Positions 1 through 64,000 of a DNA stretch of 64,000 bases are shown here, one piece after another. The number at the start of each line of letters is the position of its first letter. Within the stretch, counting starts at the first letter, position 1. The notes under the pieces were generated by a model. It was not told the DNA's origin and ran no database searches. It worked only from the letters and a program-made list of their open reading frames with translations. A program made the position numbers and the translations under genes. Origin of the DNA: a virus; the UHGV virus genome UHGV-1376660, one strand, 5' to 3'.

Positions 1-177
1 GAAGCACAAATCCGCTGCTGATCGATGAATGGCAGTTCGGCAACCGAGATGCCGTCGACAAACTGGATACCGCAGAGAATGCCCGTGTACCCCAAAAACT
101 GAGGCTCCAATAAACGAATTTTTGCTGGTTTCATTCTTCTTCTCACTTAATGGGCGGCATAGCCGCCCATGTGTTGG

Positions 178-1101
178 TTACGCAGTCGGTGCTGCGGTCA
201 CTTCAACGGTCGCAGTCGCTTTGTGGCTACCGTCTTCCGTGGTGACTTCGATAGTGGCAGTACCTGCAGCCACACCGGTAACAAGTCCAGTTGCGCTATC
301 AACTGTCGCGAACTCGGCATTTTTTGACGCCCAGGTTACGCGCTTATTGGTTGCGCCAGCCGGTTCGATGTTCGCGGTCAGCTGTACCGTTTTGTTGGCT
401 TCAACGCTGGTGGTGCTCGGATCGACAGAGACGCCAGTAACAGCAACGACAGGCTCAGTGATTTCAACCGTGGCAGTAGCTTTATGGCTGCCATCCTGCG
501 AAACCACTTCAATAGTTGCCGTACCAACGGCTACGCCAGCTACGTTACCGTTCTGGTCAACGGTCGCTTTGTCGCTATTTTTAGAAGTCCAGGTGACTTT
601 TTTATTGGTTGCGTTTGACGGCTGTACATCAACACGCAACTTGACCGATTTCCCCTTCTCAACGGTGGTAGAGTCTGGCGTTACGGTAACGGACTCCACG
701 CTGACAGGCTTAACGGTCACTTCGACTGACGCAGAAAGCTGAGTCTGCTTATCGGTGGCGGTGATCTTCACTTTGCCCGGAGTCACGCCAGTAACCAGAC
801 CCGTACCGCTGACTGTGGCGACCTGGTCATTGGCCGACGTCCAGGTGAATGAATCTGCGCTTTTGCTCATAGTGATACCTGCACTAAGTTGAACGGTTTT
901 GCCCACCAATACGGACGGCGCAGCCGGTGTAATGGTGACAGACTGAGTGAACGGAATTGCCCGGAAGCAAGCCGCAAGATGGTTCTGCTGGCGCTCGCTC
1001 AGAGGCTCGTTGGAGATGGAATTGGTGAATCCGGCACGGCACATATGCCCCGTGAAATCCGCAAACGCCTCTTCCGTGATCTTCATCTTTTGTTCTGGCA
1101 T
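178..1101 (-). CDS. Virion protein with three tandem bacterial Ig-like (Big_2) domains; possible head decoration/fibre or tail-tube-associated protein
   Basis: Repeated ~90-aa units (GTATIEVxxxDGSHKATATVEV x3, TVxLSAGITMSK) typical of Big_2; lies directly downstream of the capsid gene. Confidence 0.5.
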   Translation of the reverse strand: MPEQKMKITEEAFADFTGHMCRAGFTNSISNEPLSERQQNHLAACFRAIPFTQSVTITPAAPSVLVGKTVQLSAGITMSKSADSFTWTSANDQVATVSGTGLVTGVTPGKVKITATDKQTQLSASVEVTVKPVSVESVTVTPDSTTVEKGKSVKLRVDVQPSNATNKKVTWTSKNSDKATVDQNGNVAGVAVGTATIEVVSQDGSHKATATVEITEPVVAVTGVSVDPSTTSVEANKTVQLTANIEPAGATNKRVTWASKNAEFATVDSATGLVTGVAAGTATIEVTTEDGSHKATATVEVTAAPTA

Positions 1102-1175
1102 TTCTCGCTCCTACAAAAAGGGTGGGCGTATAGCCCACCCTTAAACGGTAGATAATTACTTACCTACTATACTAA

Positions 1176-2051
1176 TCAAATTTTTACGTTGGTCAGCGCG
1201 GCGATAGCCTTGTCGTGCTTGTTCGCCAGAGAGCAGTACCACTTAACGCGGGTACGGGTTGCGTCTTTGTTCTGAACAGTACCGATGTTCTCAACAACGA
1301 TACCGGCGTTTTCACCGCCATACAGACCAGTCACACCGTTCTCTTCGGACAGGTGCAGGCAGTAGATGCTTGCTTTGCCCGCGTCAGTCGGGATGAAGTC
1401 GTTCACGATGAACGGTACACCGTTGTGGCACAGCATCGGACGGCCGAAGTTTTCCATCATGATTTCGGACGGGCCGAGGCTAACGGTACGAAGCAGAGCG
1501 CGATAAGCACGCAGGTGCTCGGAACGCATCATGATGCAGTCTGCGCCCAGATCTTTCACCGCGTCGACCAGCTCGTCGAACATGGAGAAGGTCATGGAAG
1601 CGCCTTCGATGTCGATCTTCTGATTGTCGTGCATCAGCTTCGGAATACCGTCGAATGCTTTGGTGTTGGTGCTGGAGTCGCCCAGAATCAGGTTGCGGCG
1701 GAATGCGCGAGCCAGACCTTTCACCTTCTGACGAACCTGGATTGCCAGCTGGTTGTTGGTGTCGGACATAGTGGTCGCCAGGAATTTGTCGACGTCTACG
1801 TCGCCTGCCAGGATACGCAGTTTCGCAACGTGTTCGGTGAAGGTTGCAGCGCCTTCGGTGATGGTATCGTTCACATCAATGAAGGTTGCTTCGCTCAGGG
1901 TAGCTTCGCGGTTGTAGAGGTGTGCCTTAGAATTAATCTTCATGAAAGGCAGAACAGCGAACAGGTCATCGCGATCGATGATGGTCTCGATCACACCCTG
2001 CTCAAGTTCGTTGTTAGACAGCTTTTCAGCTTCATCACGCAGTAATGGCAT
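1176..2051 (-). CDS. Major capsid protein (HK97 fold, no delta domain)
   Basis: 291 aa; sits after portal and scaffold in the canonical head-module order; size and composition fit HK97-like MCPs. Confidence 0.65.
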   Translation of the reverse strand: MPLLRDEAEKLSNNELEQGVIETIIDRDDLFAVLPFMKINSKAHLYNREATLSEATFIDVNDTITEGAATFTEHVAKLRILAGDVDVDKFLATTMSDTNNQLAIQVRQKVKGLARAFRRNLILGDSSTNTKAFDGIPKLMHDNQKIDIEGASMTFSMFDELVDAVKDLGADCIMMRSEHLRAYRALLRTVSLGPSEIMMENFGRPMLCHNGVPFIVNDFIPTDAGKASIYCLHLSEENGVTGLYGGENAGIVVENIGTVQNKDATRTRVKWYCSLANKHDKAIAALTNVKI

Positions 2052-2077
2052 CTTTCATTTCCCTATGATTTAAGATG

Positions 2078-2968
2078 TTACTTGAGTCCGATTTTCCCCA
2101 GACCGGAGGTCAACTTATCCATAGTCGACTTGCTCTTCGGCTGGTTTACTTTGTGGGTCGGTTTGCTATTGGAACCAGCACCCTGCTTGGCTTCGCTGCG
2201 CAACAGTGCGTCAGCTTCCGGATCTGCACGCAGAATGCGCTCAATCGCGGATTCGAACGGTAACGGTTTGCCTTCACCGTCAACCAGAACTGCACGTTCT
2301 TTCTGACCGGCTGGCTTATCAAAGCCCACAACACTACCATCTTCACCCACTTCGAAATGAGAGCCGTAGATAACGCGAGCCTTAGCCGGAGTCATCAGAA
2401 CTTTGTCACGCAAGAAGGCAGAGCCGCTGAAGGAAGCGCCAACAGTCATTTCGACCAGTTGAGCCTTCAGTGCGGCGTTCTCGCTCTCCAGAGCGGAGTA
2501 GCGTTCGTCGCGCTGTGCCAGTTCAGCCAGGTGCGCTTCGATCATCTGCTTTTTCACAGCATCGAACTCACCACGGCGTTCCAGTTCAGCCTGCTCCGCC
2601 TCCCGACGTGCGGTTTCTGCGGCTTGTTCAGCTTCGAGAAGCTGGCGAGCACGCGCCGGGTCAATATCTCCGTACTGAGCCAGCTGATCGGCCAATGTGC
2701 GCTCTTTCTCTTTGCGCTTCATGTTCTCTTTCAGCAAGTCAGCACCGGCTTTCTTGGACTTACGCAGTTCTGCCAGCAACTCTTCCTGAGTCATACCGGC
2801 ATACTCGTCGTCGTCACCCTTCGGTTGCTCTTTTTGCTCGCCCTGTTTGCCTGGGTCTTGATTGCCCTGCTCGTTGTCTCCAGCAGGAGCACCAGCACCT
2901 CCGCGCTCATGCGCTTCAGCTACATCCATCAGGCCACGACGGGCCATAAGCATTTGCCACAGATTCAT
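2078..2968 (-). CDS. Head scaffolding protein
   Basis: Highly charged, coiled-coil-rich 296-aa protein (EAEQAAETARREAEQAELERR) between portal and MCP. Confidence 0.55.
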   Translation of the reverse strand: MNLWQMLMARRGLMDVAEAHERGGAGAPAGDNEQGNQDPGKQGEQKEQPKGDDDEYAGMTQEELLAELRKSKKAGADLLKENMKRKEKERTLADQLAQYGDIDPARARQLLEAEQAAETARREAEQAELERRGEFDAVKKQMIEAHLAELAQRDERYSALESENAALKAQLVEMTVGASFSGSAFLRDKVLMTPAKARVIYGSHFEVGEDGSVVGFDKPAGQKERAVLVDGEGKPLPFESAIERILRADPEADALLRSEAKQGAGSNSKPTHKVNQPKSKSTMDKLTSGLGKIGLK

Positions 2969-2990
2969 AGAAATTCCTTTTCGTTACTTA

Positions 2991-4565
2991 TCACTCGGTC
3001 TCTTGAGTAGATGAGTCCCCATTCCCTCGGGGTTGATCTTGCCCGCTTTCTTGGGCTATACCTCGATCATAAGTAAGTGCTGACTTATTTTCAAGAGTGT
3101 TAAGATCATTTTTTGGAGGAAATTTCAAGAGATCTTTTTGAAATTCCTTTTGCATCGACTCGGAAATGTTCGGGAAGACCTTCTCGATGAGCATTTCCAT
3201 CTGATGACGACGCACAGAATCAGGCGCCTGGAGCAGCGACAGTTTCTCAGCAACGGCGAACTCGTCAGTCAGACCGCGAATGTCGAAACTTTCCGGGTAC
3301 GCGATCAGAGAGTGGTCTTCATCCAGTTCGACACCCATCCATTTCGCTGCCAGCTGCATCATCTGGCGTTCTGCCCTTTCGAGGCGCTCTGCTTTTGTCA
3401 CCAGCAGACTGTTAACGCGCTGGAAGTCGTACATCTTCGCTGCGCCCGAAGAGTTATCGATGCCCTGTGCGTTATCCTGCTTGGTTCGCTCACCTGCCAC
3501 ACCAACGGAATGGTAGATCTCGTTAATCACCGTCTTAATCGTGGTGATGATCATCTGAGCCTGTTTCGGGTCTGGAGACAGGTAGAATGGCTGATTACCG
3601 CTCTCAGAATCGAAGGTGAAGACGCGTTTTGTCCCCATTTCGAGCACTTTGGTGTGGTTTTCATCGCCCGGCAGCAATGACTGAACCGGGATCGCCAGCT
3701 GGCTGAATGTCTGATCCTGAATAATCGCGTCAAGGTTCGACAGGTAGTTGGCCACGGCGCGGTCAAGATAGGCGATATCATCAATCAACGACGGGCTGAA
3801 ATACGGAGACTCGCTTTCGCCAATGCAATCCACCGGAAACACCGGCACCACGCCAAGATTATGCTGGCCGCTATCCTCCAGAACGACTTTGGCCTGACGA
3901 CGACCGCTATTTCCGGAACCTTTCTTCACTTCTTCACGGAAGAGATACCACTCGTTTTGCGTCCACAGACGGTAACGCTGGTATTCCTGCCCGGTTGACG
4001 TGAACGGATCTTCGTCGTCGCGCGCGATTTCAACAATCAGCGCCCACAACATATTGCCGTCTTCATCCCAGGCAACATCAAGCAGCTGCTGCGGCGAAAT
4101 CCAGTAAGCGTAGGCACGCGCATCATTTTTCTTCTCGTCTGCAACAGACTCAACATCGACGTTCATGGTGCTGTCCACGACAACCCAGATACGGCCATAA
4201 ATGGATGATTGCAGATCGATAGCCGCCATAAACGCATCGATGGAGGCGTTCTGGCGCGTGGCTCGCTTCCAGAAATTGCGGATCTGCTCCGGTGCTTCAT
4301 CAGTGTTGCGGTGAATGACCTCTTTGAAGAGGTATTTGTTGATGAGGTTTACCACTTCGCGCGTATGGTTGAAGCGATAAGCGCGTTCCAGGCGCTCTTT
4401 GAACTCCTGATCGCCCTCTTTGAAGTAACGGAAGATATTGTCGTTGAACCAGGCACGCCCGCCAGCGTAGGTGCTGGCGAGGAAGTCCCAATGTTCTTTT
4501 TTCTTCTCATATTCAGGGTGGCGTCGTGCCACAAGGTCTTTGATTTGCTTGTCAGTCAATTCCAT
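2991..4565 (-). CDS. Portal protein
   Basis: 524 aa, immediately downstream of terminase large subunit; size and position typical of portal. Confidence 0.7.
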   Translation of the reverse strand: MELTDKQIKDLVARRHPEYEKKKEHWDFLASTYAGGRAWFNDNIFRYFKEGDQEFKERLERAYRFNHTREVVNLINKYLFKEVIHRNTDEAPEQIRNFWKRATRQNASIDAFMAAIDLQSSIYGRIWVVVDSTMNVDVESVADEKKNDARAYAYWISPQQLLDVAWDEDGNMLWALIVEIARDDEDPFTSTGQEYQRYRLWTQNEWYLFREEVKKGSGNSGRRQAKVVLEDSGQHNLGVVPVFPVDCIGESESPYFSPSLIDDIAYLDRAVANYLSNLDAIIQDQTFSQLAIPVQSLLPGDENHTKVLEMGTKRVFTFDSESGNQPFYLSPDPKQAQMIITTIKTVINEIYHSVGVAGERTKQDNAQGIDNSSGAAKMYDFQRVNSLLVTKAERLERAERQMMQLAAKWMGVELDEDHSLIAYPESFDIRGLTDEFAVAEKLSLLQAPDSVRRHQMEMLIEKVFPNISESMQKEFQKDLLKFPPKNDLNTLENKSALTYDRGIAQESGQDQPRGNGDSSTQETE

Positions 4566-4598
4566 TTGCTTTTCCTTTCCGTTTAGGTAAGTACTTAC

Positions 4599-5855
4599 CT
4601 ATCTAGATCCGCCAAGAATAACACGATTTTTCACCGGATACCTACGATGAACCGGATAACCCAACGCATCCGCACTGTGTTCGATGCCGCCAGTCTTATC
4701 CATATCGCGTGAGCCTGGCTTGTAGATCACCTTCTCCAGCGAGTCGATGAGGTGTTTGCACTTCGGATCGATGTACAACCGTGTTTCGCCCGAGGCACTC
4801 ATCAACATGCGGTTCACTGCATTCACACGGTCTGCGATCGGCGGGTGCTTCTTCGGATAATCGACTCGAAGGAAACCTTTTTCCTTGAAGATATCGACGT
4901 CCGATTCGCCGCGTGCGTGCTGGCGATACGCACCAGCCGGGTCAGGGAAGATAGTGACCAGAGACTTCCAGCGCCAGAAACGGCGCTCCAGCTCATCACA
5001 CACTTCAGCCGTGTTGGAAGAGAACAGCACAACCTCGTCCACGGCCCACAACTCGCCATTTGGCTGCGGCTGCAGGATGACCGATGACATAGGGTCGATG
5101 TTGAAGTCCTGACCAACCCAGATCGGCAGTTTCGGATTGAACTGGAGTGGCTTCACATGCACATTGCGGTCGAACGGGTAGTAAACGCGTCCGGACATGT
5201 TTTCGAAGCTGGCCAGGTATTCCTGTGCGAACGATTTAGGGTCCATATCGTTCTTCGCTGCTTCGATTTCCGCGCTCGGTACGAACGGAGAATCAGCCGT
5301 AACGAACTGCCAGCTTTTCCACTGCCCCTTGCGTTGCAAATCTTTGTTCTGACCGATAGTCCACAGCTTGTGGAACTCGGAGAAGCCTTTTGGCGTACCG
5401 ATGATCAGCGCACCGCCACGGGTAGAGGACAGTGTCGGACGTAGTACCTTGTACCAGGTGTCCGGCTTCATATCCTGAAATTCATCGAGCACCACAAAGT
5501 GCAGTGCCACACCACGAAGCGTATCGGGCTTATCCGCACCTTTCAGCGCGATTTCAGAGCCGTTCTTCAGCACGATGGTCATCGTGGTGTCGTTTTTCTT
5601 ACGAACCCATTTACGAGGCAGAACTTCCTGCAGGTCATCCCACAAGATCTGGCGAGCCATCTGGTAAGTCGGTGCGACGTACCAGACACGTTGCTTTTTC
5701 TCTTTGGCTGCCGCGCGGATGATGGTGGAGATCGACAACCGGGATTTACCCCAGCGTCGACCCGCACACACCACTTTGAAACGATGTGGCGACTGGAAGA
5801 CTTGCATCTGCCCAGAATGCAGCTGTACGAGACTCAGAGACGACGGGATGGCCAT
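4599..5855 (-). CDS. terL: Terminase large subunit
   Basis: Walker A-like VVCAGRRWGKS near the N-terminus; 418 aa with C-terminal nuclease-like region; follows a small HTH protein. Confidence 0.85.
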   Translation of the reverse strand: MAIPSSLSLVQLHSGQMQVFQSPHRFKVVCAGRRWGKSRLSISTIIRAAAKEKKQRVWYVAPTYQMARQILWDDLQEVLPRKWVRKKNDTTMTIVLKNGSEIALKGADKPDTLRGVALHFVVLDEFQDMKPDTWYKVLRPTLSSTRGGALIIGTPKGFSEFHKLWTIGQNKDLQRKGQWKSWQFVTADSPFVPSAEIEAAKNDMDPKSFAQEYLASFENMSGRVYYPFDRNVHVKPLQFNPKLPIWVGQDFNIDPMSSVILQPQPNGELWAVDEVVLFSSNTAEVCDELERRFWRWKSLVTIFPDPAGAYRQHARGESDVDIFKEKGFLRVDYPKKHPPIADRVNAVNRMLMSASGETRLYIDPKCKHLIDSLEKVIYKPGSRDMDKTGGIEHSADALGYPVHRRYPVKNRVILGGSR

Positions 5856-5857
5856 AG

Positions 5858-6499
5858 TTAGACGCTCCCATCACTTTCATCACCAGACGCGTCAGAATCG
5901 CCCTCTGCTTCGCTCAGTGCTTCCTCTTCGAGTGACTCAAGCAGATCGTCATCAATCAGATCCGGCTCATCATCTTCCTTACGCAGCTGCGCCACCTGGG
6001 AAGGCGTAAGTTCGCCAAATACCAGGTTCGGGATTTCGTCTTCTTCGTTCTCAGCGCGATCCATACCGAGCGCTTTCGAGGATATTTCGAAGCACTTAGC
6101 GAGTGTGCCGCTGGCACGCTGGAGACTCTTCAGGTCATCTTCGATGGTTGCGAGTGGCTTGCCGTCCTTCTTGGCTGTGGCCACCTCATGCATCACCATC
6201 CGACCGAGTGCGAATGCCCAATCGTCGTAACGAGTCCGGCGCTCTTCGATTTTCTCTGCACGCGCCTTCGCACGCAGCTCTGCGTCGGATTTGAGCGACT
6301 CGCGCACCATCTTCCCAACGGAGTCCGCGCCTTTCTCTAATCCACGCTTTTTGAAATGTCTGGAGAGCGTTTCACGACGAATGCCGTACTCTTCCTCCAG
6401 CTTGGAGAGTGTGTATTCGCCGGAAGTCCACTTTGCTTCGGCTTCTGCCCACTCAGCTGGCGTCAGGCGAGTTTTGCTCTCGTCTTTTTCTACAGTCAT
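5858..6499 (-). CDS. terS: Terminase small subunit (HTH DNA-binding)
   Basis: 213 aa; N-terminal HTH-like YGIRRETLSRHFKKRG; acidic C-terminus; immediately upstream of terL. Confidence 0.6.
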   Translation of the reverse strand: MTVEKDESKTRLTPAEWAEAEAKWTSGEYTLSKLEEEYGIRRETLSRHFKKRGLEKGADSVGKMVRESLKSDAELRAKARAEKIEERRTRYDDWAFALGRMVMHEVATAKKDGKPLATIEDDLKSLQRASGTLAKCFEISSKALGMDRAENEEDEIPNLVFGELTPSQVAQLRKEDDEPDLIDDDLLESLEEEALSEAEGDSDASGDESDGSV

Positions 6500-6565
6500 A
6501 GATCCCTCTAAAACACTCAGAGCGCATCCTTGCGCTCCTAAACAACTTGTTTAATTCTGTGCCTA

Positions 6566-6700
6566 ACCAATTTGTTTTCTGGGTGTTTAAAACCGGGCTG
6601 GGGAGTATTCAGAACCTGCTTCCGTATATATTTAATAAGTCACTTAGTATTTATATATACGGAAGCAGGCTCTCAAACTGGCTCCCAGACCGACTTACAT
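6566..6700 (-). promoter_or_regulatory. Sigma70-like promoter (TTGAGA-N15/17-TATAAA/TAAATA) embedded in a long AT-rich inverted repeat, upstream of terS; copy 1 of a ~90-bp repeated element
   Basis: Minus strand reads GTCTGGGAGCCAGTTTGAGAGCCTGCTTCCGTATATATAAATA...TATATACGGAAGCAGG; near-identical element at 32470-32560. Confidence 0.5.
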
Positions 6701-6961
6701 CACCAGTAATTTGGCTCTGGCACGACCTAAAGTGGTCAGTCCCAGCGTGCGACGGTGGTAGCCGGAATCACCGCGCTGGCGGCACATTCCTTTCTCCACC
6801 AGCCCCTTTTTCACCAGTGCGCGGATAGAGAACTGCATACTCTGTTTGGTCGTTTTGTACGGCAGCACTACAAGCAGCTCGTCCAGATCGAGCAGATGCC
6901 CACGCTCATGGCCTAAATTGATGGTTTTGATGATGTCTTTTTGTTTGTCGGTCAACGTCAT
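6695..6961 (-). CDS. Hypothetical small protein (possible winged-helix DNA binding)
   Basis: 88-aa ORF, basic; no recognisable catalytic motifs. Confidence 0.3.
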   Translation of the reverse strand: MTLTDKQKDIIKTINLGHERGHLLDLDELLVVLPYKTTKQSMQFSIRALVKKGLVEKGMCRQRGDSGYHRRTLGLTTLGRARAKLLVM

Positions 6962-6970
6962 GGCAAATCC

Positions 6971-7870
6971 TTATGCCGGTAATGCAATTTCAAGAGGTTT
7001 ATTCAAAGGCTGTTTGTCGAATGCCAGCAGTGGCAGCGTGTCCGGCAGCTGACGACCAAAGTCCGGGTTTCGGTACACGCCATACAGCGGAGACGTGAAG
7101 CTCAGGTTGTGAATGTCCTTGAGCAGCTTCACGATGCTGGCCTCGTCCACCAGACTGTCGGCAATGTCCTGAATCGTCGTGCCACGATTACGCCCGGCTT
7201 TGGCCAGGGAACTGTTCTTGTGGTAGTCAGCGACCAGATCACGCAGCGCACGACGACGGCGAGACTCGCTCATGGCGAACAGCTCTTTGACGATCGCTTC
7301 GTTGTCGCCAGGGTCGGAACGGAAATGACGCTGGAAGACGCGCAACGCACTCTCATAGCTCTTCGGACGCTCCGGACGGATGAACTGGAACCCTGCTTTC
7401 ATGGCGAACGGGTTGTATTTGCTCATCGACGACTGGATCTCGATGATTGGCCGGTCGTGCATCCTGCTAACCAGGTTAATCATTCGATAGGAGACGCCGA
7501 CGCCGCGGTACTGAGTGTCCACAACGGAACGGCTGATCACCGCAAAGTTGTTGTTCACGTACCGCCCCCAATACTGGTTGGCCACGGTGGTATTGGTGGT
7601 TGGCTTCAGCTTAGGAAACATGCGATGGCGAGGCGCCAGCAGCAGTTTCGGGTAAGCCATAACCACGACGCCCACCAGCCGGTCGTCCAGTTCGCAGCGA
7701 TAATACGTTGGCGCGAACGGCTTACCATCCGTCTTGTAGTGCAGCGACTTCAGCGCGTGCCAGTCTTCAACCGTACCTTTGGTAACGGTCATACGCTCCA
7801 GAAAGTCCAGATGACGCGGGAACTCTTCCGGGCGGTAGCGTTTGATGATGATGTCTGTCATGTCGATCAC
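6971..7870 (-). CDS. Hypothetical protein (weak GNAT-like QYRGVGVS motif)
   Basis: 299-aa ORF in an operon with ParB-like/ABC genes. Confidence 0.3.
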   Translation of the reverse strand: MIDMTDIIIKRYRPEEFPRHLDFLERMTVTKGTVEDWHALKSLHYKTDGKPFAPTYYRCELDDRLVGVVVMAYPKLLLAPRHRMFPKLKPTTNTTVANQYWGRYVNNNFAVISRSVVDTQYRGVGVSYRMINLVSRMHDRPIIEIQSSMSKYNPFAMKAGFQFIRPERPKSYESALRVFQRHFRSDPGDNEAIVKELFAMSESRRRRALRDLVADYHKNSSLAKAGRNRGTTIQDIADSLVDEASIVKLLKDIHNLSFTSPLYGVYRNPDFGRQLPDTLPLLAFDKQPLNKPLEIALPA

Positions 7871-8121
7871 CTGCGCTCGATATTGGCATTGATGAAGTCC
7901 AGGCGAAGCGATTCCATCGCCCCAACCATGACGTATGGACGCCCACCGTTATGCCAGCAATCCAGAACACTGCCGTCGTTGTTAATCATCAGCAGCGCCA
8001 GGCTCTGGCTTTTGCCTTCTCTGGCGTACTGGAGTGCTTCTTCCAGCAGGCGGATGACTTCAACGTTGTTGCTGTCAGCCTCTTTCGATGGCTTCAGCTC
8101 TACGATCTTCAAATCAGGCAT
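7867..8121 (-). CDS. Hypothetical protein
   Basis: 84-aa ORF, translationally coupled with neighbours. Confidence 0.3.
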   Translation of the reverse strand: MPDLKIVELKPSKEADSNNVEVIRLLEEALQYAREGKSQSLALLMINNDGSVLDCWHNGGRPYVMVGAMESLRLDFINANIERR

Positions 8122-8752
8122 ATTCCACCTTCACGCGTTCTTTGTAGTGCTTGGTGATCTGCATATCCGGGCGCAGCGCGTTCTTCAGGTCTTCGTGGGT
8201 CGTCGCCACCATTACCGTCGCACCAACCTTACGGGCGGCACGCTGGAGGTTCGACGCCACAACCTGGGCGGTTACACGGTCGAGAACAGCGCCAAATTCG
8301 TCGGCTGCCCAGACTTTTGCGCCTGACTCGATCAGCTTGGCGATCTTGAGACGGTATTTCTGGCCGTCAGACATCTCGGATGGCTTGCGCACGAATAGAT
8401 AGGCGTCATTCAATCCGGCCATAGACAGCAGCCCCAGCGCTTCGCTGGTGGTTTTGCCCAGCTGGTCGATGACGTTAACCTCATTGTCGAAGGTAAAGTC
8501 ATCGATGGAGGCTACAGAAAGCCCTTCATCCTTCATCTGGCGTTGCAGCTCGCGCAGCACAACGGATTTACCGGAACCGGATTGGCCGGTGATGTACACC
8601 ACATCGCCCTGCTTCACTTCCAGCTCCAGATTGTCGTAAAGCGTCCACTCTTTTTCGTCCAGGCCAAGACCGAACGATTCGGCAATCTCCAGCGTGCGCG
8701 TGGTTTTGTTCACGCGGGTCTGAAACGATACGTTGATGGTGTATTTGCTCAT
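8114..8752 (-). CDS. Stand-alone ABC-type ATPase (nucleotide-binding domain only)
   Basis: Walker A GQSGSGKS, ABC signature MSDGQKYRL, Walker B VWAADEFG, H-loop TTHE within 212 aa. Confidence 0.7.
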   Translation of the reverse strand: MSKYTINVSFQTRVNKTTRTLEIAESFGLGLDEKEWTLYDNLELEVKQGDVVYITGQSGSGKSVVLRELQRQMKDEGLSVASIDDFTFDNEVNVIDQLGKTTSEALGLLSMAGLNDAYLFVRKPSEMSDGQKYRLKIAKLIESGAKVWAADEFGAVLDRVTAQVVASNLQRAARKVGATVMVATTHEDLKNALRPDMQITKHYKERVKVEYA

Positions 8753-9417
8753 GCAGCCAGCTCCCCAGAAGAAACTTTCTCCGCATACGCCACGAAAGCG
8801 TCTACCCCGCTCTCCCCCGTGATTTCTTCCATGTGGGCAAGCAAATCCCCAACCACAATGGCAGAGCCAGCAGGGAGCGTTTTAAAGCCCAATACGTCGA
8901 TGACGCGGACTTCTTCAGAGGCCACTTCGCGACTGATCTCGGTGTGCTCTTCTTTCTGGCGTTCCGTCTCTTCGCCCAGATCGAGCACCAGAGAGCCGGT
9001 TTCCATCTCTTCGGTCATGCTGCCGACAAGCACGTTCAGCTCGCGCTCTTCAAAACCGAAGACCTCGACGTCGCCCAGCACTAGGGATTCCAGTTCCTGC
9101 TGCAATTTGATGGCGTCGTAGTCAATACTGGCCAGGCGGTTGTCTTCCAGACGCTTCGCCTTCACTTCTTCTTCGCTCAGATCGTCGCGAACGATGACCG
9201 GCACACGCTCCAGACCAGCCAGAAGAGCCGCCTCGCAACGACCGTGGCCAGTAATGATGACGTCATGCTTGTCGACCGTGATCGGCTGGTCAAAACCGCG
9301 CTTTTTGATGGCGGCCGCCAGGTCGCGGATCTGCTGTTCGTCATGTTTTTTGGCGTTCATCTCATACGGGATGAGTTCTGCCGGGTTTCGATAGACGATT
9401 TCAAAGTTTTTGGTCAT
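8749..9417 (-). CDS. ParB/Srx-like nuclease-domain protein (paralog 2)
   Basis: ParB N-domain-like ITVDKHDVIITGHGRCEAALLAGLERVPV; probable start MTKNFEIVYRNP at 9417, overlapping the upstream stop (TAATG). Confidence 0.55.
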   Translation of the reverse strand: MTKNFEIVYRNPAELIPYEMNAKKHDEQQIRDLAAAIKKRGFDQPITVDKHDVIITGHGRCEAALLAGLERVPVIVRDDLSEEEVKAKRLEDNRLASIDYDAIKLQQELESLVLGDVEVFGFEERELNVLVGSMTEEMETGSLVLDLGEETERQKEEHTEISREVASEEVRVIDVLGFKTLPAGSAIVVGDLLAHMEEITGESGVDAFVAYAEKVSSGELAA

Positions 9418-10115
9418 TACATACGCTCCTTGTAGTAGTCGACCAGCCACACCAGGGCTTCACCGGCGTTCTCAATTTCGTTACCGGTATTGATTCCCTG
9501 CTCTTTGATGATGGTTTTGATGGTGTCGGCGACGCGATCTGACGCATCAAACGTCACTTTGAAGCGCATCGTCTGGTGTTCAGCGCCGACTCGCTCGGTT
9601 TTCTCGCGTTTGTCCTCATCGACCGGCTCGTCATCGCCACGGGAGAGCGCTTCCAGCGCTTCAAGATCGATAACGGACGCTTTGGCGAGTGTTGCCGCCA
9701 TTTCGTCGTCATACGGGGCGATATCGGACAACCGGTAGTCGATTTCAGACTGGATTTCTTCGATTAAGCGCTGCAAAGCGACCTGATCGTCTTCGCCGTA
9801 GCGCTCGTTATCGACGAGGGACATCTGTTTGGCCACCAGGTCGTTAATTTTGCCCACGGAGATGACGGGAACCGTTGAAATGCCCTGCTCCATCGCGGCA
9901 CGCCAGCGATGTTCGCCACCGAGGATCTCAAAAACGCCCCCGTCCAGCTCCCGCGCCAGAATTGGCTTAAAAAAGCCCAATTTTTCGATAGAGCCTTTCA
10001 GTTTTTCGAAGTTTTGCGCCCCAACGGAGTTGGTATTCCAGGGATTCGGACGCAGGTTCGCGACTTCCACCTGCAGAATCGTAATTTTCACATCCATAAT
10101 TCTGATACAATCCAT
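9417..10115 (-). CDS. ParB/Srx-like nuclease-domain protein (paralog 1)
   Basis: NPWNTN...ILGGEHRWRAAMEQGISTVPV resembles ParB N-terminal domain boxes. Confidence 0.55.
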   Translation of the reverse strand: MDCIRIMDVKITILQVEVANLRPNPWNTNSVGAQNFEKLKGSIEKLGFFKPILARELDGGVFEILGGEHRWRAAMEQGISTVPVISVGKINDLVAKQMSLVDNERYGEDDQVALQRLIEEIQSEIDYRLSDIAPYDDEMAATLAKASVIDLEALEALSRGDDEPVDEDKREKTERVGAEHQTMRFKVTFDASDRVADTIKTIIKEQGINTGNEIENAGEALVWLVDYYKERM

Positions 10116-10116
10116 T

Positions 10117-10146
10117 GTATAAGTACTTACTTACTATAATAGCCAA
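10117..10146 (+). promoter_or_regulatory. Divergent promoter region with palindrome (GTATAAGTACTTACTTAC) and a perfect TATAAT upstream of the helicase gene
   Basis: TATAAT at 10141-10146; palindrome family member. Confidence 0.4.
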
Positions 10147-10179
10147 TTACCATACAAAAGGCACGAAGGAAAGAGGTTT

Positions 10180-11739
10180 ATGACAGTTCGGATTGTATCG
10201 AATGCAGTCAATGCGCTGATTTCTGGCGCTGATGACAACGTGAAACGGCTCGTTCAGGAGATGTTGAGCTATGAAGTGGAGGCTGGTGACTGGAAAGGAA
10301 CCAGCACGATGTTCAACTGGAGCAAAAACGCGTTCCCGGCTGGGTTTGCGAAGCCAGTAGCGGCCAACCTTCTGAAAGCTGGCATCAAATGCGTGCATGT
10401 GCGCAAGGAAAAAGCCCCCGCGCTGGGCAAGCCGAACCCGGTAGTTAACCCATTCCCGTATAACCCGGACTATGCGTATCAGGATCAGACTGTGGAAACA
10501 CTGGTGCGCGAAGGGATGATGATTGCCCAGATTGCGACGGGTGGCGGTAAATCGAACGTAGCGTGTAAGGCAGCTGCTCGCATTGGTCGTATGACGCTGT
10601 TTTTAACCACGCGCTCGGTTCTGATGTTCCAGATGGCAGAGAACTTCCAGAAATCCATCGATTACCGCGCGGAGAATGGCGAGCCGTGGCTGAAAGGTCA
10701 GAAAGTTGGGGTGATTGGATCTGGTGAGTTCCAGGTCTCGCGCCATATCAACGTTGCCACGGTGCAGACCCTGGCCAGTTTTCTCGAAGAGCCACCGCGC
10801 GACGCATCACCGGAGAAAAAACAGTACCACCTGAAGCGCCGGGAACTGGTTAAGCGCTTTCTGTCCAGCGTTTCTCTGCTGATTCTGGAAGAGGCACACG
10901 AATCATCTGGTTCAAACTTCTACGATATCGCCAGGTTGTGCATCAATGCCGATTACCGTCTGGCGCTGACAGCTACGCCGTTCATGAAGGACTCGACCGA
11001 GGCAAATATGCGTCTCATGGCCGTTGCCGGCCGCATTGAGATAAAGGTAACGGAGAAATATTTGATCGATCGAGGTATTTTAGCGAAACCATACTTTCTA
11101 TATCATAAAATCGCGTACACTCCAGACGAGGTGCGGATTAGGGCCGAACTTGCTTCGAAACACCTGAACTTTCGGGTTGGAATGAGTACGGCTTACCAGA
11201 AAGCCTATCAGTTAGGCATCGTTTACAATCTGGGCCGCAACGAGGCTATTGTGCGCGAAGCGTTAATGTACAAAAGTCACGGTCTGAACTGTATGACGCT
11301 GGTTCGTTTGAAGCGTCATGGTCAGATTTTGATGGAAATGATGAAGGAAAGCGGCCTGAAGGTCGATTTCATCTACGGAGAATCAAACCAGACTACCCGA
11401 CAAGCAAAGCTCAACAGTCTGGCGGCAGGCAAGATAGATGTTCTGATTGGTTCAACCATTCTGGATGTTGGTGTCGACGTTCCAAGCGTAGGGGCGGTGA
11501 TTCTGGGTGGTGGCGGCAAAGCCGAAGTTGAGATGCGCCAACGTGTTGGTCGCGGTCTTCGAGCCAAAAAGAATCAGGCTAACGTGTGCTTTATTACCGA
11601 CTTTATCGACGTGAGCAACAAATATCTCATGTCGCATTCATATGAGCGGAAGCACATTATCGACACAACGCCAGGGTTTGCCGAAGGAGTCTTGCCGGTG
11701 GGTAGCACATTCGATTTCACTGTTTTGAATAGAGAGTAA
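10180..11739 (+). CDS. SF2 DEAD/DEAH-box DNA helicase (UvsW/type III res-like)
   Basis: Motif I IATGGGKS, motif II LILEEAH, motif III LTATP, motif VI QRVGRGLR. Confidence 0.8.
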   Translation: MTVRIVSNAVNALISGADDNVKRLVQEMLSYEVEAGDWKGTSTMFNWSKNAFPAGFAKPVAANLLKAGIKCVHVRKEKAPALGKPNPVVNPFPYNPDYAYQDQTVETLVREGMMIAQIATGGGKSNVACKAAARIGRMTLFLTTRSVLMFQMAENFQKSIDYRAENGEPWLKGQKVGVIGSGEFQVSRHINVATVQTLASFLEEPPRDASPEKKQYHLKRRELVKRFLSSVSLLILEEAHESSGSNFYDIARLCINADYRLALTATPFMKDSTEANMRLMAVAGRIEIKVTEKYLIDRGILAKPYFLYHKIAYTPDEVRIRAELASKHLNFRVGMSTAYQKAYQLGIVYNLGRNEAIVREALMYKSHGLNCMTLVRLKRHGQILMEMMKESGLKVDFIYGESNQTTRQAKLNSLAAGKIDVLIGSTILDVGVDVPSVGAVILGGGGKAEVEMRQRVGRGLRAKKNQANVCFITDFIDVSNKYLMSHSYERKHIIDTTPGFAEGVLPVGSTFDFTVLNRE

Positions 11740-11741
11740 GC

Positions 11742-12020
11742 ATGAGCGAGAAACGCGCTATACACTGCCAGGTTCAGTTAACCGAAAAAGCAAACGACAA
11801 GCTGGAAACCTTTCAGAATCGACTGCGTGAACGCAACATAAAGCTGTCAAAGGCAGACATCATCAATCTGGTGCTGTCCAACATGACGATGGCTGATTTT
11901 GATAAGGCAGCTACGTCATTAGAGGCTTCTGCAAAGGCCCGTGAAAAGGTCATGAAGATTTACGAATCCTCTGGCATGACCAAAGAAGATCTGGCCGATA
12001 TTCTCAAACGGCTGCCGTAA
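11742..12020 (+). CDS. Hypothetical protein
   Basis: 92-aa ORF immediately after the helicase. Confidence 0.35.
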   Translation: MSEKRAIHCQVQLTEKANDKLETFQNRLRERNIKLSKADIINLVLSNMTMADFDKAATSLEASAKAREKVMKIYESSGMTKEDLADILKRLP

Positions 12021-12045
12021 TCTTCCACTTTTTCCCCTTATTTCG

Positions 12046-12084
12046 TAGTTCATCATGTGCTCGTCAAGTTACAAAGGAGCACAT
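12046..12084 (+). promoter_or_regulatory. 12-bp inverted repeat (CATCATGTGCTC...GAGCACATGATG) sequestering the SD and start codon of the 12083 ORF
   Basis: Perfect reverse-complement arms separated by 14 nt; second arm contains AGGAGCAC ATG ATG. Confidence 0.45.
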
Positions 12085-12622
12085 GATGAACTATTTAGCT
12101 GAACTACCATTTGTTGATATCTTTGACGCAAAAAACAACAGTGCATTTTTCTGGCGCGTAGATAATCCGCTGGATTACAAATGCGGAGAGAAAAATGCAC
12201 AAGCATTCGTCAGATTCGTTGAGAACTATCCCTTCATGAACAACAGCAATATTCTGTACCGTATCGCGTGTGATATGAGCGACTCAGGTCTTATTAAGTC
12301 TGAATCCGCAAGGGGGTTCTTTAATACACTGGATACGTTACTGACACCAAACAATTCAAAGACACCTATCGCAGCACATGAAACAAAATGCAGGCAGATT
12401 CGTACCGTCCGTGACATAGCCTGTAAGATGGGCGTCACGAGCATGAAACTTTTAAACTTTCTTGCCCTCATCGACTGGATAGACAATTCAACTATACAAC
12501 CTACCGATGAAGCGCTCGCTGAAAGCGTGTTACGTAAAAACAGCAAAGCGCCGTTTGGTTTTACAGTTACCAGAAAGGGTGAGCGTTTGATTACGAACAA
12601 GTACAAAGTGCTGGGCAAATAA
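12083..12622 (+). CDS. Hypothetical protein (AT-rich island gene 1)
   Basis: 179-aa ORF; plus strand within a minus-strand genome. Confidence 0.45.
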   Translation: MMNYLAELPFVDIFDAKNNSAFFWRVDNPLDYKCGEKNAQAFVRFVENYPFMNNSNILYRIACDMSDSGLIKSESARGFFNTLDTLLTPNNSKTPIAAHETKCRQIRTVRDIACKMGVTSMKLLNFLALIDWIDNSTIQPTDEALAESVLRKNSKAPFGFTVTRKGERLITNKYKVLGK

Positions 12623-12924
12623 TCATCAACATGCTGGCGTCTGTAGATGTCAGCATGTGATTTATATCACACTTTCACTTTCGCACACCTCCGGCTGAAA
12701 AAAGTTCTTGATCGGTTGACGAATATTTGTAGGCTTCACAACCGAGGAATTTGAGCCAGAGGTGGTGGATGAATATTTCTATTAACGAAATTCTTAATTC
12801 GCTAGAGCGTAAAATCACTCATGGCGAGAAAGTTTTTCAAAGACAAATTATTCAGATTTCATCTTGAGGCGTTTATAAGCAGCATCTTCTGTTGGAAATA
12901 GCATATCGTTAATTTGAGGTCAGA

Positions 12925-13515
12925 ATGACTCGTTTAGCCATCTTAGTAACCACCTATATTCTATCATTCTCTGCCAATGCAGTGTCAGATATGGTTGCTG
13001 ACATGCAAAAAACGTACAGCAAGTTCACTACCCTAGACAATGTAAAATACGAGGCCAGAGGAACAGTTCAACCTGTATGGTTCAGGTATTCCGATAACGC
13101 GGAAGAAACACTGATTTCCGGTGAATCAGAACATATGCGCCTTCAAATCATGGGTACAGCTGTCAAAGAAGGAACAAGCACCAACTCTGGCAAGGCTCTT
13201 GTTCCAACCTACGGTCTACTAAATGTGATTGATGGAACTATGTACTGTGATGAGATCGCCAAGAGCGGTTGCCCGATTCATATCCGCGTTGGCAGTAATG
13301 AATCGTTCACGACATACGGCAAAATCGGCAATGATGCGACCGGCAAAGTACTTGTTCTGGACAACGCAGCAACAATTAGGCTTCTAAAAGACATCAAAAA
13401 GACCGCAAAATCAGATATCGACAACAAAACCATTTACATCGAAGCCCCCTTCCTCGTGGCAGGTAGCAAGCAGTTTAAGTTTGGGCTTCTCGACACGCCA
13501 CTTAAGGTAGACTAA
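12925..13515 (+). CDS. Hypothetical secreted protein (Sec signal peptide)
   Basis: N-terminus MTRLAILVTTYILSFSANA-VSD is a typical signal peptide. Confidence 0.5.
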   Translation: MTRLAILVTTYILSFSANAVSDMVADMQKTYSKFTTLDNVKYEARGTVQPVWFRYSDNAEETLISGESEHMRLQIMGTAVKEGTSTNSGKALVPTYGLLNVIDGTMYCDEIAKSGCPIHIRVGSNESFTTYGKIGNDATGKVLVLDNAATIRLLKDIKKTAKSDIDNKTIYIEAPFLVAGSKQFKFGLLDTPLKVD

Positions 13516-14039
13516 TGACGATCACAGACATTACATACGGCATCCCAGCAGAGGTCTGGCCCCGCGACTACTCTAACGTGGAGTTTAGTTTGCAGTTCCT
13601 ACGGGCAAGGAATATACCTGTAAGGGTCACGATCGATGATGGTCAGACGTTTTGTCTTTACGTTATTGGTCTGCTTACCGCACGCAATAAGCTAGATCTT
13701 TCTCCCGTTATAGGAAGTAAAGAACATCGTGTTCGTCTTCCATTGGAGCGAGTTAGCACCATAGAAACAATTACACCTGTCGAAGTGGACAAGATGTTTA
13801 CAGGTAGGCTCACTGTACACCCTGACTATGTGGACAATCGGCCATCACGCCGCGATTTCTTCAAAATTTGTCGTCAAGCTCATGAGGCGCAAAAGTCTAT
13901 AAGGGTCTACATGGCGGATGGCCGTGAAATTGAGGGGTGTTCGTTAGGCGTTGATGCCTGTCAGGTCGCAATGAGAGTTGGCGAGCGCGGACGAGCGATA
14001 GTTCTCTTCGATTGGGTCGAACGGATTTTACCGTTTTAA
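13515..14039 (+). CDS. Hypothetical protein, translationally coupled (ATGA overlap) to the secreted protein gene
   Basis: 174-aa ORF; start overlaps upstream stop. Confidence 0.45.
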   Translation: MTITDITYGIPAEVWPRDYSNVEFSLQFLRARNIPVRVTIDDGQTFCLYVIGLLTARNKLDLSPVIGSKEHRVRLPLERVSTIETITPVEVDKMFTGRLTVHPDYVDNRPSRRDFFKICRQAHEAQKSIRVYMADGREIEGCSLGVDACQVAMRVGERGRAIVLFDWVERILPF

Positions 14040-14054
14040 ATCTATAAGGGTGAT

Positions 14055-14080
14055 AACCGGCTAAGTCCGGTTATTATTTT
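14055..14080 (+). terminator. Rho-independent terminator (AACCGGCTAAGTCCGGTT + T-run)
   Basis: GC stem followed by ATTATTTT. Confidence 0.55.
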
Positions 14081-14256
14081 ATGTGTCACTTCCCGTTATA
14101 TTTATTTTCCCTAATCCCGATTCCACTTTAAATATATAAGGGTGATTGACCGAATAGAGAATTTATTTAGGCAACACCTTCGAGAAAACGCGTTTTATTT
14201 CTAAGACTTTGATTTTTATTGAAGAAAAATTTTTTTCGTTCCCGCGTAAAAAACTC

Positions 14257-14285
14257 TTGATTTTAATTTCTGCATATCGATAATT
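14257..14285 (+). promoter_or_regulatory. Sigma70-like promoter TTGATT-N16/17-GATAAT/ATAATT for the 14355 ORF
   Basis: Sequence inspection. Confidence 0.45.
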
Positions 14286-14354
14286 ACTCACATCGAAAGC
14301 GAACACGCTAACGATACAAGAATTTTATTTTTACTCTTATTAAGGATTAATATC

Positions 14355-15005
14355 ATGTCTAACGTTGCTATCTCTAAAAAATCCATCATCGACGCTGCTG
14401 TAGTTATCGCTAATGAATTACAAGTTGCAGCCAATAATGCTACTCAGACTTATAACAATCATTATCAGAATGGTACGCACACAAAAGCAGATAAAGCTAA
14501 CATGCTTGCAGCGACTACCAAACTTGCATACTTCACCAACAACGTTTTAAACGCTGTTAATGATGAGAAATTAGCTGGTGTCTTTTACTACGCGATTAAA
14601 GCAAGCAAACAAGCGCCAGAAGTGTTTTTCCGCGAAGCTATGACCAATAGCTATTCACTCGAAAAATTGGTTTATCTGGTTAAATCTATCAAGTCTGGTA
14701 AATGCGTTTATTCCGTCGCTGATATGTCCGGATCTCGCGTATTCGCATTAATCGAAATGATTAATGATGAAATGGAGACATTCACAAATGGCGCTGTATT
14801 CGATTTAATGAATGAAGCTAAAAAAGCATGTGAGATTAAATTAGACGCTGGCTACACTCAAGCCAATCAGCTTATCAATTTGTGTGAACGTCTCGGACTG
14901 GTCGAGAAAATCAAAGGAATGGGCGCTGCTAAAAACGGATCGCAACAATATCGCTTTATCAAGAATGATTTTTATAACTATCTGGCTGATGCTTTCAAAG
15001 CGTAA
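14355..15005 (+). CDS. Hypothetical protein (AT-rich island)
   Basis: 216-aa ORF with good SD (AAGGA) spacing. Confidence 0.45.
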   Translation: MSNVAISKKSIIDAAVVIANELQVAANNATQTYNNHYQNGTHTKADKANMLAATTKLAYFTNNVLNAVNDEKLAGVFYYAIKASKQAPEVFFREAMTNSYSLEKLVYLVKSIKSGKCVYSVADMSGSRVFALIEMINDEMETFTNGAVFDLMNEAKKACEIKLDAGYTQANQLINLCERLGLVEKIKGMGAAKNGSQQYRFIKNDFYNYLADAFKA

Positions 15006-15017
15006 TTAGATGGATAT

Positions 15018-15044
15018 AGCGCCCACTATGGGCGCTAGTTTTAA
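15018..15044 (+). terminator. Rho-independent terminator (GCGCCCACTATGGGCGC hairpin)
   Basis: Perfect 7-bp GC stem, 3-nt loop, T-rich tail; identical hairpin again at 15262. Confidence 0.6.
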
Positions 15045-15055
15045 GGATAAAAATC

Positions 15056-15259
15056 ATGATTAGTTATGACCAGATCCGCGCGGAATATCGCGCAAAATAT
15101 CGCGCTTATAAACTTGAATTAATCGACGACTTAAAAGCGCAACGTGACAAATTAAATTTTACGTTTTCTGATTTGCTTAACAGTAAAAGAGACTGTAAGC
15201 GCAAGCGTGAATATTTGCGCTTGTCTGAAATGATCGGAAAACTGCAAAACAGCATTTAA
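15056..15259 (+). CDS. Hypothetical small charged protein
   Basis: 67-aa ORF between two identical terminators. Confidence 0.4.
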   Translation: MISYDQIRAEYRAKYRAYKLELIDDLKAQRDKLNFTFSDLLNSKRDCKRKREYLRLSEMIGKLQNSI

Positions 15260-15261
15260 AC

Positions 15262-15288
15262 AAAAGCGCCCACTATGGGCGCTTTTTT
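15262..15288 (+). terminator. Rho-independent terminator (AAAAGCGCCCACTATGGGCGCTTTTTT)
   Basis: Same hairpin as 15018 flanked by A-run and T6; bidirectional potential. Confidence 0.7.
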
Positions 15289-15310
15289 CGTTTCAAGATC
15301 CGCACACCAT

Positions 15311-15336
15311 AACGCGCCATTGTTGGCGCGTTTTTT
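15311..15336 (+). terminator. Rho-independent terminator (CGCGCCATTGTTGGCGCG + T6)
   Basis: GC stem and T-run. Confidence 0.55.
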
Positions 15337-15739
15337 ATTGTCTGAAGTCAGCCAAAACAGACCAAAAACAAGCGCCATAAACGCGCCAATTTAACGCGTT
15401 TTTATGTGTGGTGGTACATACCCATTACCCACAATAAAAACATGTTATAGCGCGTTTTACAGCGTTTTAGCGCGTGGCTTATTTTGTCGTGTCGTGGGCG
15501 TGATCGTCTGGCGATATCTGGCGACGTGATCCGCGCCATCCTTCGGGACGTGTCGGCAATATTGGAGCTATCCGTGGGCGCTCGCGTATCATTAGCACGT
15601 TGGCGCGACGTGTACGCGCTTCCTGTGGTTTACCCACGGATTCACATAATCACATAGCGAAAGCTATCTGGATTGCTCAGGGGCTGAAACCCCACCAGCG
15701 CTACCCCAGCGCCCCTGCGATATTTTCTGGCAGGATTCT

Positions 15740-15900
15740 GGGCTTCTCCCGCTCAGTTTTCTACATAAAGGCAAACCCAGCCGTTTCCCGAAAATTCCCT
15801 GGCCGTTTCCCTTCGGTTCCCCGGACAGCTCTCTGGCCGTTTCTGAAATTCCCTGCGGCAGCTGGTGGACGAAAAGAAAGGGGCGTTTCCAGCCCCTCTC
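15740..15900 (+). repeat. C-rich iteron-like repeats (GCCGTTTCCC / TTTCTGAAA / TTCCCTG units), cluster A
   Basis: At least 4 related units; related cluster at 19300-19460. Confidence 0.6.
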
Positions 15901-15903
15901 CTC

Positions 15904-16386
15904 TTACTTGCCAGCCAGAATGTGAATGCGGTTCTTTCCGTACACCTCTTTCACGTATTCACCGCACGAGACACTCCACGAGTCGATTCCTGCTTCGTAG
16001 GTGACGTTTTTGCACTTGATGGCATTGTTGGCGATACGCATCCCCTCCCCCACTGCTTCCTGTTCGCTGAAGTCGAGCCCGGATTCTTGTTTAACCCATA
16101 GCGCGATCTGCGTGGCGAACTCGATGAGTTTTGACTGGCAGAAGCGACCGCTGCGTACCGGGAAGATGAATACGCCAAATCCGGAGGTGGAGACATACGC
16201 TTTCTCAAATACGCGCTTATGGCGACGGTTGCAGATAATGTCATTGGTGATCTGCTGTTTCTCTTTCCCGGACAGCTCGATGGTTACATTGTCACGCCAG
16301 GCGCCCAGCACGCTTTTCTCGTTATCAGAGAACGTCACAGAAATATGGCCATGCGCAGGGGTGTTAACAGTAGCGATAAAGTTCAT
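15904..16386 (-). CDS. Hypothetical early protein
   Basis: 160-aa ORF preceded by the conserved promoter motif at 16401-16433. Confidence 0.45.
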   Translation of the reverse strand: MNFIATVNTPAHGHISVTFSDNEKSVLGAWRDNVTIELSGKEKQQITNDIICNRRHKRVFEKAYVSTSGFGVFIFPVRSGRFCQSKLIEFATQIALWVKQESGLDFSEQEAVGEGMRIANNAIKCKNVTYEAGIDSWSVSCGEYVKEVYGKNRIHILAGK

Positions 16387-16400
16387 GGTGATAATCCTTT

Positions 16401-16433
16401 AAACAACTTGTTTTCTTGTTGGTTTAATTATCG
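16401..16433 (-). promoter_or_regulatory. Conserved early promoter/operator motif (AAACAAnTTGTTTTCTTGTTGGTGTTATTATC family)
   Basis: Minus strand reads GATAAT(-10-like)-AACACCAACAAGAAAACAAnTTGTTTA-SD-ATG. Confidence 0.6.
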
Positions 16434-16591
16434 CTACGCGCATAAGGCGTCCAAGCGTTCTGTTCCGGTAGCTGGTGGCCGGCAGGGAGTCGGAGGGTTA
16501 TTAGGTAGCCTGGCGGTAAGAGGTGGGTGTTTTTAGCCTGCGGGAAACAGGATGGCCATTTAAGGCCACCAGCATGGGTGGCCTCGTTCTC

Positions 16592-16878
16592 TTAGTGGAG
16601 CAGACCGACGTCGATGGTATCACCTGAGCCATCCACGCGGATCATCAGCATGGCGAAGGCATTTAATGGGTAGCCTGCGTGCCAATCCGGGAAGCGGTCA
16701 TCGCGCATGAAGTCGGCAATGTCATAAACGCTGTCCTCAAAGCGGAAGAAGCGGGCATCACATTGTTCGTCCTGTTCAATGTGATCCATTTCCAGCTGCT
16801 CTTCCGGCGACAGGTCGAGCCAGGATTCCAGCCATACGTTTTCAGCTTTAGGGGAGATAGTGAAATCGGTCATGTGCA
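16592..16878 (-). CDS. Hypothetical acidic small protein
   Basis: Probable start MHMTDFT at 16878 with SD GGAGGA; about 25% D/E. Confidence 0.4.
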
Positions 16879-16881
16879 TAT

Positions 16882-16915
16882 CCTCCATGCGTAAACATCT
16901 TGTTTTCTTGTTGGT
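16882..16915 (-). promoter_or_regulatory. Conserved early promoter/operator motif copy
   Basis: TAAACATCTTGTTTTCTTGTTGGTGTAATTATCG. Confidence 0.6.
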
Positions 16916-16998
16916 GTAATTATCGCAAGCGGATAAGGCAAAAAACATTTTGTTATCGGGAATAAGAAAATGGCGCGGGATACGCGCCATTGCAGTGA

Positions 16999-17391
16999 TT
17001 AAGCGAATACGCTTTCCGGGATGTGGTTTTCCAGGGGAATGTTAGATGCGATACGCAGACCGTATTGCCCAAGCCAGGTAGAATTCATGTTGAGACCTGA
17101 GTCGAACACCTCCTCGGCCTGTACCATCATTTTTTCAAACATTTCTTTATTCCCTTCGCGGAAATAGGCAGCCAGTTTTAGCAAGACCGGATCTGACGCA
17201 TTACTGACGCTCTGGTAGCCTACCGAGTAAACTGCAGTGTCCCCTTCGCCGGTGCGAATTAAGGTGCTGGTGTGCACATCACCTCCGATAGTCTCGCGCA
17301 GAACGACGGTTAATTTCGCGACTTTCTCGCCGGAGGCTTTCTCGGAAGCATAATGCAAATCCATCACAAGACTCTCACGTGAAACTGTCAT
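16999..17391 (-). CDS. Hypothetical protein
   Basis: Probable start MTVSRESL at 17391 with SD GGGAGA. Confidence 0.4.
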   Translation of the reverse strand: MTVSRESLVMDLHYASEKASGEKVAKLTVVLRETIGGDVHTSTLIRTGEGDTAVYSVGYQSVSNASDPVLLKLAAYFREGNKEMFEKMMVQAEEVFDSGLNMNSTWLGQYGLRIASNIPLENHIPESVFA

Positions 17392-17518
17392 TTTTATCTC
17401 CCTATAGTTGGTGGTTTTTATATTATTAAAATAGGTAGGCACTTACAATCCAAGCAAGCAAAAAGCCCCGAAGGATGGACGGGGCTGTCGTAGGGACGAC
17501 TAATCGCTTTTGCACATG

Positions 17519-17830
17519 TCAGGCTGTCGCCAGGAAAGAGGCACGCTGGATTTCTTGCTGGGCGACTTTGTTCGCCTCCAGTAACGCCTGTTCCAGCTCT
17601 CCTTCCGGCCAGATAATCTGTTTTGCCATCCACCCTTTCCCACTCTGGCGACGCACACTCATCACGTAACGCGCGCGGGAGCCATTGTCGAACGAGGCAA
17701 TTGTCTCTTTAAACAGGCGAATGGCAGTACCGTTGGCGATGATATCGAGCAAAGTCAGTTGGCTCAGAACTGCTGGCTTCTCTTTACGTGGCTGTCCCGC
17801 GCTCAGTTTGGTAATCATCGCGTTTTTCAT
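17519..17830 (-). CDS. Hypothetical protein
   Basis: Probable start MKNAMITKL at 17830 directly downstream of promoter motif. Confidence 0.4.
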   Translation of the reverse strand: MKNAMITKLSAGQPRKEKPAVLSQLTLLDIIANGTAIRLFKETIASFDNGSRARYVMSVRRQSGKGWMAKQIIWPEGELEQALLEANKVAQQEIQRASFLATA

Positions 17831-17841
17831 AACTATCTCCG

Positions 17842-17875
17842 TAAACAACTTGTTTTCTTGTTGGTGTAAATAATA
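17842..17875 (-). promoter_or_regulatory. Conserved early promoter/operator motif copy
   Basis: GTAAACAACTTGTTTTCTTGTTGGTGTAAATAAT. Confidence 0.6.
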
Positions 17876-17906
17876 CAGAGCTGAAAACGGGATAGAACCA
17901 ATCTAT

Positions 17907-18221
17907 TCAGGGTGTACTCCATGAATAGGTGACTTCACTATCATTGGCGATACATGGAAATGGCACTTCAAAAACCCAGCCTTCTTCATCCAACTTTTTG
18001 TACATAAGGAGATCTTGCTTCATCAGGTATTCATTAAAGTGATAGTTGTCTCCGTCAGTCCCTTTCTTGTGCCAGACAATTTCGTCTCCCTTCAACTGAA
18101 CAAGCGCAACGATATCTTCCTCAACCTCCGGCGCTGGCTGGCGGTCTTCCATATCGCGAATGACGAAACAGATTAAGAAACAGTCCCCGGTGTCAGGGTT
18201 GCTGGTGGTGTAGTAGTGCAT
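17907..18221 (-). CDS. Hypothetical protein
   Basis: 104-aa ORF. Confidence 0.35.
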   Translation of the reverse strand: MHYYTTSNPDTGDCFLICFVIRDMEDRQPAPEVEEDIVALVQLKGDEIVWHKKGTDGDNYHFNEYLMKQDLLMYKKLDEEGWVFEVPFPCIANDSEVTYSWSTP

Positions 18222-18316
18222 TTGATTCTCCAGTTTTTAGTTTGGCCTCCAGTCTATTCGTCGTCGCATTTGGACAGGTCAAGTTTTTTTTGGCCACCGT
18301 GCTGGTGGCCCCACTC

Positions 18317-18538
18317 TTAATCTTCGTCGTCCGGGAACTCGATGTGTACCGCGTCCACCAGCTCCCGCTGTTCATCTTCACTGAGCAGATGCCAGATATC
18401 CTTCCCTTTGGGTGATTCCCCTTCAGCCGGGACGAAAGACCACAACTTGCGGTACAACTGCGGCCCCACAGCATCCAGACACTCAGCCAGGGAATCCACG
18501 CTCCACACCTCAACCATCACAGGCATCTTAATCATCTC
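18317..18538 (-). CDS. Hypothetical small acidic protein
   Basis: Probable start MIKMPVMVEV with SD GGGTGGAGAG. Confidence 0.35.
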   Translation of the reverse strand, partial: EMIKMPVMVEVWSVDSLAECLDAVGPQLYRKLWSFVPAEGESPKGKDIWHLLSEDEQRELVDAVHIEFPDDED

Positions 18539-18545
18539 TCCACCC

Positions 18546-18773
18546 TCACTTCGTTTCTGACGTTGTGCAGTTCCACGCGACGGACATTGGGTTGTCCTCG
18601 ATATGGAAATCAAACGTCCCTTCTCTGTATCCTTCAGAGATGAGCGTCGCCACGCGACCAGCTACATCCTGGGAACGGATAACGTCATCGAGGGAGATCT
18701 CACACTCGGGGGACTCTTCCTCGCCACAGAGGGTGATGCTGATATTCAGATGCTTGTACATGTGTTTCTCCAT
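18546..18773 (-). CDS. Hypothetical small acidic protein
   Basis: 75-aa ORF immediately downstream of promoter motif 18777-18811. Confidence 0.4.
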   Translation of the reverse strand: MEKHMYKHLNISITLCGEEESPECEISLDDVIRSQDVAGRVATLISEGYREGTFDFHIEDNPMSVAWNCTTSETK

Positions 18774-18776
18774 TGT

Positions 18777-18811
18777 CTAAACATGTTGTTTTCTTGTTGG
18801 TGTTATTATCG
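18777..18811 (-). promoter_or_regulatory. Conserved early promoter/operator motif copy (best -10, CGATAAT)
   Basis: CTAAACATGTTGTTTTCTTGTTGGTGTTATTATCG. Confidence 0.6.
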
Positions 18812-18903
18812 CAATAAGAAAACGGGGAAAAAGAATTCCTTAAAGGCTGATGTGCTTGTGCCGATTTATTGCTATGTATGTATCTGGCTAACTCAGAGGG
18901 AAT

Positions 18904-19149
18904 GTGATGAGCACTAAAGACTACACAGACGGGTACTTCAGCATCGACGCCGAGAGAGGCGAGTTGCTACATGGCGGCATCGCTGTCGGACGCGTCATTT
19001 TGGTTAACGGTCAGATTTACACAGAGCTGGACGATACCAGTTCAAACGCACCTGTCGTCTCCGGCCCCTTCGGGACAAGAGAAGAGGCGCTCGATGATTT
19101 GTGGGACAACAGGGACGATGCGAATCAGGGCAGTGAGATTTTCGAATAA
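18904..19149 (+). CDS. Hypothetical protein
   Basis: 81-aa plus-strand ORF with SD AGAGGGAA. Confidence 0.4.
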   Translation: MMSTKDYTDGYFSIDAERGELLHGGIAVGRVILVNGQIYTELDDTSSNAPVVSGPFGTREEALDDLWDNRDDANQGSEIFE

Positions 19150-19299
19150 ACGTCCTCGGCGATTTCACCACCAAAACCCGTAACCCTTTATACTAGATCT
19201 GGCTTCCCGATATGAGCGTGCGAAGCTGATCTGGTCTCAACGCTCAACTGCGGGATTCACCAATTCCCGCACTCTTAAGGTGAATGAGGAAAAGGCATA

Positions 19300-19460
19300 C
19301 TCCCGCAGCCGTCCCTCGCTCTGTACCGGGATGTACCCGTTTCCCGACCGGCAGCCAGCCTTTTCCCGGTTCGTATAGCGGGATTCCCACCATTTCCCTG
19401 AAAACCTCCAGCCTTTTCCCTGCGGCGACGCTCCCGTTTCTGAAAAGGGACATGGCCTTT
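19300..19460 (+). repeat. C-rich iteron-like repeats (CCGTTTCCC / CCTTTTCCC / TTTCTGAAAA units), cluster B
   Basis: At least 6 units; shares unit types with 15740-15900. Confidence 0.6.
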
Positions 19461-19679
19461 CCCCTGGATGGCCCGAAGGCTGACCGAAGGGGTGGATAGG
19501 GACGTTACGGGGGATGAAAACGATGGCTTGAATTTCTACGGAGAAAGTAGCGATACCCCTCTTCCCATTCCCACTTATACCTCCAGTTAAATCTCTACGT
19601 ATTTTCTCTCCTATGAACGTGCAAACCTTCCCCCTGATAACGCTCTATACGGCGAGTATTCCTTTGGGTGAAATGGGTG

Positions 19680-20190
19680 GTTTGTTCTCTCTACCGGCGT
19701 ATGTGGTTTCGTTGTTCTTGAGGCGGTTTTTCTCTGTGTTTTCGTCTGGGTTGTTCTCGTCGTTTTGGTGAGTGTTCTTCTCCGTGTATGGAGTAATGGC
19801 AGGTGCGCTTTTCTCTTCGTTTACGTGAAATGATGGAAGTGTGGGTAATGGCAGTAGGGCGCTTTAGTTGTTCTCCGCATATGAAGTAATGGCGTTCCCT
19901 GCTATTCAGGAATTTGCGCTCCCTTTCGGGGTAATGGTGGGTAAACGAGATTGCGACGGTTCCTGTTCTGGTCTGGGTTTGTCCGGGGTTTCGTTCTGGC
20001 TGTTCTTCTCCGTGTATTGGGTAATGGCGTGTAGGGGTTTGCGTGCGCGAGCTGCGTTCTCGGTTGCCTGGGGAGATTAGGTGGGTGGTCTGTAGCCTGG
20101 GGCAAAGAGGTGGGTCTTTTCGGTAGCCTGACAGGAAGAGGTGGGTGTTTCCGGGATTGTGGGTAATGGCGTCTCTGGTTTTCCTGTGGG
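19680..20190 (+). repeat. GT-rich noncoding repeat tract with 6x GTAATGGC, a duplicated 27-bp unit (TGTTCTTCTCCGTGTATGGAGTAATGGC) and GTAGCCTG-AGAGGTGGGT repeats
   Basis: Strong G+T strand bias; no credible ORF (the 186-aa frame is low-complexity). Confidence 0.65.
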
Positions 20191-20194
20191 TGTG

Positions 20195-20235
20195 GTTAAC
20201 TTGTTTTCTTGTGCCTGAAAACAACTTGTTTAGAT
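20195..20235 (-). promoter_or_regulatory. Tandem half-copies of the early promoter motif oriented to transcribe the GT-rich tract on the minus strand
   Basis: GGTTAACTTGTTTTCTTGTGCC...AAAACAACTTGTTTAGATG. Confidence 0.4.
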
Positions 20236-20581
20236 GTCCAATATAACGCAACGGGAGCGCTTCTGAGCGTGTCTGTTTTTGGGTGGTATCACGAGTCGTT
20301 TTTGACGTTTTGGTCGCAGGGAGATGGATTCTGGTGCGCAGGATTTTGGGTATAAGAGATGGCGTGCGAAAACATCAACTTTTAGACCAAATCAGGGGAA
20401 AGCGTTGACTTTACGTTGATGTGTTATTTATTTGTTTTCTTATGGGTGTAATTGGCTTAAATACCTTGTCACGCCTGGGCTGGAGTGGGCTGGAGTGGTG
20501 GGGGAAGTGGCGATCAACGGACTCTTATAGAAATCCTCAATTTGTGACCGCCAACGTCAACGGATTGCGCCTAATCCCTAT

Positions 20582-21784
20582 CTACTGGAAGTCGATGGAA
20601 TCGCTTTCTATCATGCGATTTATCTCGGCCATTCTTTTCTCACTTTCTAAGTGCTTTGTAACGTACAAATCAGGCTGTAGTGGGGGAAGAGGTACAGGTA
20701 ACACAAGGCTATGTTTCACATAAGTATCTCTCATAGACTGCTCTACCTGCCATCCGTCAATTTCTTGGTAGTTAATCGGCCAGTTGTCCTGAAGTGCTTT
20801 GGTTGTATTGGCAATTGAAAACTTGAAGTAAGGGTTCAAGCCCATGAAGTTGCCGGCAAGCATGTCATCTACCTGTCGCACATTGGCAATGGCCGCAAAC
20901 TTTGCAATGGCCAGATCAATATCCCAGCCTGAAACGAACAACAATAAGGCGGAAAATGCGAGTAGTTTTTCCTCACCATCAGCTCTGTCTTTTACCGATT
21001 TGTTTTGGAATTCAATGTAGTTATTGATAATAAATGCGTTCAACTGGAGGGTCTTTGCGTATTCTTCTCTCAATAACTCAGGATCTAACAGTGTGGGATT
21101 TTGCGTTTTATGGACAAAACTTCGCAGTTCTACGATGTTTTTGCGGTGGATATTTAGCCTATCCAAGCACTCCAAAGTAGGCTGATGTAGTCTAACGGTC
21201 TCTCTCAAAATCGCCTTTGCCCAATCGAAGCCAGGCACGATAGCCTGCATAGGATGGAACGGCAAAATGGTATCTCTGTGCCACGCATATGGGTAAGCAG
21301 GCAACTCAATAATATAGGCCAACCAATCGATCTGCTCATGGCTCAATGTGATTTCGAATGTCGATTCGCGACGTTTGGCAAAAAACCACTGCCGCATATT
21401 TCGCATAGCTTCTTGTGTGAAGACATTTTCCTGAATGCCCGCACATACCATTTTTCTGATCACATGCGTAATTCTCGTGCGATCAGTGGTGAATCGCACT
21501 AGGTGCTGCCTGACCTCGTTCGAAAGTCGATCATCATAAAAATCGCAGGATGGATGGTGTGCGCTAACACCACTTCCCCCAATAAACCGGAAATGAGCTT
21601 TTTTGCGATAGTTGCCGACTCCTGAAGCTCGTACATAGGAACCGCCACCAGCCTCGCAAATAGGACAAACGACGTCTTCACGCGCAAAAGCATGTACGGT
21701 GTTATTATCCAACCCCAACAGGGCCATGTATTGCTCTGGGTCGACTTCTTTTTGTAAGGCTTTTGAGTATGCTGTATCAGTCAC
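20582..21784 (-). CDS. Hypothetical 400-aa protein with N-terminal Cys/His cluster (CPICE...HHPSC), in an AT-rich segment
   Basis: Long ORF with lower GC than neighbours. Confidence 0.55.
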   Translation of the reverse strand: MTDTAYSKALQKEVDPEQYMALLGLDNNTVHAFAREDVVCPICEAGGGSYVRASGVGNYRKKAHFRFIGGSGVSAHHPSCDFYDDRLSNEVRQHLVRFTTDRTRITHVIRKMVCAGIQENVFTQEAMRNMRQWFFAKRRESTFEITLSHEQIDWLAYIIELPAYPYAWHRDTILPFHPMQAIVPGFDWAKAILRETVRLHQPTLECLDRLNIHRKNIVELRSFVHKTQNPTLLDPELLREEYAKTLQLNAFIINNYIEFQNKSVKDRADGEEKLLAFSALLLFVSGWDIDLAIAKFAAIANVRQVDDMLAGNFMGLNPYFKFSIANTTKALQDNWPINYQEIDGWQVEQSMRDTYVKHSLVLPVPLPPLQPDLYVTKHLESEKRMAEINRMIESDSIDFQ

Positions 21785-21823
21785 TTGCGGTTCCTTGTAA
21801 GCGATGCTTCGTATGGTTAACTG

Positions 21824-22009
21824 TCAATTAATTATTCCCCAAGACACAGCGTACACTTTCTCACGAACCTCTGTATCACTCCACCCCCACACTTTCGCCA
21901 GCCTATTTACATCGTCTGGCAAACTATAGAAAACCGTTGCTATTAGCAGCTCGTCTGGGGTCTTACCTAAATCCACCAACACATCATTAACCACGTCTTC
22001 AACCGTCAT
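21824..22009 (-). CDS. Hypothetical small protein
   Basis: 61-aa ORF. Confidence 0.25.
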   Translation of the reverse strand: MTVEDVVNDVLVDLGKTPDELLIATVFYSLPDDVNRLAKVWGWSDTEVREKVYAVSWGIIN

Positions 22010-22018
22010 AGCTTTTTC

Positions 22019-22339
22019 TTACCAGTCCCAGGCTGGCAGGCCTTCCACCAGCTCGGCGTCGCAATCGAATTGCACCGCGTCAAAGCCAGCATCCAGTACC
22101 TTTTGAATGTTCTCGATGGTTTGCCATGTGACACCGTAATCACGCAGCTCTTCTTTCCAGTCGTTACCCCGCATACCTGCGCGGACAATCCATCCGTACT
22201 TCGTGCCGTGTACCCAATTCAGGCCGCGATCGGTTAGCGGGTCGAAACAGATATTAGGCAGACAGTCAGAGTCATGCTGTGTAATGTGGGCAGTGCTGAT
22301 CACCGCTGTCTTATACGATTCGGTTAGTTTCAGCATCAT
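22019..22339 (-). CDS. Hypothetical protein
   Basis: 106-aa ORF. Confidence 0.4.
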   Translation of the reverse strand: MMLKLTESYKTAVISTAHITQHDSDCLPNICFDPLTDRGLNWVHGTKYGWIVRAGMRGNDWKEELRDYGVTWQTIENIQKVLDAGFDAVQFDCDAELVEGLPAWDW

Positions 22340-22572
22340 GCCTTCTCCTTCGGAAACAGAGTGTCGGCCGTGTCAGAGATGACGTCCCAATTCACGCCGA
22401 CGTTGGCGTCATGGCACTCTTTGATTTTTCGCATAACCTGAACGCACTGTTCGTCAGTCAGGTCTGGTCGCACTTCACCTACATCTTCCTTGTGCCACAT
22501 CACCATCAGCAGCGGCTCGTCTTCTGGGTAGTTCTCCAGCTTTTCGATGATGTCTTTTGCGGTTCCGAGCAT
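22336..22572 (-). CDS. Hypothetical protein
   Basis: Probable start MLGTAKD after SD GGGG; behind promoter motif 22584-22619. Confidence 0.4.
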   Translation of the reverse strand: MLGTAKDIIEKLENYPEDEPLLMVMWHKEDVGEVRPDLTDEQCVQVMRKIKECHDANVGVNWDVISDTADTLFPKEKA

Positions 22573-22583
22573 GATTAACCCCT

Positions 22584-22619
22584 TAAACAATTTGTTTTCT
22601 TGTTGGTGTTATTATCTCA
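22584..22619 (-). promoter_or_regulatory. Conserved early promoter/operator motif copy
   Basis: TTAAACAATTTGTTTTCTTGTTGGTGTTATTATCTC. Confidence 0.6.
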
Positions 22620-22657
22620 AATAACAAAAGGCAGAAAACAAGATGTTTAAGGGATGA

Positions 22658-22924
22658 TTAGGTGAGTTTGAAGTCGTCTATGTCATCAACAAACTCCATA
22701 TACCTGGCTTCGACACTCGACAATCTGATCAGATACGCAAGCCCGTAACTAAGTGAAGTGGGTTGCTCCAGCACAAATTCGAACCCATCATCATGCGTTT
22801 TGCCAAGCCAGAATCCCCCACCGTATTCTTTTTCACGTTGGAAGAAAACGAACTGTCCTGGTATCAGGTGTTTGAGTGCTTCGCCTCTATAGACGATCTC
22901 ATATTTGGAATTCTTGCTGCCCAT
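22658..22924 (-). CDS. Hypothetical protein
   Basis: Probable start MGSKNSKYEIVYRG. Confidence 0.4.
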   Translation of the reverse strand: MGSKNSKYEIVYRGEALKHLIPGQFVFFQREKEYGGGFWLGKTHDDGFEFVLEQPTSLSYGLAYLIRLSSVEARYMEFVDDIDDFKLT

Positions 22925-22999
22925 TTTCCCGCCCCACAATACTGTATAAATAAACAGTAGTGCTTATTGCAGTACCGGTCAACTTTGCGGGTTAAGGGA

Positions 23000-23030
23000 A
23001 TAACAAGGTGGTGAAAACAATTTGTTTCGG
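23000..23030 (+). promoter_or_regulatory. Early promoter motif in plus orientation (AATAACAAGGTGGTGAAAACAATTTGTTT) upstream of plus-strand ORF 23113
   Basis: Reverse-complement orientation of the family consensus. Confidence 0.45.
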
Positions 23031-23112
23031 CACTTGAGATTTTGCAAATCGCACATACATGGAAAACGGCAATTTTTGAAACCTGATTTGACCCAAGTGA
23101 AAGGAGGAAACG

Positions 23113-23316
23113 ATGAAGACCTATGATCGCAACCGTAACGCTATCACTACCGGCAGCCGAGTGATGGTGGCAACGAATGGTGCAACGGGAGTCATCAAGG
23201 AAATCAGCGGAGAAGGCAAATCAGAAGAACAATTACGCCGTTCTGACTGCGTGTCTATCGAAGGTGTGGAAGGTCTGTTCTGCCCAATGGATTTAGTTCG
23301 CCTGGGGTTCCATTAA
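23113..23316 (+). CDS. Hypothetical small protein
   Basis: 67-aa ORF, SD AAAGGAGGAAAC; followed by terminator 23344-23368. Confidence 0.45.
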   Translation: MKTYDRNRNAITTGSRVMVATNGATGVIKEISGEGKSEEQLRRSDCVSIEGVEGLFCPMDLVRLGFH

Positions 23317-23343
23317 TTTCACCACCTATAAAACAAATTGTTT

Positions 23344-23368
23344 AAGGCCACAACCAGTGGCCTTTTTG
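23344..23368 (+). terminator. Rho-independent terminator (GGCCACAACCAGTGGCC + T5)
   Basis: Perfect stem-loop and T-run. Confidence 0.6.
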
Positions 23369-23376
23369 ATTTCTGC

Positions 23377-23664
23377 TTAGTGGCTTCTGAATCCATTACA
23401 ACCGCGAAGAAACTCAACGATATAGCGCTTCATCTTCTCTGGTTCGTCTCCCGACCATCCATCTGGTGGTGTCCACGCTTCGACAATATCAGCCATCTTT
23501 TTCGCTTTGGCTGGCGTCACATTTAGAGGGTCGTTGGTGTGCTGCTGGTTAACCAGGCTCTCCATGCCCGGAATGTCCAGTATCGTAAACCAGGTTCCGT
23601 TAGCAAGATCAAGACCAGGGATACGCTGTCCACTACGTCGTTTGTCTACAAGAGAAACCGTCAT
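23377..23664 (-). CDS. Hypothetical protein
   Basis: 95-aa ORF. Confidence 0.35.
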   Translation of the reverse strand: MTVSLVDKRRSGQRIPGLDLANGTWFTILDIPGMESLVNQQHTNDPLNVTPAKAKKMADIVEAWTPPDGWSGDEPEKMKRYIVEFLRGCNGFRSH

Positions 23665-23972
23665 CTCAAGTCCTCAGTACGCAAATTTGCAGGTAAAGTG
23701 ATTGCCACACTCGGGGCTGGGGCTTCTTCGGCGCTGGTTTTGGTCTCCAGTTCGGATACACGCTTGCGCAGCGCCTCGATTTCAGCAGCCATGTAGTAAC
23801 CGACCATAGCGAAGACAGCGAAAGAGTTGTCCGCCTCATCCGGAGACACGGAAGCCATCAGCAGACCATCGTGCATGTTCTGGCTGCCGTCAGTAATGGA
23901 GACCGCATACGAATCACTGGTTTCACGTTTATACAGTACGACGACCGGGTTCTTGATTTTCTCTCTCATCAC
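23661..23972 (-). CDS. Hypothetical protein
   Basis: 103-aa ORF. Confidence 0.35.
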   Translation of the reverse strand: MMREKIKNPVVVLYKRETSDSYAVSITDGSQNMHDGLLMASVSPDEADNSFAVFAMVGYYMAAEIEALRKRVSELETKTSAEEAPAPSVAITLPANLRTEDLR

Positions 23973-23980
23973 GATGCCTC

Positions 23981-24535
23981 TTACTTATTACCTAATTTGT
24001 CCAACTCTTTCAGCCCATCACGTACCGCGTTCACGATACGCTCCAGGTATTGGTATTTGGGGTTTGGCACCGTTGGCCAACCGGCATACCACGGATCGTC
24101 GCCAAACAGACTCAACAGTTCGTTACCGACACCGAAACAGCAGCAACTTTCTTTTACGTCATCAGCGTTTTCTGCCTCGTCCCACATATTGCGGGCCTGT
24201 TCTGCGTCGATTTCTCTCCCCCTGCGCAACTTTATGATTTCGGATTTGACGAAAAGCAGGTTTGCGTCGTTGTCATCGTCGACCGTACTCAGCAGTTGAG
24301 GGTCGAGGCAACCAATCAAATAATCGTTGCTCACTCTCTTAATAAACGTCTGCACATCGTCACCGCCCATCGCAAACCAGGCAGCAGTCCACGCTTTCCC
24401 ATAGCAGGTGATGGTGACTCTTCCCTTGCCCGGCTCGTAGTTTTCAATCATTACGCGTACCGGGTCGAGACGCTCCAGATGAGTCAGCACAAAGGAAAGA
24501 ACATCTAATTTTTCGACCTTCATGCGACCTCCCAC
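23981..24535 (-). CDS. Hypothetical protein
   Basis: 184-aa ORF. Confidence 0.4.
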   Translation of the reverse strand: MGGRMKVEKLDVLSFVLTHLERLDPVRVMIENYEPGKGRVTITCYGKAWTAAWFAMGGDDVQTFIKRVSNDYLIGCLDPQLLSTVDDDNDANLLFVKSEIIKLRRGREIDAEQARNMWDEAENADDVKESCCCFGVGNELLSLFGDDPWYAGWPTVPNPKYQYLERIVNAVRDGLKELDKLGNK

Positions 24536-25158
24536 GCGTTCCAGATCAGCGCTTTGTGTTTTTCATAACGTTTGGTGTGTACCGGTTGCAGACTGGCAAT
24601 GCCTTTCGTCACCATAGCCCGGGCGTGTATCAGCAACGAATGCTCTATGCCTTTTTTCTCCAGGTACTCGACAACACCGGCATCGGCACCAATCTCCTTG
24701 CCGTCAAATAGTACGGCCAGCATCAGCTCTTTCTCTGCGAGGTAGATGGCTGAGAACTCAGGATCGCAACTCACGATAGAAGAGGTGTTGTCCAGCAGGT
24801 CAGCCAGCTTGATCATGCGCGTCTGCATGTCGAGGCTTTGCTCCAGCTCCCGGACGTTGATGATGAAGCGCTGTATTCGATTGCCGTCTTCTGGTCTGGC
24901 AATGTTGGTCAGAGCCAGAACCATTTCGGCTACGTGCTCACCGAAGTGCTCACGAACCATCTCTATGGTGACATGGGTATCTTCGACCACATCATGCAGC
25001 AGCGCCGCGATCTGCATCTCCACGGTTCCACCATGCCAGGCAACAATCTCGCGAACAGCAACCGGGTGGTTGATGTAGTCTTCACCGGTATATTTTCTTT
25101 TCTGGCCAACGCCGCCATGAGCGCCAGCGGCAAACATATGGGCTTTGGAAATACGGGA
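24520..25158 (-). CDS. HD-domain phosphohydrolase, SpoT/RelA-like (p)ppGpp hydrolase domain
   Basis: GEDYINHPVAVREIV...ALLHDVVEDT matches the HD motif of RelA/SpoT hydrolase domains; probable start MSRISKAHMF. Confidence 0.65.
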   Translation of the reverse strand, partial: SRISKAHMFAAGAHGGVGQKRKYTGEDYINHPVAVREIVAWHGGTVEMQIAALLHDVVEDTHVTIEMVREHFGEHVAEMVLALTNIARPEDGNRIQRFIINVRELEQSLDMQTRMIKLADLLDNTSSIVSCDPEFSAIYLAEKELMLAVLFDGKEIGADAGVVEYLEKKGIEHSLLIHARAMVTKGIASLQPVHTKRYEKHKALIWNAWEVA

Positions 25159-25252
25159 CATTCTTAACTCCGTTGTTTTCTGGATGCAGTTATTTTCGCA
25201 GATAAGAAAAGGTAGAAAACAAATTGTTAAAGGCCACAATAGTGGCCTTCAT

Positions 25253-25624
25253 TTACTCAGCGATAAGCGATCCAATCATCGCCTGTAGCTCTCGTTCTTT
25301 TTCTTTGGCTACGCGGAGTAATTCGGCATCTACATGACGTTGCAGCTTATCCATTACGCGGAACGACGGACGGCGCATGACGCTCTCGTCGATGGCTTTG
25401 GTATTCAAGCTAATAAGATGCCCGAAGTGGTTGAAGCCAGCCCCGACGAACACTTCATATAGCTGGGCATCGCGCTCAAACAGAGCGATCCCATTTCGCA
25501 CCTCAAGCAGCGTTCCTTCCTCAATAAGCGTATCCAGCGCCTTATCCCAGACCGGACAAAAGCGATAATTGAAACCTTCCAGTAATGCTGTAAAAAACAG
25601 CGAAACGGCATTACCCAACTTCAT
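25253..25624 (-). CDS. Hypothetical protein
   Basis: 123-aa ORF. Confidence 0.35.
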   Translation of the reverse strand: MKLGNAVSLFFTALLEGFNYRFCPVWDKALDTLIEEGTLLEVRNGIALFERDAQLYEVFVGAGFNHFGHLISLNTKAIDESVMRRPSFRVMDKLQRHVDAELLRVAKEKERELQAMIGSLIAE

Positions 25625-25626
25625 AG

Positions 25627-25907
25627 TTACTCTTCCTTACTCCTTGCTCTGTTAGCCTGCACTTCCTTAGCCAGCTCGTAGGTAATTTTGCACGGCACAA
25701 TCATCGCCCAGCCTTTTTCGTGGCTGTTAATCACCTGCTGAACATGGCCGTCTGTAATGGGCAGATCCGGCAACTGTTTAAAAACTTCCATCTGCTCATG
25801 GATATGCAGAAACCACCTTGCCAACTCCATCTGCTCGCCACGGGTGAGGGGATTATCCAGCGGAGACTTAACAAAAGCGGAGACTCGCTCGACAAGCAGA
25901 TCATTCA
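25627..25907 (-). CDS. Hypothetical protein
   Basis: Probable start MNDLLVERV (ATGA overlap with upstream gene). Confidence 0.35.
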
Positions 25908-26594
25908 TGCCGCGCACCTCTCTGCTTTCTCCTGCAATTCGCGAACGTACTCGACCAAAGAGCCACCTGGAGGGATCTGGCATTCCTCAACCAACTGGAA
26001 GTAGATGTCTGCGGCCGCGCGTGTGTTCGAGCCTTTATTCAGCTGTTCTTCGCGCAGCGCATCACGTTCGTTGATCAAACGGACGCACTCGCCGTTACGC
26101 TGATCCACAACGGCCTCAAGTTCAGCGATGCGTTCGCCTGGCGTCTTACCTTCTTTACGCTGGATGGTGACGGTAAACTCGCCCATTTCAGGAACGTTGT
26201 ACCCCAGCTCCAGGTAATTTCTGGCGCCGCTGCGGACGAACTCACCTGCGAACATGGTGGCGAACATCGCAGAGGCCATCTCTCCTTTGAAAAGCGACTC
26301 CAGATCTAACGGAGTGCCGGCAGCCAGAGCCTCTTTTGCTGTGTCCATTGCGCCCATGAACCGGTCAAACTCATTGGCGCGTTTCTCAAGGTCTCTCCAC
26401 TGCTGGCTCCAACGGCGTGCCAGATGTTCGATAAAAACCTGCGCCGATTCATCAAAGTTACCTTCGAACGTCACAAGCTCCTTGTCAATTTTGATGGTTC
26501 CGGCAGGCGTTCCTGCGTTCCCCTGTAGCACTAAATTAAATGGCAGCTTCGCCTGATTAACGCTGGCGAATGTAATTCTCGATTTTCCGCTCAT
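25905..26594 (-). CDS. Hypothetical protein
   Basis: 229-aa ORF. Confidence 0.4.
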   Translation of the reverse strand: MSGKSRITFASVNQAKLPFNLVLQGNAGTPAGTIKIDKELVTFEGNFDESAQVFIEHLARRWSQQWRDLEKRANEFDRFMGAMDTAKEALAAGTPLDLESLFKGEMASAMFATMFAGEFVRSGARNYLELGYNVPEMGEFTVTIQRKEGKTPGERIAELEAVVDQRNGECVRLINERDALREEQLNKGSNTRAAADIYFQLVEECQIPPGGSLVEYVRELQEKAERCAA

Positions 26595-26652
26595 GTGTTT
26601 ACCTCTGATAAAGTGGCTCTATTCTTACATAAATTAGGTAAGTATTTACCTA

Positions 26653-28339
26653 TCATTTTACGCGTTTGAAAACGTATACGCTGACAGTGATTCCGGTGTC
26701 TTCAAACTCGTCAGTAAACGACTTCCCTTTGGCATAAACGTAATTATCCAGCGTCATCCAGTTCAGAACTGGCGCATCACCCGGCAGTACTGCCACCAGT
26801 CGCCCGCCGACTTTAAGATGCTCCAGCGCGGCCAGCGTATGCTCTCTGTGACGGCCAAGAGAGTAGGGCGGGTTCATGACGATTTTGTCGAACTGATAGC
26901 CTGCGTTGTCCTCAGACCACTTCATGAAGTCACAGCAGACCGTATTTGTGTACCCCTTGCCAAGCAGGATATCAGCGAAGAGAGGTGCGACTTCTATGCA
27001 GGTAACGTCTTCCGGATTGGCGTCGATGCAGGCCAACAGATCTCCGCGCCCGGCTTCAGGCTCCAGCAGCTTCTCACCTGGCTTCAGCTCGATGGCTCTG
27101 GCAACGTACTCCGCTATCAAACGTGGGGTAGGGTAGAACTGGTGTGATTTTGTATCCGGTATTAAGCCGGTGGCCACAATCGTATTGAGCGTATGGCCGA
27201 TCTCATACGGGAACTGCCAGTGCTTTTTCTCCTGCACGCCGCCAATGAAGTTCAGTGTGCGCTCAAGCTCTTCCACCTGTGACTTCTGTAGGTTGGAATC
27301 AGAGAAGTACCAGACGCCTTTGTCTTTGCTGAATCGCCCGTCGCGCAGCGCGGTACGAACCGGCTCGGAGATCGTCTTCTGGATTAACCCGAACTCTTTT
27401 GGTGCCCGTGTTTTGGGTGCAGTACGGCATGGCGCCGGGATTGCTGCAGGCATACTGTAAGCCAGCACCTCATTCAGCTTCCAGGCCACGTCAGGATGTA
27501 TTTCAAAGTGAACGTTGCCGTTCTTGAACATCTTCACGCGCATCAGGTTTCCGTCGACATTCATCCAGTCACCGGTCTGGCAGTCGTTTGCCCGGTACGC
27601 AGCTGATAGCATCTCAGTTGTGCGGTTGATGGTGATGAACTCTTTGTGTGCGAAGAAATGAAGCATGACGCGCAGGTCGTCGATGTAGTCCTCTTTCCGG
27701 TAGTTCACGCTGACGCTGTCCCGCCAGAACTCGGAAATGCAGTTGGCGATGATCAGACGCTCGCTAAAGCCGTTCGTCTTATTGGTCTTGTGGGCAGGAC
27801 TCAGCGCTTTAAACAAGCCATACACGCGCTCAGAGAGATATTTGTGCCTGTCATTCAGCAGATTGAGCATCGTTGGGATGACCGTTTCTGCTTTAAACTC
27901 CGGCACACCAACGAACTCCTTAACCTTCATCTGGTAGCCGGTTCTGTCAGTCCTGATGGTCTCCTGCTTGCCCTCGATAAACTGCTCACGCCACTCGTCG
28001 CGGCGGGAAGCTGGCATGATCAGCAGAACGTTTGTCATATCCGTGACCTTCTTCCAGTACTCGGCCCAGATATTCTGTTTCACCCATTCAAGGTCGACCT
28101 TGTCCAGCCAGGCTCTGTTAAAGCGTGTGCGCTCGTCATCCGGCCGGTGGTTGAGTCGCAGCAGGCGGTTAATCATGTTGTGGCGTTCGTCGCCATAAAC
28201 GAAGTCGTGAACCTGATGCATGAATGCGATCTCTTTCTCGCACTCGGCCACAATTTCGTGGATGACGTTCATTTCCTGCCGGTAGTCGATATCAGTGTTT
28301 GGGGTGATAGCGTCAATGATGGAAAGGGCTGTATTCATG
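26653..28339 (-). CDS. Large DNA methyltransferase: C-terminal gamma-class N6-adenine MTase domain (FYPTP...EAGRGDLL...NPPY) fused to a ~370-aa N-terminal domain of unknown function
   Basis: Motifs FYPTP, LEPEAGRGDL, NPPY in the C-terminal third; probable ATG start MNTALS (the track's upstream extension uses a TTG). Confidence 0.7.
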
Positions 28340-28348
28340 ATTGCACCA

Positions 28349-28384
28349 TTAAACAAATTGTTTTCTTGTTGGTGTTATTTTCCC
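28349..28384 (-). promoter_or_regulatory. Conserved early promoter/operator motif copy
   Basis: TTAAACAAATTGTTTTCTTGTTGGTGTTATTTTCCC. Confidence 0.6.
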
Positions 28385-28479
28385 AAAGTTGAAAAGGCGT
28401 AAAAGCAGCATTCACAGGCGTTGCAGCTGATTTAAGGCGTAAAAAGGGGGGCTTTCGCCCCCTGTCGGCAGGTGAGAAA

Positions 28480-29079
28480 TTAGTGGTGTACGTGCTGCGT
28501 TTTGTGCGGCTGTTTGTTCAGGTCGTGGCGATGGGTCAGCTCGCGCATCATGTCTTCAAGACGGCTCTTGGTGTCGTCAAGCTGGTCGGCCATTGCCCCC
28601 AGCAGCTGGCGAACGGCCATCGGATCGTCGCTGTTCAGCTCAGGCATTTTGAATCCAGCCTGGGAAGACATCAGTTTGAAGGCGGCCAGCAACATCGCCA
28701 GAGAAGACTTCAACCCGGCGATTTCACGATCTTTGCTGGCGTTGGTTTCATCTGCCTTGACTGAATCCGGTGAGCACTTCGGCTTGCTTACCATTTCCAG
28801 AGTTGCCTGAAGTTTGTCGGCGCGTTCTTTCTCTTCCAGATACGCTTCGCCGAAATGACGCGCCAGCATCACAATTTCAATCGGATCATCAATCATGCTT
28901 GAGAACTTGAGAACGCTGAAAAGGCGGTCGATAGGGGAGGCGTCGTCTTCGTGACCAACCACAAGACCCATGATCTCAACCAGTTCGGCCGCACCAACTT
29001 TTTTAATCACGCTTTCAACTTTGGCATTAGTTTTTTTGCATTTTTCGCACATGTGTTTTTTCCTTATGTTTTTAAACAA
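28480..29079 (-). CDS. Hypothetical protein
   Basis: 199-aa ORF behind promoter-motif copy 29071-29106. Confidence 0.4.
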   Translation of the reverse strand: MFKNIRKKHMCEKCKKTNAKVESVIKKVGAAELVEIMGLVVGHEDDASPIDRLFSVLKFSSMIDDPIEIVMLARHFGEAYLEEKERADKLQATLEMVSKPKCSPDSVKADETNASKDREIAGLKSSLAMLLAAFKLMSSQAGFKMPELNSDDPMAVRQLLGAMADQLDDTKSRLEDMMRELTHRHDLNKQPHKTQHVHH

Positions 29080-29106
29080 GTTGTTTTCTCGATGGCGTTA
29101 TCGTGG
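29071..29106 (-). promoter_or_regulatory. Conserved early promoter/operator motif copy (degenerate)
   Basis: TTTAAACAAGTTGTTTTCTCGATGGCGTTATCGTGG. Confidence 0.5.
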
Positions 29107-29160
29107 CGTGACTGAAAAGGTGGGCAAACGCTACGTAAAGGCGGACGCCCACACTGACGG

Positions 29161-29976
29161 TTAATGAAGACGTTTGGGTTCCTTCATTTCACGTTCGACA
29201 TGCTCACGACACGGCTCATACTCAATGGCGCTGGCGGTAATTTTCCCGGCAGCAATTAGCTTCACGGCAGCAAAGCAAAGTCCTTTAAAGGTGAACTTGG
29301 CCTGGTTGCGTCCGTTTCCGATGACAACGTTTTTGCCATATCCGCGGTCAATGAAGATCTTGAGGAACTGGCGGTTAACAGTGGTGTATTTGCGCTTAAC
29401 GTACACATCACCCAGCGAGTCCATCAGCGCACCCAGAACAGCCCCGGACGTTCCGAGAATGCGACCAGCTTCATTCAGCCCATAAAGCTCATCAGCAGTG
29501 CCGCAAATGGTGTCCATGAGAATGGCTTTTGGTTTTGCGTTAGATAGTGCAACGCCTAACGCTTCGTTCTCTTTCTCCAGACGCTCGTTTTCCTCGACCT
29601 GGTGTAACAAATGAACCAGAGCCTCTTTATAGGTACGTGGAATAGCAGGCGTTCCGCGGTCGGCAAACATGGACTCAAGCTCTCGCCACCGATCAACAAG
29701 GCGTGCGGTAAATTCAGGAGAAAGCTGTGCCACGACAACGATGCTGTCGCGCTTACCCTGTTCGGCTTCGAACAAGTAAAACGTAGCCGGACGCCCGGCA
29801 GTGGGCTTTTCCACCATTGGTGGAAAAGTAATAACGCCGGATTTAGCGAGTCTTTCAATGGTGCGTTTTACGCTGTCATGGCGACTGCCGACCATTTCGG
29901 CGATCTCCTGACTGGTCATCGATGGTTTGGCGTGTAAGCCTGTAGTGGTGGGAGTGTGTGCAGTTGCCTCAAACAT
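29161..29976 (-). CDS. Rha-family regulatory / antirepressor-like protein
   Basis: N-terminal MTSQEIAEMVGSRHDSVKRTIERL resembles Rha; C-terminal region resembles antirepressor KilAC-type domains. Confidence 0.45.
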   Translation of the reverse strand: MFEATAHTPTTTGLHAKPSMTSQEIAEMVGSRHDSVKRTIERLAKSGVITFPPMVEKPTAGRPATFYLFEAEQGKRDSIVVVAQLSPEFTARLVDRWRELESMFADRGTPAIPRTYKEALVHLLHQVEENERLEKENEALGVALSNAKPKAILMDTICGTADELYGLNEAGRILGTSGAVLGALMDSLGDVYVKRKYTTVNRQFLKIFIDRGYGKNVVIGNGRNQAKFTFKGLCFAAVKLIAAGKITASAIEYEPCREHVEREMKEPKRLH

Positions 29977-29994
29977 ACATTCTCTATTCAGTGT

Positions 29995-30017
29995 AAAAAG
30001 GGCCGTCAGTGGCCCTT
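29995..30017 (-). terminator. Rho-independent terminator (GGGCCGTCAGTGGCCC with T/A runs on both sides)
   Basis: Hairpin plus A5 on the plus strand gives T5 on the minus strand. Confidence 0.5.
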
Positions 30018-30084
30018 GTTGTTAACTCTCATTGGTTGATTGGCTAAACAATTTGTTTTAACAGTGCCGAAAAGAGATTTGGCA

Positions 30085-30273
30085 TCAAAAGAACCCGAGA
30101 ATGCTGCCCACCGGAACAACGAAAATGCCCACGACACGCGCAAGTGTCATTCCGGCATCAAACTGAAGATCGCCACCGTTCACGAGTTTCACCAGATTCA
30201 TGATCCAGCCGCCAAGCAGAAAAATGGCGAGGCCAACAATCATCGCGGTGACTTTCTGGAAGCTCCATTTCAT
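30085..30273 (-). CDS. Small membrane protein (2 predicted TM helices)
   Basis: Hydrophobic segments AMIVGLAIFLLGGWIM and VVGIFVVPVGSILGFF. Confidence 0.4.
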   Translation of the reverse strand: MKWSFQKVTAMIVGLAIFLLGGWIMNLVKLVNGGDLQFDAGMTLARVVGIFVVPVGSILGFF

Positions 30274-30282
30274 GCAATAGCC

Positions 30283-30777
30283 TCAGTCACAGCAGAAGGA
30301 AGATCCGGAGTTGCAGGTCGAGCTGGAATCGTGTCCAGCAGCATCCCATCCAGAGAGACAGGAGGTCGTTCTGGCAGGGGTGTCGTCTGCAAGGTTGTGG
30401 TGGAAGTAGTTGTGTCCGGTATCAACAGACTCTGACCGGCTGGTATGGCTACCGCTGCCAGGGTTGCTAAAATTACTCCGTAGGCCATTGGCTTCAGTCG
30501 ATTTCGTTGAAAATTTTCCATGAGAACTGTCCTTGTGTTCCTGGGATTCACGCAACACACGAGAGGCGACGGAATCACGCACCTTCTCCATGCCTACTGT
30601 CGCGCCCAGATTTGCTATGGCGGTAGCTTGCGCATCAATGCGCTTCTCCAGCTCAAACACTCGTTCTTCCAGTTCCGCAAGGCGTGCAGAAACACGACCG
30701 CTAAACAGCTCGGCCAGAACCAGGCGAATTGAACGGGGACGTTTATTGAAAGAAGTGAAAGGCGTTTGACGTGCCAT
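30283..30777 (-). CDS. Hypothetical protein with N-terminal coiled coil and Ser/Gly-rich C-terminus
   Basis: 164-aa ORF; an alternative overlapping 102-aa frame (30270-30578) has a signal-peptide-like start. Confidence 0.35.
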   Translation of the reverse strand: MARQTPFTSFNKRPRSIRLVLAELFSGRVSARLAELEERVFELEKRIDAQATAIANLGATVGMEKVRDSVASRVLRESQEHKDSSHGKFSTKSTEANGLRSNFSNPGSGSHTSRSESVDTGHNYFHHNLADDTPARTTSCLSGWDAAGHDSSSTCNSGSSFCCD

Positions 30778-30901
30778 TTGGATTCCATTCAGTGTCAGAA
30801 AGAGTTGCGGCTGGCCAAGCCAGCCGCCTTTTGGCGTTCCATCCTGGAACAGTACCTAACCGGTACTTCGTCATCCTGACGAACGGTAAGATACCTGATT
30901 T

Positions 30902-30933
30902 AAAATGATAGGTAAATACTTACCTATCATTTT
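30902..30933. promoter_or_regulatory. 22-bp palindrome element AAAATGATAGGTAAATACTTACCTATCATTTT (family consensus ATAGGTAAGTACTTACCTAT)
   Basis: One of at least 16 copies in the window, always intergenic. Confidence 0.6.
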
Positions 30934-31528
30934 GTGACAAAAATCCAATGTCACGCTTGTGAGGCATATCAGCTGCGGAGTAGGCGGCGATCTTCGCCAG
31001 GCGGTCACACATTTCGTTCTCGCGATGACCGGCATGACCTTTAACCCACTTCCAGCGGACATTGTGACGGCTGGCGGCCGCATCGAGACGTTTCCAGAGA
31101 TCGACGTTTTTGACTGGCTTCTTCTCAGACGTGATCCATCCGTTACGCTTCCAGCCTTTCATCCAGAGCGTCATGCCGTTTTTAAGATACTGGCTGTCGG
31201 AATGCAGGATCACATTGCAGGGGTACTTCAGACGCTCCAGCGCAATCAGGGCGCCCATCATCTCCATCCGATTGTTGGTCGTGCTGTGGAAACCCTCAGA
31301 AAGCTCGCGCTCTTCACCTCGATACTGGAGAACGATGCCGTAACCGCCAGGCCCGCCCGGATTTTTGAGGCAAGAGCCATCACTGAATACTTTTACGGTT
31401 TTGAGCTGGGGATTGAACTCGACTACGGGGGTTTTGAAGTTGGTACGGGATTGCTGGTGGGTTTGGTATCTGGCTTTGGACTTCGTGCGGCAGCCAGTAT
31501 GTTGCCGGGCTGGGGTCTTGGTCGTCAT
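30920..31528 (-). CDS. rnhA: Ribonuclease HI
   Basis: [20 protein letters not shown]...[16 protein letters not shown]...HSDSQYL...[11 protein letters not shown]...[16 protein letters not shown] aligns closely with E. coli RNase HI; about 45-aa N-terminal extension. Confidence 0.9.
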
Positions 31529-31569
31529 TTTGGCTCCAGAATCGCGCGCCGCGACGATTTTTTTTCCCT

Positions 31570-31595
31570 CGCGCGTGTGCGCACGCGTGCGTGTA
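31570..31595. repeat. 26-nt perfect alternating pyrimidine-purine tract (CGCGCGTGTGCGCACGCGTGCGTGTA), potential Z-DNA former
   Basis: Direct reading; every step alternates Y-R. Confidence 0.5.
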
Positions 31596-32122
31596 AATAT
31601 TAAAAATTTTTAGAAAAGAAAAACTTACTTCCCAGAACAGGTTTTAATAAAACCTGAACTGAACGAACGAAGTGAGTGAAGTTCACCTCGAACGAAGTGA
31701 GAGGTTGTCTTTTCAGGTAATACTCTCCCAGGGAGGTGAGTACAAAATTTCCTCACCAACCTGGTCGTTACATAACCTGAAAAGTTATGACCTAAGTCTA
31801 CTGCCAGCTTAGGCTTGGGAAGTTATGGATGACAGCACCCCAGAACCGAGATCTTCCCACACTTTATGAAGGGGAGTACTGGATTCAACCTCTCGAAACA
31901 CTCCAGACTCGACAATCATAAAGTGACCCTTCTCTCTGCCCACTTTGGTTCCCCCTTCCCCAACCCCTAAACGGTGCCGGTTCTACGCTGGTAGTGAGCT
32001 TTTTAAACCTGACGCCAGTGACGCTATCCCCCACCCATCAGGTCGAGCTGCCGGAATCAATCCGGAAAGCGGGTAGATTTTATCACTGGCGATCTGCGTT
32101 TTAAATGGTAAGTACTTACCGA

Positions 32123-32353
32123 TTATTTTGATTGATTATTTTCTCGACCATGAAGCTGGACGTTCAGGGCAAACACCTCATTGATGAGTTCCCCTAACAG
32201 CTGCTCCACCAGCTCTTTGTGCTCGCCTGAATGAAGACATTTGAGCGACCATTCGTAGAGACTGAAAGCCTTATCGCGATCTTTCATCATGTCGCGCACT
32301 TTGGCCAGAAAATCGCTCTCAACGAGCGCTACGACGTTCGTCGGGTATACCAT
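32123..32353 (-). CDS. Hypothetical small protein
   Basis: 76-aa ORF downstream of the second copy of the ~90-bp promoter element. Confidence 0.35.
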   Translation of the reverse strand: MVYPTNVVALVESDFLAKVRDMMKDRDKAFSLYEWSLKCLHSGEHKELVEQLLGELINEVFALNVQLHGRENNQSK

Positions 32354-32469
32354 GATAGTTTTCCTTACTGTGGTTCATAAAATCGATTCTAAAGCGTCTG
32401 AAGAGGGGTTCCAGTGGGTTCTGGAGGTGTAAAACGGTCTGGGAGTTGTTTGGAAATCACGTCTTAAAA

Positions 32470-32560
32470 AGCCTGCGTCTGTATATATTAATAATTAGTA
32501 CTTAGTTATTTATATATACGGAAGCAGGTTCTCAAACTAACTCCCAGACTGGTGTTTACG
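32470..32560 (-). promoter_or_regulatory. Copy 2 of the ~90-bp promoter/inverted-repeat element (TTGAGA...TATATAAATA, shared 30-nt GGAAGCAGGyTCTCAAACTrrCTCCCAGAC)
   Basis: Near-identity with 6590-6700. Confidence 0.5.
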
Positions 32561-33149
32561 CTGCCTTTTTACGTGGTCTCTTCTTCCTGACAACATTGGC
32601 AGGATCATAACCACCCAGCTTTTTCATCACCGCCAGCGGTATCTTGCTGATGGTGTGCCCAGCTTCCTGACAGTAGCCACGGAAGATAAGCAACATGCTG
32701 CCACCAGGGTTGATGTTCACCTCCACCAGCCCAAGTTCAACATCTGGCTCAACGAACGCCACGCGGCCGCCAGACAAGATGACGGTTTCGTTGGCGCATT
32801 CAGCCGCACGCTCGTACCACTGCGTATCGAGGGATTGTGGTATCAACATGACCGTCGTCACTCCACGCGCCTGCTCGCGGATGGCTGCGTCTATCCAGGG
32901 GGTGATTTTGGAGTAGGGCGGGTTAAGGAACGCCACAGTGCCAGGTTCTCCCCAGCTGCACTTGAGCGCATCACGCTCAACACCGATAAAGTTCGGCAGG
33001 AGAGCGTTATCTTTGTTGCAGGCGACGTCCACATCGAACTTTACGCCTATGTAACGTTGGATGGCGACAAACAACCACTGCGGTGTGCGCCAAAGGTCGC
33101 GAAGAGAGGCATCACGCTCTCGCTTTTTGATTTTTTCGGCTGCGATCAT
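32556..33149 (-). CDS. dam: DNA N6-adenine methyltransferase (phage Dam-type, N6_N4 MTase)
   Basis: WRTPQWLF, DVACNKDN, FLNPPYS motifs. Confidence 0.75.
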   Translation of the reverse strand: MIAAEKIKKRERDASLRDLWRTPQWLFVAIQRYIGVKFDVDVACNKDNALLPNFIGVERDALKCSWGEPGTVAFLNPPYSKITPWIDAAIREQARGVTTVMLIPQSLDTQWYERAAECANETVILSGGRVAFVEPDVELGLVEVNINPGGSMLLIFRGYCQEAGHTISKIPLAVMKKLGGYDPANVVRKKRPRKKAA

Positions 33150-33334
33150 TATTTTGCTCTGATAGGTAAATACTTACCTATTTTTTCATTTAATCCAACG
33201 GATAGCAAACAAAGAAGAACGCGCCAGATTCGCAAACGGGAAGCTCTCTGGCGCGTTTTATCGATGCTGGGTATGCAATTAGCTTACCCAGCGTCCTAAA
33301 GCTCTCAGGGGGCTTTAGATCGGGTAGGGGAACA

Positions 33335-34261
33335 TCATCCAATGGAATACTCCGCTATGAATTTTTTGACGATCGGCGACTCTTTATTAAGGCTTAGATT
33401 TCCACCTTCCCTGGTGGCAATGCCAGTAGCTGGAAACACAGCCATCATCTGGCCAGCCTGAGTCGAAGCGGTGTTGAGCGGATATGGTTTCTCCGGGTTG
33501 CTCATTAGCGCCAGTTTAATGCTATTGCTGGTCGCCGTGTTTGCGTCAAGGATATGGCGCATTGCGATTACCGTGTAGACGCTGATTTCCGGCCCACCAC
33601 TAAACCAGTTCAAAAGGTTTAAGATCTTGTCTTTCGCTTTGACTGGCGCCCCTTCGAATGCGGCAGTAAAGCTCTCACTTTCCAGACCGGCTGTCGCATA
33701 GAACGATTCGTCCTTACCTTCCAGCGTGAAGCGAGGTTTGGCAGGGGTACGCTCTGATTTTGCCTTCTGGCGTTTTGGCTGCTCTTCTTCAGGTTTAGGC
33801 TCTGACGCCACTGAAGGTAAAGGGGTTGGATCTGTACCGGTAGTCTCAGTACTTCGAGCGTCAAGTTCAGGCGCTGGCTCGTTCACTATCTCCGCAACAA
33901 GGTCACGCTCTGGTTCCTCGACCTTCACCGATTCGTGCTCAATCTCAAGCTCTTCCAGAACGCTACTCAGATCGCCGGTAGAGCTGGCATTCATGACTTC
34001 ATCCGCCACCGCCTCGACTGGTTTTGCGATTGCATCATCCAGACCAGAGAGAAGATCGTCGATCTCGTCGACGCCGCTCATTTTCGCAGCTTTCTGCACT
34101 GGTTCGTCGAGAGATTGCAACATTGCAGTCAGTTCGTCCAGGTCATCGTTTTTAACAGTGTTTGTAACTGCGCTCATTTTTAACTCCTTATGTTTTCGTT
34201 GGTGCGTTTCCGCGTTTTGGTTGAGCGTATTCTGGCAAAACCTATCAGGCGGAAAAGTCAT
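33335..34261 (-). CDS. Hypothetical acidic protein (Asp/Glu-rich N-terminal repeats, Pro/Glu-rich linker)
   Basis: 308-aa ORF, low-complexity acidic N-half. Confidence 0.4.
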   Translation of the reverse strand: MTFPPDRFCQNTLNQNAETHQRKHKELKMSAVTNTVKNDDLDELTAMLQSLDEPVQKAAKMSGVDEIDDLLSGLDDAIAKPVEAVADEVMNASSTGDLSSVLEELEIEHESVKVEEPERDLVAEIVNEPAPELDARSTETTGTDPTPLPSVASEPKPEEEQPKRQKAKSERTPAKPRFTLEGKDESFYATAGLESESFTAAFEGAPVKAKDKILNLLNWFSGGPEISVYTVIAMRHILDANTATSNSIKLALMSNPEKPYPLNTASTQAGQMMAVFPATGIATREGGNLSLNKESPIVKKFIAEYSIG

Positions 34262-34305
34262 AATTACAGGCAGTTAGAAGAACTGAAGGCAAAGAAAAAG
34301 CGCCA

Positions 34306-34863
34306 TCAGGCGCTTTCGAATGGGAGTTTGAAGAAGCCGTATTTCTCTCGGGCTTTGAAGAAACACTGCATCATCAGGTCAGTATCGTAGAGAGCGCTGT
34401 GGGCCTTCTCACGGTCGTAAGTGAACCCAAGTGAGAACGCCAGCTCTTCCAGGCGTGGGCGCTTCCCATCCTCGGTAGCCCACAAGCCATCCAGCATGGA
34501 GTCAACCAGAGGGATATCTGGCAATTTCACCCCATAGCTACCGAACTCGTGGCGAATGAACGGAAGGTCAAAAGCCTCTCCGTTATGGGCGACTAACGCG
34601 CTACATGCGCCCATGTACGCAGCAATCTTGCCTGCGTGGTCAGCCAGTAGCGGTTCCGTCGCCAGATCTTCCAGTGAAATGCCATGCACTGCCTGCGCCT
34701 TCGGATCGATACTGCGACGCGGGTTGAAGCGCATCTCAAGGCTGTCGATGTGCTTCTGGGTTTCCAGTTCATAACGGGTTATCGCGATTTCGATAATTTT
34801 GTGGCCGGATGTGAAGTCCAGCCCTGTGGACTCAATATCGACGCCACCGACAATCGTGGTCAT
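34306..34863 (-). CDS. DnaQ-like 3'-5' proofreading exonuclease (Pol III epsilon-like)
   Basis: Exo I DIESTGL, Exo II AHNGEAFDLPF, Exo III HSALYDT. Confidence 0.8.
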   Translation of the reverse strand: MTTIVGGVDIESTGLDFTSGHKIIEIAITRYELETQKHIDSLEMRFNPRRSIDPKAQAVHGISLEDLATEPLLADHAGKIAAYMGACSALVAHNGEAFDLPFIRHEFGSYGVKLPDIPLVDSMLDGLWATEDGKRPRLEELAFSLGFTYDREKAHSALYDTDLMMQCFFKAREKYGFFKLPFESA

Positions 34864-34872
34864 TCGTACTCC

Positions 34873-35292
34873 TTACAGCTTCTTCGCGCCTTTCAGCAGT
34901 GCGCCACGCACAAACTGAGCAGCCTTTTTCAGTGCGTCCTCGCCACTTTCGCAGACGACCGGCTCGCGCCATTCGCCCGTTGATGTGTTGAGGATCTGGA
35001 TTTGGTTGGTCTCCAGGCAAACGGACACGTACAGAACCGTACCGCCTGAGAGTTTGAGGTGCATAGGAAACAGAGGGCGCTTGGTGCCGCCATTGAACTG
35101 CGACATCGCCACATTGATGGCTTCGCCAACCTCTTCCCCAACAAGTCCTTGAACGGACTCAAACACTGCGCGGATAGCCAGACGTGCTTCACGTTCACTC
35201 ATCAAAGAGCGGGATTGTTCGTCAGCAATGCGGATCAGTGCTTCAATCGCTTTACGATCTAATTCATCCGAGAGGGGAAGTTCGTCTATCAT
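34873..35292 (-). CDS. Hypothetical protein
   Basis: 139-aa ORF. Confidence 0.35.
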   Translation of the reverse strand: MIDELPLSDELDRKAIEALIRIADEQSRSLMSEREARLAIRAVFESVQGLVGEEVGEAINVAMSQFNGGTKRPLFPMHLKLSGGTVLYVSVCLETNQIQILNTSTGEWREPVVCESGEDALKKAAQFVRGALLKGAKKL

Positions 35293-35355
35293 TCTGTTTT
35301 TCCTCGATTCATTTCGCGTGTCTTATTGTCACACTGCCCAACAGGGGAGCAACAT

Positions 35356-36000
35356 TCAGTGGAAGGTCACTCGTCCTGTTATACGGCGCTCGATGTTTTC
35401 AGCGGCTCTGTCCAGCACTCGCAATACCGATCTGGCTCGCGCTTCAACCGTGCGGCACTTTTCAGAAATAACGAACACCTGCAGATCGCCGGTTTGGGGA
35501 AGCGTGTTGATTTTCGTCAGCTCACCGCACATAAGTGCATCGATGCGAGCAACATAGAGACGGTCAAGCGATCCTCGCTGGGGACGCGCGAGATCTTTGC
35601 TGGAAAGCTCAACGCCCGGGCGAAGACCCGCGATAGCATTGAAGTTGGAAATGGCCGCTTTGTGGCAAAACTGCTCAATGTCGAGAGCCAGCTCGATGCA
35701 GCGGTCTTCGTTGGTCTGGCCGACCAGGTCAAGCGTATAAGCCATGACATCGGCTGGCGTGCGGTCGATAACAAAACCTTCAACGCCGCGGGTGATCATC
35801 TCGATGTGTCTGGCAATCTCCATCTGAACCTGAAGACGTTCGTAAAGGGGCAAACGCTCGCCAACCTTCACCCCCAGACTGCTCATCAGCTTGCCAACGC
35901 CGGCATCCACATACGGAATGCCATAATGCGCATCGATGTACCTTGCCAGGGTTGTTTTTCCACTGCCCTGTGCGCCAGTGATTCCAATCCGGTAATCCAT
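35356..36000 (-). CDS. P-loop nucleotide kinase, probable deoxynucleoside monophosphate kinase
   Basis: Walker A ITGAQGSGKTT near the N-terminus; 214 aa; sits between DHFR and DnaQ in the nucleotide-metabolism cluster. Confidence 0.5.
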   Translation of the reverse strand: MDYRIGITGAQGSGKTTLARYIDAHYGIPYVDAGVGKLMSSLGVKVGERLPLYERLQVQMEIARHIEMITRGVEGFVIDRTPADVMAYTLDLVGQTNEDRCIELALDIEQFCHKAAISNFNAIAGLRPGVELSSKDLARPQRGSLDRLYVARIDALMCGELTKINTLPQTGDLQVFVISEKCRTVEARARSVLRVLDRAAENIERRITGRVTFH

Positions 36001-36476
36001 TACGACCTTCTGTATACGATCTGCAAAAAGCCAGGCTCATCCTCATTTGCACGTTGGGTATAAGCCGTTTCGACTGGTACGAACCCTAAAGAACGCATCA
36101 TTGGCGCCGGGAAGAACGCATCCGCGCCCGGCACATCCACGCCAATATGCGACAGCCAGATCTCTTCTACGTGTGGCATAAAGAGCGAGTAAATCTGCCC
36201 GCCACCAATCACCCAGACCGGATCTGGCAGTCTCAAAACGTCATCGATGCCAGCGGGGTAGAACCCATTGGGGATATACCCACGAGAGCGCGTCAAAACG
36301 AGGTTATGGCGCTCTGGCAGCGGGCGCTTGAGACTTTCCATCGTCTTGCGTCCCATCACGACAGTGGCGTTTTTGGTGAGTTGTTTGAACAGTTTCAGAT
36401 CGGTCGGGCAACGCCAGGGAAGTTCGTTGCCAATGCCGATTTCATAGTTGCGGCCGACAGCTGCAATCATCTTCAT
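36000..36476 (-). CDS. folA: Dihydrofolate reductase
   Basis: MIAAVGRNYEIGIGNELPW...LKLFKQLTKNATVVMGRKTMESL...RPLPERHNLVLTR matches DHFR N-terminal motifs. Confidence 0.85.
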   Translation of the reverse strand: MKMIAAVGRNYEIGIGNELPWRCPTDLKLFKQLTKNATVVMGRKTMESLKRPLPERHNLVLTRSRGYIPNGFYPAGIDDVLRLPDPVWVIGGGQIYSLFMPHVEEIWLSHIGVDVPGADAFFPAPMMRSLGFVPVETAYTQRANEDEPGFLQIVYRRS

Positions 36477-36997
36477 TGGCTTACCTCATAGATGGTTGGT
36501 CGCTGGTGAGAATCTGCCAGCGCAGAACGCAGACGCGGATCATGAACCAGTGCGGCGATAAGTAAGTCGCCTTTGTGCTCTGCCAGCGTGCGCTTGATAT
36601 GGGTTTCAAAACTGACACCGCGCGGAACCAGATGGAGCCAGTCATAATCAATGCCGAAGTCCTTCAGCCAGCGTTTGGTTGGGCCTTCGAGCGCTTCCGG
36701 ACGACTACTGATAAGCACCACTTCAGCACCGGAGCGAGCAAAACCACGCAACATGCGGCTGGTGGGAAAGATGAGTTCATCACCGGCAATGAGAGCGCCT
36801 GCATCCGCATCAGACACTGCTTTGCGATGGCTGGCTCTCGCCAGCACACCCTCAATTTCACACAACACATACATCCCTCTGGCCATATCACACCGCCACT
36901 GGAACCTTGATCCACGGAAGAGGTCTGTAGCCGCACACCTGCACACCTTCCCATTTGAAGTCGTCCAGTTCGGCCCATTCATGCGGAAAAATGACAA
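36473..36997 (-). CDS. Hypothetical protein (possible HAD-like fold), overlaps the ThyA 3' end in another frame
   Basis: Probable internal start MARGMYVLCEIEGVLA; no clean DxD motif. Confidence 0.3.
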   Translation of the reverse strand: MSFFRMNGPNWTTSNGKVCRCAATDLFRGSRFQWRCDMARGMYVLCEIEGVLARASHRKAVSDADAGALIAGDELIFPTSRMLRGFARSGAEVVLISSRPEALEGPTKRWLKDFGIDYDWLHLVPRGVSFETHIKRTLAEHKGDLLIAALVHDPRLRSALADSHQRPTIYEVSQ

Positions 36998-38003
36998 CCG
37001 GGTCGGACTCTTTGGGCGGCTCGCGCTTCATCAGCTCCTCAACGCCTTCCATGTGGTTGTCGTAGAGATGAACGTCAAAGCCAAAATGCACGAATGCGCC
37101 AGCCATGTGGCCGGTGATCTTCGCGAGGAAGTGGGTGAGAATGCCGTAACCGGCGATGTTGAACGGCATACCAACAAAGGTATCGACGCTGCGCTGCACC
37201 AGGCATGAGTTCAGAATGCGTTTCGGGATGCCCAGCTCGTCCAGCATGTTCTCAGTAATGCCGCCATCTCTTTCCAGAAGACACAGCATCTGGGTGTAAA
37301 TGGACTCGTGGCCGTGGCGGTTGTGCTGAATGCCAATGTCGGTGGCCATCGTCAGTCGGGTCTCAAAGTCCAGCTCGCGACTCCACAGTGAAAACACGAA
37401 ATGGCATGGCGGCAACTTCATGTCTTCCAGTTCGCCAACATTCCAGGCATTCAGCAGGATGCGACGATCTGTCGGGTTGGTGCGAAGCGTGTGAACGATA
37501 CGCTGTAGCTGGTCGATTTCACGGGACAACACAACGCGATCTTCACTTACGCCCAGATACCCCTCGACCTTGTACCCGCGCTCACGGAACGTGTCGATTT
37601 TGCTCAAATACTCGCTATGGCTCACGATGCGGGTATCTTCCCACCGACGCCATTGTTTGCCATAGACCGGGCCTAAATCGCCATTTTCATCAGCCCAGGC
37701 ATCCCAGATTTTGACGCCATTGTCTTTCAGGAACTGGATGTTGCCCGTTCCTTTGAGATACCACTCCAGCTCAACCAGTAACGGCTTCAGGTTGACGGCT
37801 TTTCCGGAGATAAGTGGAACAGAGCCGCCCGTTAGCATGTAGTAGGAAGGGACATATGAAACGCTTTTTGTGCCGGTTCCGGTGCGATCACCCGCGTGAA
37901 CGCCAGTGTTGAGCACCGTTTCAACCACTTTGGCATACGAACCACTGGCAAACTGACCGTTCGTAAAGTCTCGATTCAGTAGGATAGACAAAATCAACCT
38001 CAC
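36888..38003 (-). CDS. thyA: Thymidylate synthase with two ~40-aa insertions
   Basis: DRTGTGT, WADENGDLGPVYGKQWRRW, RRILLNAWNVGELEDMKLPPCH, FNIAGY, HLYDNH align to ThyA; 371 aa vs 264 in E. coli. Confidence 0.9.
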   Translation of the reverse strand: MRLILSILLNRDFTNGQFASGSYAKVVETVLNTGVHAGDRTGTGTKSVSYVPSYYMLTGGSVPLISGKAVNLKPLLVELEWYLKGTGNIQFLKDNGVKIWDAWADENGDLGPVYGKQWRRWEDTRIVSHSEYLSKIDTFRERGYKVEGYLGVSEDRVVLSREIDQLQRIVHTLRTNPTDRRILLNAWNVGELEDMKLPPCHFVFSLWSRELDFETRLTMATDIGIQHNRHGHESIYTQMLCLLERDGGITENMLDELGIPKRILNSCLVQRSVDTFVGMPFNIAGYGILTHFLAKITGHMAGAFVHFGFDVHLYDNHMEGVEELMKREPPKESDPVVIFPHEWAELDDFKWEGVQVCGYRPLPWIKVPVAV

Positions 38004-38161
38004 ACAAGATAAGTAAGTACATACATATTATTTTATACAAGTTTATCTGTCAGAAGTGTGTAAGGCTAGGAGGGGAGTAAAAAAAATGGTGGCTCTTAGG
38101 CCACCATTGCAATGAGCAATTAAGAACTTGGACAATAAAACACGCCCAGGCAATATATAAT

Positions 38162-38189
38162 GATAAGTAGATACTTACAATTATTTTTT
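38162..38189. promoter_or_regulatory. Palindrome-family element GATAAGTAGATACTTACAATTATTTTTT (a second degenerate copy at 38017-38037)
   Basis: Sequence inspection. Confidence 0.45.
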
Positions 38190-39116
38190 TACCATCTCGT
38201 AAAGAGATGAGGTTTTCGCCTTCTCAACAAAGCGAGTCAGATCCACATCGCTGTAGGTTGGGGATTTGAGGATCTTGCCATCAGAAACTCTGAAGCCAAT
38301 CATCATGTCAGTCCCTTCAGCGTGGCGGAAGCCCAGATCTCCCTTGTCGTATTTGCAATTCTCTACCGCCACACGACGCTCTTCGGCGTCAGCCGGCCAC
38401 AGCTTGGTCATGTTGGAACGATGGATTTCTGCCACCAGCTCAACAATATCGATACCGAGAAAATCAGCCAGGCGGTAGGTCATCATGCAGGCAACGTAGA
38501 TTTTATTCATCACGCGGCGCAGCTCCTGCACCAATTCGGAATCGCTAATCGGCTTCGCTTCGAGTTTGTCAGCCAGCGCATTCAGCATTAATGCAGCTTC
38601 TTTTGCTTCTTCAAACGGGATAGCCATGTCGTCAAAGACCGTGTTGCCTGGAACCATGATGGTGTGGATGAAGCGATCAACACTCTGCTCTTGGGTGTAG
38701 TAGCTCATGCCTGTAGAGATACCGCCTTTGATGGCCACCATTGTGCCGACGCCCACGTAAAGGAAGTCAGCCATCGCATCCAGCAGCGCCGTCATGTCCC
38801 CGTTTTTAGCTGCCGGGATGCCCTCGGTAACAGCTTCTTCGTGGATCAGCTTGGCACGCAGACGCAGTAGTGCAGGATCTGGAATGGCACGGCGTGGGTG
38901 CTGAAACAGTGTGTGGAACTGGTCAACCATCAGGTAGATGCTTTCCGTTGCCTTGCCAAAACCGGGATTCAACTCGTAAGGCTCTGGCTTAAATCCCACG
39001 AGTTTGTCTGCGGCAAGTTTCAGATGATCGGTCAGTTTCGTAAATTTCATGTCTTCTTTCTTTCCTTTGGACTTCATTTGATACGTCAATTGTGACCCAG
39101 CAGCGCCAGGCCACAA
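38181..39116 (-). CDS. Hypothetical protein, possibly MazG-like nucleotide pyrophosphohydrolase
   Basis: EEAVTEGIPAAKNGDMTALLDAMADFLYV loosely resembles MazG EExxE...D motifs; weak. Confidence 0.3.
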   Translation of the reverse strand: MWPGAAGSQLTYQMKSKGKKEDMKFTKLTDHLKLAADKLVGFKPEPYELNPGFGKATESIYLMVDQFHTLFQHPRRAIPDPALLRLRAKLIHEEAVTEGIPAAKNGDMTALLDAMADFLYVGVGTMVAIKGGISTGMSYYTQEQSVDRFIHTIMVPGNTVFDDMAIPFEEAKEAALMLNALADKLEAKPISDSELVQELRRVMNKIYVACMMTYRLADFLGIDIVELVAEIHRSNMTKLWPADAEERRVAVENCKYDKGDLGFRHAEGTDMMIGFRVSDGKILKSPTYSDVDLTRFVEKAKTSSLYEMVKK

Positions 39117-39132
39117 AGTGGTTAAACTCGGC

Positions 39133-40275
39133 TTAAAGGTCTGCGAACTGGCTCAGGCCGGAGCGATCGACAGCGGAGTCAATCTGGCCAACGAGGTAGT
39201 TGCTTTGTTCAGCTTCCTGCGGAGCGATCTGCAGGGTGTCTGACAGCAGCCATTTATTCATCCATACCAGTGGATCGTCTTTGATTTCCGGGAACAGCGG
39301 TCGCAGCCCAAGACGACGCATTGCCAGGTTGGTGCGGTATTTCACATAGCTTTTGAGGATGTCGGCATTCAAGCCAATCATTGAGCCGTCTTTAAACAGA
39401 TAGTCAGCCCAGCGCATTTCCTGCCCGGCCACGTCCATCATGGTCTGATAGATGAAGCTCTCTTCTTCTGCGGCAATCATCTTCCACATCAGACCTTCAC
39501 GACCGGTACGCATAAAGCGGATCATGCGTTCAGTACCTTCGCAATGCAAAGCCTCGTCACGCGCGATAAAGCGCATGATCTTCGTGTTGCCCTCCAGCAG
39601 CTTCCGCTCACCAAAGGCGAACGTACACGCAAAGCTCACGTAGAAGCGAATCGCCTCCAGTGCATTCACCGACACCAGTGTTCGGAACAGCTGGCGCTGG
39701 AGAGGGTAGGGCTTGCCATCAAACTCGCTGACATACAGCCGTTCAAATTCGTCTTCGCCAAGATGCTGGCGAGCGCAGGTCATTTCGTACAGCCTGTCAT
39801 ATTCGCTTGAGATGCTTACAGCCCGGCTGATGATCTCTTCGTCCGTGACGATGCCGTCGAAAACGATGCTCGGGTCATCCACCATACCGCGGATAATGTG
39901 GGTATAGCTGCGGCTGTGAATCGTCTCAGAGAACGACCAGGTCTCAACCCATGTCTCCAGCTCAGGAATGGAGATCAGCGGCAGCAGTGTTGCGTTTGGA
40001 CTGCGACCCTGAACGGAATCCAACAGCGTCTGGTAACGCAGGTTGCTCAGAAAAATATGGCGTTCGTGCTCTTGCAGCTTGGTATTGAAGTCGATGCGGT
40101 CAGTGGTAATGTCGACTTCTTCAGGGCGCCAGAAGAACGAGAGTTGTTTCTCAATCAGCTTTTCGAAGTCACGGTACTTTTGCTGATCGTAGCGTGCTAC
40201 GTTGACAGACTGGCCGAGGAACATAGGTTCCTTCGTTGCGTCGTTAGCGCCCAAACGGAAAGTAGAATAAGTCAT
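39133..40275 (-). CDS. nrdB: Ribonucleotide reductase class Ia beta subunit
   Basis: 380 aa; FFWRPEEVD, iron-ligand and tyrosyl-radical region motifs; adjacent to nrdA. Confidence 0.9.
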
Positions 40276-40305
40276 GTGTTTCCCTCTGAATGTTATCGAG
40301 TGGCT

Positions 40306-40340
40306 TTAAACAAATTGTTATCTTATTGGTTTAAACAAGG
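40306..40340 (-). promoter_or_regulatory. Conserved early promoter/operator motif copy upstream of nrdB
   Basis: TTTAAACAAATTGTTATCTTATTGGTTTAAACAAGG. Confidence 0.5.
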
Positions 40341-40382
40341 TGCTCAACTCAATGAAAAGGTGGGGATTTCTCCCCACGCTCA

Positions 40383-42698
40383 TCAGATTTTGCACGCGCC
40401 ATCGCACTCATCTTCTGGCTCAACAACCTCCGCAGCGGAAGGTTCTGACACCTGATCGTCGTCATCACGCTTACCAGCGCCATCACGCGTGTTGTGGTAA
40501 TAAAGCGTCTTCACACCTTGCTGATACGCAAACAGCAGGTCTTCCAGCAGCTTCATCATTGGAACCTTATCGCCAGGGAAGCGAGTCGGGTCGTAGTTGG
40601 TGTTCGCAGAGATGGCCTGATCGAAGAACTTCTGAATAATGGCCACCTTAGTCAGATAGCCGCGGTTATCCGGCATATCCCACAGGTACTCGTACTGGTC
40701 TTTCAGTTGCGCGAAGTCCGGAACGACCATCTTCACGATGCCGTCTTTGGAAGACTTCACGGACACCGGGCCGCGTGGCGGCTCAATACCATTGGTGGAG
40801 TTGGTGATCTGGCTGGACGTCTCACACGGCATTTGCGCTGTAAGAGTGGAGTTACGCAGACCATGCTCACGGATACGGCCACGCAGTTCTTCCCACGGCA
40901 TTTTCAGCTCGAAAGAGGTCTCCGGGTTGGTATCCAGCGTTTTGCGATAGTGGTCGACTGGCAGCTGGCCCTGTGCATATTTGGTGTGGGAGAACCAGTC
41001 ACATGCACCTTTCGCTTCAGCCAGTCGGCAGCTCGCATCGAGCAGGTAGTACTGAATGGCTTCGAAGGTCTCATGCACCAGCTGGTTGCCCGCAGCGTCA
41101 GAGTAGTTAAAGCCGTTCTTCGCCAGATAGTAGGCAAAGTTGGTCACACCAATACCCAGACTACGACGAGCTTTAGCCGGGATTTCTGCAGCAGCCATCG
41201 GGTAGTCCTGATAGTCGAGCAGAGAGTCCAGTGCCGCCACAGCGTAGAACGCCACGTCTTTCAGTGAGTCCAACGTGCGGATCGCACCCAGGTTAAACGC
41301 AGACAGAGTGCAAAGCGCGATTTCCCCGTTCGGATCGTCAGTGAACGCCAGTGGCTTGGTCGGTAGCGTGATCTCCATGCAGAGATTGGACTGGTGTACC
41401 GGTGCAATTTCCGGAACGAATGCGCCGTGATCGTTCATGTGGTCGACGTTGGCAATATAAACACGACCAGTGGAGGCACGCTCCTGCATCAGCGTAGAGA
41501 ACAGGTCGACGGCCGGGATAGATTTCTTACGAATGCTCTCGTCGGCTTCGTACTTCAGGTACAGCTCTTCGAACTTGTCCTGATCAACAAAGAACGCGTC
41601 GTACAGGCCCGGCACATCGTGTGGGCTGAACAGCGTAATATTTTCGTTGCGCACCAGGCGGCGATACATCAGACGGTTAATCATCACGCCATAGTCGAGA
41701 TGACGAACGCGGTTCTCTTCAATGCCACGGTTGTTTTTCAGTACCAGCAGACTTTCAACTTCCAAGTGCCAGATCGGATAGAACGCTGTAGCAGCGCCGC
41801 CGCGAACACCGCCCTGAGAGCAGGATTTCACAGCTGTCTGGAAGTGTTTCAGGAATGGAATAACGCCAGTGTGGGTGGCCTCGCCATTGCGGATCTCACT
41901 GCCCAGCGCACGCAGACGCCCAAAACCAATACCAATGCCCGCGCGACGTGACACGTAGTCGATGATTGCGGAAGACGCAGCGCTAATACCTTTCAGACTA
42001 TCAGCAGCTTCAATCAGCACGCAGCTGGAGAACTGGCGAGTAGGGGTGCGCACGCCGGCCATAATTGGCGTTGGCAGAGACAGCTTGAATGTACTGGTCA
42101 CATCGTAGAAGCCCTTAACCATCTCCAGACGCGTCTTACCGGCGCAGCCATCTTCCCAATTCTGGAACAGGCACATGCCGACCAGCATGTAGAGTTGCTG
42201 TGGCCCTTCGTAGATAGCGCCAGTTACACGGTTTTGAACGAGATACTTGCTCGCCAGCTGCACGGTGGCGGCATAGCCGAAGTATTCGTCGCGCTTAGGC
42301 TTGATGTACACGCCCAGCTCGGCAATTTCTTCCTGAGAGTAGTACTTGAGAAGGTCTTCATCGTAAACGCCACGACTGACGTTGCTGACGATGTGATTGT
42401 AGAAATTCGGGTAGTCATACTGGCCGAAGGCGTCCTTGCGGATCTTGAACAGGCTCAGTCGCGCGGCAACCTGCGAGTAGTTCGGGGTTTCCGGAGAGAT
42501 CAGATCGGCAGCGGACTTCACCAGCGCCTCATGCAGCTGGCAGGTGGTCATTCCGTCGAAAATGCTGGCAGCAGCGCCCATAGCGACAGCAGACGCGCTA
42601 ACGTTGCGAATGTTTTCGACTCCCCACATCACAACGCGGTTGTATTTTTCCTCTGACAACGGCTCAGTGGAACCGTTACGTTTTACGATGCTTATCAT
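40383..42698 (-). CDS. nrdA: Ribonucleotide reductase class Ia alpha subunit
   Basis: 771 aa with N-terminal ATP-cone (VKRNGSTEPL), catalytic Cys regions and C-terminal CDGACKI tail. Confidence 0.95.
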   Translation of the reverse strand: MISIVKRNGSTEPLSEEKYNRVVMWGVENIRNVSASAVAMGAAASIFDGMTTCQLHEALVKSAADLISPETPNYSQVAARLSLFKIRKDAFGQYDYPNFYNHIVSNVSRGVYDEDLLKYYSQEEIAELGVYIKPKRDEYFGYAATVQLASKYLVQNRVTGAIYEGPQQLYMLVGMCLFQNWEDGCAGKTRLEMVKGFYDVTSTFKLSLPTPIMAGVRTPTRQFSSCVLIEAADSLKGISAASSAIIDYVSRRAGIGIGFGRLRALGSEIRNGEATHTGVIPFLKHFQTAVKSCSQGGVRGGAATAFYPIWHLEVESLLVLKNNRGIEENRVRHLDYGVMINRLMYRRLVRNENITLFSPHDVPGLYDAFFVDQDKFEELYLKYEADESIRKKSIPAVDLFSTLMQERASTGRVYIANVDHMNDHGAFVPEIAPVHQSNLCMEITLPTKPLAFTDDPNGEIALCTLSAFNLGAIRTLDSLKDVAFYAVAALDSLLDYQDYPMAAAEIPAKARRSLGIGVTNFAYYLAKNGFNYSDAAGNQLVHETFEAIQYYLLDASCRLAEAKGACDWFSHTKYAQGQLPVDHYRKTLDTNPETSFELKMPWEELRGRIREHGLRNSTLTAQMPCETSSQITNSTNGIEPPRGPVSVKSSKDGIVKMVVPDFAQLKDQYEYLWDMPDNRGYLTKVAIIQKFFDQAISANTNYDPTRFPGDKVPMMKLLEDLLFAYQQGVKTLYYHNTRDGAGKRDDDDQVSEPSAAEVVEPEDECDGACKI

Positions 42699-42710
42699 GT
42701 ATCACCCAAT

Positions 42711-42737
42711 AAAAAAGGCCACTAAATATAGTGGCCT
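42711..42737 (-). terminator. Rho-independent terminator (AGGCCACTATATTTAGTGGCCT + T6 on the minus strand)
   Basis: Between the RuvC-like gene and nrdA. Confidence 0.6.
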
Positions 42738-42743
42738 CATGTT

Positions 42744-42769
42744 AATAGATAAGTACTTACCTATCAATT
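42744..42769. promoter_or_regulatory. Palindrome-family element AATAGATAAGTACTTACCTATCAATT
   Basis: Sequence inspection. Confidence 0.55.
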
Positions 42770-42775
42770 ACCGAC

Positions 42776-43345
42776 TTATAAAATTCCTGCAAGAACATCG
42801 CGAACCTGACGGAATTGATCTGTTTGCATACCGGTGTAAATCGACGCGACAGCGTCCGCAAGGTGCTCGTTTTTATTCACCAGCACTTCCTTACCAGATT
42901 GCTTCCGGCGCAACCACGGGGCGTTTGGCTGCTTCTGCGTAGCCCACTGAATGATCTCTTCCTTCGACGTGGTCAGCTTATTCCCGACATAGTGCTTAAT
43001 CTCGTTTGGCGTGACCTGTATCAGTGGCTTATCCACGCACGCCAGTACACCAATGCAGATGCCGTATGAGGTTTGTGCGCGACTGGACTGGCTACCAACC
43101 GGCAACTCGCAAAACACCATATGAGCCTGCTCGATTATGGGCTTGGCGGTACGCCAGATTTCGTTAGCGCGGCGCAGATCGTCGCTGTTAACGCGAACCG
43201 TCTTCTTGTTTCCACCAGCTTTGGTTTCCACCAATGTCAGGCCATGAATGTCCAGCTTATCCGTTTCCAGATCCAGCGTGCCAATCGCCAGGCCAAAATT
43301 GCTCATTGAAGGGTCGACGCCGACCACACGAATGGTTTTACTCAT
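42776..43345 (-). CDS. RuvC-like Holliday junction resolvase (phage type)
   Basis: MSKTIRVVGVDPSMSNFGLAIG start resembles the RuvC catalytic N-terminus; about 190 aa. Confidence 0.5.
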   Translation of the reverse strand: MSKTIRVVGVDPSMSNFGLAIGTLDLETDKLDIHGLTLVETKAGGNKKTVRVNSDDLRRANEIWRTAKPIIEQAHMVFCELPVGSQSSRAQTSYGICIGVLACVDKPLIQVTPNEIKHYVGNKLTTSKEEIIQWATQKQPNAPWLRRKQSGKEVLVNKNEHLADAVASIYTGMQTDQFRQVRDVLAGIL

Positions 43346-43356
43346 TTTTGGTCTCC

Positions 43357-44103
43357 TTACCACGTAGCCCAGGTTGGGCATTCCATTAGTTTCTGTTCAA
43401 GTGTCTTCTCCGGCTCGCGAGTTGGCGGCTTCGGAATGTCGCTAACAACATGAATGCTATCGTTGGTTAGAACGCCTGCAGCAATATCTGCATCAATCAT
43501 GCTCTGGCCGATGAAATGCCGCATGATGTCGATCAGATGGCGTGCAGCCGTTTCATTCGCGCTGAATACATGGGGGAGAAGAACTTCAATAACCGCTACT
43601 TCACATCCCTCCTCGTAAAAGCAGAGTTTCGCCCGCTTTGAAATTGGCGCGTGTCGGTCATAGTCAACAGAGAAGCTGGCGAAAGCAGCACCAGGCATTG
43701 CAACGTGATCCGCGCGTGCGTTAGCGTGTCGAATCAGATTAGTGAATGCGGTGCTGATGTGCGTCTCCATCGCATTGAAGAGCGCATTTTCTTGGATGTT
43801 CAGCGTTCCGGTTTCAGGAATCACAACGAACCCCGGCCCAGAATGTGGGAGATATCCACCTTCCGTAAATGGATTAATAAGGATCGGCGCAGTGCTTCCT
43901 GACGGCAGCATAGACAAACTCGGCATCAACGGAGTCGATGACAACAGACTGGTTAATACCGAGAACTGGTCGTCATTGATGTTTTCGTTTTTCCACAAAA
44001 GTGCAGGCGCAGCTGCTTTTGCCGTATGGTGGTTTATCAGCTTTATAGACTGCATCACGGCAAACATCTGCAAAAACTGCGTGCGGCTCAAGTTAAACGA
44101 CAT
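43357..44103 (-). CDS. Hypothetical protein
   Basis: 248-aa ORF. Confidence 0.4.
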   Translation of the reverse strand: MSFNLSRTQFLQMFAVMQSIKLINHHTAKAAAPALLWKNENINDDQFSVLTSLLSSTPLMPSLSMLPSGSTAPILINPFTEGGYLPHSGPGFVVIPETGTLNIQENALFNAMETHISTAFTNLIRHANARADHVAMPGAAFASFSVDYDRHAPISKRAKLCFYEEGCEVAVIEVLLPHVFSANETAARHLIDIMRHFIGQSMIDADIAAGVLTNDSIHVVSDIPKPPTREPEKTLEQKLMECPTWATW

Positions 44104-46009
44104 AGCTGCGACCCTCTTTGACTTCGACTGTGATGGTTTCCCGGAACCACGATTTCATCTCTTTGTGGGAGATGATCATCACTGTGCCGCGTTCACGCGC
44201 TTTGGCTTCCAGAATCCCCATGAGACGCTCCAGACCGGCAGTGTCGAGCGCGTCGTCAATTTCATCGCCGATAAACAGCTCGATATTCTTACTGGCGCGA
44301 CTGGCAACCAGATCCTGCAAGGCAAGAGAGCACGCAATGCGTACCTTACGCTTCTCGCCACCAGACAACGTCTGGAAGGATTTGCTGGAGCCTGTTTTGG
44401 TTACGCTGATATTGAATTTGTCGCGATACTCGCCTTTCTTCGTTGTCTCCATTGTCGACCATTCGGCAACGATATTGCCGTCCGACAGCGTGTTGAGATA
44501 CTCCGCAGTCCTGATGTTCAGGAAAGGTGTAACAGACGTCAGGATGTGTGAACGCACGCCTGCTGGGGAGTAAACCTGGCGAGCTTTCTCCAGCAACAGA
44601 GCCTGTTCCTGAATGCTTTTTAACTCTTTTTTAAGTACTGCATGATTAGATTTATTGGCAGCCAGGTTGTCTTCATGGCGCTTAATGACAGCCAGAAATG
44701 GGTTTACCTCTGCCATGATGCGATTCACGTCAGTACGCGCCCGCGCCACCATCGCTTCGACGGCCACAACTTCACGTTCTCGATGACGCAGCGCACTTAG
44801 CTCATTGGTCAGGCGTTCGATTCTGGCGATGATTTCTGAGACGTCGGGTGTGGCTGCGACCAGTGCAGACTCGATGCCGAGCGCTTTCTCAAGACGAGCT
44901 TTGTGTTGAGCCACTGCCGCTGCTGATGCCTGCGCCTGGCCGATCTCATTACGCGCTTGTTCAATGAAACTCTCCTTCACGGTGGACAAATCTTCTTCGC
45001 AGTAGGGCTTTCCGCACGTAACACAAGGTGCTCCGACCTTTGTGTTGACCTCTTCTGCTTTGGTTTTAAACGAGCGAGCACGGTTCATGGACTCGTTCTG
45101 TGCCGCTTCTGAAGTGCGGATGCTTGAGCGGATCTCCGTAATCGCACCGCGCACCTTCAGCAGTTTGGCGTCATGCTCTTCTTTGGAGGCCAGCTTGCTG
45201 CGTTCGCCAGCAATCGCGTTTTCCGTATCCCGGATCTGTTCCGGCAGCGAGCGAATTTCCATCACGACTTCAGACAGCGTTACCTCCGCGCCAGCCAAAT
45301 CGACGCGGGCCTTGTCCAGACGTTCGCCGCGATCGCGCTCCCAACTATCAGAGGACGCTTTGGCCGCCTCAATCTCTGACTGCGCGGTCTCGATAAGCGT
45401 GAGACAGGCGTCCATTTTGGATTTGGTAACATCCATGCGTGCGGCAGCTGCATTAGCACGCTCGCGAGCAATGGCATAGGCTCGCGTTAACCGGTCGACG
45501 CCAGCGGCTTCTTCAACGATGGTTTTGAGGTTCTTGTCGGACATACCCGGCAGATCAGGCATTGCTTCCTGACTGGCGTAGATGGACGCCATGAACACCT
45601 CTTTCGATGCACCAATCAGGCGTTCAACGAACTCCTGCGTCAGTGTGTCTTTGCCTTTGGTCATATCACCGTCTTCGCCACGAACGATCAGCCGGTTCTT
45701 GAACTCTTTGTGTTTGCGGTGGCGAATGATGGCGTAACGCTTTCCTTCATCCTCAACAGTCACCATCACGCGACAGTTTTTCTCGTGGCCTGTAGAGAGC
45801 ACGTCGTCACCTTTGACGCCATGCGCAGTTTCGCCATACAGACACCACATCAGGCTGTTCATCAAAGTCGATTTGCCCGCGCCATTGCTGGCAGCGGAAG
45901 AGTCGCCACTGTTAACCCCCTGAATGAGCACCAGACCGCGTTGGTCTAACTCAACTTCGGCGCTGGCTAACGCCATGAAGTTCTCAACCTGGAGCTTTAG
46001 AAATTTCAT
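44093..46009 (-). CDS. SbcC/Rad50-like ATPase (T4 gp46-like)
   Basis: N-terminal Walker A NGAGKST, long coiled coils, CxxC zinc hook (CVTCGKPYC), C-terminal signature LSGGEKRKV and D-loop GDEIDDALD. Confidence 0.85.
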   Translation of the reverse strand: MKFLKLQVENFMALASAEVELDQRGLVLIQGVNSGDSSAASNGAGKSTLMNSLMWCLYGETAHGVKGDDVLSTGHEKNCRVMVTVEDEGKRYAIIRHRKHKEFKNRLIVRGEDGDMTKGKDTLTQEFVERLIGASKEVFMASIYASQEAMPDLPGMSDKNLKTIVEEAAGVDRLTRAYAIARERANAAAARMDVTKSKMDACLTLIETAQSEIEAAKASSDSWERDRGERLDKARVDLAGAEVTLSEVVMEIRSLPEQIRDTENAIAGERSKLASKEEHDAKLLKVRGAITEIRSSIRTSEAAQNESMNRARSFKTKAEEVNTKVGAPCVTCGKPYCEEDLSTVKESFIEQARNEIGQAQASAAAVAQHKARLEKALGIESALVAATPDVSEIIARIERLTNELSALRHREREVVAVEAMVARARTDVNRIMAEVNPFLAVIKRHEDNLAANKSNHAVLKKELKSIQEQALLLEKARQVYSPAGVRSHILTSVTPFLNIRTAEYLNTLSDGNIVAEWSTMETTKKGEYRDKFNISVTKTGSSKSFQTLSGGEKRKVRIACSLALQDLVASRASKNIELFIGDEIDDALDTAGLERLMGILEAKARERGTVMIISHKEMKSWFRETITVEVKEGRSYVV

Positions 46010-46284
46010 ACAATGCCTCTAACTTTTTGATTCAAATGCTGGCCTTTTCGCAGTTGAAACTCCGTGTGGGCTGGGAAAGATCGGCGTTTCAGTACGCCTT
46101 GTTTGCTCAGTCTTCCCAGATAAAACGCCACAGGGTTTCCGTTGGGTGGGTAGGGCTTGTGGAACATCACCGTCTGGCCTCGTTCAAGTCTTTTCATCGT
46201 GGAGATGAAGTCCCGAAAGCTCCCAGAATGGCTCGTACTCACATTGCCTCCGCACTCTCCGCTTCGGTCAGGATCTCCTGACAC
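46006..46284 (-). CDS. Hypothetical small protein between sbcD and sbcC
   Basis: 92-aa ORF overlapping the sbcD 3' end. Confidence 0.3.
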   Translation of the reverse strand: MSGDPDRSGECGGNVSTSHSGSFRDFISTMKRLERGQTVMFHKPYPPNGNPVAFYLGRLSKQGVLKRRSFPAHTEFQLRKGQHLNQKVRGIV

Positions 46285-47324
46285 AGCATGTCCAGCTTGC
46301 TCAGGTCGAAGCCGCCGTCAGTGTCGTGAACGATCTTGCAGTACGCCGCGACGGACTCGCCCAGGCTGTCTATTTTGCTGGTCTCCGCAGTACTGGCAGT
46401 GCCTTCCATCATCGATGCCTTGCGGATGAAGTTGCAGACGACACCCTTCGCGCCCATTGTTTTCAGGACGTTCTGGATTTTGATGCCCTCTTCATCGCTC
46501 TCCACAACGGCACGGAAGCGCACGTAGTTACCGCGAATTTGGTCGTCTTCCACATCGTCCTCAAGGTTGACGAACTTGGGTGCGGAGGTTTCGTGGTGGG
46601 TGAATGTGCCGTCAGGGTTGACGATCATGAAGCCAGCCAGCGAACCAACATCGCCCCAATTCTGGTGCGTCAGCGCCCCGATGCTAACCACTCCAGGCAG
46701 CACTTCTTTGTGGTTGTGGTAGTGTCCGGACAGCAACAAACGGAAGCCGATATCTTTCAGTTCCTGTGCGTCGATGCCGACATCTGGCATGGTGGGGATC
46801 GCTTTGTTGATCGAGGTATGCACAACGACATCGTGATTGTCGCCATCCAGCCCGGAACGCAGTGTTTTGAGGTCGCTGATAAGCTCTGCGTGATTATTGC
46901 GCCAGCTAATCAGGTGGACGGTTACGTCGCCCATTTTGATGGAGTGAGGACGTTTGCCGCAGACGATTTCCACACCGATTGAGCGCAGAGAGGCCGCTGC
47001 ATTGGCGCTGTATACGGAATCGTTGGTTTCGAGGTCGTGGTTGCCGGCCAGCATGACCACTTCGAGGCCCAACTCTTTGATGATCCACTCGTAAGTTTCG
47101 GTCACGAAATGCAGGACGGAAGGCGATATAGCACCACGAACATGGAAAGTATCACCAGCCACCAGCATGTGCTTGCAGCCCGCAGCTTTCATGGCTTTGG
47201 CAGCTTCTTTCGTGGCGTCCAGTTGGATCTCCAGTCGAGAGTTCAGCCCGTCAGCGTTTGTTGTCGCAAAAGCATCCCAACGATGATAATGGGGATCTGA
47301 TATCACCCCGTATGGCAATGTCAT
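46239..47324 (-). CDS. SbcD/Mre11-like nuclease (T4 gp47-like)
   Basis: Calcineurin-like phosphoesterase motifs ISDPHYH, VAGDTFH, LAGNHD, GHYH. Confidence 0.85.
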   Translation of the reverse strand: MTLPYGVISDPHYHRWDAFATTNADGLNSRLEIQLDATKEAAKAMKAAGCKHMLVAGDTFHVRGAISPSVLHFVTETYEWIIKELGLEVVMLAGNHDLETNDSVYSANAAASLRSIGVEIVCGKRPHSIKMGDVTVHLISWRNNHAELISDLKTLRSGLDGDNHDVVVHTSINKAIPTMPDVGIDAQELKDIGFRLLLSGHYHNHKEVLPGVVSIGALTHQNWGDVGSLAGFMIVNPDGTFTHHETSAPKFVNLEDDVEDDQIRGNYVRFRAVVESDEEGIKIQNVLKTMGAKGVVCNFIRKASMMEGTASTAETSKIDSLGESVAAYCKIVHDTDGGFDLSKLDMLCQEILTEAESAEAM

Positions 47325-47437
47325 GTGTCTTTTCCTTTGTGGTTATTTTGATACAGATGTTAAGCGTGTTTGAGAGGCGAGCAACCCAGACAACACGGCA
47401 CAGAAGAAAATCTACAGGCACACGATTATGACAAAAT

Positions 47438-47464
47438 ATATAAGTAAATACCTACTTATTTTTA
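47438..47464. promoter_or_regulatory. Palindrome-family element TATAAGTAAATACCTACTTATTTTTAT
   Basis: Sequence inspection. Confidence 0.45.
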
Positions 47465-47499
47465 TGGTGATGACAATATCTCAACCGTATGGGGGCTTA

Positions 47500-47994
47500 T
47501 TACTTCGGATCGCGAAACAGCATCTGCGTGCCTTTGGGGGACGTGTCGAAAAGGTGAAAACCTCTGCGTTTTAGCATGTCGGCCATTTGCGAGGATTTGA
47601 CGTAGCACTTCGCCATCATCGGCTGGCTCGGGTTTGAATCGATCATGTCGGACACCAGCATTGACCCATAGCCTTTCCCGCGCAGCTCTTTGACGATACT
47701 GACGGCACGGAGTTCAAGTCGTGGCGCACCGGTTGGATCGAGTGCGGCACAGAACCAGATTAGCCCTGCTTTTTTGTCATCAGAACGGCGCAGCAGGATG
47801 TAGATATAATGCCCGGAGTATTGGCCCTGCTCGTTCGTCTGGATGGCCAGCCTGGTCTGCTTCTCAAAGGTTTTACCACCCTTTGATGTGAGGATCTCTT
47901 CGTAGAAGTGACCCTTGCGTGCGCCGTCTTCGAACTCACCCATGATAAATGGCATGTCTGCCACAGTTGCTGCCCTTGAATAAAATTCACTCAT
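47500..47994 (-). CDS. GNAT-family N-acetyltransferase
   Basis: Motif A-like LRGKGYGSMLV. Confidence 0.55.
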   Translation of the reverse strand: MSEFYSRAATVADMPFIMGEFEDGARKGHFYEEILTSKGGKTFEKQTRLAIQTNEQGQYSGHYIYILLRRSDDKKAGLIWFCAALDPTGAPRLELRAVSIVKELRGKGYGSMLVSDMIDSNPSQPMMAKCYVKSSQMADMLKRRGFHLFDTSPKGTQMLFRDPK

Positions 47995-48069
47995 GTATTA
48001 ATCCCTAAAGCTCTCAGTGTCTTTCTAAGACACCATATTTTATGCCCCGGTAAAACCATGAGTTTACGT

Positions 48070-48714
48070 TTAAAACGTCTCAGGGGGCTTCTGACGCGCT
48101 ACGCTGATGTCGATTACCCCAGCTTTTGGGCGAGGGTCGACAAGATTCAACTCTTCAGCGCTGTGATACTCCGTATCGAACTCCCGATCGACATGGCGAA
48201 TGTAGATGGCCGTGAGAAGGCTGTCGTCGTTCAGGAAGTGTCCGTAGGATTTGCGGATCACTTCGCCAACCTTCTCGATCTTCTCCCCACCCATGCAAAG
48301 ATGGTTAAACCGGCTATGTTTCCGCAGCATCTCATCCACCGGGCCGGAGTAGACCTTATCGACTCTCCCGAACCGGATGATATTTCCAGTATCAGCCTCA
48401 ACCAGACAAACGAGCTTGCCAGGTTCGACCCGGTCTCGCCATGTTACACCAGAGCGGAGTGTGTTGAAGTAGGGAGCGTCTAATCCGATGATCGGTTTAC
48501 GAAATGCCAGCAGTGGCACGTAACGTATGCAGCTGTTCAGGTGGAAGTGCGCACCGGCGTCGTGGAGTTTGAGCCGGGTTTCGTTAATCGGGCACTTCGA
48601 CGCAATGCCACACAGGTCGCAGAGCAACTTCTGTTTGTTCAGGCTAGTGTTCGATTCAATAGTGTAGGAGCCATCTTCAAGACGGCGAACCCAGCGCGTG
48701 CGTTTGAGATCCAT
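48070..48714 (-). CDS. Hypothetical protein
   Basis: 214-aa ORF. Confidence 0.4.
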   Translation of the reverse strand: MDLKRTRWVRRLEDGSYTIESNTSLNKQKLLCDLCGIASKCPINETRLKLHDAGAHFHLNSCIRYVPLLAFRKPIIGLDAPYFNTLRSGVTWRDRVEPGKLVCLVEADTGNIIRFGRVDKVYSGPVDEMLRKHSRFNHLCMGGEKIEKVGEVIRKSYGHFLNDDSLLTAIYIRHVDREFDTEYHSAEELNLVDPRPKAGVIDISVARQKPPETF

Positions 48715-48813
48715 AATTCTTATTCAAATAGTTTTGTCCGGGGCAACGATAACTGACAAGGCGCACCGATGTTTGCAAATGCCTGTTTTACTTATACCCA
48801 TTATTCACAGGAC

Positions 48814-48872
48814 CGATCCAATAATTAGATCCCCAGAGAGATCCTACAGAAGATCAAAAGAGATCCCCGATC
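48814..48872. promoter_or_regulatory. GATC cluster (6 Dam sites in ~60 bp) within a ~100-bp unit duplicated at 49185-49290 (3 GATC)
   Basis: CGATCC AGATCC AGATCC AGATCA AGATCC CGATCG. Confidence 0.6.
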
Positions 48873-48899
48873 GTCTCAAGCCGTTGCGGTTACTGGCCT

Positions 48900-49440
48900 G
48901 AGAGGGGGTTACTATCCACTATGGGGAGGAAAGTAACCTCTGTAGAGAGCATAATAACCGCTATGAAGAGCAAAACAACCTCTCTGGAGAGTGGTCGGTA
49001 TCCACTGTAGTGAGTAGGAGACATTGTCTTAACTGGATAACTCAGTGCCTGTATTTCTACGTCAGGTGGCTGATATTCATAGAGATGTTGGAAGGTTTGC
49101 GTTCAGGCGTGTTTGTTTCGACCACACATTATCCCCAGAAGGGGAGTAATGGCTGGTTTTGCAATTACCTGATTTTTATACACAGGCCCGATCCAGTAAT
49201 TCAGATCCCAAAGAGAACCAAAGAGACCCACAAAGACCCAAAAAGATCCCCGCACCCCGCAAACCGTTGTGCCACATGGCTTTAGAGGTGATCACTATCC
49301 ACTATAGAGAGAAGATCAGCCACTATGAAGAGCAAACCAACCACTGTAGAGAGTAGAAAAACCACTATAGGCGGTAGGATAACCGCTGTGATGAGTGCTA
49401 CTATCCACTGTAATCAGTAAAGGCCACCAAAGCCGTCGAA
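48900..49440 (+). repeat. Upstream iteron arrays (two sub-clusters, at least 10 copies of CCACTrTrGAGAGTAG-type 16-19-bp repeats; several resemble DnaA boxes, e.g. CTATCCACT)
   Basis: Direct repeats read from the sequence. Confidence 0.75.
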
Positions 49441-49458
49441 TAAAAAGAGACATTTGGA

Positions 49459-50514
49459 ATGAGCGAAAACGGCAATAAAAACATAGCGATCGTTGAAGCA
49501 TTCTCAGAAACAGACAAAAAGTCCGGCGAAGTTGTTACGTTGGTTCCTAACACCAACAACACAGTTCAGCCCGTTGCTCTGATGCGTCTTGGTCTCTTCG
49601 TTCCGACGCTGAAATCGACCTCCAGGGGCAGAAAGGGGCAAATGGTCTCTATGGACGCCTCTGCTGAACTCAAACAGCTGTCTCTGGCAAAAGCCGAAGG
49701 GTATGAGGACATAAGGATCTCTGGCGTTCGTCTGGATATGGATAACGACTTCAAAACGTGGGTAGGCATCATCCACGCGTTCGCCAAGCACAAGGTTGTT
49801 GGCGACACTGTCACGTTACCGTTTGTCGAGTTCGTCAGGCTTTGTGGCATACCAACGGCCAGATCATCCGCGAAGTTACGTAAGCGCCTGGACAGTTCTC
49901 TAACCCGTATCGCCACAAACACTATCTCATTCCGCACTAAAGGCTCTGAAGAGTATTACGTGACGCACCTTGTGCAGACAGCAAAGTACAGCACCAAGAA
50001 TGACACGGTCTCGCTGCAGGCTGATCCTAAGATTTTCGAACTCTACCAGTTCGACAAAAAGGTTCTTCTGCAACTCCGGGCAATCAACGAACTCTCCAGA
50101 AAAGAATCCGCGCAGGCGCTCTACACCTTCATCGAAAGTTTGCCACCTGACCCGGCACCAATCTCGTTGGCTCGCTTACGCGCCAGACTTAACTTAACCA
50201 GCCGCACCATTACCCAGAACGCGACAGTCAGGAAGGCGATGGAACAGCTGCGGGAGATCGGCTATCTCGATTACACCGAAGTGAAGCGCGGCAGCTCGGT
50301 CTACTTCATCATCCACTATAGGCGGCCGAAGTTACGCCCGGCATTGCCACCAGTTAAAGCTGCGTCGGAAGAACCAGAAGACATCTTGCCTGGTGATGAT
50401 CAGGAGGACATTATCGATGTTGTTCCTGAAGAAAAAGACGGTGAGATGGTCATGCTGAGCAAGGAAGAACTGGCGATTCTCGAAGAGCTGCGCAAGGCAA
50501 AGGCTCGCAAATAG
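49459..50514 (+). CDS. repA: Plasmid-type replication initiator (RepA/RepE-like, iteron-binding)
   Basis: 351-aa plus-strand ORF flanked on both sides by iteron arrays, the same architecture as P1/F-type replicons; not confirmed by search. Confidence 0.65.
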
Positions 50515-50519
50515 CCCAA

Positions 50520-51120
50520 CCACTGTAGAGAGTAGAAAGGCTCACTATCCGCTGTAGTGGGCCTTTTGTTTATCTGAAATCAGCTATCCACTGTAGTGAG
50601 TAACAACAACCGAAGAGTAACCACTGTAGGCAGTAGTGCTCAAATAACGAAATAAATGTTAGTGGTTACAAACATAGATGAAACAAGGGCTGCGAGGTTA
50701 GTGGTCACTGGGTGACTTGTTAAATCCACTCTCTATAGTGGTTATCGTTGCTCCCTTCGCTATTGGCTATCCACTGTGGAGAGCAGAACCGGTTGGCTGG
50801 ATATACTATCCACTGTGGAGAGTAGATATCCGCTGAAAACAGTGAAGGTTTACTCTCCATAGTGGATACCCGCTGGAGGGCGCATTCCATCACTCTCTAT
50901 AGTGGTTGTTTGCTGCGAATAAACGCCTGTTTACTCTCTACAGTGGATAGCGACGCCGATAAACGCCACTTTACTCACTACAGTGGATACAGGATGTCAC
51001 GACAGGAGTTTACTCACTACAGTGGTTGGGTTGCATACCTGAATGGCGCTCTACTCACTACAGTGGTTATGAGCCGGATACGCACGCGGTGAGCTGGCTA
51101 CTCACCGCAGTGGTTAGTGT
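50520..51120 (+). repeat. Downstream iteron array (about 12 copies, both orientations: CCACTGTAGAGAGTAG / CTACTCACTACAGTGG)
   Basis: Direct and inverted repeats read from the sequence. Confidence 0.75.
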
Positions 51121-51122
51121 TA

Positions 51123-51338
51123 TCAGTGGATTTTCTTCAGCAAACCCCAGAGTGTCCCGGCCTTTGTCGTGAGCTTACCTGTTTCCGGATCGTACATGCG
51201 CCATTCGCGACGCTGGTGGACAATAACACCGTCCTCACGTTCCAGACGCTCTAGCACGCCGGGTTGCTTAAACCCTTTGGCACGCCAGTAGCCGCTTGTT
51301 TTTTCGATTTCCAGACCTGCCAGTGTAACCGCCATCAA
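51123..51338 (-). CDS. Hypothetical small protein
   Basis: 71-aa ORF. Confidence 0.35.
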   Translation of the reverse strand: MMAVTLAGLEIEKTSGYWRAKGFKQPGVLERLEREDGVIVHQRREWRMYDPETGKLTTKAGTLWGLLKKIH

Positions 51339-51670
51339 CCAACCTCCTTGCAGTCATCGAAAAGGTAGCTGGCGTTCTTCGCGTGAACGCCGTAGACATC
51401 ACCTGATTTGTTGTAAACGAACTTATCTTCACCAACGCCAGACAGTTTGCCGTTACGTTTGGTGAGATAGGGGGAAGACAGGACGCGATCATCGCGCACA
51501 ACATAAAACTGTTCGCCGCTGTCCACAACCATCGCGCCGTAGCTGGCTTTGACGACATTGCGGATCACGTCGTTTTTCACTTCGGCCACTGACATCTCAC
51601 ACTCATAGACGTGCGTGTCCGCGTAGACAGGGAGGGAGATCAGCGCCAGAGCCAGGGCTGTTTTCTTCAT
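51335..51670 (-). CDS. Hypothetical periplasmic protein (signal peptide MKKTALALALISLPVYA)
   Basis: Signal peptide; 111 aa. Confidence 0.45.
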   Translation of the reverse strand: MKKTALALALISLPVYADTHVYECEMSVAEVKNDVIRNVVKASYGAMVVDSGEQFYVVRDDRVLSSPYLTKRNGKLSGVGEDKFVYNKSGDVYGVHAKNASYLFDDCKEVG

Positions 51671-51846
51671 GCCACGACTCCTTTGATAACGCCGAATGCT
51701 GAGTCGAATACCAGCACTACGGCCAGCGCATTAACCATCGCGCCATTAACAGGCGCCAGCGCTTTACGGATTGCTCCGGTGAAGATGCAATCGAGCACAA
51801 AAGCTATCGAGACAATAAGTAATAAAGTGTCTAATACAGTTTTCAT
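51670..51846 (-). CDS. Small hydrophobic membrane protein (~58 aa; not in the ORF track because <60 aa)
   Basis: Minus-strand ORF MKTVLDTLLLIVSIAFVLDCIFTGAIRKALAPVNGAMVNALAVVLVFDSAFGVIKGVVA; ATGA overlap with downstream gene. Confidence 0.35.
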
Positions 51847-51876
51847 GATAGGTAGATACTAACTTATATATTTTTT
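51845..51876. promoter_or_regulatory. Palindrome-family element ATGATAGGTAGATACTAACTTATATATTTTTT
   Basis: Sequence inspection. Confidence 0.45.
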
Positions 51877-51886
51877 GCTGTAAATA

Positions 51887-52162
51887 TCACTCAAAAGTGC
51901 TGATGCCTAAGATACGCTCAAGATGAGCCGCGTCTTCATCGCTTACCGGCATCGTGTCGTCGACGTACCAGCAACTACCGTTGTGCCAACAAACACCGTC
52001 ATCATCGACATACACAGAATCTGCATCAATGCCTGTGTACTCAACGAGATTGCGCTCAATTGCCGCTTGAATTTCTTCATCGTTCAGCCCATCGCACTTG
52101 ACCATGAATAGCGGGTAAACGTCATAGTCGGTGCTGGCTGAAATTCGAACCAAAATCTTCAT
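51887..52162 (-). CDS. Hypothetical protein
   Basis: Probable start MKILVRIS with SD AAGGAG; palindrome element 52177-52198 just upstream. Confidence 0.4.
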   Translation of the reverse strand: MKILVRISASTDYDVYPLFMVKCDGLNDEEIQAAIERNLVEYTGIDADSVYVDDDGVCWHNGSCWYVDDTMPVSDEDAAHLERILGISTFE

Positions 52163-52230
52163 GTGTCTTCTCCTTGTTGGTAAGTACTTATTTATATTAA
52201 TGTGCGCCATGCGGCGCACAATCATTGTGT

Positions 52231-52641
52231 TCAGGCTGGTGAAAAGAACTTCTCCAGCGTGCGGTCGACAGCTTTATCGATGTGCATCAGATGCCAGACG
52301 ACCATATCTTTACTTCCCATACCGCGGGTGTAGATCACGTCGAACTTACGCCAGGCGGCGTGAAACCAGTGCGGTGTATCATCAACCGGCAGATTCTCTC
52401 CAGCCTCCTTGAAGTACTTGAGCAGCATGGCCTGTTCAGCGGTGGGCGTCGGGCCAATCTCTTCCGCGTACATTCTGATGAAACGCTGCCAGTCGGCTTC
52501 ATCTTCTGAAGGTTCCGGTGCGTTCATCTCTGCAATCGCCTCACGCAGCTGCGTCGCCCATTCTGGCTCCGGGAAGCCCTGGGCAATTTCGGTATCCACT
52601 ACATCCAGCGCAGCGTTGGCCGCGTCATACAGTTTCTTCAC
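52231..52641 (-). CDS. Hypothetical protein
   Basis: 136-aa ORF. Confidence 0.4.
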   Translation of the reverse strand: MKKLYDAANAALDVVDTEIAQGFPEPEWATQLREAIAEMNAPEPSEDEADWQRFIRMYAEEIGPTPTAEQAMLLKYFKEAGENLPVDDTPHWFHAAWRKFDVIYTRGMGSKDMVVWHLMHIDKAVDRTLEKFFSPA

Positions 52642-53014
52642 GCTTTTTCTCCTGCATTAAAAGGAACACGGTCATTGCCGCTCTGAAAGGGTTAGGGTTC
52701 TGGATCAGATGTTGTGGCGTTGAGCTATCCACCTTTCTGTGGGCCGCTCTCCACTCGCCAGGCTGTCTGGCGGGGATTACGCCGATTCTGTGTCGATAAA
52801 TAATGTCCCACGCATCTTCCGGATCGTTACACCAGTCGAAGGTTCCGGCTCCGTTCGGGCCGATTGCGACCACTGCTGTGTAATCGCCTTCCTGTGAGCC
52901 TTTCCAGCCATATTGTGAGATAAGCGGTCGATGGCCGGTGGCTTCCGCGACCAGGCAGTTAATCTCAAAGTCCGTCATCTCGCTGTAATTTTTCATTCCC
53001 GATCTCCTTCTCAT
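52625..53014 (-). CDS. Hypothetical protein
   Basis: 129-aa ORF behind promoter-motif copy 53079-53112. Confidence 0.4.
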   Translation of the reverse strand: MRRRSGMKNYSEMTDFEINCLVAEATGHRPLISQYGWKGSQEGDYTAVVAIGPNGAGTFDWCNDPEDAWDIIYRHRIGVIPARQPGEWRAAHRKVDSSTPQHLIQNPNPFRAAMTVFLLMQEKKREETV

Positions 53015-53078
53015 CCGTTGCCGAACAACTATGTGGCGTTGTCACTTTGTACTTCTACGGATGCTAATTCCGTATTAG

Positions 53079-53112
53079 TAACCAATTTGTTTTCTTGTTG
53101 GTGATAATATGG
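53079..53112 (-). promoter_or_regulatory. Conserved early promoter/operator motif copy
   Basis: TAACCAATTTGTTTTCTTGTTGGTGATAATATGG. Confidence 0.6.
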
Positions 53113-53115
53113 AAA

Positions 53116-53140
53116 TAAAAAAGGCGTCCAAGTGGACGCC
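53116..53140 (-). terminator. Rho-independent terminator (GGCGTCCAAGTGGACGCC + T-run on the minus strand); stem family reused at 54256 and 56594
   Basis: GC-rich stem, A6 on plus gives T6 on minus. Confidence 0.6.
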
Positions 53141-53158
53141 GTATCTTTGAAAAGGCTG

Positions 53159-53989
53159 TTACTTCAACGCGATAAACGGAGTATTAGCCCCTTCAGTCAT
53201 GTACTGAGGCAACTGGCCATTCCATTTGTTGATGGCTTCCAGCTCCATGACGTTCGGGTTCTGACGTAATGCTTCACCGCGCAACTTGATGGCATCAGCT
53301 TCTGCTTGAGCACGCTTGCGGATAGCGTCGGCTTCACCTTCGGCTTGTTCACGCAGCATGTTCGCTTCTGCCTTGCGCTGCTCAACTTCCTGCTGGCGCT
53401 GGAGCGTTTTCTGGTTCGCGGTCACTTTGGCATTGATAGATTCGATGACAGTGTCCGGATAGTCTGGTTTGCCCACCCATGACAGGCTAATAACCTCAAT
53501 ACCTACCGGTGACATTTCTGCCTGAATGTCTTTCAGCGCATTGTCGAGCAGAGACGCCTTGCCACCGTCGATGAACGTGTCGGTAGTCATGCGGCTGGCC
53601 AGACGGTTCAGTGAGTCCGCAATCTTCTGGCGCAGATCAGTGTCGGTAATGTCATCAACACCTTTGCGATAGGTCTGGAATACGGTAGTTACTTTGTCGC
53701 GATTAACCAGATATGCCACACCAATTTTGTGGCCGATGGCTGTACCGTCGCTCATCTGGAATGTGAACGGCTCATCGTAGGTTTTCATCTGTTTGAAAGT
53801 GGGGAAGGTGTACAGCTCGGTATTCAGACCAGTCCACTGACGGCCAACGCCGACAACTTCACCGATACCTTTGTCTTCACCCAATTTGTTTACCTTAATG
53901 CCAACGTATCCCGGTTCCACGCGATCGCAGCCGGTCAGACCCATTGTGCAAATAGCAGCCAAAGCCACCGCCAGTAAACCTTTCTTCAT
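53159..53989 (-). CDS. SPFH/Band-7 (prohibitin/HflK-like) domain lipoprotein
   Basis: Lipobox LTGC after signal peptide; Ala/Glu/Gln-rich coiled region typical of SPFH C-termini. Confidence 0.65.
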   Translation of the reverse strand: MKKGLLAVALAAICTMGLTGCDRVEPGYVGIKVNKLGEDKGIGEVVGVGRQWTGLNTELYTFPTFKQMKTYDEPFTFQMSDGTAIGHKIGVAYLVNRDKVTTVFQTYRKGVDDITDTDLRQKIADSLNRLASRMTTDTFIDGGKASLLDNALKDIQAEMSPVGIEVISLSWVGKPDYPDTVIESINAKVTANQKTLQRQQEVEQRKAEANMLREQAEGEADAIRKRAQAEADAIKLRGEALRQNPNVMELEAINKWNGQLPQYMTEGANTPFIALK

Positions 53990-53992
53990 TAC

Positions 53993-54193
53993 TTACTTCT
54001 CCTTAGTTTTGTTGAGTGAGTTGATATACCTGCGGCCAGCTTTTAACAAGGCAACCGGGAAGACTACAGCGATGGCAAGTCCGATAAATAAGGCCAGATC
54101 GCTTTTAGCTGAGATAAGCGATGGAACCAGTAAACCGTAGATAAAGCAGACTGATATCACCGCTGAAACAGCCATGAGATAACCCTTGATCAT
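53993..54193 (-). CDS. Small 2-TM membrane protein (possible NfeD-like partner of the SPFH protein)
   Basis: 66 aa, two hydrophobic helices, ends KTKEK. Confidence 0.4.
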   Translation of the reverse strand: MIKGYLMAVSAVISVCFIYGLLVPSLISAKSDLALFIGLAIAVVFPVALLKAGRRYINSLNKTKEK

Positions 54194-54220
54194 GTGTTTC
54201 CTTTTGTCGTTTTGGTGTAG

Positions 54221-54248
54221 AAATGATAAGTAAGTACTTATATATTTT
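54221..54248. promoter_or_regulatory. Palindrome-family element AAATGATAAGTAAGTACTTATATATTTT
   Basis: Sequence inspection. Confidence 0.5.
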
Positions 54249-54283
54249 CAAGTATAAAAAGGCGTCCAACGGACGCCTTGTGA

Positions 54284-55360
54284 TTACGCTTCTTCTGTCT
54301 CTGCTGGGGACGACTCTTTCGCTCGCCGTTCGTCTATCGCCTGGAGTGCTGCGATGATTTCCGGGAGTGGCTTCTCGCGGTACATCTCGACGATCTGCGA
54401 TTTGGTGTATTTCTTATCGCCAATTTCCACACGCCCGCTGGCGTTCTTGGGCAGGTATCCTTCCTCCAGCATGTACTCAACCAGCGATTCGATGACGTCC
54501 AGCCCGCGAGTCGGGTCGAAGTAGAATTTCCATGAGCATTTGCCAAACGGAGGCGCGACTTTGTTTTTAATGCACTCGGCGCCAACGTCCTGTCCGATCT
54601 TCTCTTTGCCATCCTTCATAACGGATGCGCCCAGACGGATGCGCACCGACGCGTAGAACTTCGGAGAGTCGCCACCTGGAGACGTCGTCGGATCGCCAAA
54701 CATCACGCCAATTTTGGTACGCACCTGGTTCAAGAAGATGATGCACGCGTTGTACTTACGCGCCCAAAGCGCCAGAGTAGGGAAGTTCGCACTCGTCGCG
54801 CGCGCCAGCGCCGTGTTGTCGTTCATGTTCAGCTGATCTTTGTCCTTCGCAGTGCCTTCTGCCATCTTGTCGAACTTCTCAGCCTTCGAGTTCGGAACCA
54901 TCGACGCCAGAGAGTCGGCAACGATGCAGATAGGGGCTGTTTCCGGGATAAGCTCTTCGTCGCGCACCAGCTTGAGGATTGTGCCGATCAGCTCGACGGA
55001 ATCTTCGAAGGTATCCGGCTGTTTGTAGACCCACTGACCGTCGTCTTCGTCGGCGTTCAGTCCGTTCGCTACCGCCAGACCAACGTCGAAACTGTTTTCG
55101 TGGTCAAGGAATACGGCCAGACCATCCTGTTTCTGTGCTGACACCATTGCAGCCGTCGCCAAAAAGGTTTTACCGGCGCTTGGTGGCCCGAAGACTTCAA
55201 CGATACGCCCACACGGAAAACCACCGTCGTAACGTCCGGAAATGGCTTTGTTCAGTGGAGGGAAACCGGAGTCAATCCAGTGGGAGACCTTCTGGATCTC
55301 GTCATTGCTGCCGATTTTCTTTTTCAGCGCCAGTGCCAGTGCGGATTTGCCTTTTGCCAT
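54284..55360 (-). CDS. recA: RecA-family recombinase (closer to bacterial RecA than to T4 UvsX)
   Basis: GRIVEVFGPPSAGKTF (Walker A), FLNQVRTKIGVMFGDPTTSPGGDSPKFYASVRI, KNKVAPPF closely parallel E. coli RecA. Confidence 0.9.
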   Translation of the reverse strand: MAKGKSALALALKKKIGSNDEIQKVSHWIDSGFPPLNKAISGRYDGGFPCGRIVEVFGPPSAGKTFLATAAMVSAQKQDGLAVFLDHENSFDVGLAVANGLNADEDDGQWVYKQPDTFEDSVELIGTILKLVRDEELIPETAPICIVADSLASMVPNSKAEKFDKMAEGTAKDKDQLNMNDNTALARATSANFPTLALWARKYNACIIFLNQVRTKIGVMFGDPTTSPGGDSPKFYASVRIRLGASVMKDGKEKIGQDVGAECIKNKVAPPFGKCSWKFYFDPTRGLDVIESLVEYMLEEGYLPKNASGRVEIGDKKYTKSQIVEMYREKPLPEIIAALQAIDERRAKESSPAETEEA

Positions 55361-55362
55361 GA

Positions 55363-55629
55363 TTAGGCTCCTTTTGATTCGTTGATTCGCTTCGAAGCAG
55401 CGGCTTCGTCAAACTTGATTGCGTCGTGGTTCAGGTGTTTGGCGACGCGAGCGATGATCTTCACGACCTGCTCGCTGACCAGCGCGAACTCACGCTCAGT
55501 AGCAGAAATGCCAGCAGCGCCCAGAATGTTCGGCAGCGCCACCACAGCGTGCTCGCCGTGGCAGAAGACAATCTCTTTAGCCAGCATGGTTGGCGTAGTT
55601 GCCCCGCCATTAATGATGGATTTCAGCAT
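55363..55629 (-). CDS. Hypothetical protein
   Basis: 88-aa ORF between recA and the FEN gene. Confidence 0.35.
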   Translation of the reverse strand: MLKSIINGGATTPTMLAKEIVFCHGEHAVVALPNILGAAGISATEREFALVSEQVVKIIARVAKHLNHDAIKFDEAAASKRINESKGA

Positions 55630-56624
55630 CAGCAGTACCTCTCAAATGGCAGAACAAACACTTCCAGATCTTCCAGAAACGACCGGAAATTCAGCTCGTA
55701 ACACATCTGTTCGAAGGCATTCATGTCGCGTGCGCCTTTAATCGACTCGATTTCGCTGGGTGGGAATTTTGTGTCGATAAGGTTCATCAGCATCATGTTG
55801 CGCTTAAAGGCTTCGAGCATCCGGCAGCCCGTCTTCTCGTTGAAGGCGTTCTTTGCCAGCTTGTTGAATGCCGTCTTATAGCGACCTTTGTTGATGACAA
55901 TGGAGCCGTCGTTAATGCCGCGTACCATTGCGGCCACGCTTCCCCATTCATGAAGCAGCTCTTTCGCGCCACCATCACCAATGCCGCCGACGCCTTTGAT
56001 GTTGTCCGAGTTATCGCCCTGCAACGCTTTCGCTTCCAGAAACGCTCGTGGCGTTGGCAGACCGGTCAGCTCTGCGAACTGTTCGAAGTTCACCTGCTTG
56101 TGCTTGGCATCTTCACGCAGGCTTACCCAGCTCACATTCTCGCGAACCAGCTGGAGCCAGTCGCCATCGCCAGTCAGCAGGTAGATGCGATCGACGGTCG
56201 GCTGCGGAGCCAGGCGAGAGACCAGCATTCCAGCCAGGTCGTCCGCTTCTGCGTCCTTTGCAATGAGTTGGTTAACGCCCAGCGCGGTCATCATTTTCAA
56301 GATGTACGGCTTCTGGATGGCAAAGCCTTCTTTCATCTTCTTCATATCCGGGTCGTCATCGCGATTCGCTTTGTACTCCGGGTAGAAGTCGCGACGTTTG
56401 TCGCTGAATCCATCCCACAAGATCATTGGGCGGGCATGGAGAATTGAGGCGTAACGACGAACGTTCTTCACGAAGCCAAAAGCCGCCTGAACTTCCATCT
56501 CGCCGTTGTGTAATTTGTCGGATTGCTGGTGGTAATAGCCCAGGCTGTTACCGTCCACAAAGAGATAATTCACCGGTACACTCCTTCCAAAAAGTAAGGC
56601 GTCCGTAGACGCCTTACTGGTCAC
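55629..56624 (-). CDS. 5'-3' exonuclease / flap endonuclease (T5 D15 / Pol I 5'-exo family)
   Basis: LFVDGNSLGYY, AKDAEADDLAGML, LLTGDGD, QGDNSDNIKGVGGIG (H3TH) motifs. Confidence 0.85.
   Translation of the reverse strand: MTSKASTDALLFGRSVPVNYLFVDGNSLGYYHQQSDKLHNGEMEVQAAFGFVKNVRRYASILHARPMILWDGFSDKRRDFYPEYKANRDDDPDMKKMKEGFAIQKPYILKMMTALGVNQLIAKDAEADDLAGMLVSRLAPQPTVDRIYLLTGDGDWLQLVRENVSWVSLREDAKHKQVNFEQFAELTGLPTPRAFLEAKALQGDNSDNIKGVGGIGDGGAKELLHEWGSVAAMVRGINDGSIVINKGRYKTAFNKLAKNAFNEKTGCRMLEAFKRNMMLMNLIDTKFPPSEIESIKGARDMNAFEQMCYELNFRSFLEDLEVFVLPFERYC
56594..56617 (-). terminator. Rho-independent terminator (GTAAGGCGTCCGTAGACGCCTTAC + T5 on the minus strand)
   Basis: Follows the SSB stop. Confidence 0.55.
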
Positions 56625-56633
56625 GTTATGGGA

Positions 56634-57662
56634 TTACAGAGCGTCCAGTTCAGCCAGCAGGTCGTCGAGACCTTCGTCAGCTGGTGCAGATGCAGCGGCA
56701 GCAGATGCTGAAGCACTTGCAGCTGCGGCGGCTTCCGGAGCTTTAACTTCTTCCGGTTTAGTTTCCGGTTTGAACTCAGCTTCAGCGGCACGCAGGATCT
56801 CTTCATCAACCAGGCTGGTGGACTCTGGAGCCGGAGTGTGTGCTGTAGCGACAGCAGCTGCGCCTTCCGTATGACCAGTGATAGAGCCAAAGCCTGGCAG
56901 TTCAGCAGCAGCTGATTTTGCAGCGGAAGAAATGGCCGGAGAGGACATTGTTGCTGCCGGAGCCGCAATACCAATCAGACGACCCATAGTGCGAGCCGTA
57001 GACAGCAGACGAGTTTCGTCAGCCTGGTTCGCGTATGCGATCAGATCGTGTTGGGTAGTCCAGAGCTTCTCAGGAATGTCGCCTTTGTAGACTTTACGTT
57101 TCGGGGATACGTCGTACTTGGTGTCACGACCGGAACCGGTACGCTTAATCAGGAACGCATAGCCTTCTTCTTTGCTCAGTGGGTTGCCGATATCATCCGC
57201 AATATCTTCGGACATCACTTTGCAGATATCGTCGAAGACCGTAGACGGCAGCTCAATCAACTGGCATTTCTCTGCGTCTGCAAAGTCTTCACGCGCAGAC
57301 AGAACACCGTTGACCAGATAACGCGGTGTAGCACGCATACTGTTAATGCGCTCTTCCATCGCTTTGTTGCCCTTAAAGCGAGCACGACCTTCCATAACCA
57401 TCTCACACAGCTGGCAAGCGTGGCCGTGGGTGTGCTGTTCGCAGATGTAGGCGGTTGTTACATCTTTGCCTTCCTCATTCTGATGCTTAACGTAGTGCAT
57501 ACCGAATGTCTGGAAGAACACGCCATTCGGGTCGTCCTTGTTCGGAAAAATGCGCAGATAGTTATTGCCGTCTTTCAGACGGGTCAAATCAACGTTATTG
57601 CCACGTTTAGAAGCAATATCGCCACGGGTCTTGTTAAGCAGATCAAGTAATGACTTAGACAT
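56634..57662 (-). CDS. T4 gp32-like single-stranded DNA-binding protein
   Basis: NNYLRIFPNKDDPNGVFFQTFGMHYVKH parallels gp32 [25 protein letters not shown]; Cys/His cluster (CEQHTHGHACQLC) at the gp32 zinc site; acidic C-tail DEGLDDLLAELDAL. Confidence 0.7.
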   Translation of the reverse strand: MSKSLLDLLNKTRGDIASKRGNNVDLTRLKDGNNYLRIFPNKDDPNGVFFQTFGMHYVKHQNEEGKDVTTAYICEQHTHGHACQLCEMVMEGRARFKGNKAMEERINSMRATPRYLVNGVLSAREDFADAEKCQLIELPSTVFDDICKVMSEDIADDIGNPLSKEEGYAFLIKRTGSGRDTKYDVSPKRKVYKGDIPEKLWTTQHDLIAYANQADETRLLSTARTMGRLIGIAAPAATMSSPAISSAAKSAAAELPGFGSITGHTEGAAAVATAHTPAPESTSLVDEEILRAAEAEFKPETKPEEVKAPEAAAAASASASAAAASAPADEGLDDLLAELDAL

Positions 57663-57746
57663 GTATTTCTCCTTGTTGTGATTGTGGCCATTGGCGCTAT
57701 GCGCGTTGGGCGTTCGCTTATTCGTGGCTCTTTCGAGCGAGAAGAA

Positions 57747-57779
57747 TGATAGATCAGTACTTACTTACGATCTAGCATA
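57747..57779. promoter_or_regulatory. Palindrome-family element ATGATAGATCAGTACTTACTTACGATCTAGCAT
   Basis: Sequence inspection. Confidence 0.45.
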
Positions 57780-57781
57780 AA

Positions 57782-58213
57782 TTAACGGGGAGAGTGGAAA
57801 CGTTCGGCGCCCAAACGTTCAATCTCCACGATAGCCATTTTGGACGCCTGGACAATCATGTCGCGGCGGTGAGAGAAGGCGGCTACAGCGTGCTTGTACA
57901 GATCTGCAATGTGCCGGGCATCGTCGAGTTTCTGGCGCTTTGCGAGGTATTGCGGGTTGGTTCTAACCTTTGCCTCCAGTACGGACTCATTAAACTTAAT
58001 GCCGTTCATACTCAGGTTCTTACGCTCATTGTCGTAGATTTTCGCCTCAATCGCATCGAGGGAGAGTTTTGCATCTGCGACCTCGCGTTCTGCCCGCGCC
58101 AGCTTAGAGCCGTACTCCATCAACAGGCGCGGTTGCTGACGCCAGACTTCCTCAAGATTGTCGCGGTCGAACTCCAGATCGGACATGATTTTTTCGTAGA
58201 TATCGGTGCTCAT
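57782..58213 (-). CDS. Hypothetical protein; possibly a UvsY-like recombination mediator
   Basis: Probable start MSTDIYEK; position next to SSB; weak resemblance only. Confidence 0.3.
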   Translation of the reverse strand: MSTDIYEKIMSDLEFDRDNLEEVWRQQPRLLMEYGSKLARAEREVADAKLSLDAIEAKIYDNERKNLSMNGIKFNESVLEAKVRTNPQYLAKRQKLDDARHIADLYKHAVAAFSHRRDMIVQASKMAIVEIERLGAERFHSPR

Positions 58214-58421
58214 GGTGTTAATTACCTGCTTATTTATATATATCAATTTTATCATGGTGGGAGCAGGCAGTGGAGATTATGACACGATGAAATGGAGGTT
58301 ATGAGATAGGCAAGCCAGTGAAAAATCGGGTGGTTCTGGTACTCTATGCGCCGTTAAAAGCTGGCCGTAGACAGCGTGCGACAACAGGGCGGGGACATGG
58401 ACGGATGAATTTCATTCGCCG

Positions 58422-58453
58422 TTGACAGATGTCAACGCTGGTAATAGTATAAT
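58422..58453 (+). promoter_or_regulatory. Sigma70 promoter TTGACA-N17-TAGTAT (TATAAT 3 nt further) with inverted TTGACA/TGTCAA operator-like repeat upstream of hicA
   Basis: TTGACAGATGTCAACGCTGGTAATAGTATAAT. Confidence 0.55.
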
Positions 58454-58467
58454 ATTGTCGGAGGCGA

Positions 58468-58692
58468 ATGAAGAAACATTCGAACAAGCACATTCAAGCG
58501 GCCATTGAATATGCTTTAGACCAAGGCTGGGTTTGGGTTGCACCGGGCGATTCTGCTCACTGCTTTTGCAGGTTGCGTTGTGGCAATCCAGAAGGTGAAC
58601 ACCGAGATCACCAAATGAGTGTATGGTCGACGCCGAAAAGTGCTGAAAACCATGCCAAGCGAATCATAAGCACCGTAAAACACTGCAAGTGA
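58468..58692 (+). CDS. hicA: HicA-like mRNA-interferase toxin (YcfA family)
   Basis: LDQGWVWVAPGDSAHCF parallels the HicA GW..V...GSHH.F core; 74 aa; first gene of a two-gene plus-strand cassette. Confidence 0.45.
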   Translation: MKKHSNKHIQAAIEYALDQGWVWVAPGDSAHCFCRLRCGNPEGEHRDHQMSVWSTPKSAENHAKRIISTVKHCK

Positions 58693-58771
58693 TTTTGCCC
58701 GGTAAGGAGTGGCGACAACCACTCCTTACCGAATATAAGAGAATACTCTGAATACTAAACGAAGAGGTACT

Positions 58772-59335
58772 ATGGCGCTTTATAACTTCACTCTGACACT
58801 CTCAGGCGTAACGTATGAGACCGAAGGACTGGAAGACGCGCTGTACGAAAGCGGCTGTGACGATGCGCTGATTTGCGCATATGGAAACTCCGTCTATGTT
58901 GAGTTCGACCGCGAAGCTGAATCGCTGGATGCAGCTATTGCATCAGCGGTCGACAATATCGAATCAGCCGGAATCGGCGCTATTGTTGAATCTGTCGACT
59001 CTGCCCTTGTAGGCTTGAGCGACATTGCAGAAATAACAGAAATGTCTCGCCAGGCGATTGCGATGCTGAAAGATGGCACTCGTGGTAGCGGAGACTTCCC
59101 TTGCCCTATCCAACGAATCAAAGGCCAATCTCCACTTTGGGATTGGGCTGATGTAGCCGAATGGCTACTAAAGAACGGTCGATTAAAAGAAGACAGCAAC
59201 TTGGTAAATAACGCTCGTGTGCTGAGTAAATGGAATCTTGCCTTACGTGCAAGCGCTTCAAAAGATTTTCAAGAAGTTGAGTCGATCGCGGTAGCTCTTA
59301 TCGCACGTCGACGTCATCACGCCGAATGCGCATGA
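58772..59335 (+). CDS. hicB: HicB-like antitoxin with C-terminal AlpA/HTH_17-like DNA-binding region
   Basis: N-terminal YNFTLTLSG...EGLEDALYES (HicB/UPF0150-like), C-terminal LSDIAEITEMSRQAI...WDWADVAEWL HTH. Confidence 0.4.
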   Translation: MALYNFTLTLSGVTYETEGLEDALYESGCDDALICAYGNSVYVEFDREAESLDAAIASAVDNIESAGIGAIVESVDSALVGLSDIAEITEMSRQAIAMLKDGTRGSGDFPCPIQRIKGQSPLWDWADVAEWLLKNGRLKEDSNLVNNARVLSKWNLALRASASKDFQEVESIAVALIARRRHHAECA

Positions 59336-59363
59336 AAAAACCCGCCAATCGGCGGGTTTTTGC
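59335..59363. terminator. Bidirectional rho-independent terminator (AAAAAACCCGCCAATCGGCGGGTTTTTGC) between convergent genes
   Basis: A-run, GC stem, T-run. Confidence 0.7.
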
Positions 59364-59364
59364 T

Positions 59365-59808
59365 TTATGCGACTTTCTTACCAAAAATGTTGGATAGCGT
59401 GACTCTGGTCTGGCGTTTCAGCCTGTACTGCCTCACATCGCCAATCTTGTTCACTTCCATAAACTCTTTGGCCACCTTCAGCACCAGCCGATTGCGGAAC
59501 ACTTTGAACGCCTCCAGCTGTTCCTCTGGGTTATCCGATTCGTAGATCTCCAGCAGATACTGGCACGCCTTCGGATCTTGCGTTTTAAGCGCCAGCGCTC
59601 TGGCACATTTACGCAAACGACTGACTTTGTCGGCACCATCCAGCCCGGCGAACGCCAGCGCCAGATCTAACGTGACCGGACAGTCGATGATTTCCCAGAA
59701 CTGCGACCGCATGGTGGCCGCAACTGCTTTATCCTGAAAATCCGCTGGGATAGCCGCCAGCGCTTGTGCAATCTTCTGTGCCTCGTTCATGGTGTTCTCT
59801 TTATTCAT
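59365..59808 (-). CDS. Hypothetical protein
   Basis: 147-aa ORF, 4-nt overlap with the DnaE C-terminal segment. Confidence 0.4.
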   Translation of the reverse strand: MNKENTMNEAQKIAQALAAIPADFQDKAVAATMRSQFWEIIDCPVTLDLALAFAGLDGADKVSRLRKCARALALKTQDPKACQYLLEIYESDNPEEQLEAFKVFRNRLVLKVAKEFMEVNKIGDVRQYRLKRQTRVTLSNIFGKKVA

Positions 59809-60974
59809 TTGCTAATAGTCTCCGCTACCTCTGCCAGAATTGCTTCCAGCTTTTCGCCTTCTTCTGGGCGAAAGTACAAAATGTTTGGGTTAAATCCGTA
59901 GAAAACGGTCACATCCAGCTCCGGCAGATACTCTTTGCGTCCAACCAGGTCGGATGGTTTGTTCTTGTTGTTGAAGAGTGACGTCGCCCGGCTGCCACAC
60001 GTCAGCACATAGGTCGGACGCACCAGATTGACCTCTTCACGCATAAAGTCGGTGAACTGGCCGATCTCGTCTTTGGTGTAGTCCTTCTCTTTGTCCTTCA
60101 CCTTTTTGCACACGCCGGTGACGTAGAGATCGCCCATGCGCAGATCGCCTGCAGTAAGCAACTTCGCTTTAAAGTCGTCGTAGCCGTTCTCCATGAAGTA
60201 ACCGGTACGCCCATCATTGCCGTTCGCGTTGTCCAGAATGACCATGATTTTCGGCTTAATGCCAATGCTTGGGCGAATCAGGTCGTCTCCCAGACCCATT
60301 TCGGCCGCCATGCGAGTCATCAGTACATTCACCTCGGCAGAGCGCTTAGGGTTCATCTCGAACGGTCGAGAGGCTTTTACAGCGTCGATCACCAGATTGC
60401 CCATCAGCTCTGCCTGGTCGCGCAGACGTTCCGGGTCTGTCGCTGGCAGACTGCCAGGCTCAATCGATGCGAACGCACCTACTTTTTGCAGTGACTCGCG
60501 TACCCGGCTGTTACATGCACGCTTCTCGACCGATTCCTCGAATTGCGCCAGCGATTCGAATTTTCCGCCAACTTTCTCACGTGCTCTCATGATGGCCTGG
60601 CATCCGTTCTCAGAGCAGCCTTTCACAGCAGAGAATGGCGCATACAGAACCTGGCTGCCGTCTTCTAGCGTGCGGATCTCAATTCGGTTAGATGACACGT
60701 TAACGTCTGGTGGCAATATGCGAATACCATAGGTCAGCGCATCCTTAACCAGCCCTTGGTGCTTATCCTCGCCCAGAATGGTGAGAGCTGCAGCGAAGAA
60801 TTCAGCAGGGTAGTGCGTCTTTAGCCACATAGACTGATAGCTGATCAGCGAGTAGGCAACGGAGTGTGATTTGTTGAAGGCATACGCGCCGGATTTCTCA
60901 AACATATTCCAGATTTCTTCGGCTCGTTCGTGCGTCAGGCCATTACTCTCTTCAACAACACCGGTAATTTTCAT
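59805..60974 (-). CDS. dnaE: DNA polymerase III alpha (DnaE-type), C-terminal segment (exon 2 or a separately translated fragment)
   Basis: ERAEEIWNMFEKSGAYAFNKSHSVAYSLISYQSMWLKTHYPAEF aligns with E. coli DnaE [45 protein letters not shown]. Confidence 0.85.
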   Translation of the reverse strand: MKITGVVEESNGLTHERAEEIWNMFEKSGAYAFNKSHSVAYSLISYQSMWLKTHYPAEFFAAALTILGEDKHQGLVKDALTYGIRILPPDVNVSSNRIEIRTLEDGSQVLYAPFSAVKGCSENGCQAIMRAREKVGGKFESLAQFEESVEKRACNSRVRESLQKVGAFASIEPGSLPATDPERLRDQAELMGNLVIDAVKASRPFEMNPKRSAEVNVLMTRMAAEMGLGDDLIRPSIGIKPKIMVILDNANGNDGRTGYFMENGYDDFKAKLLTAGDLRMGDLYVTGVCKKVKDKEKDYTKDEIGQFTDFMREEVNLVRPTYVLTCGSRATSLFNNKNKPSDLVGRKEYLPELDVTVFYGFNPNILYFRPEEGEKLEAILAEVAETISK

Positions 60975-61705
60975 GCAGTCACCTCATCAATCTTCATGAA
61001 CTCATACCCATTGGACACCAGCCAGTCCCGCTGGCGCTCCCAGCTCCATACCTCTTCACGCATTTCGCTATGCAGACGAATGTGAGCGTCTTCTGGAAGT
61101 GCTACCAGATTCCCAGGGGCGTTATCTACCGTGTCGCGGTTAAGGTGGTGGACATGTTCATCGTCACGTAGCTCCCGACCGAGATGTTCTTTCGCTATCA
61201 ACCGATGAACGTATTCGTATTGCGAAACGCCATTGTTACCAACCAGCTGCATCATGTAGCCGTTGGTTTTTATGATGACGCCACCTTTGTAGTTGTTCGC
61301 TTCTTCTCCGGTCTTTCCGCGTTTGGCAGCCGCCAGCTTTTCCTTCGTCTCTAGGCGGATTGTTCTGCCGGTCAGCTTTTTCGAAACGGTGGCCACTCGC
61401 TCATCGGTATCAGCACGCAGCCCTGCATTCCACGAGGTTTTCCCATACATAGGGTTGCCAGCGCCAGCCCGGGCTTCGGAGAGTCGCTTTATGCGTTCGT
61501 CATTATTTTTGTTTTTGCCACGATTCCAGGCTGGGGTAGCGGAGATCCGCGCGTTTCCGCGCCTGATCCCCCATTTGGCTAATAAGCGATCGATATTTGC
61601 CTTGCTGCAACCAGCTTCGGCGGCAATGTCTTCTTTTCTCATCAGGTCAACCATGTAACGCTGGCGTAACCATTCTTCTGTGATTTTGTACTTCGTACCC
61701 GGCAT
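60971..61705 (-). CDS. HNH homing endonuclease inserted within dnaE
   Basis: HNH motif HVHHLNRDTVDNAPGNLVALPEDAHIRLH; own copy of the early promoter motif at 61719-61750; stop overlaps the ATG of the downstream dnaE segment. Confidence 0.85.
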   Translation of the reverse strand: MPGTKYKITEEWLRQRYMVDLMRKEDIAAEAGCSKANIDRLLAKWGIRRGNARISATPAWNRGKNKNNDERIKRLSEARAGAGNPMYGKTSWNAGLRADTDERVATVSKKLTGRTIRLETKEKLAAAKRGKTGEEANNYKGGVIIKTNGYMMQLVGNNGVSQYEYVHRLIAKEHLGRELRDDEHVHHLNRDTVDNAPGNLVALPEDAHIRLHSEMREEVWSWERQRDWLVSNGYEFMKIDEVTA

Positions 61706-61718
61706 TTCAAAAACTCAC

Positions 61719-61750
61719 TAAACAAATTGTTTTCTTATCTTATAAATTAA
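61719..61750 (-). promoter_or_regulatory. Early promoter/operator motif copy (degenerate) driving the HNH gene, located inside the dnaE intervening sequence
   Basis: CTAAACAAATTGTTTTCTTATCTTATAAATTAAC. Confidence 0.5.
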
Positions 61751-61753
61751 CTC

Positions 61754-64000
61754 TCAAATATCGAAGCTCGTTATGTCGGCATTTATAGCCATTGCTTCGG
61801 CATAAGTGCGACGCTCACCATCAGCGCAAAGTAGGCGTGCTGCTTTATGAATTTTCCTCGTAGAACCGTCATCCAGTGACACTGTCACCCAGCCTTCCTC
61901 CGCTCGCTTAATGAAGTTGCCGCCAATGGATTTCATTTTCTCCATATCTTTTTTCCCGATCGCTTTCCTGACCGAGTCTGCTTCCGCCATAGAGAACCCC
62001 GCCAAGATTCGCGTAGCAGCCATGATCTGTTCCTGATAAATCAGAACGCCGTTTGTGTCGCGAGAGATGTCGTCCAGCATTGGGTGTAAGGAATGTGGAG
62101 CCATGAAGCCTTTGGCCACGGAGACATAGTCGTCCAACATGCCGGATTGAATCGGGCCTGGTCGGAAGAGTGCGGTCGTGGCGACAACGGTTTTGAAGCT
62201 CATTGGCTCAATACCACCGCCAATATCTTTAAGCAGCTTGCGCATAGGGCCGGACTCCAGCTGGAATACGCCCTGCGTGTACCCTGCAGCGAACCCATCC
62301 AGAACCTTGCGATCGTCCAGTGGGATAGCATCGAGATTGATGTCTTCCTCGGTACTCTCTTTGATGTAGCGTTTCGCGCTATCCAGCAGATCGAGCGTTG
62401 CCAGACCGAGAACGTCCAGCTTAATCAGCCCCATCGCCTCGCAGTAACGTTTATCGAACGCAATACAGCGAGCGTTGCCACGCAGCTCGACGGGAGTGCG
62501 CTCTACCAGTGGAACGCCAGCGACGATCATCCCCGCTGCGTGACGGCCAAAACCACGCATCAGGCTTTGCAGCTTACATGCCGCTTTGAACGCTTCCGGG
62601 TTTTTCGTGGCGTATTTGTCTAGGCTGGCCAGTTGTTCGCGCAGCTCTTCCAGCGGCAGGCTATCGTCCTCCAGATTCTTGAACTCTTTGGATACCGCCA
62701 TATCCGCAGCGTCTACACCGTAAATACGCGCAGTGTCACGCAGCGCAGAAGCCGCGCCCAGATAGGTGAAGTTCGGAATACCGGCAACGTAATCTTCTCC
62801 ATAACGTTCATTCAGATACTCGATCACCTCATGACGACGTGCCTGGCTGAAGTCCAGATCCGCATCCGGCAAGTCGAGACGTTCAGGGTTAATGAAACGC
62901 TCAAACAGAAGACCGTGACGGATAGGATCGACGTTGGTTATGCCGATGCACCACGCCACCAGAGAACCGGCAGAGGAACCACGACCTGGCCCGACAGGAA
63001 TGCCAGTTTCACGGCTGTGATTCATCAGGTCGCGCACCATCAGGAAGTAACCGCAGAAGCCCAGGCGGGTCAGCGTGTCCATTTCGTACTTCAGACGATC
63101 AACATACACGCGGTGCTCAGAAGCCGGTGGTGTGTAACCAAACTCTTTGGTAGTAAGACGCTTGCGCAGCCCCGCGACAGCCAGCTTCATCAGCGTTGCA
63201 GGCTCGTCGTCTGCCATCTTGGGCAGTGCTGGTGGCAATTCATGCCAGCGCCATGTGCAGGCTTCAATAATGGTGTCCTGCGTTGTTGAGGCCATTGCAG
63301 CTGTTACAGGTACATCCATGCGAACGGAGAAGGCTTTCAGCGCTTCAAGGAGATGGCGGCGACCATTAACGGCGTTATCTCGCTGGTGGGGAATACGCAG
63401 ACGATGCGGCTGGTCGATTTTGATGTTGTTCGTAACCATGTGCGCAATGTCTTTAATGTCAGCGTCGTCGACCGCTTCGTAATAAGCGGGATAGAACGCC
63501 ACTGGCTCTATTTTCAGTGCGCTCGCCACTTTCATCGCCCGGACGTTAATCTGGTCGTAGAATGGGGTAGGGTGCGGATAAACCACGCTGTAGAAGTTAT
63601 CGCGTCCTCCAACTGTCACCAGCGTCCCGATAATCTTTGCGAAGTCCCGGCGCTGGAATACACTGCCAATGTCGGACGTCAGCAGGATGATGTTGCCTTT
63701 GGCATATGCGGCCGCCAGCTGGTCAAGTGCCAGACGCGGGACAAAGTAGAATTGCTCGCGCTTGTTGGCTAAGGTCATCAGTTCGCACACGTCGCGATAA
63801 CCTTGCTCATTCTTTATCAGTGCCGTGAAGCAGTAGCTGCGATCACGCACCAATGATTCCATACATCCTCCTGACTCTTTCGCCAGGCGGGCGCGGTGCT
63901 CGTATGTCGGATCGTCGACCACATTCAGCTTAACACCACAAATAACCGCCATGTCGTCGCCAGCGGCACGCTGCAGGGGGATCACACTGGCAATGTTCAT
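61754..64000 (-). CDS. dnaE: DNA polymerase III alpha (DnaE-type), N-terminal segment; continues beyond the window
   Basis: PHP and palm-domain motifs GIPVGPGRGSSAGSLVAWCIGITNVDPIRHGLLFERFINPERLDLPDADLDF; LIYQEQIM...; homology to DnaE ends at ...FIKRAEEG (about nt 61892), followed by 45 unrelated codons before the stop. Confidence 0.9.
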   Translation of the reverse strand: MNIASVIPLQRAAGDDMAVICGVKLNVVDDPTYEHRARLAKESGGCMESLVRDRSYCFTALIKNEQGYRDVCELMTLANKREQFYFVPRLALDQLAAAYAKGNIILLTSDIGSVFQRRDFAKIIGTLVTVGGRDNFYSVVYPHPTPFYDQINVRAMKVASALKIEPVAFYPAYYEAVDDADIKDIAHMVTNNIKIDQPHRLRIPHQRDNAVNGRRHLLEALKAFSVRMDVPVTAAMASTTQDTIIEACTWRWHELPPALPKMADDEPATLMKLAVAGLRKRLTTKEFGYTPPASEHRVYVDRLKYEMDTLTRLGFCGYFLMVRDLMNHSRETGIPVGPGRGSSAGSLVAWCIGITNVDPIRHGLLFERFINPERLDLPDADLDFSQARRHEVIEYLNERYGEDYVAGIPNFTYLGAASALRDTARIYGVDAADMAVSKEFKNLEDDSLPLEELREQLASLDKYATKNPEAFKAACKLQSLMRGFGRHAAGMIVAGVPLVERTPVELRGNARCIAFDKRYCEAMGLIKLDVLGLATLDLLDSAKRYIKESTEEDINLDAIPLDDRKVLDGFAAGYTQGVFQLESGPMRKLLKDIGGGIEPMSFKTVVATTALFRPGPIQSGMLDDYVSVAKGFMAPHSLHPMLDDISRDTNGVLIYQEQIMAATRILAGFSMAEADSVRKAIGKKDMEKMKSIGGNFIKRAEEGWVTVSLDDGSTRKIHKAARLLCADGERRTYAEAMAINADITSFDI

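Follow-up and report, generated by a model that had tools for sequence, protein, structure and literature searches.

Evidence for a two-gene DnaE-type polymerase with a mobile HNH endonuclease gene at an intein-like break in an SSU5-like phage-plasmid

The window, a stretch of 64,000 nt of the virus genome UHGV-1376660, most likely belongs to an SSU5-like phage-plasmid that carries a two-gene DnaE-type polymerase with a mobile, free-standing HNH endonuclease gene between the two parts. Judged from the alignments, dnaE of the window is a gene in pieces, and its two open reading frames (ORFs) are residue-for-residue colinear with uninterrupted homologs.

The dnaE locus and the spread of the split

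All features of the locus lie on the minus strand. The ORF dnaE-N (61754..64000) encodes the N-terminal piece of the polymerase with PHP, palm, thumb and most of the fingers, and ends with a TGA stop codon at 61754-61756. It extends past the window end, with 748 of 787 residues visible and the first 39 codons outside; 787 aa is its length in complete relatives, and ORFs of identical length were found in L002, L004, L005 and L007. A spacer of 48 nt (61706..61753) leads from the dnaE-N stop to the start of HEG-A (60971..61705), a free-standing HNH homing endonuclease gene (244 aa), recognized by its ORF and by Pfam and PHROG matches. The interruption of dnaE by a complete HNH endonuclease ORF, proposed in a preliminary description, was borne out. 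The stop codon of HEG-A overlaps the ATG of dnaE-C (ATGA). The latter ORF (59805..60974, 389 aa, also present in L002, L004 and L012) provides the remaining fingers including the FNKSHS helix, the HhH domain (Pfam HHH_6, E 7e-17) and the UDG-like C-terminal domain. As described before, it has its own ATG and an SD sequence, GAGGTG, upstream of its start MKITGVVEESNG.

dnaE-N, tail included, is 94% identical to residues 40-776 of SSU5 DnaE, and dnaE-C is 93% identical to residues 784-1172. The last 45 residues of the N fragment, formerly taken as unrelated to the polymerase, are conserved coding sequence and align with residues 744-787 of the uninterrupted SSU5 protein, while the C-fragment start aligns with M784. 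This tail and the first 12 residues of the C fragment (the head) are conserved across all SSU5-type DnaEs, uninterrupted ones included, and the concatenated fragments are colinear with 10 contiguous homologs. Colinearity and the endonuclease-free alleles support a T4-type split gene with a C fragment from MKITGVVEESNG, which the preliminary description had offered as its alternative. The points at which homology to E. coli DnaE had been reported to stop and resume were recovered by phmmer against PDB chains: residues 670-730 of E. coli Pol III alpha align to ...FIKR, and residues 731 onward align from EESNGLTHERAEEIW. Therefore, 56 extra residues lie between E. coli G730 and A731.

As shown by alignment of the alleles, the split point is conserved whether it holds endonuclease A, endonuclease B, a decayed endonuclease B or none. 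In Buttiauxella p1WJP83, ORFs of 787 aa and 389 aa are separated by a 69-nt spacer and the endonuclease is absent. Klebsiella GArcari carries a different endonuclease (NUMOD4/HNH_3/HTH, endonuclease B) at the identical split point; the HNH_3 nuclease domain is the only part shared by A and B. In the Klebsiella alleles, a stop/start overlap plus 21 nt remain besides the endonuclease. Xenorhabdus hominickii has a decayed, internally deleted endonuclease B remnant of 72 aa at the split, and in the distant locus L018 this point is occupied by a HEG-A homolog (30% identical) that likewise shows the ATGA overlap. N fragments ending at the split point were found at 55-88% identity. At 50% identity, at least 17 clusters of N fragments terminate there, versus one contiguous representative, and the big clusters P0155 and P0163 have 1105 and 383 members. 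The split is old and widespread, and its site has housed at least two endonuclease types. SSU5 and Cyrano, whose alleles are uninterrupted, probably went through a re-fusion that removed 4-8 residues at the junction. The split would then have come first and re-fusion later.

HEG-A comprises an N-terminal HTH, two NUMOD3 motifs and a C-terminal HNH_3 nuclease (Pfam matches to NUMOD3 and HNH_3, the latter with E 2e-8) and matches phrog_21964 end to end. It is intact in five copies (dN/dS 0.17-0.37) and occurs in 25 plasmid records. Its mobility was assessed by mosaic identity and mismatch maps, the dS contrast and its patchy occurrence, as 23 of 238 E. coli genomes with an SSU5-like dnaE have it. 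A cassette is delimited by shifts of identity (60850..62110), containing HEG-A and dnaE sequence on either side of it (~350 nt upstream, ~120 nt downstream). Within it, identity to SSU5 and Kluyvera falls from 97-100% to 45-69%, and identity to E. coli pLF82-like plasmids climbs from 72-96% to 94-99%. dS is 0.08-0.10 for HEG-A versus 0.6-1.2 for the backbone, about ten-fold lower. These results show that HEG-A and ~470 nt of dnaE flanks were imported horizontally, as a co-conversion tract, into an otherwise SSU5-identical backbone. The endonuclease would cleave endonuclease-free alleles of co-resident or co-infecting relatives, and double-strand-break repair would copy the endonuclease gene in and carry flanking dnaE sequence along.

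The spacer contains, at 61719-61747, a member of a repeat family with about 10 copies in the phage (plus-strand sequence TAAACAAnTTGTTTTCTTGTTGG); in minus-strand genes, the remaining copies immediately precede the SD and ATG. It belongs to family D4, with D1, D2 and D5 being related, and its exact 28-mer is unique. The Buttiauxella spacer still keeps the motif without an endonuclease. The promoter-motif copy formerly ascribed to the endonuclease is real as a repeat, but a simple sigma-70 scan was not above chance. We regard this phage-wide upstream motif as a candidate promoter or operator.

An intein-like segment at the break

A clade-specific insertion of 56 residues was shown to contain the split. 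In sequence as well as in fold, it is homologous to the middle portion of DnaE-type inteins, and the break falls where split inteins are naturally divided and endonucleases are inserted. The insertion is missing from the nearest outgroup DnaEs. Its N-side part (61757..61891, minus strand; 45 aa, WVTVSLDDGSTRKIHKAARLLCADGERRTYAEAMAINADITSFDI) represents the block-B half of Int-N up to the natural split site. The C-side part (60939..60974, minus strand; MKITGVVEESNG) is equivalent to the first strand of Int-C, based on AF2 and the profile match. Together, tail and head are a truncated intein-like (HINT) domain.

In hmmsearch against DnaE inteins, the insertion matched 7qil with E 1.3e-5, Npu with E 9e-4 and more DnaE inteins below 3e-3. 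The profile match covers residues 62-115 of 7qil, a fused DnaE intein, and passes through ...DLMRVDSSGDTKIATREY, the stretch bridging the join of its two halves. In Foldseek, inteins rank next after Pol III alpha. The first ~10 residues of the head are predicted by AF2 to form a long beta-strand completing the sheet of the N-side remnant (strands 130-139 and 57-64 in two models, both pLDDT >90), and C-fragment starts of split alleles are conserved as MK(I/V)xxV. Tails are acidic and most heads basic, resembling split inteins; the window-type head is neutral rather than basic. In view of the profile E values, it is unlikely that a small beta domain (SH3/Tudor-like) without relation to inteins makes up the insertion, tolerating a hairpin cut and resembling inteins by convergence. 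Structural searches independently recover the same family, and the position of split and endonuclease is the one at which inteins are conservedly split and receive endonucleases (PMC6801210). Such a domain would leave the remaining split-gene and endonuclease model unchanged.

The remnant lacks block A with Cys1, the histidine of block B, blocks F and G, and the +1 nucleophile. It is probably a split-intein fossil of 56 residues, deprived of the residues needed for splicing and probably serving today only to keep the two halves joined. The ancestral dnaE would have had a split intein with a resident endonuclease, comparable to the extant second junction of L018. Splicing would then have been lost and the intein trimmed down to its interface strands.

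Function of the two halves and the question of splicing

We infer that the two halves assemble non-covalently and that the polymerase may be active. dnaE-N and dnaE-C would now be translated separately, with the ATGA overlap coupling dnaE-C translation to that of the endonuclease. The first beta-strand of the C fragment (MKITGVVEE) would dock on the remnant sheet of the N fragment and restore the fingers domain non-covalently. Between split lineages, dN/dS is 0.03-0.06 for dnaE-N and 0.02-0.07 for dnaE-C, values that speak for retained function, where much of the divergence may predate the split and stem from contiguous backbones, because the cassette moves horizontally.

An improbable explanation is that the split dnaE was disabled by the endonuclease insertion, that host enzymes replicate the plasmid and that the ORFs look intact through recency. 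In the PGAP annotation, the C fragment is labelled a pseudogene, though only because this fragment has no N-terminus. The cassette import into the window backbone is recent, and other SSU5-like plasmids tolerate gross dnaE damage: Y. pestis L013 has an IS insertion in dnaE, B. gaviniae L010 has a dnaE 5' deletion, and P0143, P0150 and P0172 are DnaE/RecA-domain hybrid proteins. Nevertheless, all split alleles examined have two intact ORFs, even where the endonuclease is absent or decayed. Tails and heads have diverged to ~45-55% identity, yet stop, start and strand pattern are kept (omega 0.15), and the large clusters and the number of clusters of split N fragments likewise speak against a disabled gene.

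HINT homology with a split at the canonical site, the very high conservation of the remnant and an apparently active split intein elsewhere within the same gene of a related locus would also suit a working, extremely reduced split intein, whose halves are ligated by trans-splicing or non-canonical chemistry. This is very improbable. Intein residues ~1-57 and 116-140 are gone, the N boundary residue is a conserved Trp following Gly, and neither a conserved terminal Asn/Gln nor a +1 Cys/Ser/Thr is found. The profile consensus has non-His residues opposite the intein block-B histidine. Moreover, contiguous alleles keep the same 56 residues in-frame, which would not be expected of an excised segment.

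The preliminary description had favoured a group I-type intron with an HNH ORF, spliced between FIKRAEEG and LTHERAEE to give one continuous DnaE. Phage DNA polymerase genes can indeed contain group I introns with HNH endonucleases (SPO1/SP82; PMC2988022), and E. coli DnaE has no interruption at this place. Yet a group I or group II intron has next to no probability here: covariance searches with the Rfam models, Intron_gpI included, gave no match even at E<=10; the junction would delete 56 residues that are conserved in all family members, uninterrupted ones included; the insert from N stop to C ATG is only 48 nt plus the ORF and thus has no space for a ribozyme core; the same two ORFs persist with 69 nt (Buttiauxella) or an overlap plus 21 nt (Klebsiella), which is not enough for an intron core; and at least 17 distant clusters have kept the stop and start codons.

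Relation to known systems

In both sequence and structure, the remnant is matched best by the cyanobacterial naturally split DnaE inteins (Ssp, Npu; PDB 1zd7, 2keq, 4kl5), which share the host protein and a homologous break within the HINT fold. A cyanobacterial-like charge contrast between N-side and C-side strands was seen in most pairs examined. The cyanobacterial intein is inserted just before FNKSHS, ~24 residues downstream of the window's site, and is complete and catalytic, with its two genes at distant loci and without an endonuclease.

For the two-gene polymerase itself, parallels are described in PMC2988022, where nrdA and gp43, though split, give active enzymes. In the ribonucleotide reductase nrdA-a/mobE/nrdA-b of Aeromonas phage Aeh1 (Friedrich et al. 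2007, via PMC2988022), a free-standing HNH-family endonuclease gene splits an essential replication-related gene that is uninterrupted in related phages, and the two ORFs are separately translated into pieces that reassemble into an active enzyme. In the window, by contrast, the split gene encodes a C-family (DnaE) polymerase and belongs to a temperate Enterobacterales phage-plasmid. The break falls within an intein-derived insertion instead of native enzyme sequence; it is old and widespread, and two or more types of endonuclease have occupied it. The T4-related Aeromonas phages 25 and 44RR encode a replicative DNA polymerase, gp43, in two pieces (43A/43B), which co-purify and are active. Between the pieces, phage 25 has a homing endonuclease gene and 44RR just a short untranslated spacer, paralleling the window and Buttiauxella. 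However, gp43 is a B-family polymerase, the endonuclease is of the seg (GIY-YIG) type, and an intein-like module at the split is not reported.

Fractured genes (Dassa et al. 2009, PMC2677866) combine split inteins with free-standing endonucleases in the order host-N plus Int-N, endonuclease gene, Int-C plus host-C. They sit in phage-like replication genes, dnaE included, with three metagenomic DnaE loci, and junction 1 of L018 is of this type. Their split inteins retain all six HINT motifs together with the five catalytic residues and trans-splice, whereas ~56 central residues and none of the catalytic ones are left in the window. In the Bacillus phages SPO1/SP82 (I-HmuI/I-HmuII; Landthaler et al. 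2004, via PMC2988022), an HNH endonuclease also interrupts a DNA polymerase gene and flanks are co-converted. These are self-splicing RNA introns restoring one ORF, whereas in the window no ribozyme is detectable and each ORF has its own stop and start.

The two-piece polymerase gene

Outside the insert, the region shares 95.8% nucleotide identity with Salmonella phage SSU5, and it also matches SSU5-like phage-plasmids of Escherichia and Klebsiella. Three open reading frames on the minus strand make up the locus: the N-terminal polymerase part dnaE-N (61754..64000; 748 aa visible, running past the window end), the endonuclease gene HEG-A (60971..61705, 244 aa) and the C-terminal polymerase part dnaE-C (59805..60974, 389 aa). 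The HEG-A stop codon overlaps the dnaE-C ATG as ATGA, and the GAGGTG motif proposed in the preliminary description as a plausible Shine-Dalgarno sequence was found upstream of this ATG. The complete HNH gene described there between the polymerase parts was likewise recovered. Its product matches phrog_21964 over the whole length and contains HNH_3 (PF13392, E 2e-8), NUMOD3 (PF07460, E 1e-6) and an N-terminal HTH. The polymerase shows the domain order of C-family Pol III alpha, with PF02811, PF07733, PF17657 and PF14579 present on homologs and HHH_6 in dnaE-C, and it matches the E. coli and Taq Pol III alpha structures (phmmer, Foldseek). Phmmer alignment to PDB chains placed the sequence up to FIKR on E. 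coli residues 670-730 and the sequence from EESNGL on residue 731 onward, where homology had been reported to stop and to resume.

Uninterrupted dnaE genes of 1168-1216 aa are found in SSU5, phage Cyrano, two Kluyvera plasmids, X. szentirmaii and Morganella. The tail of dnaE-N, GWVTVSLDDGSTRKIHKAARLLCADGERRTYAEAM, aligns with SSU5 GWIDVEMEDGTTQRIHRAEHFKCEDGALRTVEEAL and is therefore not a stretch of 45 unrelated C-terminal residues, as had been assumed. Met1 of dnaE-C aligns with SSU5 M784. Joined end to end, the window tail and the head of dnaE-C are colinear with ten contiguous homologs, and the I/M junction lies within a hairpin-like stretch. The dnaE-N stop codon is conserved, as is the dnaE-C ATG, which has a Shine-Dalgarno sequence. 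These data support a two-piece dnaE gene, corresponding to the T4-type split gene that had been named as the second choice, and the intron interpretation is rejected. The uninterrupted alleles are probably re-fusions; they carry deletions of 4-8 residues exactly at the junction.

A further domain was noticed at the end of dnaE-C (59805-60200, C-terminal ~130 aa), which resembles the uracil-DNA-glycosylase superfamily (PF03167, E 0.013, below the Pfam cut-off). PF03167 is precomputed on the homologs P0038, P0144 and P0159. In some database entries the C fragment goes under the name "uracil-DNA glycosylase". Such a domain is an unusual fusion partner for DnaE. Downstream of dnaE, window 58468-59335 contains ORFs of 74 aa and 187 aa; in phage Cyrano, the genes directly downstream of dnaE are annotated as HicA toxin and HicB antitoxin.

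HINT homology of the insertion at the split

Compared to E. coli DnaE, tail and head together form an insertion of 56 residues. It is missing from the nearest outgroup phage DnaEs (P0159, P0160 and P0167), which read through like E. coli. AlphaFold2 modelled the insertion with a pLDDT of 85-95 in a 279-residue context and of 96.1 for the domain alone. In the model it forms a small sheet and a helix, and the sheet is predicted to be completed by a long strand consisting of the first ten dnaE-C residues (MKITGVVEES). When the model was compared to known structures by Foldseek, almost all matches following the Pol III alpha structures were inteins, with the Npu and Ssp DnaE inteins first. An HMM of the insertion searched against PDB sequences matched 7qil (E 1.3e-5), Npu DnaE (9e-4) and Npu Int-N constructs (2e-3). 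This alignment covers intein residues 62-115 and thus runs across the natural split site, which places both gene split and endonuclease at the split-intein break. The predicted HINT fold spans the junction and is broken at the conserved endonuclease insertion/split site, the position that, according to PMC6801210, invariably receives the endonuclease domain of inteins. In Pfam scans of single sequences, the tail or the mini-domain yielded sub-threshold SH3, Tudor and DUF matches only; the HINT relation emerged solely from the family profile and from structure. De novo TIM-barrel matches to the insertion profile were discarded as repeat-driven, with no single stretch passing. A small beta domain that came to resemble inteins by convergence would leave the rest of the split-gene model unchanged. 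We regard it as unlikely, as the intein homology was found by the sequence profile independently of structure.

The state of the two halves was analyzed by substitution rates and by the distribution of split alleles. Both halves have a dN/dS of 0.02-0.07 between split lineages, part of which may reflect divergence predating the split in some backbones, and tail plus head have a dN/dS of 0.15. Because the backbones may have diverged partly while contiguous, dN/dS alone is no proof of function. Weightier evidence comes from the alleles without an endonuclease and those with a decayed one, in which both ORFs are intact. This also makes it quite improbable that the split gene is simply disabled, a view that agrees with the PGAP annotation of dnaE-C as a pseudogene. 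N fragments of 784-792 aa ending at the split were found at 88, 81, 71, 68, 67, 61, 58 and 55% identity to SSU5, large clusters among them (P0155 with 1105 members, P0163 with 383). A profile search of 1.84 billion representatives recovered at least 17 clusters of 745-791-aa N fragments with the match ending at the C-terminus, plus one of 966 aa, and one contiguous representative only. Multi-stretch matches to very long proteins in this search (P0178, P0187 and others) were left out, as they are probably caused by repeats. A protein search with a 221-aa query, which returned short proteins only, exposed N-side fragments and middle pieces bearing Int-C. In the proposed mechanism, dnaE-N and dnaE-C would be translated separately, with dnaE-C coupled to the endonuclease ORF, and the halves would associate non-covalently by strand complementation within the remnant, thereby rebuilding the fingers domain. 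Pseudogene calls on dnaE-C in RefSeq plasmids may mislead on the functionality of SSU5-like phage-plasmids as phages. These elements carry resistance genes.

The insertion lacks the catalytic motifs of inteins. About 57 N-terminal intein residues are absent, including block A and Cys1, and the profile match starts at intein residue 62. DnaE homology runs right up to the remnant, whose first residue is a conserved Trp (Phe, Tyr, Met) following an invariant Gly. At block B, the gapless HMMER alignment places intein TKDH opposite the consensus v-h-r-a-e. The histidine of TxxH is not found there; the intein block-B His faces the consensus glutamate, and the conserved His of the remnant profile faces the intein Thr. 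On the other side, ~25 C-terminal intein residues with blocks F and G are absent, and ~12 residues separate the split from the point where DnaE homology resumes. This stretch varies (EESNG, SEQEG, AEHNG, EDKPG) and holds neither a conserved terminal Asn nor a +1 nucleophile. Residual protein trans-splicing is very improbable in a remnant devoid of all these residues and blocks. The strands at the split are acidic on the N-side (net -2 to -5) and mostly basic in the first C-side strands (+2 to +3; window 0), a pattern described for split inteins (PMC2677866).

The split site turns out to be a putative decayed split intein. An ancestral split intein with a resident endonuclease would have lost splicing and been trimmed to its interface. 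The most far-reaching interpretation, for which we see the chances as evenly divided, is that a large clade of phage and phage-plasmid DnaEs carries a domesticated split-intein fossil, stripped of all splicing residues and of ~60% of its length, which is kept because its two interface strands now serve as a non-covalent clamp of two separately translated polymerase halves. The split would be ancestral and dominant, uninterrupted SSU5-type genes would be re-fused, and the split site would serve as a long-lived landing pad on which different homing endonucleases settle, degenerate and give way to others. So far, gene splitting by homing endonucleases and gene splitting by inteins have been regarded as separate solutions to one problem. 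This locus appears to link both kinds, with a split intein decayed into a non-catalytic assembly module and an endonuclease niche still active. It offers a natural test of how short a HINT domain may become and still join protein halves, and bears on split-protein engineering without splicing chemistry.

Several rearranged forms of the gene were encountered. Four hybrids from E. coli and Logan join a RecA-like segment (PF00154) to DnaE: in P0043, RecA-like sequence comes after the first ~63 aa of dnaE-C, and in P0143, P0150 and P0172 N-terminal DnaE domains are combined with the RecA domain. These hybrids probably arose by deletion or recombination in SSU5-like plasmids whose polymerase gene was destroyed. 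In Yersinia pestis NCTC5923 (L013 5184-7071), the 3' part of a contiguous dnaE is interrupted by ORFs of 340 and 260 aa, which we take to resemble insertion-sequence genes. In Buttiauxella gaviniae (L010 4434-5526), dnaE is mostly deleted, and the last ~303 codons are left beside an AAA ATPase gene.

Alleles of the split site and endonuclease mobility

Related alleles differ in what lies between the two ORFs. Buttiauxella p1WJP83 encodes ORFs of 787 and 389 aa separated by a 69-nt spacer without an endonuclease; the spacer consists of the HNH start codon fused to the final ~25 nt of the same gene. At the split, Klebsiella phage GArcari-2022b carries another type of endonuclease, of 233 aa (NUMOD4, HNH_3 and a C-terminal HTH), the start of which overlaps the dnaE-N stop, with 21 nt between endonuclease and dnaE-C. 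In Xenorhabdus hominickii, whose dnaE is ~60% identical, the 233-nt spacer encodes a 72-aa, internally deleted endonuclease of this second type (L012 4268-4486, DSM 17903 contig). The ORF retains a NUMOD4-like start (MKEIWNRIPDFEENYEVS) and the C-terminal HTH (FGISSTQIANILK) without the HNH core, and appears from these features to be a decaying homing endonuclease of the Klebsiella type. There is no room for a ribozyme core in the Buttiauxella, Klebsiella and X. hominickii spacers. A scan of 60500-62400 against Rfam 15 (E<=10) gave four chance-level matches (snoRNA, miRNA, lncRNA) and none to Intron_gpI or a group II intron. Splicing at the junction proposed in the preliminary description would delete 56 conserved residues, because tail and head are colinear with the contiguous homologs as they stand. 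A group I or group II intron removed from the primary transcript, the former with an embedded endonuclease having been the favoured reading, is hardly conceivable, as dnaE-N and dnaE-C have their own stop and start and the endonuclease-less Buttiauxella allele holds no intron-sized RNA.

Ribosomal bypassing of the T4 gene 60 type was rejected, because gaps of 69-780 nt are much longer than the 50 nt bypassed in T4 gene 60 (bioRxiv 10.1101/2022.08.31.505936). In three alleles the last sense codon of dnaE-N (ATT, GTT, ATG) recurs within the first six codons of dnaE-C (window 61757-61759 vs 60966-60968; L002 3742-3744 vs 4482-4484; L012 4259-4261 vs 4498-4503). This superficially resembles take-off and landing codons and was judged a coincidence among short hydrophobic codons.

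The insert shares 99.3% identity with plasmids of Enterobacter asburiae and E. ludwigii, ~96% with pLF82-like plasmids of E. coli and 90% with plasmids of Cronobacter. The plasmids bearing it are ~106-115 kb in size and non-mobilizable, except for one 198-kb record that is predicted to be conjugative. Compared with SSU5 and Kluyvera, the window dnaE is 97-100% identical except at ~62110-60850, where alignable sequence reaches only 45-69%. Over this very tract the window is 94-99% identical to the pLF82-like plasmids of E. coli, compared with only 72-96% for their backbones. Between the window and the E. coli copies, dS is 0.08-0.10 for HEG-A versus 0.6-1.2 for the flanking dnaE. HEG-A is intact in five copies (dN/dS 0.17-0.37). 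Of 5,426 complete E. coli genomes, 238 have a plasmid with an SSU5-like dnaE; the cassette was found in 23 of these 238 and in 25 plasmid records. A distant blastn search of the insert against INPHARED phages gave no match, and records of the cassette come from plasmid and E. coli genome collections alone.

The sporadic spread and the mosaic flanks are, at the level of sequence comparison, a signature of homing with co-conversion, and homing with co-conversion of flanks has been described for phage endonucleases (PMC2988022). The comparisons show horizontal import of HEG-A together with dnaE flanks, and turnover of endonucleases at a conserved split point. HEG-A, a predicted nuclease, would spread by cutting endonuclease-free alleles. 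ORF layout, sporadic distribution and purifying selection fit a putative free-standing endonuclease that splits its host gene (genes-in-pieces, Aeh1 nrdA/mobE type). Aeh1 NrdA and phage 25 gp43 are precedents for active enzymes encoded in two pieces in this manner (PMC2988022). The locus is a tractable Enterobacterales system for homing without intron or intein; endonuclease-containing, endonuclease-free and re-fused alleles are available in plasmids of E. coli, Klebsiella, Enterobacter and Salmonella.

In a metagenomic relative, a phage-like contig, dnaE is in three pieces (L018 3091-6597, Logan SRR27947036). Its first junction (FQFES/CLAGDS ... IVVHN/SGMRKLL), where a 255-aa HNH_3 gene separates Int-N from Int-C, looks like a complete, canonical split intein. 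The second junction is the split studied here, with a 166-aa HEG-A homolog (30% identity, E 2e-17) and the same ATGA coupling. Another HNH_3 gene lies directly upstream of this dnaE, and the middle piece bearing Int-C recurs in P0013 and P0016. Catalytic split inteins are known from fractured dnaE genes (PMC2677866). The fractured genes of Dassa et al. 2009 are like the window locus in HINT fold and break position, but the window remnant lacks the catalytic blocks. A literature search of incomplete coverage returned no report of a natural non-splicing intein remnant acting as an assembly module, nor of this dnaE split in SSU5-like elements.

Dispersed repeats

The preliminary description had assigned a promoter-motif copy to the HNH gene. 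A repeat copy is indeed present at 61719-61747, in the 48-nt spacer before the gene. Scanning the region for sigma-70 promoters and terminators gave no more than expected from shuffled sequence. The motif belongs to a family of about 10-13 copies of ~30-45 nt, reading TAAACAAnTTGTTTTCTTGTTGGTGTtAT on the plus strand with a palindromic AAACAAnTTGTTT core. Further copies are at 6564-6592, 16400-16443, 16892-16935, 17842-17885, 18778-18821, 22584-22627, 25165-25208, 28350-28393, 29073-29116, 30045-30073, 40307-40335 and 53079-53122. The copies examined directly precede the Shine-Dalgarno sequence and ATG of genes on the minus strand, and the motif is still present in the Buttiauxella spacer, which has no endonuclease. 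Its role may be that of a promoter, operator or leader element specific to the phage.

A second dispersed repeat, the 27-nt palindrome-like TGATAGGTAAGTACTTACCTATCA (family D3/D8/D15), is present in 13 copies within 1146-57773, for example at 30906-30932, 33160-33186 and 42743-42769, and may be a candidate regulator binding site. Finally, clustered direct repeats of the CCAACCACTGTAGAGAGTAG kind (families D6, D7 and D10), spaced by ~21 nt and present in both orientations, occupy 48913-49396 and 50516-51069. They look like iteron or partition-site arrays of a plasmid replicon.
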